Shown here piece after piece: positions 1 through 37,532 of a stretch of 37,532 nucleotides of DNA; position 1 is the first letter of the stretch; every line of letters begins with the position of its first letter. The notes beneath the pieces are model-generated. The model was not told where the DNA came from. It made no database searches and saw only the letters and a list, made by a program, of their open reading frames with translations. Position numbers and translations under genes: made by a program. Origin of the DNA: Octopus sinensis (taxonomy: Eukaryota); NCBI RefSeq assembly GCF_006345805.1, contig NW_021835903.1, forward strand, positions 1 through 37,532. Reading direction: 5' to 3'.

Positions 1-58
1 TCCCTGTAAATTTTGGAGCGAATCGGACGGATGTATTGGCATGTGATAGCGATCCAAG

Positions 59-373
59 CAGCACGTAAAGCACCATCCGAACGTGGCCGATTGCAGCACC
101 CAGACACGCCTTGACTTGCTTCTGTGCCGGTGGCACGTAAAAGCACCATCCGATCGTTGCCACTGCGAGCCCCCCTGGCACCAGTGCCGGCTGCACGAAA
201 AAACACTCACTACACTACACAGAGTGGTTGGCGTTAGGAAGGTCATCCACCTGTAGAAACACTGCCAGATCAGACTGGAGCGTGGTGCAGCCTCCTGGCT
301 TCCCAGACCCCGGTCACACTGCCCAACCCGTGCTAGCACGGAAAACGGACGTTAAACGATGATGAGATGATGA
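59..373 (+). mobile_element. RTE 3'-tail derived non-autonomous element / truncated LINE end
   Basis: Matches the 3' UTR of the RTE at 13600-14272 (gcaccatccgaacgtggccg modules, ccgtgctagcacggaaaacggacgttaaac) and ends in a (GAT)n tail. Confidence 0.85.
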
Positions 374-1077
374 TTCTCCCGTATTTGTTTCTCTCTCCTT
401 TCTCTCTCACTTTCCCACTCTCTTACTTTTTTTTCTCTCGGACCTCTCCCCGCTTTCTCTTACTCTCTATCTTTATCTATCTCTCTCCCATTTATAAACA
501 ACAGACGAACTTGCGAGCTGAATAAAATAATAAAAATATTGGAAACCAAAGTTTGAAGGGATAGAATCTGAGGATAGTAGAGTCACCATGGCTGGCATTT
601 GTTAACGACGGACAGCAACGTAGTGACAGTTAAACGGCTGGCGTAAATTTTGAACTTGATGTAAAAGAAAATTCGTAAACACCAAGTTTTGAAGTGATTC
701 TTTCTCACGACAGTAGACTTACCATGGCAAGCATTCAAAACTTCTTCATCATGGACGGCAACACATTGACGATTAAAGGCTGGCGCAATTTGTTTAGCTT
801 GATGTAACAGAGAATTCCTAAACACCCGCTCCTTGAAATTTAATATCCCCTTCCAGCCCCATTTAGACCCCTTTTCACATTTCGGTAATATAACCCGATT
901 TCATTCGGGTCTACTGGGGCCACATTTTATAAGATGAGAATTTTGTCCTAGAGGTGACGCCTTTCATTTGAGGAACAAAATAGTTGTCATGCAAACTTGT
1001 CAGCACCTTTAACATAGGTGTGCATATTTTCAGCTGAATCGACCGATTACGTAATGCACACATTATATATATATGTG

Positions 1078-1124
<47 letters not shown>

Positions 1125-1263
1125 ACGCATTATATATACAAATGTATACAAATGAGATATATATCTGTATAAATTAAATTAGAGATAAAACCACTAATAG
1201 GCAAATCAAACAGTGAAAAACCAAAACAAAAACATAAATAGAAAATATAACATAGAAAATATA

Positions 1264-2253
1264 TCTACATATATAAAAATGTAGTTGTGTGAGTGTCTGT
1301 CCCCTTCGATTTAGATTCCTAACTACTCCCACATTTTGCGGTGCAGTTTAACCAAATTCGGGTATCTTATAGTCGTGATTCATATCGAGCCCGTCTGGGT
1401 ATTAGCGCGCGTCTACGATGAGTCAACGATTTTAAAAATAATTTAACATTATTTTTTTATTCCATTTTAATGCATATTTTTTCGTGTGTCGATGGCGGCG
1501 GAGTTGGCGTCCACGCTCACGCCTGCACCTGTGTTGCTTCTCCCCCTTCCCTCCCTCGTGAAGCTGTGGGGAAGGAGTGTAAGGAAATCAATGTCGTAAT
1601 GCGTTGTCAAGGAGACCAGCGTTCTTTTAGAACAACGACTTCATGGCTTGAAGTCGCCAAACAGAAATCGCTAAAAAGCTGAAACAGATCCACAAAAACG
1701 GCAAAAACCACCACACAGGGCAGGTTTCCTGTGCAAACAATTTGCACAACCGAATGTTTTTAGTTGTTGCGAAATCTTATATATAAAAGTAAGGTTGTGT
1801 GCCTGTCTCCTACGATTTAGATATCTAACTACTCCCACACTTTGCGGTGCAGTGTAACCAAAACCGGGTATCTTATAGTCCGTGATTCATATCGAGCCCT
1901 TCTGGGTATTAGTCTACGATTTAAAAAAAATTACCATCATTCTTTATTCCATTTTAATGCATTTTTTCGCTATTATATATAAGGAAGTAACACTCTAAAA
2001 AGTCTACGATGAGTCAACGATTAAAAAAAAATTACCATAATTTTTTATTTCCATTTTAATGCATTTTCACTATTATATAAGGGAAGTAACTCTCTAAAAA
2101 TGTCTACGATGAGTCAACGATTAAAAAAAAAATTACCATCATTTTTTATTCCATTTTTAATGCATTTTTTGCTATTTTTTGGCTATAACTCACTAAAAAT
2201 GCTTATATAGTTATTTCCCTTACAAACCCGAGCACGCCGGGCGATACTGCTAG
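1264..2253 (+). mobile_element. Non-autonomous Helitron-like element (composite, second 5' module at 1775)
   Basis: A|TCtacatatataaaaat 5' end. The 3' end has a cccgagcacgccggg hairpin followed by ...actgCTAG|T. This fits insertion between A and T with no TSD. Confidence 0.8.
1914..2175 (+). repeat. ~90-100 bp minisatellite inside the Helitron, 3 copies
   Basis: ctacgat(gagtcaacga)ttaaaaaaaattaccat...taactctctaaaaatgt units start at 1914, 2004 and 2104. Confidence 0.9.
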
Positions 2254-2389
2254 TAAAATATAAAATTGAAAAATTTAAATTATTTAAATTGAAAATAAAA
2301 ATTATTAAATTATATTTATAATTTGTTAAAAAATATATATACTATGAAAAAGTAAAAAAAGTTTAATATACATAAATACAGATATATGC

Positions 2390-2669
2390 ACTTTGTATAT
2401 ATACATTATATATACATATTTATATAGAACACACACACACGTACATTATATATACATATTTATATATAGAACACACACACAGACCACACACACATACATT
2501 ATATATACATATTTATATATAGAACACACACACACACACACAACATTATATATACATATTATATATAGAACACACACCACACACATACATTATATATACT
2601 ATATATATATATAGAACACACACACACACACACACATACATTATATATACATATTTATATATAGAAACA

Positions 2670-2710
<41 letters not shown>
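2390..2710. repeat. Compound (TA)/(CA) minisatellite (tatatagaacacaca...catacattatatatacatatt units)
   Basis: Seen directly; source of the spurious His/Thr/Tyr/Ile ORFs. Confidence 0.9.
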
Positions 2711-3083
2711 AATGAACGCAAGAATATCTGATTCATAATATTTGTTCTCATGCTCGTGTTTTGTTTGTTGGTGACAGACATATACTTAAGAGAACGTCGC
2801 CGAAGTGATAGGAAGTTAGGAAACAGTGTCAGTGAAAAAGAAGGAAATAGCGATAGTGACAGATACTTAATACAGTAGTGGGCATTCTGAAAGTTATAAA
2901 TGAAGAGGAGTAAGAGGGAAAGGAGGAAATATGGTGAGTGAGGAAGATGGCCCCTAGCAACCACACTTTTTAAGATAGGGATTTTCTAACGTAGCCCAAC
3001 CACAATCGTCACCTCATTCTACATGTCCCTGTAAATTTTGGAGCGAATCGGACGGGATGTAGTGGCATTGATAGCGATCCAAG

Positions 3084-3393
3084 CAGCACGTAAAAAGCAC
3101 CATCCGAACGTGGCCGATTGCAGCACCGCCTTGACTTGCTTCTGTGCCGGTGGCACGTAAAAAGCACCAACTGATCGTTGCCACTGCGAGCCCCCTGGCA
3201 CCCAGTGCCGACAGCACGAAAAAAACCACTATACTCACAGAGTGGTTGGCGTTAGGAAGGTCATCCACCTGTAGAAACACTGCCAGATCAGACTGGAGCC
3301 TGTTCAGTCTCCTGGCTTCCGAGACCCCGGTCGCACTGCCCAACCCGTGCTAGCACGGAAAACGGACGTTAAACGATGATGATGATGATGATC
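3084..3393 (+). mobile_element. RTE 3'-tail derived element (duplicate of 59-373)
   Basis: Same modules and (GAT)n tail. Confidence 0.85.
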
Positions 3394-4375
3394 CTCCGTA
3401 TTGTTTCTCTCTCCTTTCTCTCTCACTTTCCCACTCTCTTACTTTTCTTTTCTCTCGGACTCTCCCTCGCTTTCTCTACTCTCTATCTATTATCTATCTC
3501 TCTCCCATTTTAAACAACAGAAGATCTTGAGTAAGTTGAGAAATAAAATATTTAGAAAGATCAATCAGAAATATGAGGCAGTGGCAATGGAAAGGTCTGC
3601 TTGAAGGCAGACAGCAAAACGCTAACATTTAAAAGGGACAGACGAACTTGCGAGCTGAATAAAAATAATAAAATATTGGAAACCAAAGTTTGAAGGGATA
3701 GAATCTGAGGATAGTAGAGTCACCATGGCTGGCATTTGTTAACGACGGACAGCAACGTAGTGAAAGTTTAACAGCTGGCGTAAAATTTTGAACTTGATGT
3801 AAAAGAAAATTCGTAAACACCAAGTTTTGAAGTGATTATTTCTCACGACAGTAGACTCACCATGGCAAGCATTCAAAACTTCTTTATCATGGACGGCAAC
3901 ACATTGACGATTAAAAGGATGGCGCAAATTTTTTAGCTTGATGTAACAGAGAATTCCTAAACACCGCTCCTTGAAATTTAAATCCCCTTCCAGCCCCATT
4001 TAGACCCCTTTTCACATTTTGGTTAATATAACCCGATTTCATTCGGGTCTACTGGGCCACATTTTATAAGATGAGGAATTTTTGTCCTAGAGGTGACGCC
4101 TTTATTTGAGGAACAAAATAGTTGTCATGCAAACTTGTCAGCACCTTTAACATAGGTGTGCATATTTTCAGCTGAATCGACCGACTCCTAATGCACACAT
4201 TATATATATATATACATATGTGTATATATATATGTGTGTGTGTGCACGCATTATATATACAAATGAGATATATATCTGTATAAATTAAATTAGAGATAAA
4301 CCACTAATAGGCAAATCAAACAGTGAAAAACAAAAACAAAAACATAAAAAAAGAAAATATAACATAGAAAATATA

Positions 4376-5487
4376 TCTATATATATAAAACTGTAGTTGT
4401 GTGAGTGTCTGTCCCCTTCGATTTAGATTCCTAACTACTCCACATTTTGCGGTGCAGTTTAACCAAATTCAGGTATCGTATAGTCGTGATTCATATCGAG
4501 CCCGTCTGGGTATTAGCGCGCGTCTACGATGAGTCTACGATTTTAAAAATAATTTAACATAATTTTTTATTCCATTTTAATGCATATTTTTTCGTGTGTC
4601 GATGGCGGCGGAGTTGGCGTCCACGCTCACGCCTGCACCTGTGTTGCTTCTCCCCCTTCTTCCCTCCCTCGTGAACGCTGTGGTGAAGGGAGTGTAAGGA
4701 AATCAATGTCGTAATGCGTTGTCAAGGAGACCAGCGTTCTTTTAGAACAACGACTTCATGGCTTGAAGTCGCCAAAACAGAAATCGCTAAAAAAGCTGAA
4801 ACAGATCCACAAAAACGGCAAAAACCGCCACACAGGGCAGGTTTCCTGTGCAAACAATTTGCACAACCGAATGTTTTAGTTGTTGCGCAAATCTTTATAT
4901 ATAAAAGTAAGGTTGTGTGCCTGTCTCCTACGATTTAGATTTCTAACTACTCCCACATTTTGCGGTGCAGTGTAACCAAAACCGGGTATCTAATAGTTAT
5001 GATTCATATCTAGCCCTTCTGGGTATTAGCGCGCGTCTACGATGAGTCTACGATTTAAAAAAAAATTACCATCATTTTTTATTCCATTTTAATGCATTTT
5101 TCACTATTATATAAGGGAAGTAACTCTCTAAAAATGTCTACGATGAGTCAACGATTAAAAAAAAATTACCATCATTTTTTATTCCATTTTAATGCATTTT
5201 TCGCTATTATATAAAGGAAGTAACACTCTAAAAATGTCTACTATGAGTCAACGATTAAAAAAAAATTTACCATAATTTTTTATTCCATTTTAATGCATTT
5301 TTCGCTATTATATAAGGGAAGTAACTCTCTAAAAATGTCTACGATGAGTCAACGATTAAAAAAAAAATTACCATCATTTTTTATTCCATTTTTAATGCAT
5401 TTTTTGCTATTTTTTGGCTATAACTCACTAAAAATGCTTATATAGTTATTCCCTTACAAACCCGAGCAACGCCGGCGATACTGCTAG
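4376..5487 (+). mobile_element. Non-autonomous Helitron-like element (duplicate; second 5' module at 4892)
   Basis: A|TCtatatatataaaactgtag ... cccgagcaacgccggcgatactgCTAG|T. The internal 100-bp repeat has 4 copies (5037, 5138, 5238, 5339). Confidence 0.8.
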
Positions 5488-5619
5488 TAAAATATAAAAT
5501 TGAAAACTTTAAATTATTTAAATTGAAAATAAAAATTATTAAATTATATTTATAATTTGTTAAAAATATATATAACTATAAAAGTAAGAAAAAGTTTAAT
5601 ATACATAAATACAGATATA

Positions 5620-5975
5620 TGCACTTTGTATATATACATTATATATACATATTTATATATAGAACACACACACTACATTATATATACATATTTATATATA
5701 GAACACACACACACACACACATACATTATATATACATATTTATATATAGAACACATACACACACACACATACTTATATATACATATTTATATATAGAACA
5801 CACACACACACACATACATTATATATACATATATATATATATAACAACACACACACACACACACACATACATTATATATACATATTTATATATAAACACA
5901 CACACACATACATTATATATACATATTTATATATAGAACACCACACACACACACACACCCACACACACATATATA
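5620..5975. repeat. Compound (TA)/(CA) minisatellite (duplicate of 2390-2710)
   Basis: Seen directly. Confidence 0.9.
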
Positions 5976-6217
5976 ATGAACGCAAGAATATCTGATTCAT
6001 AATATTTGTTCTCATGCTCGTGTGTTGTTTGTTGGTGACAGACATATACTTCAAAGAACGTCGCCGAAGTGATAGGAAGGTAGGAAACAGTGTCAGTGAA
6101 AAAGAAAGGAAATAGCGATAGTGACAGATACTTTAAATAACCGTAGTGGACTTCTGAAAGTTATGAAGAGGAGTGAGAGAGTACTGAAGGAAGTAGGGTG
6201 AGTGAGGAAGATGGCCC

Positions 6218-6704
6218 CTAGCAACCACACCCTTTTAAGATAGGGATTTCTAAGGTAGCCCACGCGCATCGTCACCCTCATTCTACATGTCCTGTAAATG
6301 TTGGAGCGAATCGGACGGGATTGTAGTGGCATTGAAAGCGATCCAAGAAGATGGGGATTTCTAAGGTAGCCACGCGCATCGTCACCTCATTCTACATGTC
6401 CTGTAATTTTGGAGCGAATCGGACGGGATGTAGTGGCATTGAAAGCGATCCAAGAAGATAGGGATTTCTAAGGTAGCCCACGCGCATCGTCACCTCATTC
6501 TACATGTCCCTGTATATTTTGGAGCGAATCGGACGGGATGTAGTGGCATTGAAAGCGATCCAAGAAGATAGGGATTTCTAAGGTAGCCCACGCGCATCGT
6601 CACCTTATTCTACATGTCCCTGTAAATTTTGGAGCGAATCGGACGGGATGTAGTGGCATTGATAGCGATCCAAGCGGTAAAAACGCATTTCAGTTTTATA
6701 TAGA
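6218..6704 (-). mobile_element. Helitron-like non-autonomous element containing the 110-bp array
   Basis: The minus strand starts A|TCtatataaaactgaaatgcg, the same 5' style as the + strand Helitrons. The putative 3' end is ccctatcttaaaaggg hairpin + gtggttgCTAG, but the next base is G rather than the canonical T. Confidence 0.5.
6237..6674. repeat. Tandem array, 4 x ~110 bp
   Basis: aagatagggatttctaaggtagcccacgcgcatcgtcacctcattctacatgtccctgtaaattttggagcgaatcggacgggatgtagtggcattgaaagcgatccaag. Unit ends at 6347, 6454, 6564 and 6674. Confidence 0.95.
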
Positions 6705-6736
6705 TATATATATATATATATAGATAGATAGATAGG

Positions 6737-6822
<86 letters not shown>
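6703..6822. repeat. (TA)n then (GATA)n microsatellite
   Basis: Seen directly. Confidence 0.95.
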
Positions 6823-6920
6823 TGGAGTTAAACACGGGTGTTGTTCAAATTCTTTTACTTCCTGGTACCTGTTTATGTATTTTTTCTGTGTTAATTGTTA
6901 ACAAGGAAAAATACTCATTC

Positions 6921-6974
<54 letters not shown>

Positions 6975-6977
<3 letters not shown>

Positions 6978-7180
6978 TGTGCATCTGTGACTGTCGACCC
7001 CCACCATCGTTTGAGAACCAGTGTTGTGTGTTTACACCCCTATAACTTAGTAGTACAGCAAAAAAGACCAATAGAAAAACTACTAAGCTTACAAAGAGTA
7101 AGTCCTCGGATCGATTTCTTCTACTAAAGGTGGTGCTCCAGCATGACCACATTCAAATTACTGAAACAAGTAAAGGAATA
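6975..7180 (+). mobile_element. 3' half of tRNA-derived SINE family A
   Basis: cccctataacttagtag..caaaaaagaccaatagaa...aaggtggtgctccagcatgaccac...actgaaacaagtaaaggaataa, shared with 14375-14720. Confidence 0.7.
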
Positions 7181-7549
7181 AGAGAATACATATACATATG
7201 TGCACACATACATATAAGTTAGTTCCTGGGAGATTATTTGCAGAGAAACCCAACCTGAGCTCTGGGCTGTTGGATTCCAGACCAATACCAAAATTCTTCA
7301 AGCATAAGAAATGCCGGTTTCCCAACAGTAACACCATAGTTGTGTTACACAGACATATACACAGATATATATATATATACATACATGTGTATATATAAAC
7401 ATGTGAGTGTGTATGTGTATATATATACACACATATATATATATATATACATACGTATATAAAAATAAGCATATCTATATATATATGTGTGTATTTATGA
7501 GAAGGTTGTATGTTATTTCAGGAAAATTTCTTTATTATTTCTAACAAGA

Positions 7550-7848
7550 CTATGGCTATGCTGGAGCACTGCCTTAATTGAGCAAATCGACCCCAGTATT
7601 TTTTCTTTGTAAGCCTAGTACTTATTCTATCAGTCTCTTTTGCTAAGCTACTGCTAAGCTATGGGGGACATATACACACACATACATATTATAGAGAATG
7701 GGCTTCTTTCAGTTTCCATCTACCAAATCTACTTACAAGGCTTTGGTTGGCCCCAGGCTATAGTAGAAGTCACTTGTGCAAGGTGCCACACAGTGGGACT
7801 GAACCGAGAGCCATGTGGTTGGTAAGCAATCTACTTACTACACAGCCG
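7550..7848 (-). mobile_element. tRNA-derived SINE family A (CORE/OR-type-like)
   Basis: Minus strand: ggctgtgtagtaagtag (A box) ... ggttcagtccca (B box) ctgtgtggcaccttgcacaagtgacttctactatagc ... aaggcagtgctccagcat. Confidence 0.8.
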
Positions 7849-8537
7849 CTCCCACACCTACACACATAGAAATGTATATACACACAGACATGTACATATG
7901 TGTATATCCATCTATATATACATACACAAGAGTATACACACACACACACACACACACACAACGAGGAGGCAATGCCTACTACTCCCGGATATATTATAAG
8001 TATCCTCTTAACTGTTGCCATATCTTCATTGCTGTTCGAGCGAAGCAGACTCACAGGATATTTCTGAGACAGAAAGACTTCAAGCCAGTATCAAAACCCA
8101 ATAACCAACCCTGGTAAATAATTCTTCTCCTATTTATTTAACACACAATTACCACCACATTACATTGCTAAACATTCATTAGACTTATTTCAAACATAAA
8201 TATACTGTTATATAGATATTGTTTTATTTGCACACACCATTTTATAGACTAAACATTGTTTAAACATTTGCAGTGTCACATCACAAGTAAAACCTTTCAT
8301 TTCCAGAATATAATATAAAGTATGGTTTGGTTATAACTGTCAAAACTATTTGATGGAAATGTTCATCTAAGGATACATCATTTTACGTAGTTTAAAGTGG
8401 ATTTCTAAGTCTCAAGTGAAATTTAAAATTTGCAAATTAATTTCATGGCAGATAAATTAATTGGCTGTTTTTCATAAACTTAATTTTTTAAAAGCTTAGT
8501 CAAGAACGGCCCTGCATATAACCCTTTCTTTTTCTAG

Positions 8538-8551
8538 GGTCTTCGACAGTG
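8538..8551 (+). other. Candidate 14-nt microexon
   Basis: ctttctttttctAG|ggtcttcgacagtg|GTaagt: strong acceptor and consensus donor. No transcript evidence. Confidence 0.3.
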
Positions 8552-9777
8552 GTAAGTGGGAGAAAGACATTCTCAAAACAAGGGGCCTAAAGTGATTGCA
8601 GACAAAAGAAAATCCTCTGCTAAAAGCAGCTCAGGGGCCAGCTTTTGGTGTGAAATTTGGTGATAGATTTAGTCTGCAACATAGGGTGGCCACAATGGGA
8701 TTTGAACTCAGTTCATAATGAACCACATTACCTACTGGTAGGCATCGTGTCCAGTATTTAATTCTACCACCTCAAACTAGTATTTAAATTATTGACCCCT
8801 GCATAATAAAAGTCAAAGTTGACCATGCCAGAATTTGAACCCAGAACACAAATTGTCAGTACTAATACCATTCTAACGACTCTACTAATTGAAATGTTTT
8901 AAACTGATTTTTTATTTCAATATTAAACTTTGTATATAAATGGAATTGTTCTGGTGATTTCATTTCCATTTTATATCTTGAAGCAAACAAGAAGAATTGT
9001 TTAAATATTAAACAATTTGGTGACAACATATATTTTCTCTCTCAGCACATCTTTATCCTACATCAACATTTTAATGTGCAATGCATTAAATATGTTTTCT
9101 CACCATCTTTGATATTATTTATCAGATGGATGGCTTCTGAGAATTATTTCAAATTGTCTGCATTTATTATAAACTCTTACAAACTAACAACAAAGTCCCT
9201 AAAATGCCCCTAAAAACATATTCAATCATGACAACTTATGGGAGGGTCATGGTTAGAAAGTTTTGACTATAGCATTGCTAGACAAGAATTAACTTTCAGG
9301 TAAAAATCAAAAATGGAAATCATAGTTTTAATATATTTTAAACAAATGTATTTCTTTCATTTTAGATATATTTACTGTTTATAAAAATAATTTTAATGAT
9401 TCAATATTTCAACTTTATAAATTGTATTTCGGAATTATAAAAGTTAAACATCCTATTAAATTTAAAAAGATTGTATTTTTAATATATGTTATAAATTTGT
9501 ATATTTCTTTAAGTTAACCAAGAGAATTGTCTAAAAATTAAACAATTCCAAGGTAACATCAGATATACCAACGAACATGCACCTGTGTATAATGTAATTA
9601 ATCATTTGTTATTACCTGGCCAAGGTACGACCTGGTTATGTTTCTCTAATGATGCTCTCTCAAGCAATAATATATTCATAGAAATCAAACAGTTAAACAA
9701 GTGAACTTATTCATGTAAAAAGGGGTCTGTTGGCAAAGGCATTCACACATTTTACTAAAATTTTGGTTCAATTTCGA

Positions 9778-10025
<248 letters not shown>

Positions 10026-10303
10026 ATTAATCAAAATAAAAGCATGATGCCAAGGATTCAGCGGTACATATGTTTCGGGCCTTTATTAGACAGATTTATA
10101 ATAATGCATAATGTATGTCTGTTTTTTCGGTATGCGGTCAAGCAACCTGTTTGCCTGTCCCTTTTTCTTATATACAATATATATACTGAACTTTACAGAA
10201 GTTCCTGCCGGTAATCGGCTATATTTACATACCGAATTGTACCAGTAAATAATTGGGGTTTTTTTAAAAGCCTTTATAGAAATTATTTACTCTTATTATT
10301 ATT

Positions 10304-10358
<55 letters not shown>

Positions 10359-10369
10359 GTGTGTGTGTA

Positions 10370-10575
10370 TATGTTTGTGCTTATGTTTGTCCCCCAGCTT
10401 CGCTTGACAACCGATTTTGATGTTTGCGTCCCTGTATCTTAGCGATTTGGCAAAAGAGACTGATAGAATAAGTATTGGGCAAAACAAAGAATAAGAACTG
10501 GGGTCCATTTATATTTGACTACAGGTGGTGCTCCAGCATGGCTGCAGTCAATTGACTGAAACAAATAAAGGAATA
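10370..10575 (+). mobile_element. 3' half of SINE family A
   Basis: cttgacaaccgattttgatgtttgcgtccctgtatcttagcgatttggcaaaagagactgatagaataag...ggtggtgctccagcatggctgcagtc. Confidence 0.75.
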
Positions 10576-10591
10576 CAATATATACATATAT

Positions 10592-13450
10592 AAAGTCTTC
10601 TGGCAGGGTAACATGGATGGGGTAGGGGGTGTAGGCATTCTCCTTGCGGAGAAATGGGTGGATAAGGTCATAGAGGTTGTCAGGGTTTGGGACAGAGTGC
10701 TTAAGCTCAGGTTAGTCCTACAGAGTGGCACAGCTACGATTATCTCCGCCTATGCCCCACAAGCGGGCCTACCAAATGATCAGAAGGACCACTTTTATGA
10801 TACCCTTCTACAGGCTACCTCAAAAACTAGTGGCAAGGACCTCATCTTTGTGGGTGGAGACTTTAATGGGCATGTTGGGCGGGAATCGGGTATCTTCACT
10901 GGGGTTCACGGTGGCCATGGTATTGGCTCCAGAAATGAGGAGGGAACTAGACTACTGGAATTCTGTGATGCATGTAACCTTTTAATCTGCAACACTAACT
11001 TCAGGAAGCCTGACTGCCACCTTATAACCTATCAGTCAGGGGACTCCGCTAGCCAAATAGACTTCATCCTCACCAGACAGCGGGATGCAGGGTCGCTCTT
11101 AAATACAAAGACCCTCCCGGGTGAAGAGTGTATCCCTCAGCATAGGCTAATAATTAGTGACTTTAGGCTTGAGGCCAGAAGGACTCCAAGAAACAGACCA
11201 ATCCAGAAAAGAAGGATTTGGAAGCTAAAGAACCCTTCACATGGTCAGAGATTTAGGGACATCCTCATCAAGAAATTTGATGAGAGGGAGGAGGAGCTAC
11301 AGACGTCGGACATAGAAGGTAGCTGGAAATTCCTACGGGACAGCTTGCTGAGTGCCACAGACCAAGTCTGTGGATGGTGCAAAGTTCCTTCCAGACCTAG
11401 AGTTACGTGGTGGTGGAATAGTGCAGTAGACAAAGCCATTAGTTCTAAGAAACAGGCCTGGAGAGCCTGGAGGGATGGGGGTAGCAGGGAACCGTACCAA
11501 GTAGCCAAAAGGGAGGCCGGGCGGCAGGTATACATAGCCAAAGATATAGCAGAAAAGAAGAAGTTTGCCAATGTCCAGCGACGTGAGGACCAAAGAACTG
11601 AGGTATTTCGTATTGCTAGACAGTGTGTGAGAGAAAATAGTGATGTTACAGGAGAGAAATGTGTCCGCATGGATGATGGGGCACTTGCCTTTAATGTTGG
11701 TGAAAAGAAAGAGGCTTGGAGAAGCCATTATGAAAGACTGTTGAATGTGGAGAATGAATGAGAGGAGGAGAGCCTGCCAAATGTTGACCCAGTAGAGGGA
11801 CCAGCTATCCGAATAGACGGCTCCCTAGTAGATAAAGCAATTAAGGATATGAAACTGGGTAAAGCCCCCGGCCCATCATGAATCACTGCTGAGATGCTTA
11901 AAACAGCTGGTTATGTGGGCTATGGCCTAGTCACCCGCATTGTTAACCAGGTAGTTCACAATGGAGTCATACCCAATGACTGGCGTAGCAGCACCATAGT
12001 CAACTGCTACAAGGGTAAGGGTGATGCTCTAGATAGAAATAACTACAGGGGTATTAAACTGTTGGATCAGGTGATGAAGACCACAGAGAGGGTCATAACC
12101 CATCTCATTAGGGAGAGAATTTGCTTAGATGAGATGCAGTTCGGTTTTGTGCCAGGTAGAAGCACCACTGATGCTATATTCCTGGTCTGACAACTGCAGG
12201 AGAAGTACCTAGCTAAAGATAAACCCCTCTACATAGCTTTTGTGGACTTGGAGAAAGCCTTTGACAGGGTTCCCCGATCCCTTATCTGGTGGTCGATGCG
12301 GAAACTGTTGATTGACGAATGGCTAATAAGGGCTGTACAGGCTATATACAGAGAGGCTGTCAGCAAGGTTAGGATTGGCAACGAATATAGTGAAGAATTC
12401 CGGGTAGAAGTAGGTGTACATCAGGGCTCAGCCCTCAGTCCCCTTTTATTCATCATAGTCCTCCAGGCAATAACAAAGGAATTCAAAACAGGTTGCCCCT
12501 GGGAGCTCCCCTATGCTGATGACCTGGCCCTCATAGCAGAATCACTACCGGAACTAAAAAAGACATTTCGGATGTGGAAACAAGGGTTAGAATCTAAGGG
12601 CCTTAGAGTAAATGTAGCGAAGACCAAAGTTATAGTATGCAGAAAGGCGAACTCAGCACACCCCCCATCGGGCAGGTGGCCCTGCTCGAGCTGTAGGAAA
12701 GGTGTAGGTAGAAACTCCATAAGATGCACCCAGTGTAAGCTATGGACGCATAAGAGGTGCAGCAACATCAAAGGGAAATTAACTGATAAGATAGCTTTCA
12801 TGTGCGGCAGATGCACAGGGACAATAGACACCACAGACACTCAAAAAACAGATTCCATCACACTCCAGGGGGATAAACTAGAAGTAGTTGATAGTTTCCG
12901 CTACCTGGGTGACCAAGTTAGTAGTGGGGGTGGATGCTCAGAGAGTGTCACCACTAGAATACGAATAGCCTGGGCAAAGTTTAGAAAGCTCCTACCCCTA
13001 CTGGCGACAAAGGGTCTCCTACTCAGAGTGAAAGGTAGATTGTATGATGCATGTGTGCGAACTGCCATGCTTCACGGCAGTGAAACATGGGCCGTGACTG
13101 CAGAGGACATGCGTAGACTTGAAAGAAATGAAGCTAGCATGATCCGCTGGATGTGTAATGTCAGTGTGAATGCACGACAGAGTGTAAGCACCCTGAGAGA
13201 AATGCTAGGCATAAGAAGCATCAGATGCGGTGTGCAAGAGCGACGCTTGCGATGGTATGGTCATGTACTGCGGATGGATGAGGAGAGATGTGTGAAGAAG
13301 TGCCACTCCCGAACAGTTGAAGGAATCAGGGGGAGAGGTAGACCCAGGAAGACATGGGATAGTCAAGCATGACCTCAGAGCGTTGGGCCTCACTGAGGCA
13401 ATGGCCAAGGACCGAGACCTCTGGAGATGTGCTGTGACTACTAAGACCCG
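10592..13450 (+). pseudogene. Disabled RTE endonuclease/reverse transcriptase ORF (joins track ORFs 10613, 11894, 12242 and 13317)
   Basis: The three ORFs share one frame and are split by in-frame TGA at 11759, 11879 and 12188 (expected W, G, R by family context). One frameshift near 13358 (KTWD / IVKHDLRALGLTEAMAKDRDLWR). Confidence 0.9.
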
Positions 13451-13499
13451 GGATGCTCCTGGCACCAGTTCCGCATACCCCCTGCCCATCCAAAGTACC

Positions 13500-13995
13500 T
13501 TGGATCCTGGAACATCTCGCTGTGCTTGAGGAGACCTGTCGAGTCAAGTGCATATACATGAACATCGAATCAAATATCAATGGAAACAGTAGTTGTGATA
13601 CCTGTGCCGGTGACACATAAAAAGCACCATCCGAACGTGGCCGTTGCCAGTGCAGCCTCCACTGCCTTCTGTGCCGGTGACACATAAAAAGCACCATCCG
13701 AACGAGACCGATGCCAACCCCGCCACGAATGGCTTCTGTGCCGGTGGCACATAAAAAGCAACATCCAAACGTGGCCGATGCCAGCACCGCCCCGACTGGC
13801 TTCTGTGTCGGTGGCACATAAAAAGCACCAACCGATTGTGGGATCCCGGAACATCTCGATGTGCTTGAGGAGACCTGTTGAGTCAAGTGCATGTACATGA
13901 ACATCGAACCAAATATCAATGGAAACAGTAGTAGTTGTGATACCTGTGCCGGTGACACATAAAAAGCACCATCCGAATGTGGCCGTTGCCAGTGC
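13500..13995 (+). repeat. Internal ~345-bp-period duplication in the RTE 3' UTR
   Basis: ggaacatctcg.tgtgcttgaggagacctgt.gagtcaagtgca...ttgtgatacctgtgccggtgacacataaaaagcacc occurs at ~13509 and ~13848. Confidence 0.85.
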
Positions 13996-14374
13996 AGCCT
14001 CCTCTGGCTTCTGTGCTGGTAGCACAAAAAAAAAAAAAAAAAAAGCACCAACTGATCGTGGCCGATGCCAGACCCCTCTGGCACCTGTGCAGGTGGCACG
14101 TAAAAAGCACCCACTACACTCGCGGAGTGGCTGGCGTTAGGAAGGGCATCCAGCTGTAGAAACACTGCCAGATCAGACTGGAGCCTGGGGCAGCCTCTGG
14201 CTCCCCAGACCCCGGTCGAACCGTCCAAACCGTGCTAGCGCGGAAAACGGACGTTAAACGATGATGATGATGATACACAACATATATATATATATATTAT
14301 GAGAGACAACGTAAAGGGGGAGTGGTAATGTGGGAAGTGACAAGAATTAGAAGCAGTGGGGCAAGGGCACAAGA

Positions 14375-14720
14375 GTGGCTGTGTGGTAAGAAGCATGCTT
14401 GCTAACCACATGGCTCTGGGTTCAGTCCCATTGCATGGCACATTGGTCAAATCAAAACCTTGTGAGTGGATCTGTTAGACGGAAACTGAAAGAAGCCCAT
14501 CAGATATATTTATGTGTCTCTGCTTCTCCCACCAACAGAGCTTGGCAACCAATATTGGTATGTTTACATCCCTGTAACTTAGCAATTTGGCTAAAGAGAC
14601 CAATAGAATAAGTATTGGTCTTAGAAAGAATAAGTCCTGAGGTTGATTTGTTTGACTAAAGGCAGTGCTCCAGCATGGCCACACTCAAATAACTGAAGCA
14701 GGTACAAGAATAAAAGAATA
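14375..14720 (+). mobile_element. tRNA-derived SINE family A, near full length
   Basis: tggctgtgtggtaagaag (A box), ggttcagtccca (B box), body and gtgctccagcatggccac...aataaaagaata tail. Confidence 0.8.
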
Positions 14721-14749
14721 TATATATATACACATGGCCTTACTTGTGC

Positions 14750-15062
14750 CTGGGCTAGTAGGGTGCTAAGAGCACCATCCAAGCGTGATCGTTGACAGAG
14801 TGGTTAACTGGCTTCCGTGTCAGTGGCACGTAAAAGACAGCATTTGAGTGAGGTCGTTGCCAGTACCGCCTGACTGGCATGTAAAATGCACCCACTACAC
14901 TCTCGGAGTGGTTGGCATTAGGAAGGGCATCCAGCTGTAGAAACTCTGCCAGATCAAGATTGGAGCCTGGTGCAGCCATCTGGTTTGCCAGCCCACAGTC
15001 AAAATCGTCCAACCCATGCTAGCATGGAAGGTAGACGTTAAACGATGATGATGATGATGATA
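14750..15062 (+). mobile_element. RTE 3'-tail derived element
   Basis: gcacccactacactctcggagtggttggcattaggaagggcatccagctgtagaaac...ccatgctagcatgg...gacgttaaacgatgatgatg. Confidence 0.85.
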
Positions 15063-15098
15063 CACAATATATATATATTATATATATACATATGTATA

Positions 15099-15131
<33 letters not shown>

Positions 15132-15141
15132 TTATATATAC

Positions 15142-15182
<41 letters not shown>

Positions 15183-15187
15183 TAAAG

Positions 15188-15505
15188 ACTCCGCCGGTTA
15201 CGACGACGAGGGTCCCAGCTGATACGATCAATGGAACAGCTTGCTCGTGAAATTAACGTGCAAATGGCTGAGCATTCCACAGACACGTGTACCCTTAACG
15301 TAGTTCTCGGGGATAATCAGCGTGACACAGAGAGTGACAAGGCTGACCCTTTGAAATACAAGTACAACCATTTTTGCCAGCTGAGTGGACTGGAGAAACG
15401 TGAAATAAAGTGTCTTGCTCAAGGACACAACGCGTCGCCGGGAATCGAACTCACAACCTTACGATCATGAGCCGAAATGCCCTAACCACTAAGCCGCGCC
15501 CTCAC
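15188..15505 (-). mobile_element. tRNA-derived SINE family B
   Basis: Minus strand head: ggcttagtggttaggg (A box) ... gagttcgattcccgg (B box), then gtgtccttgagcaagacacttta core. Confidence 0.85.
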
Positions 15506-15709
15506 TATATATATATATATATATACATATACACACATAATATATATGTTTATGTAAAAGAGGGAAATGAAATGTTGAAGTGATATTTAAAAGGAGACAG
15601 TGATGAGAGAGAGAGAGAGATGAAAGTAAAAGGGGACATATGAAGGATATAAATAGAAAAGTATGGTTGTTGTTGTTATTGTTTCTTATGATGATGATGA
15701 TGATGATGT

Positions 15710-16400
15710 AGGTGGTGAGCTGGCAGAACATTAGCATGCTGGGCAAAATGCTTGGCAGCATTTTGGTTGTCTTTACGTTCTGAGTTCAAATGTTACTGAT
15801 GTCAACTTCCATTCTTTCAGGGTCGATAAAATAAGTACCTTTCGAGTTCTGGGGTCGCTGTAATCAACTTACCTGCTCCCCTGAACTGCTGGCCTTGTGC
15901 TAAATTTTGAACCATTCTTTTATTATTAATATTATGATGACTCGTTTGCCGCTACATTCTGAGTTCAAATTCCACCAAGGTCGACTTTGCCTTTCTTCCT
16001 TTTGGGGTCAATTCAATAAGTACCAGTTACACACTGGAGTTGTGCAACTGGTACTTATTCCACCAAATTCCACAAGGTCGACTTTGCCTCTCATCCTTTT
16101 CTGATTGATAAAAGAAACCAGTTAGGGGCTGGGTCTGATGTAATCAACTAGTCCCCTCACCCGAAATTTCAGGCCTTCTTCATATAGTAAGAAAGGATTA
16201 TTATTATTATTATTATTACTGTGACAAGCCGGCAGAATTATGTGAATGCAAAGCAGAATTTTGACCGTCTTTACATTCTGAGTTCAAATTCCACCAAGGT
16301 TGACTTCGCCTTTCATCCTTTTGGGATTGATAAATTAAGTTCTAGCTGAGTACTGGCGCCCCTTTCCTTGAAATTGCTGGCCTTGTGCAAAAATTTAAAA
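15710..16400 (+). mobile_element. Cluster of SINE family C copies and fragments
   Basis: Repeated ggtgagctggcagaa...ttacattctgagttcaaattccaccaaggtcgactttgcctttc...ataagtacc units separated by (TTA)n tails. Confidence 0.8.
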
Positions 16401-16409
16401 TCAGTTTTA

Positions 16410-16654
16410 TTATAATAGAAATATCGTAAAATAGGGATTTTCATAGAAAAAAAGCACCTTTTTGATGTAAATAACTTTTGGTGTTAACATGGTCCAATTT
16501 GAATTTCTTCTCTTCTACGGAAGGAAGAGCAAACCTTCTTCTATTATACTCTCAATTTTAGTCAACTTGCGCCGCAGGGTCTCGGAGGAGACAGTGTTAG
16601 TTGAAGGCTAACAAACCTGCCATACACAGACAACTTCAACTTTATATAGAGAGA
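16410..16654 (-). mobile_element. Helitron-like fragment (5' end only)
   Basis: Minus strand A|TCtctctatataaagttgaagttgtctgtgtatgg resembles the other Helitron 5' ends. No CTAG end found. Confidence 0.4.
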
Positions 16655-17029
16655 TAATTAGGGTTCAGCTAACTGCTTCACCATATCCCGAAATTAGAAA
16701 TGGGAGTTAAAATTCCTTTTAACTACTAAGAATCTCCATGATGGTAAACATACTTTTTTTCGAAGGCAAAGAGAAAGACAATGAATCAACATGACCAGAA
16801 TTAATTATATTCGTGTTTCGAGATTAAAGTAATTTGAATTTTACTCACTTCTCTCTTCATATAATATTTCCATTTTTATACAGTTTCAAAGTGCTATGAC
16901 TGAATATGTACACAATCGAGCCTAATTATAATTAAATGGATAATTTTACCTATAAAGGTAATTTTAACTTACCGATCTACTTGGTAAAATTGTTAATTAA
17001 TTGATTAATTAATTAATTAAATTACTGTG

Positions 17030-17390
17030 CTAACGGGGTGCAAAGATCACCATACGAGTGGTCGCTGACAGAGCGGCCAACCGGCTTCTTTGCCAGTGGC
17101 ACATAAAAGGCACCATTCAAGTGTGATCGTTACCAGCGTCGGCTTACTGGCACTCAAGCCCTGTGCTAGTAGGGTGTTAAGGGCACCATCCGAGCATGAT
17201 CGTTGCCAGAGCGGCTATCTGGCCTCCATGCCAATGGCATGTAAAACACACCATTCGAGTGTGATCGTTACAGCATTGCCTTACTGGCACCTATACCGTG
17301 GCATGTGTAAAAGATTCGAGCGAGGTCATTGCCAGTACTGCCCTGACTGTCCCGTGCCAGTGGCATGTAAAAGCACCCACTACAGTTGGT
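17030..17390 (+). mobile_element. RTE-UTR-like module array (gtggcacataaaaggcaccattcaagtgtgatcgtt), joined to a SINE C tail
   Basis: 4-5 diverged ~60-70 bp modules similar to 13600-14110 and 14770-14900. Confidence 0.7.
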
Positions 17391-17504
17391 GCTGGGGTTG
17401 ATGTAATCGACTAGACCCCACACCCAAAATTTCAGGCCTTGTGCCTATAGTAGAAAGGATTATTATTATTATTACTATCTTCAAAATATCACCAAAAAAA
17501 GATG

Positions 17505-17740
17505 GGGGCATGGCTGTATGGTTAAGAAATTCACTTCACAACCTTGTGGTCTCAGGTTCAGTCCCACTTTGCAGCACCTTAAAGAATTAACTTCTTCTAA
17601 TGTTCCAGGTTGACTCAAGCCTTGTGAGTGGGTTTCGTACATGGAACTGATAAATCCTATGGTATATATATGTGGGTGTGTATATTCATGTGTGCGTATC
17701 TACATTTGTACTTGTATGTGTGTGTGCGTGTGTGCATGTG

Positions 17741-17771
<31 letters not shown>

Positions 17772-17990
17772 TTGTGTGTGTGCGTATGTCTGCTCATGTC
17801 TCCTTGTCTTGACATCTGCTGCAAATTATAAACAAATGTCACGTCACACAAACAGAGTCGTTTGTTTGCAGTGTTCCACCAGAAAACATATCCAACCATT
17901 GTGCTGTTCATGTTGGAAGAACTTGGGAAAATATTCTCTTGCTTGAAGCCAGGTGAGGATTGGTGACCCTCATCGAGTGTAGTCATAGAC
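17505..17990 (+). mobile_element. SINE family A variant with (GT)n insert
   Basis: ggctgtatggttaagaa, ggttcagtccca, gcaccttaaag, aagccttgtgagtgg. Confidence 0.65.
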
Positions 17991-18721
17991 TTGACTGAGT
18001 GGGACTCACAAGAACCTGGCAAGAAACAAAACAAAATTATGAGAAAGAAAATACAGAAAAGAAAATACATCATCTGATGCATTATAAAGGTTTTGACATC
18101 CATTTTCCCTAACTGGCATGGGGAGGACAGTTGACGAGGAAGCAGTGAACCAGAGGACATTGCTGAGCTGCAATGAAAGATTTGGCAAGATTTCTACAGC
18201 TGGATGATCTTCTTAACACCAGATGCACACATACACGTGTGTGTGTGTGTGTTTATGCATGCATAAGAGTATATGAATGAATAAACATGGGTTTACTTAT
18301 GTTTGATTGCACATCTGACTTTGTATGCTAGCATGGGTTAGGTGAATATATTATTGTAGCCTTGTTTTACAGACAGACAGCCTTTCTATTGCTCACCCAA
18401 AACCATTTTGCAAGAACAAAAGTTCTTATTTCCCATGTCTTCCAAGGTGGGGGTGATTGGTTGACAGATGTTTCTGCCTGGAGCAATTTAAAAGAGATTG
18501 CAAACATAAACAAATGCACAGACACCTACGCGCACACACACTCAGCTCGAGTTCACTGCTTCCTGTAGCAGAAACAGCTGGAAGCTAATGAAGGTGTCTA
18601 CGTAACTCTTGTTCTTTTGTCGTTCATTGATTCATAGCTATAAACATACATAGACACAGATATTTGTACATGAGTGTGTGAAGGTATATATATGTATATA
18701 TATACATATATATATATATAT

Positions 18722-19060
18722 ATCATCATCATCATTTACCATCCGCTTTCCACGCTAGCATGGGTTGGACGGTTCAAATGGGGTGTGGGAGGCCTGAAGG
18801 CTGCACCAGGCCCAGTCTGATCTGGCAAAGTTTCTACAGCTGGATGTCCTTCGTAACACCAACCACTCCGTGAGTGTAGTGGGTGCTTTTTATGTGCCAC
18901 CGGCACGGGGGCCAGGCGATGCTGGCAATGGCCATGATCGGATGGTGCTTTTTATGTGCTACCAGCACGAAGGCCAGTCGGGCGGCGCTGGCAACGGTCA
19001 CGTTCAGATGGTTCTTTTACATACCACCGGCACTGGTATCACAACTACAATTCCATTGAT
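18722..19060 (-). mobile_element. RTE 3'-tail derived element
   Basis: Begins (TCA)n on the + strand (the minus-strand (GAT)n tail), and is the reverse complement of the RTE 3' UTR, including gtatcacaactac. Confidence 0.85.
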
Positions 19061-19549
19061 GTTGATCGACTTGGATTTTGATTTTGATATATATTATAAA
19101 TATTTAGCAGAAGTAACAAAGTGACCCAAGATCCAAAAGTTTCGTTTAATAGCATTTATCAAACTGGTTCTTTGGAGGTATATTCCCAGACCTCCAAAAT
19201 CCAGTTTGATGAATGTCAACTCTCGGACCTTGAGTCCCTACTGTCACGCCCTATCACCCCTACCTCTATCTTTCATCTCTCAATCACTCTCTCTTCTTCT
19301 TTTACTCTATCTACTATCTTACTGCTGTGACAAAGATTGGCAGTAATCTCTTCTCTCACCATTCTTCCAATGAACTAGGGATGTTACTGCCTACCTGAGT
19401 CTCTCCCCAACACTCAGCCACTCTTTTTCAATATTTATTACCCTAGATCTCTCACACATCCCAAGGTATATGCAACCCAGAGATTGAGGGGAACCTTTAG
19501 TTTTGTCAAGGACATGGCGATCGCCTCTAGTGATGGTGCCATAAGATGC

Positions 19550-19690
19550 ACCCAGTGCACATTGGCAGTGGTTGGTGTCAGGAAGAGCATCCAGCTGTGA
19601 AAGATAACCAGAAAATGTAACTTCAGGCAAGATATTCTTTGAACATCCAACCCATTCCAGCATGAAAATGGGGGTAAAATGATGATCATC
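19550..19690 (+). mobile_element. Short diverged LINE/SINE tail
   Basis: gtggttggtgtcaggaagagcatccagctgtgaaa...ccattccagcatgaaaatgggggtaaaatgatgatc. Confidence 0.55.
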
Positions 19691-20608
19691 ATACATACAT
19701 ACAGACATATGGATGTATAATATAATCATATGTGCATCCTTGTGTATATATTATACACATTCATTCTATCATATATACATTATATGTATGTGTATCCTGA
19801 AGAAGGTCTCTTTTATTTTTCATTCCTCCTGGGGTCAATAGAGTAACAGTCATTATTTCATAGACCAAGGAGGCGGTGGAGGATCATTCTGATGAGGATG
19901 GGTCACCAGAATGTCATTAAACACCCCACCAATATTTCCTAATCCACCTCATTAAACCCCCAATACTTCATAATAAACTACACCAAGTTATAACTCCTCA
20001 CCTAACACAAACAAAACACACTTCACCTGCCAAACCCCTTTTTCATACAAACACATCTTTCTCATTGCTACCCAAAACATTGTCCCTTATATTAAAGATA
20101 ATTAAGTGACCTACTTTCATTAATTGGGCTTATTCATTAACCAATCTTTATATCTCAATCAGCAAATATAACGATCCTCTCAATATGCTGTCTATCAGTG
20201 TGATTATATGAAAGCCCATCTTTGGATAAGCTTTCCGAGTTAATCAATGTTGTGTATGATAATTGTGTGGATTATATTGAAATGTCGAGAGATTTACAGC
20301 ATTTGTCAGGTTAAGAACAGTTTCATCTCCAGCTTTATTGGTATCTGTGAATCCAGGTAAATATGATGGAAACCAAGCCAACCATGACTGTCACATCATT
20401 TCCAGTGCATATAATTATTAATAATACTTATATTCCTGATTTGTAGGGACGTGGTATTTCATTATGCAACCATAAATTCCTGTAAAATATATTAAATCGT
20501 TTTAGAAGTCAACACCACATTCTACTTTGTTAGCAGTGTTTTTCACATTATTCTATTGATATTCCATAGAAATTATAGTTGGCTCTGATTTTTTGCTAAA
20601 GCCTTTCC

Positions 20609-20713
20609 TATCGAGATGTCAGATGTAAACAAACAATGAGATACACAATGAGAACTAAAAACAGATGTTTTTCTCTTTGATCTCATTGTTTGTTTCCGTC
20701 TGACATTTCGATA
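20609..20713. repeat. 105-bp hairpin / MITE-like inverted repeat flanked by TA
   Basis: Arms tatcgagatgtcagatgtaaacaaacaatgagat (20609-20642) and atctcattgtttgtttccgtctgacatttcgata (20680-20713): 31/34 Watson-Crick pairs, 2 G.U pairs and 1 mismatch. Confidence 0.85.
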
Positions 20714-21173
20714 TGAAATGTTGTAGCAGGAAATCAGTCCTGGCTATAATTTCTACCGATAATATCTGTAGAAATAACCTCAACAAAATATTTATATTCC
20801 TTCTTACTACAAAACTTTTCACCATCACTTATATTCAGTCAATAAAGATAATGGTGTATTTATATCTTCAAGTTTTATTTCTAATGATTATTCCATTGGA
20901 AACAGTTTAAATGTTTAACTTCACTGTCAAATAAACAATTTGTTTAATATATTTAATGAAATGTGTGTTTTCCTTGAAATTCTTTGAATGAATCAAGTAA
21001 ATATTATTTTATCAAAAGCTTTTCACAAAACTAATAAAGCTTTCATTTTATTTCAGCTTTCACGTAAAAATTAGTGAATTTTGAAGAGATAAATTGTATT
21101 CGAAAGGAAGAAAACAAAATCCACAGAAAAGAATATATTTAACAGAAAAAGATAATAATTCTATATTCATAAA

Positions 21174-21683
21174 ATGGAGAAGATTAATGAAGAAAACAAA
21201 ATGTTGGCTCTCATTCCTGCCACAGTCTGTGATACAACAGCAATTTATAAGGAAACTACACCAATTCTTACCCAAATATTACACACACAAAACACAAAGA
21301 AAACAGAAGAACAGGAAAGAAAAGACACAAAGAAATCTAAAGAACAGGAAAAGTCCATGTTACCAAGTTTTCTTCATATTGTGACATGTTACCGAACACT
21401 AATCAAAACAGACCACATCAATACGTTTATAGATTATGTAAAGGATAAATGTAATCACATGGACTCTCTGGGTTTAAATGGATCTCGAATTTTACGTAAT
21501 ATCAAACGTAAAATGCCAAGATTTCTGGAATTTGCAAAACAAAATAATGATTTTGTTCACCTAAACCTTGATTGGTTTCAACAAAGACTCTTTGACATTT
21601 ATGTCACCTGTAACCCATACAACCACAAGACCATTGAACCACCAAAAGTAACCACAAATTTCGTCCTCTTCGGCCAGTTGTGA
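21174..21683 (+). CDS. Helical / coiled-coil-like N-terminal segment of the propeller locus (169 aa)
   Basis: K/E-rich helical sequence. Adding one A at 21644-21647 continues into the next ORF (PK-SNHKFRPLRPVVTREVEI). Confidence 0.6.
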   Translation: MEKINEENKMLALIPATVCDTTAIYKETTPILTQILHTQNTKKTEEQERKDTKKSKEQEKSMLPSFLHIVTCYRTLIKTDHINTFIDYVKDKCNHMDSLGLNGSRILRNIKRKMPRFLEFAKQNNDFVHLNLDWFQQRLFDIYVTCNPYNHKTIEPPKVTTNFVLFGQL

Positions 21684-22519
21684 CCAGAGAAGTAGAGATT
21701 GAGGAATCTGGTGAAGACTTAAGCAACCCAATATCCAATATTGTTGTCATACAAGGGGGTATTGTAACATATTCCCGCCACTTTATGACAATATGTTGTA
21801 TAACAAGAGACGGCAACAGAAACGATGTTCGTTGCTCATCTTCTGTCACTGATTTTACCAGAATCAGTGAAGACACAGTCCTCGCCACCCTGCCCTTCCG
21901 AAAAATGATTCTTATTATCAACCCTTTAAGTTTGAGAATCAAAAGAATTCAGCTAGGATTAATCTTGGTTTCTTATTTGGAACATTCTACGCTTATAGGT
22001 GTAGAAATGTTTGGTCGGACCATATACGTCATTGACTGGGAAGAGAATAGAATAAAATACGAATTCATAACGAAAGAAACCCCTTCAGATATTGCTGTAG
22101 GAGCACAAAATAAACTCTTAGTATCCTTTTCCAATATTAACAGGGTTACCTGTTACAATGTGGATGGTCAGCAGTTATTTGAGGTGGATACAAATTCCCT
22201 GGACATTCCAAGCCACATCTCTGTGTACCAAAACCATTTTTATGTCCTTCAGGGACATATTATTTATCGGATATCAGGTACAGGTGCTGTGACAACAAGA
22301 GAAATTGGCATGAAATGCCGCCATATTTCTGTTGGCAAAGAAAACATTTTTGTAACCGATTATTTTGATGTCCTTCATATCATTGGAACAAATGAAGACT
22401 TTTGGCCCAGGCAGTCACATAACCCCCAGCTATGGACCCCAACATTGAACAACTATATTTATATTGAGGATTGCAACAACATTACAATATTCTACCTATG
22501 TCTACATCTTCTATATTAA
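21680..22519 (+). CDS. NHL-like beta-propeller module 1 (279 aa)
   Basis: NHL-like blade PSDIAVGAQNKLLVSFSNINRVTCYNVDGQQLF, plus VTDFTRISEDTVLATLPFRKMILII. Confidence 0.75.
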   Translation: MTREVEIEESGEDLSNPISNIVVIQGGIVTYSRHFMTICCITRDGNRNDVRCSSSVTDFTRISEDTVLATLPFRKMILIINPLSLRIKRIQLGLILVSYLEHSTLIGVEMFGRTIYVIDWEENRIKYEFITKETPSDIAVGAQNKLLVSFSNINRVTCYNVDGQQLFEVDTNSLDIPSHISVYQNHFYVLQGHIIYRISGTGAVTTREIGMKCRHISVGKENIFVTDYFDVLHIIGTNEDFWPRQSHNPQLWTPTLNNYIYIEDCNNITIFYLCLHLLY

Positions 22520-23891
22520 TAATTTACAAAAACAAGAAGCTAAATTATTCACTGATAACGGGGAAATAATTAACCAAAATAATTCAGTTTTCCTTGAGCT
22601 TCCTTCTTTCTGTTGTAGAATAAACGCAAACAGATTCCTGGTATTTTATTGTGAAATGAAAGGATTTCAGGATATCACCTGTCCTGAACTAAGAAAAGGC
22701 CCTTTAATAAAGGTGCAAACTGGTTACATGAAAATATGTCATATTGTATCAAATAAGTATGTAGCTGTGACCACCAATGAAAACAAAAGCGAGGTCCATA
22801 TCCTCTTGATCAACGAAGATAAAGTTGACATTGCAGAAAGAATTTCTCTGGGACATCATAATGTCAGCATTGCTGCAACTCCAATTAATTTTGTAGTCGT
22901 AGATGGAAACGAAAATAAAATGGTATTTTATTCCACATGTGGTGAAGAACTTTTTCAAAAATACCTTCCATTCTATGGCCACCCTCATCACATCTACTCT
23001 GATAATGTTTATTTCTATGTCCTCTTCAGGAGAAACTCTATTCTCAGATGTTACGATCTATATGGACAAATGAAATGGCAGTGGGAACTGCCTTTCCCTG
23101 TTCACCCTCACATTGCTGTTTTCCAAGGAACTCTTTATGTCCCGGACACTCAACTCAACAGGGTTCTTCTTTACAAGTATCAAGACCGGTCGTCTGGCTG
23201 TCTTTTACCCATTAAAAATCCTTATATCAGAAATCTAAATCTACGACTCAAAGAAAAGGAGAATGACCAAAAACTTGTCATTGGCGAAATATGTAATCTG
23301 TCCAATGGACAGTTGGTGGTGTCTGACATCAAGCATGATTGCTTGTTGTACATTTCTGAGGAAGGAGACATTGTGTCCAGATTATCTCTGCCGTCTACAG
23401 CCACAGATATATGTCGATGGGATTCTAATCATATAGGGGTCACATTACCCCTACAGAAACAATTAAGGGTCATCGGAAACCTATCAAAGAGAGTGAGAAG
23501 TGTATCATTAAGGCAGCCTTATGTACGGGTGTGTAAGATGGGTGAATGTGAAATTGTTTGTTATTGTGATAAACCATCACATTTAGACATTTTAGCCATC
23601 AATTATTATAATCAAGTTGAAGAAGTAATTAAGACAATTAATATCCCTGTGTTTGTGAAATCATTATCAGTAGACAAGGAAACAGAAAAGCTATTAATTG
23701 TTACTAGGGGAAAAGCTTTTCAGTACAACACTAGAATAGGTGGTGGTGGTCATGGCAGTGCACGTCGTCAGAGTGGTGGAAGTGATGGTAGTATTAGTAG
23801 TGGTGATGGTAGTATAGTAGTAGAGATGGTAGTATTAGTAGTAATGATGGTAGTATTAGTAGTAGAGATGGTAGTATTAAGTCTAAAATAA
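22464..23891 (+). CDS. NHL-like beta-propeller modules 2-3 (475 aa)
   Basis: PHIAVFQGTLYVPDTQLNRVLLY, ICNLSNGQLVVSDIKHDCLLYISEEG, ATDICRWDSNHIGVTLPLQKQLRVI. Confidence 0.8.
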   Translation: MRIATTLQYSTYVYIFYINNLQKQEAKLFTDNGEIINQNNSVFLELPSFCCRINANRFLVFYCEMKGFQDITCPELRKGPLIKVQTGYMKICHIVSNKYVAVTTNENKSEVHILLINEDKVDIAERISLGHHNVSIAATPINFVVVDGNENKMVFYSTCGEELFQKYLPFYGHPHHIYSDNVYFYVLFRRNSILRCYDLYGQMKWQWELPFPVHPHIAVFQGTLYVPDTQLNRVLLYKYQDRSSGCLLPIKNPYIRNLNLRLKEKENDQKLVIGEICNLSNGQLVVSDIKHDCLLYISEEGDIVSRLSLPSTATDICRWDSNHIGVTLPLQKQLRVIGNLSKRVRSVSLRQPYVRVCKMGECEIVCYCDKPSHLDILAINYYNQVEEVIKTINIPVFVKSLSVDKETEKLLIVTRGKAFQYNTRIGGGGHGSARRQSGGSDGSISSGDGSIVVEMVVLVVMMVVLVVEMVVLSLK

Positions 23892-24005
23892 AGCTTTCTT
23901 CACGCTCTTTCGTTGTGGTGGTCATCGTCGTCCTCTCCTGGTGATGGTCATCATCGTCCGCTTCGTGGTGGTGGTCATCATCGTCGTCGTCTTCATGGTG
24001 GTAAA
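23745..24005 (+). repeat. Coding-like low-complexity repeats (gatggtagtattagtagt = DGSISS; ggtggtcatcatcgt = GGHHR)
   Basis: Four copies of an 18-21 bp unit, then three His/Arg/Gly units. Confidence 0.7.
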
Positions 24006-24130
24006 ACTAGATATCGTTATGTTAGTAAAACAGATGGTCCCCAGTGTTTTAATGTCCCAAGTGAAACATCCTCAGTCTCCAAGGTGGATCTATTGACCAA
24101 ACGTCTGTTTATCTGATAGACAGAAGCCGT

Positions 24131-25714
24131 ATGTTTGCCATAAACGATCAGAATTTGTTGGTTAATGATCTCGTTACTAATAATCAACTTAATTATTATA
24201 TCGACCTGGTGGATGTATTTTCCAGACACATTTCTCTCAGTGAAATGTTGTCTTCCACTTTATATCTACAGGACCTCACAGTTTCTGATAAAGCCAGACA
24301 TATTCCTCTCCCTAAACATTTGGGAGACAAAGAACCAGCGTGGATTAAAAGTTTGGTTCTTACTGAAAATAATCTGATTGCAGGATTTGACAGGAATAAT
24401 GGAAACATTAAGATATTCACATTGGATGGTCACCTTTTGGATTCAATCAAAGTGAATTTTTATCATAGTATTAAAATGTGTCGATGGCAGTCAAACACAC
24501 TGGTCATTACGAGTTGGGATCTTTCTAATAATAAATACCCACTGTTGACATTAAAAGTGGAATTTCCATTGTCGTTGGTAAATTACAAAACGAGAAATAA
24601 TTATGAATGTGTGGCTTCTTTATCAAACAATCAACTGGTTTTGAGTGAAGTGAGAGATGGAAGACATTTGCATTTTGTTGATATTGATGAAATACATTCG
24701 AGTGTGAAGGAAATAAAAAAAATAGACATACCTGAACCATTAATAAGGAGAAGAGAAGATGGAGATTATTCTGATATAATCCAGGATATTAAAGTTACTG
24801 ATGAAGATGTCATCATTGTCTTAAACTTCAGATTCATCATTTTCTTCAACAGTGGTGGTCAATATTTACATTCAGTCAGACACTACATGGAGTATTCTAA
24901 TTATGGCAGGATGACAATTGATGACAGTTTTTTGTACATTTATGGTGAGTGGGAGAAATGTTTTAGTTCATCTGGATATCGAAACATTTTGTGTTTGACC
25001 CAGAATGGGGAATACGAGAGAATATTTTTAAATAAAAGGATTTATAAAGATGAAGTAGAATTCTCCAGTATGGACTGTAAAGGACCAAGGTTTGTTGGAA
25101 GCCGCATGAGGGGAACGAATGAATTGTATGTTGAAGGGTTGTTTATGGTGAATCGAGACAGCTTCCCGGTTGCTCGTTTACAAACAGACGAATGTCCTGT
25201 TCAAGTAAAAGATTTTGATGTCTCTGAGGAAGGAAAGACAGTTGTGTGTGAAAAAGCCAATAATGGAAATGTTAAAATATTCGATGAAGACGGCCAGTTG
25301 CTACGTCACAGAAATGTTGCAAGTTTAGTTGGTGGTGTGTGTTTTACACAAGAATCACACATAATGGCCACGGTTCCTAAAAGGAAAGAAATATTTCAAC
25401 TGAATGGAGAAGATTTGCAGACATCTCAAGTTTGCTCGAGTCTCATCCCTTATGGTGTTATATGGAGAAAAGTGGCGGGTATTTACTGGTGTGTACATAA
25501 TGAATTGATTGAATGTCATTGCATAAAGATTGATGGGGACCAAGTGAACATTCTGGAATCTGTGTCGTTATTGAATCTTGATTCTGGTCTTCGTTTCCCT
25601 TCCATTACATCTGAAACGAACAAGGAAATATTCAGTAATGAATTAATTAATAAATTGGAATACAGAGGAGGAGATGGAGGAGAAGAAGAAGAAGAGGTAA
25701 ATCAGGTGAAATAA
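24131..25714 (+). CDS. NHL-like beta-propeller modules 4-5 (527 aa)
   Basis: IAGFDRNNGNIKIFTLDGHLL, KMCRWQSNTLVIT, KDFDVSEEGKTVVCEKANNGNVKIFDEDGQLL, VGGVCFTQESHIMATVPKRKEIFQL. Confidence 0.8.
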   Translation: MFAINDQNLLVNDLVTNNQLNYYIDLVDVFSRHISLSEMLSSTLYLQDLTVSDKARHIPLPKHLGDKEPAWIKSLVLTENNLIAGFDRNNGNIKIFTLDGHLLDSIKVNFYHSIKMCRWQSNTLVITSWDLSNNKYPLLTLKVEFPLSLVNYKTRNNYECVASLSNNQLVLSEVRDGRHLHFVDIDEIHSSVKEIKKIDIPEPLIRRREDGDYSDIIQDIKVTDEDVIIVLNFRFIIFFNSGGQYLHSVRHYMEYSNYGRMTIDDSFLYIYGEWEKCFSSSGYRNILCLTQNGEYERIFLNKRIYKDEVEFSSMDCKGPRFVGSRMRGTNELYVEGLFMVNRDSFPVARLQTDECPVQVKDFDVSEEGKTVVCEKANNGNVKIFDEDGQLLRHRNVASLVGGVCFTQESHIMATVPKRKEIFQLNGEDLQTSQVCSSLIPYGVIWRKVAGIYWCVHNELIECHCIKIDGDQVNILESVSLLNLDSGLRFPSITSETNKEIFSNELINKLEYRGGDGGEEEEEVNQVK

Positions 25715-25788
25715 TGGTAAAGGTAGATTAAGGTGAGATGTGGTAATTACATAGCGGAGATTAATAATTAGGAATTGATGAAATATCA

Positions 25789-26823
25789 GTGAGGAGACTT
25801 CCATATAGGACAGCAATGGTCCCTTTTTCCATTCCTGCATTCGAGGAACCTGTTGATTATGATTTCAGGGACATTAGGGACCGGAACAGTAAACTAATTA
25901 AGTTAGATGAGAATGTGAGTGTGTTGATGTTTCGAGAAAGTGTCACATTAATCAGAACAACAACAACAACAACAGTGGACATACTTCAACATGAACAACA
26001 ACAACGAACACCACTGGACATATGTCGGTGGACAGAGGAATGTTTCATTGTCGCCTTTGGGAGAGAAATGAGGGTCTTCAACAGGGATCTCCGTCGTTTA
26101 AAAACCATCAGAACTGAGAAATACTACAACAGGATTTATAAATACAACGACAATCAACTCGTGTGTGGTGGTCACGATATTAGAGACATAACTCAAGAAG
26201 AGAGACACAAGAAATACCAAAGAATATGGAGAAACAACAAGGATTACTATTATTGCAAAGACCCCTACATCTTTGACCGTTATTATGTGGATGTGGTTGA
26301 TATCAAAGATGGGAAATGTAAAGATGAAGTGTGTCATGGGGAGATGAGGAGATGGGGAATGTTTGAGGGAGATGAAGGGGTGTTGGATGGTGTGGGAGTC
26401 ACATCTTTTGGTGATGTTGTTGTTGTGAGGAGGGAGATGAAGGAGAAGTTTGGAGATTGGGAAGTTTTTTGTTTTGTGGAATGGTTCAGGGAAAAGTCTT
26501 TGGTGAGGAGGATAAGAATAGAAGGAATATTTATTGATCCGGAATATTATAATCCAAGACCTCGTCTGACCATAATTGGTGAATGTGTTTATATAACAGA
26601 TACAATAAACAATATTTACGAAATACCTGGACATATTGAAGAGGAAACATCTGAAGATGATGAAATCCGGGGATTAAAAGATAATCCAAAATATTTACTC
26701 CTCAGAGGGGATGATAATGAAGTCTTTGAAGTTCTTGGTTTGGATGTTTCAGACAATTCTTTGATGGTTTTTGGAATTATTCCTGGACCTCAATCTTTTG
26801 CTTTCTTTTATTTTGACAAATAA
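25789..26823 (+). CDS. Beta-propeller module 6 / C-terminal segment (344 aa)
   Basis: PLDICRWTEECFIVAFGREMRVFN, GVGVTSFGDVVVVR, LTIIGECVYITDTINNIYEI. The frame is open upstream to 25768. Confidence 0.75.
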   Translation: MRRLPYRTAMVPFSIPAFEEPVDYDFRDIRDRNSKLIKLDENVSVLMFRESVTLIRTTTTTTVDILQHEQQQRTPLDICRWTEECFIVAFGREMRVFNRDLRRLKTIRTEKYYNRIYKYNDNQLVCGGHDIRDITQEERHKKYQRIWRNNKDYYYCKDPYIFDRYYVDVVDIKDGKCKDEVCHGEMRRWGMFEGDEGVLDGVGVTSFGDVVVVRREMKEKFGDWEVFCFVEWFREKSLVRRIRIEGIFIDPEYYNPRPRLTIIGECVYITDTINNIYEIPGHIEEETSEDDEIRGLKDNPKYLLLRGDDNEVFEVLGLDVSDNSLMVFGIIPGPQSFAFFYFDK

Positions 26824-26849
26824 ATATTTCCAGAAATATTAAACTTCAA

Positions 26850-26881
26850 TCTTCTTCTTCTTCTTCTTCTTCTTCTTCTTG
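26850..26881. repeat. (CTT)n microsatellite
   Basis: Seen directly. Confidence 0.9.
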
Positions 26882-27204
26882 TAAATGGCTTCGCCCGGGA
26901 ATCGAACCTGCATCGCATACATTGCATTCTACACACTTATTGTTGTAACATTCCTCAACACTCTCTCTTTGTGTGTGTGTGTGTATATTTATATACAGTA
27001 TATATACATGTGTTTATATATATACACACATATTTAGGCATGTATGTATAGAAAAAAGGCTATAGATATGTATGTTTGTGTGTGTGTATATACGCATGTA
27101 TATATATGTATATATATATATATATACGCATGCATCTATGTATAGGAATGTCTGGTCCGAAAGCAGAGACTTTCATAATCATTGATTCTCTATTAAAAGG
27201 CAGA

Positions 27205-27454
27205 CGACCACCGCCGCCATCTCCGCCGTCGTCGTCGTGGCCGTCTCCGCCATCGTGGTCGTGGTGGTCGTCGTCGTCTCCGCCGTTGTGGTCGTCGTCG
27301 TCATCATCATCATCATCACCATCACCATCACCATCATCGTCGTCGTCATCATCATCGTCATCATCGTCATCATCATCAGCATCGTCGTCGTCATCATCAT
27401 CATCATCATCATATCGTCGTCATCATCACCATCATCATCAGCATCGTCGTCGTC

Positions 27455-27504
<50 letters not shown>

Positions 27505-27592
27505 CGTCGTCGTCATCATCATCATCACCATCATCATCACCATCACCATCATCATCATCATCGTCGTCGTCATCATCATCATCGTCGTCATC
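27205..27592. repeat. Compound trinucleotide tract (CAT/CAC/CGT)n
   Basis: Seen directly; source of the poly-S/H/M/I ORFs. Confidence 0.95.
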
Positions 27593-28415
27593 AGTGTCGT
27601 GTGTGCGTGTGTGCAGTCTGCATCTGACAGTTTTTAACGTTTAAAAAGAATAGATTGTTGTTGTTGTTGCAGTGACATTCCAACTGCACACACGCACAAA
27701 CATTGCCTTTCGTCCTCGTAGGGTTGTTGTTGTTGTTGTGGGTTCATAAAAAAAGTGAAGGACACTTTAAGAAGCAACTCTAAAAATATTGTCCTGCGGC
27801 GGTTTAAGTGTAAAATATTATAAAAGTACGCATCTATGAGTTTTATGTGTTTAAAAAACATAGCAAAGACATGTGTGTATATGTAGGTATATACATGTGT
27901 ATAAAGGTATTTTTGTATAAAAATGGGTATTTTTGAATGAAATTTGGTAGAAATAACTTTCAAACGATGCAGATTACGATTACAAAGAAATTTGTTGGCA
28001 AAATGTTTTGTAAGGGTTCGAGGGAAAAAATGTGTGATTTAAGGGAGATTTGGCTGTTGTTTCTAACACACCACCCTCCTTGTCTTCTTTTTTTTATCAT
28101 TTTTTCCCTCAGAAACACATTTATGTTATAAAAAAATAAAAAGAATATTTAAAAAATCTCTGATTATTTTTAGCCCCACTTCCTGGCCCCCGATTCTTTC
28201 TCTTTATATAATTGTAAAATATTGGAGAGCCTGAGAGATTCTTGCTGGGATATATCCACAGGGATTTAAATAAGAGCTTTGTAAAAGAGGATTTCTTTTG
28301 AGAGCATCCTTTTCTGTTAGGAAATGAAAGTGGAAGTTCCATTAAAAATATCCATTTTCCTGGAAGTTATGAGGAAACAAAGTCGATGGGGTGTTCATCT
28401 GTAGTTATGCCACAG

Positions 28416-28454
<39 letters not shown>

Positions 28455-29194
28455 TATATATAACTGTAGAAATGTAGGTGTGTATATATATATTTATATG
28501 TATGTGTGTTTGTGTATACATTATTCATGTATATGTACAAGTTTAAAAAAGAAATATCAAAAGATGTTGGAATATTTGAGGTTGGATAATTTCCGACTCT
28601 ATTGTATAGGATTGCCGATACATTATATAGGAATATAAATATACATCATTACTATACCCACAGGAAAGCACAATATTATACATACATACATATTCATATA
28701 TAAACTCAAATATATATACATATAATTATACATTATTATACGTAGACTTCTTGCACACACGTAGAAAAGACGACGGGTAAATCCATCAGTGACAATCCAT
28801 GCTTAAGGGTATCTGGTGATATTTCGGGTCTGGTATCATACAAACTGCCCAGTCTGGAGTCTCTCTATAACTTCTGCCGCTTCCCGTTCAATTGTTTCTA
28901 GCTTAGCAACACTAATTTGAATGACAAAAAACGTGGAGAAAAAGGCGGGAAAATGTATGCATAGATGTATATATATGTATATATGTGTGTGGGTGTGTGT
29001 GTGTGTGTGTGTATGTATAATCGGATGAGTATGAATATATATATATACACATAGAGAGATACATACACGGAATCTATCTAATATTATATGTATGTATGTA
29101 TGTATATGTGGATGTGTATGAATATCTATATACATATATAGAGAGAGAAATATAAAGCAGAGAGACTGGTGTATATACGGAATCTATCTCTCAG

Positions 29195-29226
29195 ACTATG
29201 TGTATGTCTGTCTGTTTTTCTATCTG

Positions 29227-29278
<52 letters not shown>

Positions 29279-29410
29279 CTCTGTCTGCATTTGTGTGCTT
29301 GTTTCTCCTCTCTCTCCTCTTTTCTCTTTCTATCTACCTCTCTTACAGTCTATATATTGACTGTCTGTCTCTCTCTCTCTCTCTCCTCCTCTCTCTCTAT
29401 CTATCTATCA
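29195..29410. repeat. (TCTA)n / (TC)n microsatellites
   Basis: Seen directly. Confidence 0.9.
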
Positions 29411-29809
29411 ATGTATCATCTCTCTCCTCTCTCCATAATACGCTTCGGTATTATAATATGTACATTTCGCTGTTGTGTGGGCAAGATGGTGTTGGTTATG
29501 ATGTGTTACGTTTATAGTCGCTCACAAATCCATTGTGGGGTGCATTCGATTGCATTCTGTGGTTCCCCAGCCACATGGGAGAAGTGCAAAGGCAAGCCGA
29601 AACGATAATGGTGCTAAAGATAGCTTCCAGCACACTCTGCCTTCCCTATCAATTCTTTAAGACATACTGAACGTGCACCGAGGAATTCCTTACGTAGACC
29701 CTGCGACTAAAGCGCAGTCGCTGCGGACGACACCTGGTAACCGTATGTGGTGAAGGTGCCCTCAACGCACACGACTAGGGACATACCCAAAACAACGGGT
29801 GGACACGAC

Positions 29810-30022
29810 ATTTTAAAGTCTCCTATGTATTGTATGGATATTCTTTATTTTTGTACTTAAGTCATTTTGACTGAGGCCACGCTGGAGCACCGCCTTGAAG
29901 GGTTCATTTAATCAAAAACATCGACACCAGGACTTATTAAGCCTTGTACTTAACCTATCGGTCGTCTTTGCCGAACTACTAAGTGACATAGACGTAAACA
30001 TAGAGACATCGGTTGTCAAGCG
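29810..30022 (-). mobile_element. 3' half of SINE family A
   Basis: gctggagcaccgccttgaag...atcgacaccaggacttatt...gtcgtctttgccgaactactaagtgacatagacgtaaaca...ggttgtcaagc. Confidence 0.75.
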
Positions 30023-30040
30023 CTGGTGAGGGGAGGAGAT

Positions 30041-30076
<36 letters not shown>

Positions 30077-30097
30077 CACACACATATACCCGATAGG

Positions 30098-30680
30098 CTT
30101 GTTAGCAGAGTTACAGGCCGAAAGTTATCAACAATGTCCCCCTTGTTCGGATCCTTCCTCAATGGCATCACCACACCTTGGCTCACAGTTCTGCTGCCTG
30201 TTGCGTTAGACATCTTGCAAAATCTCACCAGACAAGTCGAGCATATGAATATAAATTTCGAAGGGAAAACCATCCAATCCCGGAGACTTCTCCTTCCTGC
30301 AAGTCTCCAGTGCATCTCTCGTATATCTTCCGCTGTTATTGGAATTTCGCATAATTCCACATCCTTGGCCAAGAGCTGCAGCAGTCCATCGAGGTAGGAG
30401 GTGGAGTTCACCCCAGCCTCCGAACCACTGTGCGCCTCGTATAGTTCAGCAAAGTGCCGCTGAAATTCCGCACAAATCTGCTTGGAATCGTGTAACAAGC
30501 ACTCATCCCAACCCATCAAACACCAAATTGTAGTTTTAGGGCCATGTTGCACCTCGGCATACCAGTTGCCCACTAACTCTAAGGGGCGAGAAATCCCAAG
30601 GAAGTCCTCCAAGCGTGTCTGACATAATTGGATGTGTTCTATTAATTCATTACTTTTTGTACTTATAGCCATGAGATTCA
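30098..30680 (-). mobile_element. Tx1/L1-clade LINE ORF2 fragment (linker plus RT start), frameshifted
   Basis: ICAEFQRHFAELY, CEIPITAEDIRE, alternate frame ETCRKEKSPGLDGFPFEIY (30260-30300), and LRKDPNKGDIVDNFRPVTLL. Confidence 0.85.
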
Positions 30681-30739
30681 TAATGTCTGGTTTATGGTCA
30701 TTTGGTGGAGTGAAGTGCGTCTGTTGTGTATGGAGGCTA

Positions 30740-30801
30740 TGTTGTGTTTGCGATGGTTGTAGATGTGGTGGTGGTAGTGGTGGGGATGATGTTATTGTTG
30801 C

Positions 30802-30842
<41 letters not shown>

Positions 30843-31390
30843 CATGGTGTGCTATTCTTACTGCACCTTCCCTCCTCCATTTTCTTGGACGTTTTTCTTT
30901 TCTGGTTATCATTTCTGCTCTTCCCTTTTCCTTCCTTCCCTGTGACTCTTTCACATGCCTGTCCCTCCTTATTTCTCTCATTTTCCTTAGCTGAATAGGG
31001 GACGGGTATTTCTTCTGCAGGTATTTGTTTTACTGTTGGCGCTGTTAACAGTGTTGTCATTATTTTTGGTGGGGGGGGGTTCCCTGTTGCTGCTGCTGCT
31101 GTGCATTCTGCCTGACATTCTGCAGTTGTTTCCATTCCAGTCGATGTTGTAGCTGCAGCTGCTGCCGGGGCTGTTGTGGTTTTTGTGAATGTTGTTATGT
31201 CCAATTGTCTCTGTTGCTGCCCTTCTTGTGGTGTCTGTTGTTATTGTGGTTGCAGTGGTGTTAATGGTTGCTGTGGATCATTTTTTCCCCTTTTCTTCTT
31301 TCCCTCAGACTATAGACTCTGACCTGAATCACCACAGAAGTAACATACTTTACAACCGGTTGTGTTGCATCCCCTGGCGCAGATGCATCT
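30740..31390 (-). mobile_element. Possible Tx1 ORF1 remnant
   Basis: Degenerate knuckle CKVCYFCGDSGQ (31318-31354) followed by T/A/P-rich then K/E/R-rich low-complexity sequence, directly upstream of the ORF2 fragment on the same strand. Confidence 0.45.
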
Positions 31391-31935
31391 TATCAGGTGT
31401 CTTGTTTTAAAGAAGATACCTCACTAAATATGTTCGGTTTGAATTGGCATGTTGTTGCTTGTAAGGTGTTGGCAGATGTATAGAGATATATAATGTTGAT
31501 TTGTTTAGCAAGTGTAAGATTGGTAGAATCGAGAGCTTCCTTAAGCATTCGCAATTGTGCTGGGCTGGGCATATCCTCAAAATGAATGACGAAAGAATAC
31601 CCAAGGTTTTCATTTACAGCCAGCTGAGATAGTGGCACAGAATGTTGGTCGACCATGGCTCAGATATAAGGAGAAGCTGAAGAGTAACTTCTCAGTTGTG
31701 GAGATAACTCACAACGCCTTTGAGGACACAGCTGTAGAGTAAAAAAGAAATGGAGATTGTCATGTGAAAATTGTATAAGAGACTTTGCTTCAACGAGCAT
31801 AAACAGACGAAGGAATGCAAGGCAAAGGAAAAGTGGCTGCAAATATCCTGCCTGCACTGACCCATAATCTTAGTATTTGCCACATCTGCAAACTTTTTTG
31901 CAATTCTTTGGTGGGGCACAAATGTGACATTTGAC
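31380..31935 (+). mobile_element. Old RTE-type LINE C-terminal fragment (different family from 10592)
   Basis: IESFLKHSQLCWAGHILKMNDERIPKVFIYSQL, GRPWLRYKEKLK, and a terminal C..C zinc-finger-like ICHICKLFCNSLVGHK. Contains stops and frameshifts. Confidence 0.8.
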
Positions 31936-32814
31936 ATAAGTATTATGACTGACAAAGAAAATGTAGGTTGTTGGATACTCATATGTGAAAGCCAACGGGG
32001 AAATCCATCATGTCATATCATATCTCTCTCAAGGGAGCAGCAATAGATATAATATGAAGCATTGTGTGATATGTTTTGTGATATGTTCCTCCACTCACTA
32101 CATATATACATAGATACACACACACACACACACACACACATACATATATATATACAGAGAGAGAGAGAGAGAATGCATACATACGCATGCATATATACAT
32201 ATGTGTGCGTGTGGGTGTATATATAAATGAATAAAAATCTCAAGAGTCAGAGGAATCGAATTAAACAAAAAAAACAAAAAAAAGGCAAGAGAGAAAAGAA
32301 GAAGAACAACAACGAGTTTGTAGTAAAAGTGTTTCCTATATTGAATGAATGTCAGTGCCGCCGGTAATTGGGACGAGGGCCTCGACTGTCGAGTGGAGGG
32401 CATGGGTTGTCTACCCTGCTGCTGGCTGCTATCGCTGGTGATCGAGACCGTTTTGGTAGAGTGAGGGCAACAGAAGATGTGTCCATTGCTTCTGGGTCAT
32501 CTCGCATTGAGCTATGTCCTGCTAGGCATCCATCCATCAAAGGGGCCATGGTTGATGGACTGCACAAATAAATACAGAATACATATATACGCATAAATAT
32601 ATATATACAGATAAAATATATATATACATACATACACACACACACAAATGATTATATAGAAAAGAAATATGTATATATACACATGAATAAATACAGACAG
32701 AAGGTTATATACAACACACACATACACACATATATATATATGTATATATAATGTACTGTTCCGTGATAGAAAATTCAACAAAAAGTACTCCATCTGGTGA
32801 GAGATGAATACTAT

Positions 32815-33780
32815 TTACTTAAAGGACACAATACATGTCTTTAAGTGCTAATAGTTTCATGTGTTGGAGAAAACTCCAAAATATTCCTCAGGCACAAACT
32901 AATTATCATTACTAAAGAAATTGAATAATTAAAGGAACTCGAAAAAAACTAAGGCAGCGTGCAGAAAATGCAGACAGTAAACAATGGAAAGCAAAAAACA
33001 GAAAATGGAAAGTGGAAAACAGAAACTAGAGTGTAAAAAGGTCAGAAAAGGTAAAAGAGCTCTCCACCTTAGAGCTTAAATGATAAGGCTGGAAGATATG
33101 AAGTCAGTCAGGAATAGGCAGAAGTCACTAAATCCGAAATCATAATACAAGCGATAGGAAGACCTATATTGGATTATGTGAAGGTGAATTGAAAAATCAC
33201 TCTGCTAATCACATCAGCTCCTTCCAACAGAGGGACGAAAGTAAAGCTACTAAGTTGGCTAGCTATGTATGGAGTTTGAAAGATAACGAAACTCCACATG
33301 GGATTAAATGGAAGGTAATTGAAAAATCCATATCTTATGTGAACAGATCAAATAAATATAGACTTTGGCTGAAAGAGCGCAGATCCTGTTCAGATCAGAG
33401 ATCCCTAACTCTCTATTGAACTCCAGGTCAGAAATTTTCAGTGGTTGCGTGCATATGTATAAATATATTTTGAAAAATTGGAAAATTCCACCTACCCCTG
33501 ACCGACTTGATGTCTTTCCAGCCTTATCATTTAAGGTCTTAGGAGGATAACTCTTTTACCTTTTTACTTTTTATTTTTGACATTTTAGTTTTCCATTTTC
33601 TCTTCTTTCTCTCTACATTTTCTTCATGCTGTCTTCTCAGTTTTTTTCGCATTTCTTCTATTATTTAATTTCTTTAGTTTGTTATGATACGTGGTTTGCA
33701 CCCAAAGATTATGTTTCAGTTTTCTCAACAGGAAACTATTTGTAGCACTTTAATACATGAGTTGTAACCTTTAATTGAAT
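32815..33780 (+). mobile_element. Penelope-like element remnant: GIY-YIG endonuclease fragment between ~300-bp inverted arms
   Basis: 33156 onward reads RKTYIGLCEGELKNHSANHISSF...LASYVWSLKD...IKWKVIEK, then LLNSRSEIFSGCVH. Arms 32815-33120 and 33488-33780 are diverged reverse complements (e.g. cttaaatgataaggctgga / tccagccttatcatttaag). Confidence 0.85.
32845..32895 (-). ncRNA. Degenerate minimal hammerhead ribozyme in the Penelope arm
   Basis: gtgc-CTGAGGA-stem II (ttggag ttt ctccaa)-GAAA-ctatta-gcac. The core and stem I are intact; the stem III/NUH site is damaged. Confidence 0.5.
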
Positions 33781-33925
33781 AACATATAACTATATACACA
33801 TACACATATATATATAGAGAGAGAGAGGGAGGGAGGGAGAGTCAATAGCTGAGATCCAGAGCTTCTCACTCTCAAAAATATTTTAATCGTATCTTCAGTA
33901 TTAAATCTCGTAGTAACAACTTCAA

Positions 33926-34935
33926 TTGGTTTCTCATGTGCAAGTCCAACTCTGTTGTCATCTCAATGAGCAAAGAGACAATGCATTGCTGATTTGCTCA
34001 GGGCAGGAGATGACCATCAAGCAAATTTCTGAGTTGGTTAATGTGTCGTTAAGCACAGTTTACGACATCAAGAACTATTTGGATAACACCAGAGGTATTC
34101 AGAAGAAACTGAAGCAACCAATAACAAGTGAGATCCAGCATACCTGAAGGCCCTCAAATCTAAAATTTCAAAGGATCCAACGACATCTCTGACAAAACTG
34201 ACAACTGAAATGAAAATTGATACCAAGACTGTTAGAAATACTGTTCACTGTGATTGAATCCTGCAACATTTTGTGCCAACTCCAAGACACCCCCTGACCG
34301 ATTCAATGAAAGTCAGGAAGCTTGAGAGAGCAAAAAAAGTGTTGTGCCTTCCTGAAGAGGTCAGGATCCACTGTGGAAAATAGTTTCTGACGAGAAAATC
34401 TTCACTGTGGATTCTGTTGTGAACAGACGAAACGATTGGTTTATTGTTGAATCACTATCTCAAGTGAAGGGTGTCTACAGAGCAAAGCATCCTGCTCAGG
34501 GGAGGCAGTTGTGGCATCAGATGACAAAAGAAAAACAATGGCCCAACATTTTTTACATTCTCCTGAGAGAATCGGTGCTGATGTCCATTACAAAGCGTGA
34601 AGATAGCATGTCCTGCTTTAGCCTAATTAGCTAATTACCCTAAACGTAATTATATGTAGATTCAGGATGGAACACCTGCTCATACAGCAAAGGAAGTACA
34701 AAAGCAATGAAGGGACAATTTTGCTGATTCGTAGCCCTTTTTCAGCCCCGACTTGAATCCACTGGACTGTTCTAGTTGAGGCACTTTAGAGCAGTCTACC
34801 AACAGAGTTTGTCATCTTAGCACTGAACACCTCACGCAGGTTTTGAAGAAAGAATGGGCCAAATTGCCCAAACTTCAGATGCCATATCCAATTGGTGACA
34901 GACAATATTGGGGGTCACATTAGAGCAGACTCTCT
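33926..34935 (+). mobile_element. Decayed Tc1/mariner superfamily transposase (D,D,D type, maT-like)
   Basis: HTH-like TIKQISELVNVSLSTVYDIK, SDEKIFTVD (34386), QDGTPAHTAKEVQ (34663), SPDLNPLD (34744), terminal GGHI. Multiple stops and frameshifts; TIRs not found. Confidence 0.85.
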
Positions 34936-35964
34936 ATTATTGGCAGCAATAACTTAAGGATAAATAATCTTGCTTAATGTTGACCCTTCCATCTACAAAT
35001 AAACATTTCCAAATTCTTTTTGGCTTTTCCAAGTTTTGCTTTTCTATCCTGTAAATGTCTGTATGTATATGTATATATGTGTGTGTGAGTGTGTGTGTAT
35101 ATATATATATATATGCATGTGTACATATCTTATACATATATGTATGTATATCTGCATGTATTTGTACATATCTATACATATATATGAGTGTGTATGTGTA
35201 TACATATATACTTTTATTTTTATTCTTCGGTTTAACAAAGTTATAAAACAAAGCTATAAGATTATTCTCCTATACATATGTATCTCTCTCTTTATATATA
35301 TATATATATATATATATACATACAAACATACATGTGTGTATAAATAAATGAATATTTGAAGGGAGAAACTGAGATATACACATGTTATATACACGGTGGT
35401 GGATTTAGCTTTACCTTGTTGGTCCACGGAAACCAGCCATCAGTTGACGACGTGGAGACTTTGATTTGAGTAATTCAGTGAAGACAGATGGCGCCACATA
35501 TGTGAAACCCTGGAAACAGTTCAGAAGAAAAAAGAAGAAAATTATTTAAGAACTTGAAGAACAATCAGAGACCAAACCCTTCTTCCCCGCCCTAAACCCT
35601 TTTTCCTCGCATAAAAACTGAAATGTCTATTTAGATTTATTCAGACATAGTGTATCTAGGAGAACATCATTTAATGTATCCTTCCTTGTTGTTTAACTCC
35701 AGCAAACCTATGATCATAGATGTTCCAACTGTGACCATCCTGTCTTCCACTCATTCATTTCCAACTCACCCCACCCTCTTGCTCTCCCACCCCTATATTG
35801 TATACACTACGGCCACCAACACCCTAGTTCCTCCCACAGAAAGCCACGGTTTAAGACCAGCCTTAAATGGGTCAGTCTCTTCGGTTTGCGAGACAATGTC
35901 AACAACATCAACACCGACCATTATTTAATACCAATAATAATAATAAAAATGGTTCCAGATTTTG

Positions 35965-36915
35965 CCTCAAGGGCAGCAGTCTTGTTGGAAAGGCTGAATT
36001 GATTTCATTGACCCCAGTGTTCAACTGGTACTTATTTTATCAACCCCAAAAGGATGAAAGGTAAAGTTAACCTCGGCAGGATTTGAACTCAGAACCTAGC
36101 GCCAGGCGAAACACTGCTAAGCATTTTGTCCAGCACACTAACTACTCTGCCATCTCCCTGCTTCCATAATAATAATAACAATAATAATTATAATTATTAT
36201 TATCATTATTATTATTATTATTATCCTTTCCACTGGAAGCACAAGGCCTCAAATTTGAGGGAAGGGATTAAGTCGATTGTATTGATCCCAGTGCATAACT
36301 GGTACTTATTTAATTGAAAGGATGAAAGGCAAAGTCAACCACGGCAGAATTTGAACTCAGAATGTAGGGACAAGCAAAATACTGCTAAGCATTTCGCCCA
36401 GCACACTAACAATTCTGCCAGCTTGCTACCTTAATAATAATGATAATAATAATAAAAATAATAATCCTTTCTATTATAGGCTCAAGGCCTGAAATTTGTG
36501 GGGAGGGGCCAGTTGATTAGATTGACCCCAGTATGCAACTGCTACTTAACTTATCAATCCCGAAAAGATGAAAGGCAAAGTTGATCTCAGCGGAATTTGA
36601 ACTCAGAATGTAGGGGTGGTTGAAATACCTATTTCTCTATTACCACAGGGTCAACCTAGAGGGGACAAACAAGGACAGACATGGGTATTAAGTCGATTAC
36701 ATCGACCCCAGTGCGTAACTGGTACTTAATTTATCGACCTCGAAAGGATGAAAGGCAAAGTCGACCTTGGCGGTATTTGAACTCAGAACGTAACAGCAGA
36801 CGAAATACGGCTACGCATTTCGCCCGGCGTGCTAACGATTCTGCCAGGGGTGGTTGAAATACCACTAGGCATTTCGTCAAGCGTACTAACGATTCTGCCA
36901 GCTCACCACCTTAAT
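35965..36915 (-). mobile_element. Head-to-tail cluster of about 5 SINE family C copies
   Basis: Repeated ttgaccccagtg..taactggtacttatttatc...gaaaggatgaaaggcaaagtcgacc..ggaatttgaactcagaa...gattctgccagct units, spaced by (AAT)n. Confidence 0.85.
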
Positions 36916-37447
36916 AATATTAATGACCTAAGATTAAGAGACATTCCTCTGAAACACTCTGGCCAAATACCAGGAAAGCCCCGAGTCGTCTGAAGTACAA
37001 ATAAATGGCTCTTAGGGACACTGCCAAGGAACTAAGGAAAATATTATCAACCGGAAATTACCTGATTCTTTGAAAACTACCAAAAGTGAAATAATTAAGA
37101 TTTCAGAAAAATCTTGGTTCTTAGGTTGTAGTGTGGTTTGCATAGAATATATGGTTGCTAACGATAAGAGGCAGAAAGTGTAAAACGTCCAGTTTGCTGT
37201 TAGTTGAGGTGTGTGGATGAGGTTTGGAACTGGTCATGTAAAAGCAAACAACAATAAGGTAAACCCTGAAGGTGCCTTGGAGGTTGTTGCCGAAAATCTA
37301 AGAATACTTCAACCAAATAAGGAAGGAAGGGAAGGATGAAGGGGGTGGAGGAAGGAAGACAAAGACAAACAGACAGACAGATAAGCAGATTGAGAAAGAA
37401 GGATAGACAAACAGAGAGACAGGAAGATAGCCTGGCAGAGAAATCCT

Positions 37448-37526
37448 TGCAGAGGGAGGCAAAGAGAATGGCAGAGAGATGGAGACAGAGGGAGGCAAAG
37501 AGAATGGCAGAGAGATGGAGACAGAC
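37448..37526. repeat. Purine-rich 37-bp tandem duplication in a GA-rich tract
   Basis: cagagggaggcaaagagaatggcagagagatggaga occurs twice. Confidence 0.8.
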
Positions 37527-37532
37527 AGACAG

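What the first reader, a model, noticed from the sequence alone, without database searches (positions are those of the whole stretch)
21057..26823. Unrecognised giant multi-propeller gene: about six NHL-like modules in one 5.8-kb intronless block that appears as five tandem ORFs
Seen: five back-to-back + strand ORFs (169, 279, 475, 527, 344 aa) in the only long TE-free stretch of the window. One blade motif recurs across them: VTDFTRISEDTVLATLPFRK (ORF2), MKICHIVSNKYVAVT and ATDICRWDSNHIGVTLPLQK (ORF3), IKMCRWQSNTLVIT and GGVCFTQESHIMATVPKRK (ORF4), LDICRWTEECFIVAF (ORF5). This implies internal duplication of a ~250-300 aa module. Established: TRIM-NHL-type proteins (coiled coil + propeller) carry one NHL propeller, and mollusc NHL-like families are expanded. 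Inference: this is a lineage-specific ~1,900-aa protein with a helical N-terminus and about six tandem propellers, possibly an immune-type or RNA-binding receptor/scaffold. I cannot name an orthologue.
Basis: partly seen in the sequence, partly recalled or inferred. Interest (0 to 1): 0.75.

Follow-up and report, generated by a model that had tools for sequence, protein, structure and literature searches.

The report
Broken octopus six-propeller gene copy
The five back-to-back reading frames are one frame-broken copy of an octopus-only, single-exon gene family encoding ~1,800-residue proteins made of six NHL-type beta-propellers; two of the propellers carry fast-evolving loops that look like a variable recognition surface.

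Summary
The five + strand ORFs at 21174-26823 are collinear pieces of one ~5.65-kb coding block.

- **Family.** It matches a family of about 1,600-1,900-residue "uncharacterized" proteins in Octopus vulgaris, O. sinensis, O. bimaculoides and Argonauta hians. The best match is P0001, at 97.3% nucleotide identity.
- **Gene structure.** Intact paralogues are single uninterrupted ORFs of 5.4-5.6 kb. They sit in clusters on one 29-Mb O. vulgaris chromosome.
- **State of the window copy.** It carries about 12 copy-specific frame-breaking indels and no nonsense substitutions. It is most likely a pseudogene; assembly error is not excluded.
- **Architecture.** Profile comparison shows six homologous units of 240-300 residues. 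AlphaFold2 predicts all-beta modules, and Foldseek matches only multi-propeller proteins. Units 3, 4 and 6 match the NHL propeller of a cuttlefish RING/B-box/NHL protein (hhalign 95-98%). No RING or B-box is present.
- **New finding.** Units 4 and 6 are hypervariable between paralogues, with dN/dS 1.8-2.7 against 0.40 elsewhere. In unit 4 the variability sits in alternate loops, which means one propeller face. Paralogues are mosaics, which indicates gene conversion.

The function is inferred: an intracellular recognition receptor or scaffold. Interest is moderate to high.

The parts
21174..26823 (+). Whole coding block: a frame-broken copy of the octopod six-propeller family, from the ATG to the TAA stop shared with intact paralogues.
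   Evidence: 97.3% nt identity to the P0001 CDS over 5,370 aligned bases. 100% query coverage by P0001-P0003.
21174..21730 (+). N-terminal region (P0001 aa 1-185), predicted helical. It has a Lys/Glu-rich stretch and no signal peptide.
   Evidence: AF2 helices at aa 63-144, low pLDDT. No Pfam hit. No similarity to RING/B-box/coiled coil. No TM or signal-like hydrophobic segment.
21731..22450 (+). Propeller unit 1 (aa 186-425).
   Evidence: AF2 gives 23 strands at pLDDT about 80-89. hhalign U1~U2 50%.
22451..23258 (+). Propeller unit 2 (aa 426-695).
   Evidence: AF2 all-beta, pLDDT about 70-80. hhalign U2~U3 77%, U2~U4 69%.
23259..24307 (+). Propeller unit 3 (aa 696-955), interrupted by a low-complexity minisatellite linker.
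   Evidence: AF2 strands at aa 703-851. hhalign U3~U4 84.5%, U3~U6 92%. 96% to the TRIM-NHL propeller.
23733..24082 (+). Variable Gly/Ser/His/Arg linker with a 21-bp minisatellite (23781-23879) and a 26-bp one (23909-24002). It holds several frameshifts.
   Evidence: TRF. A 268-bp length difference from P0001/P0003/P0011. Events -1 at 23815, -1 at 23890, +53 at 23908 and -2 at 24032 relative to P0002.
24308..25168 (+). Propeller unit 4 (aa 956-1245): six-bladed, with a hypervariable face.
   Evidence: AF2 gives 23-24 strands at pLDDT 78-92. 97.7% to the TRIM-NHL propeller. Loop entropy alternates 0.13/1.37/0.25/1.03. dN/dS > 1.
25169..25896 (+). Propeller unit 5 (aa 1246-1490), the most conserved unit. 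It contains a helix plus a Gly/Arg-rich insert (25646-25732) where four frameshifts cluster.
   Evidence: hhalign U4~U5 92%. AF2 confidence is low here. Indels at 25679, 25715, 25730 and 25770.
25897..26820 (+). Propeller unit 6 (aa 1491-1798). Its hypervariable segment is at 26167-26601.
   Evidence: AF2 beta at pLDDT 66-92. 95% to the TRIM-NHL propeller. WIN-P0001 differences in aa 1581-1725: 30.5 nonsynonymous against 0.5 synonymous.
21656..21656 (+). Frameshift 1: 1-bp deletion (joins ORF1 to ORF2).
   Evidence: Window-specific against P0001, P0002, P0003 and P0011.
22486..22537 (+). Frameshifts 2 and 3: two 1-bp deletions (ORF2 to ORF3).
24070..24070 (+). 2-bp deletion at the end of the linker (into the ORF4 frame).
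25679..25770 (+). A 4-bp deletion and three 1-bp deletions (ORF4 to ORF5).
17383..21173 (+). Upstream flank that is co-duplicated with the gene in paralogous loci.
   Evidence: 93.8-98.4% identity to L001. Also shared with L002 and L003.
26824..28952 (+). Downstream flank co-duplicated with the gene. It contains (CGT)n and (TCA)n microsatellites.

Best explanation
Window 21174-26823 is one decayed copy of an octopod-specific, single-coding-exon gene family.

**What intact members encode.** They encode soluble, probably intracellular proteins of about 1,800 aa. Each has a helical N-terminal region of about 160-185 aa, followed by six tandem, mutually homologous, NHL-type beta-propeller units of 240-300 aa. 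These units arose by internal duplication of a propeller related to that of cephalopod TRIM-NHL proteins. The RING and B-box are absent.

**How the family evolves.** It has expanded by segmental duplication of an ~11-kb unit into clusters on one small chromosome. Paralogues exchange segments by gene conversion. Propellers 4 and 6 carry hypervariable loops under diversifying selection. In propeller 4 these loops all lie on one face.

**Inferred mechanism.** The variable faces bind rapidly changing ligands, such as viral, transposon, other non-self or polymorphic self proteins or RNAs. The conserved propellers (2, 3, 5) and the N-terminal helices would provide the scaffold, oligomerisation or effector contacts.

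**The copy in the window.** It has about 12 frame-breaking indels, so it cannot make the full-length protein. It is most likely a pseudogene, and it could still act as a sequence donor for gene conversion.

**Shown:** family membership, gene structure, frame breaks, six-unit repeat, NHL homology, beta-propeller-type prediction, hypervariability and dN/dS pattern, mosaicism.
**Inferred:** six closed six-bladed propellers (units 3 and 5 are not well modelled), intracellular location, ligand-recognition or immune-type function, true pseudogene status.
For: - **Family and coverage.** 36 Octopus proteins match; P0001 covers 100% of the query. The window is 97.3% nt identical to the P0001 CDS.
- **Single exon.** P0001, P0002 and P0003 are single ORFs. 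P0011, P0014, P0015 and P0006 have 1,776-1,870 aa in one ORF.
- **Co-duplicated flanks**.
- **Frameshifts.** They are window-specific against four intact references. Indel density equals that of the non-coding flank. Outside the hypervariable regions dN/dS is 0.91 for window-P0001, against 0.40-0.42 for intact pairs.
- **Six units**.
- **Fold.** AF2 predicts all-beta modules, with pLDDT up to about 90 in units 1 and 4. Foldseek top hits are all multi-propeller proteins, E 1e-20 to 1e-12.
- **NHL link.** The PDB sequence search hits only NHL domains (TRIM71 E 0.0024, Brat, TRIM2/3). The profile search finds the cuttlefish RING/B-box/NHL protein P0058 at E 2e-9. hhalign gives U4 97.7%, U3 96%, U6 95%.
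- **Hypervariability.** Entropy profile. Loops against strands 0.81 against 0.39. Alternate-loop pattern, P = 1.3e-9.
- **Selection.** dN/dS in the hypervariable regions is 1.8-2.7 for three intact-intact pairs, with a significant synonymous deficit.
- **Mosaicism**.
- **No TM or signal peptide**.
- **Taxonomic range.** Full-length relatives occur only in Octopus species and Argonauta.
Against: - No expression or read-level data were available, so neither function nor true pseudogene status is shown.
- The 1-bp events are strongly deletion-biased (about 11 deletions to 2 insertions, including flanks). None of about 62 window-derived substitutions creates a stop. Both points leave room for assembly error in an intact gene.
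- The Pfam NHL model does not reach its gathering score on any family member: E 0.28 on ORF2, and 18.5 against 20 bits on P0036.
- AF2 models are shallow-alignment predictions (19-20 sequences; mean pLDDT 63-65). Units 3 and 5 are short or poorly modelled, and propeller closure could not be inspected.
- dN/dS rests on only four intact CDS and pairwise Nei-Gojobori counts in a recombining family. Gene conversion can distort such estimates.
- The recent P0001 branch also shows a near-neutral N:S ratio in conserved regions (19:6 against 23:6). The 'relaxed constraint' argument is therefore weak.
Confidence: 0.75

Rival explanations
1. The gene is intact in the animal, and the frameshifts are consensus errors of the assembly the window comes from. 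The locus would then be an ordinary functional member of the family.
For: - Six of the frame breaks are 1-bp deletions, several in short A, T or C runs.
- 1-bp events in the flanks are also deletion-biased.
- There is no nonsense substitution in 1,778 compared codons.
- The window lineage shows the same nonsynonymous-rich pattern in the hypervariable regions as the intact P0001 lineage (31:2 against 28:2).
Against: - The breaks also include -4, -2, -2 and +53 bp events, and 1-bp losses outside homopolymers (for example 22486 and 25770).
- Indel density is the same as in non-coding flank.
- dN/dS outside the hypervariable regions is 0.91.
- No protein model for this locus exists in the 5.8-billion-protein collection.
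- Many other family models are fragments, so decay is common in this family.
Confidence: 0.2
2. Intact family members act as RNA-binding post-transcriptional regulators, like the TRIM-NHL proteins Brat and LIN-41, rather than as variable recognition or immune receptors.
For: The units are homologous to the TRIM-NHL propeller. The only PDB sequence hits are TRIM71, Brat and TRIM2/3 NHL domains. From established knowledge, the NHL domains of Brat and LIN-41 bind RNA through the top face. The hypervariable loops are rich in Arg and Lys.
Against: Developmental RNA regulators are conserved, single-copy genes. Here there are dozens of mosaic, rapidly diverging paralogues with dN/dS > 1 on one face. 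RNA ligands are not excluded by this; variable RNA targets such as viral or TE transcripts would fit both readings.
Confidence: 0.15
3. The block is the cargo or coding region of a transposable or virus-like element, which would explain its multicopy state.
For: It is multicopy, intronless and surrounded by repeats. Flanks are co-duplicated over about 11 kb. Some gene models are fused to a DUF4371 transposase-like domain or to zinc fingers.
Against: - No reverse transcriptase, integrase, transposase or capsid domain occurs in any member.
- The product is propellers only.
- Conserved members exist on other chromosomes, at >=90% identity across three Octopus species (P0038 cluster).
- Copies are clustered regionally rather than dispersed.
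- The extent of shared flank differs between loci rather than ending at fixed termini.
Confidence: 0.03
4. The five ORFs are five separate small genes, or chance ORFs.
For: Each ORF has its own start and stop codon.
Against: They are collinear with single uninterrupted 1,798-1,870-aa ORFs in paralogous loci. The junctions coincide with window-specific indels.
Confidence: 0.01

Closest known systems
TRIM-NHL proteins (TRIM71/LIN-41, Brat, TRIM2/TRIM3; the nearest is a cuttlefish RING/B-box/NHL protein, P0058, Acanthosepion pharaonis)
   Same: - Each unit is homologous to their C-terminal six-bladed NHL propeller: hhalign 97.7% (U4), 96% (U3), 95% (U6); profile hit E 2e-9.
- The shared motif '..ICxW....VVTLP..KQ' is visible in P0058.
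- No signal peptide or TM segment, so probably intracellular.
   Different: - No RING, no B-box and no detectable coiled-coil homology.
- Six propellers instead of one.
- A single coding exon.
- Restricted to Octopoda.
- Dozens of mosaic paralogues with hypervariable loops.
- The Pfam NHL model stays below threshold.
Multigene TRIM families under diversifying selection (teleost finTRIM, primate TRIM5alpha; PMC2657112)
   Same: Large, clustered, lineage-specific expansions. Positive selection is concentrated in loops of the C-terminal recognition domain. Pseudogenised copies are frequent.
   Different: Their variable domain is B30.2/SPRY, not NHL. They keep the RING/B-box/coiled coil. Their antiviral role has experimental support, and here there is none.
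Fungal NLRs with hypervariable WD40 propellers (HET-E/HET-D/NWD; PMC4986451)
   Same: An intracellular beta-propeller whose ligand face carries hypervariable positions under positive selection. Sequence is exchanged between paralogues and repeats.
   Different: WD40 rather than NHL blades. A NACHT nucleotide-binding domain and an effector domain are present there and absent here. Their diversity is generated by shuffling of near-identical repeats within one propeller.
Multi-propeller scaffolds (DDB1, IFT-A subunits, UTP/WDR proteins, LRP4/LRP2 YWTD arrays)
   Same: Tandem beta-propellers in one chain. These are the best Foldseek matches, E 1e-20 to 1e-12.
   Different: No sequence homology. 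They use WD40 or YWTD blades, have two to four (LRP2: eight) propellers, and are conserved single-copy genes. TM-scores are low (about 0.2) because the relative domain arrangement differs or is not reliably predicted.
Bacterial DUF5122 / 'delta-60 repeat' propeller proteins
   Same: The profile matches many blades, E 6e-27 in 12 stretches.
   Different: Metagenomic, presumably bacterial (inferred from the JGI/IMG and ENA metagenome sources and the family name, not from an organism assignment) repeat proteins with other repeat families (Reg_prop, SBBP). The similarity is blade-level and additive over many repeats, not evidence of orthology.

Membership tests
NHL-repeat beta-propeller superfamily | Match to the Pfam NHL repeat model (PF01436) above the gathering score. 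| tested here: not met
   Window ORF2 E 0.28 (11.7 bits). P0036 18.5 bits against a cut-off of 20. No hit on other members.
NHL-repeat beta-propeller superfamily | Profile-level homology of a whole unit to a bona fide NHL propeller. | tested here: met
   hhalign against the P0058 group, which itself scores 29.1 bits on Pfam NHL: U4 97.7% with E 1.5e-12 over 221 columns; U3 96%; U6 95%; U5 64%; U1 and U2 not significant. The PDB sequence search hits only NHL domains.
NHL-repeat beta-propeller superfamily | Six-bladed propeller fold, with four-stranded blades. | tested here: inconclusive
   AF2 gives 23-24 strands in units 1, 2 and 4, and Foldseek matches propeller proteins. Units 3 and 5 are short or low-confidence, coordinates could not be inspected for ring closure, and the alignment is shallow.
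TRIM-NHL (tripartite motif) family | N-terminal RING finger. | tested here: not met
   No RING hit in the window ORFs or in intact paralogues.
TRIM-NHL (tripartite motif) family | B-box zinc finger(s). | tested here: not met
   No B-box hit. The N-terminal profile shows no similarity to the TRIM N-terminus.
TRIM-NHL (tripartite motif) family | Coiled coil between the B-box and the C-terminal domain. | tested here: inconclusive
   Helices are predicted at aa 63-144, but with low pLDDT and no profile similarity to the TRIM coiled coil.
Processed or unprocessed pseudogene (this copy) | Reading frame disrupted relative to intact relatives. | tested here: met
   About 12 window-specific frame-breaking indels against P0001, P0002, P0003 and P0011.
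Processed or unprocessed pseudogene (this copy) | The lesions are real in the genome, not assembly artefacts. | not testable with these tools
   No reads or second assembly of this locus were available. The exact-product look-up found nothing.
Processed or unprocessed pseudogene (this copy) | Relaxed purifying selection. | tested here: inconclusive
   dN/dS outside the hypervariable regions is 0.91, against 0.40-0.42 in intact pairs. Polarised counts are similar on the intact P0001 branch.
Diversifying-selection recognition-receptor families (functional analogy) | Clustered multigene expansion with sequence exchange. | tested here: met
   Copies lie at 9.57-10.33 Mb and 21.88-22.68 Mb of OX597841.1, and some are adjacent. 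Mosaic identity.
Diversifying-selection recognition-receptor families (functional analogy) | dN/dS > 1 localised to a surface of the recognition domain. | tested here: met
   Hypervariable regions have dN/dS 1.83-2.73 in intact pairs, against 0.40 elsewhere. Hypervariability is confined to alternate loops of unit 4, P = 1.3e-9. The estimates are pairwise only and use four CDS.
Diversifying-selection recognition-receptor families (functional analogy) | Demonstrated ligand recognition or immune induction. | not testable with these tools
   No expression or binding data, and no paper on the family was found.
Transposable-element-encoded protein | Transposition enzymes, or terminal repeats bounding the copies. 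| tested here: not met
   No TE domain in the family. Flank homology ends at different points in different loci. Terminal repeats were not searched exhaustively.

The most novel reading that the evidence does not exclude
Octopods possess a germline-encoded, hypervariable receptor family of a new architecture: an N-terminal helical domain plus six NHL propellers. Diversity on the ligand faces of propellers 4 and 6 would be generated by duplication, gene conversion between arrayed copies and positive selection. Decayed copies such as the one in this window would serve as donor cassettes. This would be a cephalopod counterpart of TRIM5/finTRIM or fungal NLR-WD40 systems, acting in antiviral, anti-transposon or self/non-self recognition.
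Probability: 0.2. Interest if true: 0.85.

Novelty: new variant of a known kind. Interest (0 to 1): 0.6.

Why it matters
Recognition receptors with high sequence diversity are poorly described in cephalopods. This family has four features that mark recognition receptors in other lineages:
- it is lineage-specific;
- it is clustered in many copies on one chromosome;
- its paralogues are mosaic;
- it carries hypervariable loops on one propeller face, with dN/dS > 1.

Its architecture was not found among described families in the searches made here: six NHL propellers and no RING or B-box. The family has no Pfam model, and no paper mentions it in the library searched. It therefore gives a concrete candidate set for testing octopus innate immunity, anti-transposon defence or allorecognition.

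For genome annotation, the many fragmentary 'hypothetical proteins' on this chromosome turn out to be pieces of one family. This locus should be annotated as a (probable) pseudogene, not as five genes.

Tried and rejected
- **Pfam on the five ORFs and on distant members.** Nothing above threshold. Direct domain naming was therefore impossible.
- **Pairwise BLASTP between ORFs.** Too weak to prove repeats. Replaced by profile-profile comparison.
- **First module boundaries.** The boundaries used were wrong for units 3 and 5. They were redefined using the NHL-like blade plus the 'ICRW' blade register.
- **Splitting the AF2 jobs at the linker.** Splitting at aa 862 probably cut unit 3, so residues 863-950 came out disordered.
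- **Foldseek on multi-domain models.** It only says 'multi-propeller' and cannot discriminate NHL from WD40 or YWTD.
- **Exact-product look-up of window ORF4.** Not on record, so the source assembly and species of the window remain unknown.
- **Loci L005-L007.** They were fetched but never appeared in the script sandbox. The codon analyses therefore use only four intact CDS.
- **Homologue search seeded with P0058.** It gave only three TRIM-NHL-filamin proteins because of the word prefilter.
- **Literature searches.** Searches by topic and by LOC identifiers found nothing on the family.
- **Readings considered and rejected.**
  - Five separate genes.
  - A TE cargo protein.
  - A hidden upstream RING/B-box exon.

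Full report
**1. Observation**

They occupy frames 0, 2, 0, 2 and 1. Their stop-to-stop extensions overlap or nearly abut, which is the signature of one long reading frame broken by indels. Pfam gives nothing significant on any ORF; NHL reaches only E = 0.28 on ORF2.

**2. What the block is**

I joined the five stop-to-stop segments (1,855 aa, joined by XX) and searched the 5.8-billion-protein collection. This returned 36 clusters, all from Octopus vulgaris, O. sinensis and O. bimaculoides. All are named 'uncharacterized' or 'hypothetical', most are 1,600-1,900 aa, and almost none has a Pfam domain. The best three cover 100% of the query.

Gene structure of the paralogues:
- P0001 (1,798 aa) is encoded by a single uninterrupted 5,397-bp ORF on O. 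vulgaris chromosome OX597841.1.
- P0002 and P0003 are likewise single ORFs of 5,613 and 5,406 bp.
- Four paralogues whose models span 11-23 kb still have 1,776-1,870 of their residues in one ORF, plus a tiny 5' exon.

The 'intronless 5.8-kb block' reading is therefore correct.

The copies examined lie at 9.57, 9.80, 10.30, 21.88, 21.90, 22.03 and 22.66 Mb of that 29-Mb chromosome. Some are adjacent, and partial copies and C2H2 zinc-finger genes lie between them. Homology between the window and these loci extends about 3.8 kb upstream and about 2.1 kb downstream of the ORF, so the duplicated unit is roughly 11 kb.

**3. State of the copy in the window**

Against the P0001 CDS the window is 97.3% identical over 5,370 aligned bases. 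Relative to four intact references it carries window-specific frame-breaking indels at these positions:
- 21656 (-1)
- 22486 (-1)
- 22537 (-1)
- 24070 (-2)
- 25679 (-4)
- 25715, 25730 and 25770 (-1 each)
- about four more events inside a minisatellite-containing linker (23815, 23890, 23908, 24032)

Points that bear on pseudogene against assembly error:
- There is no in-frame stop from substitution in 1,778 comparable codons.
- Indel density in the coding block (19 in 5.4 kb) equals that in the non-coding upstream flank (6 in 1.38 kb).
- Outside the hypervariable regions dN/dS against P0001 is 0.91, compared with 0.40-0.42 between intact paralogues.
- No protein model for this locus exists in the collection.
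- Many other family models are fragments.

I conclude it is most likely a pseudogene. The 1-bp events are strongly deletion-biased and there are no nonsense substitutions, so I keep about 20% for assembly error in an intact gene. Only reads can settle this.

**4. Architecture**

*Repeat units.* Profile-profile comparison of six sub-alignments gives alignments that span almost whole units. In P0001 numbering the units are U1 186-425, U2 426-695, U3 696-955, U4 956-1245, U5 1246-1490 and U6 1491-1798. Examples:
- U3 697-952 against U4 962-1243: 84.5%
- U3 against U6: 92%
- U4 against U5: 92%
- U2 against U3: 77%
- U1 against U2: 50%

*Predicted fold.* I ran AlphaFold2 on the two halves of P0001 with family alignments. 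It predicts the following:
- helices at 63-144, with low confidence;
- otherwise all-beta modules;
- units 1, 2 and 4 with 23-24 strands each and pLDDT 70-92;
- unit 6 at pLDDT 66-92;
- units 3 and 5 shorter or of low confidence.

For unit 3 this is probably partly because I split the protein at the linker inside it. Foldseek against the PDB returns only multi-propeller proteins at the top (IFT-A, UTP/WDR, DDB1, LRP4/LRP2), with E 1e-20 to 1e-12 and low TM-scores, as expected for multi-domain queries. Six closed six-bladed rings is thus well supported for some units and inferred for others.

**5. Relationship to known families**

- The family profile hits only NHL domains among PDB sequences: TRIM71 E 0.0024, then Brat, TRIM3 and TRIM2.
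- A profile of aa 420-1400 searched against 1.84 billion representatives found 43 proteins at E <= 0.001. These include full-length relatives, only in Octopus species and Argonauta hians (P0039, E 8.5e-290), together with many Octopus fragments. The first hits outside the family are:
  - metagenomic DUF5122/'delta-60' propeller-repeat proteins (P0055 E 5.7e-27 in 12 stretches; P0059 E 5.7e-9 in 11 stretches);
  - a cuttlefish RING + B-box + NHL protein (P0058, E 2.2e-9);
  - an unnamed B-box + NHL protein known only from sequencing-run assemblies (P0062, E 1.8e-7).
- hhalign of each unit against an alignment of the P0058 and P0062 clusters (the cuttlefish TRIM-NHL protein and its relatives) gives 97.7% (E 1.5e-12) for U4, 96% for U3, 95% for U6, 64% for U5, and nothing for U1 and U2.
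- The N-terminal region has no similarity to RING, B-box or coiled coil. The two N-terminal types found in the family are homologous to each other.
- No member has a signal peptide or a convincing transmembrane segment.

The units are therefore NHL-type propellers related to those of cephalopod TRIM-NHL proteins. The family fails the defining TRIM features and is not a TRIM-NHL.

**6.

*Where the variation is.* Column entropy shows two hypervariable regions, aa about 956-1240 (unit 4) and about 1581-1725 (in unit 6), plus a variable N-terminus. Units 2, 3 and 5 are conserved.

*Selection.* Between intact paralogues, dN/dS in the hypervariable regions is well above 1 and elsewhere well below 1:

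| Pair | dN/dS, hypervariable regions | dN/dS, rest of gene (aa 161-1798) | Binomial P for synonymous deficit (hypervariable regions) |
|---|---|---|---|
| P0001-P0002 | 2.04 | 0.40 | 0.010 |
| P0001-P0003 | 2.73 | 0.42 | 0.0016 |
| P0002-P0003 | 1.83 | 0.40 | 0.018 |

Between the window copy and P0001, 79.5 nonsynonymous against 4.5 synonymous differences fall in the hypervariable regions.

*Which surface varies.* Within unit 4, variability lies in loops (entropy 0.81 against 0.39 in strands). It alternates strictly from loop to loop: A-B 0.13, B-C 1.37, C-D 0.25, D-A 1.03 (Mann-Whitney P = 1.3e-9). Successive loops of a propeller blade point to opposite faces. The hypervariable residues therefore decorate one face, which is the canonical ligand-binding face in NHL, WD40 and kelch propellers (established knowledge).

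*Mosaicism.* Paralogues are mosaics. For example, P0011 compared with the window is 38-54% identical in the N-terminus, 92-100% in units 1-3, 68-86% in unit 4, 98-99% in unit 5 and 56-83% in most of unit 6 (97% over the last ~50 codons). P0003 is divergent only in unit 1. Synonymous divergence differs 4-6-fold between segments. Both observations indicate gene conversion or recombination between copies.

**7. Likely mechanism**

*Shown:* a clustered, octopod-restricted family of probably intracellular six-propeller proteins, with a conserved scaffold and one or two hypervariable propeller faces under diversifying selection.

*Inferred:* the variable faces bind fast-changing ligands, which could be viral, transposon, other non-self or polymorphic self molecules, and either protein or RNA. 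The conserved propellers and N-terminal helices would mediate assembly or downstream contacts.

The pattern parallels finTRIM/TRIM5 (PMC2657112) and fungal NLR WD40 propellers (PMC4986451). I put about 35-40% on a recognition or immune-type role and about 15% on a Brat/LIN-41-like RNA-regulatory role; the rest is unknown.

The window copy cannot make the full-length protein. Its most plausible 'role' is none, or that of a donor in gene conversion.

**8. Novelty and verdict**

No paper in the searchable library mentions these genes, and no Pfam family covers them. The fold and repeat type are known. New here are the six-propeller, RING-less architecture, the octopod-specific expansion and the face-specific hypervariability. 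I therefore rate it 'new variant of a known kind'.

The corrections are that this particular locus is a decayed copy and that annotated, though uncharacterised, relatives exist. Interest: 0.6.

Noticed in passing
window 10613-13372 (+): Two ORFs of a non-LTR (LINE) retrotransposon: an endonuclease/RT-associated domain (Exo_endo_phos_2, E 6e-7) and reverse transcriptase (RVT_1, E 4.5e-18) with a PHD-like finger.
   Followed up: partly
window 27076-27644: Long (CGT)n and (TCA)98 microsatellites immediately 3' of the gene produce spurious 135-183-aa poly-Ser/His/Arg ORFs.
   Followed up: yes
window 23781-24002: The coding linker inside propeller unit 3 is a 21-bp minisatellite (x4.8, encoding SDGSISS repeats) plus a 26-bp repeat (x3.4). 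It is length-polymorphic among paralogues: a 268-bp difference from P0001, P0003 and P0011, while P0002 has the long form.
   Followed up: partly
L002 1-308 and 20137-22589: Further partial copies of the family flank the intact P0002 gene. The downstream fragment lies inside a gene model with C2H2 zinc-finger hits. P0009 (zinc fingers + family) and P0012 (DUF4371 + family) look like chimeric annotation models.
   Followed up: no
window 7005-7198, 10381-10592, 14524-14735, 29824-30021; L001 4785-5002: A dispersed repeat of about 200 bp (72-86% identity between copies), SINE-like, occurs at least four times in the window and also in the paralogous locus.
   Followed up: no
P0038 cluster and P0036 (other chromosomes): Two members are conserved rather than fast-evolving. 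The P0038 cluster is >=90% identical across O. vulgaris, O. sinensis and O. bimaculoides. P0036 is only about 30% identical to the array copies. These may be the ancestral, functionally constrained genes from which the array expanded.
   Followed up: no
window 26098-26634 (-): A 178-aa antisense ORF lies inside propeller unit 6. It has no independent support and is probably a chance ORF in AT-rich coding sequence.
   Followed up: no
N-terminus of family proteins (P0001 aa 1-160): Two very divergent N-terminal types ('MEKINEENK...' and 'MEDQTENT...') are combined with near-identical propeller regions in different paralogues. They are nevertheless homologous (hhalign 95%).
   Followed up: partly
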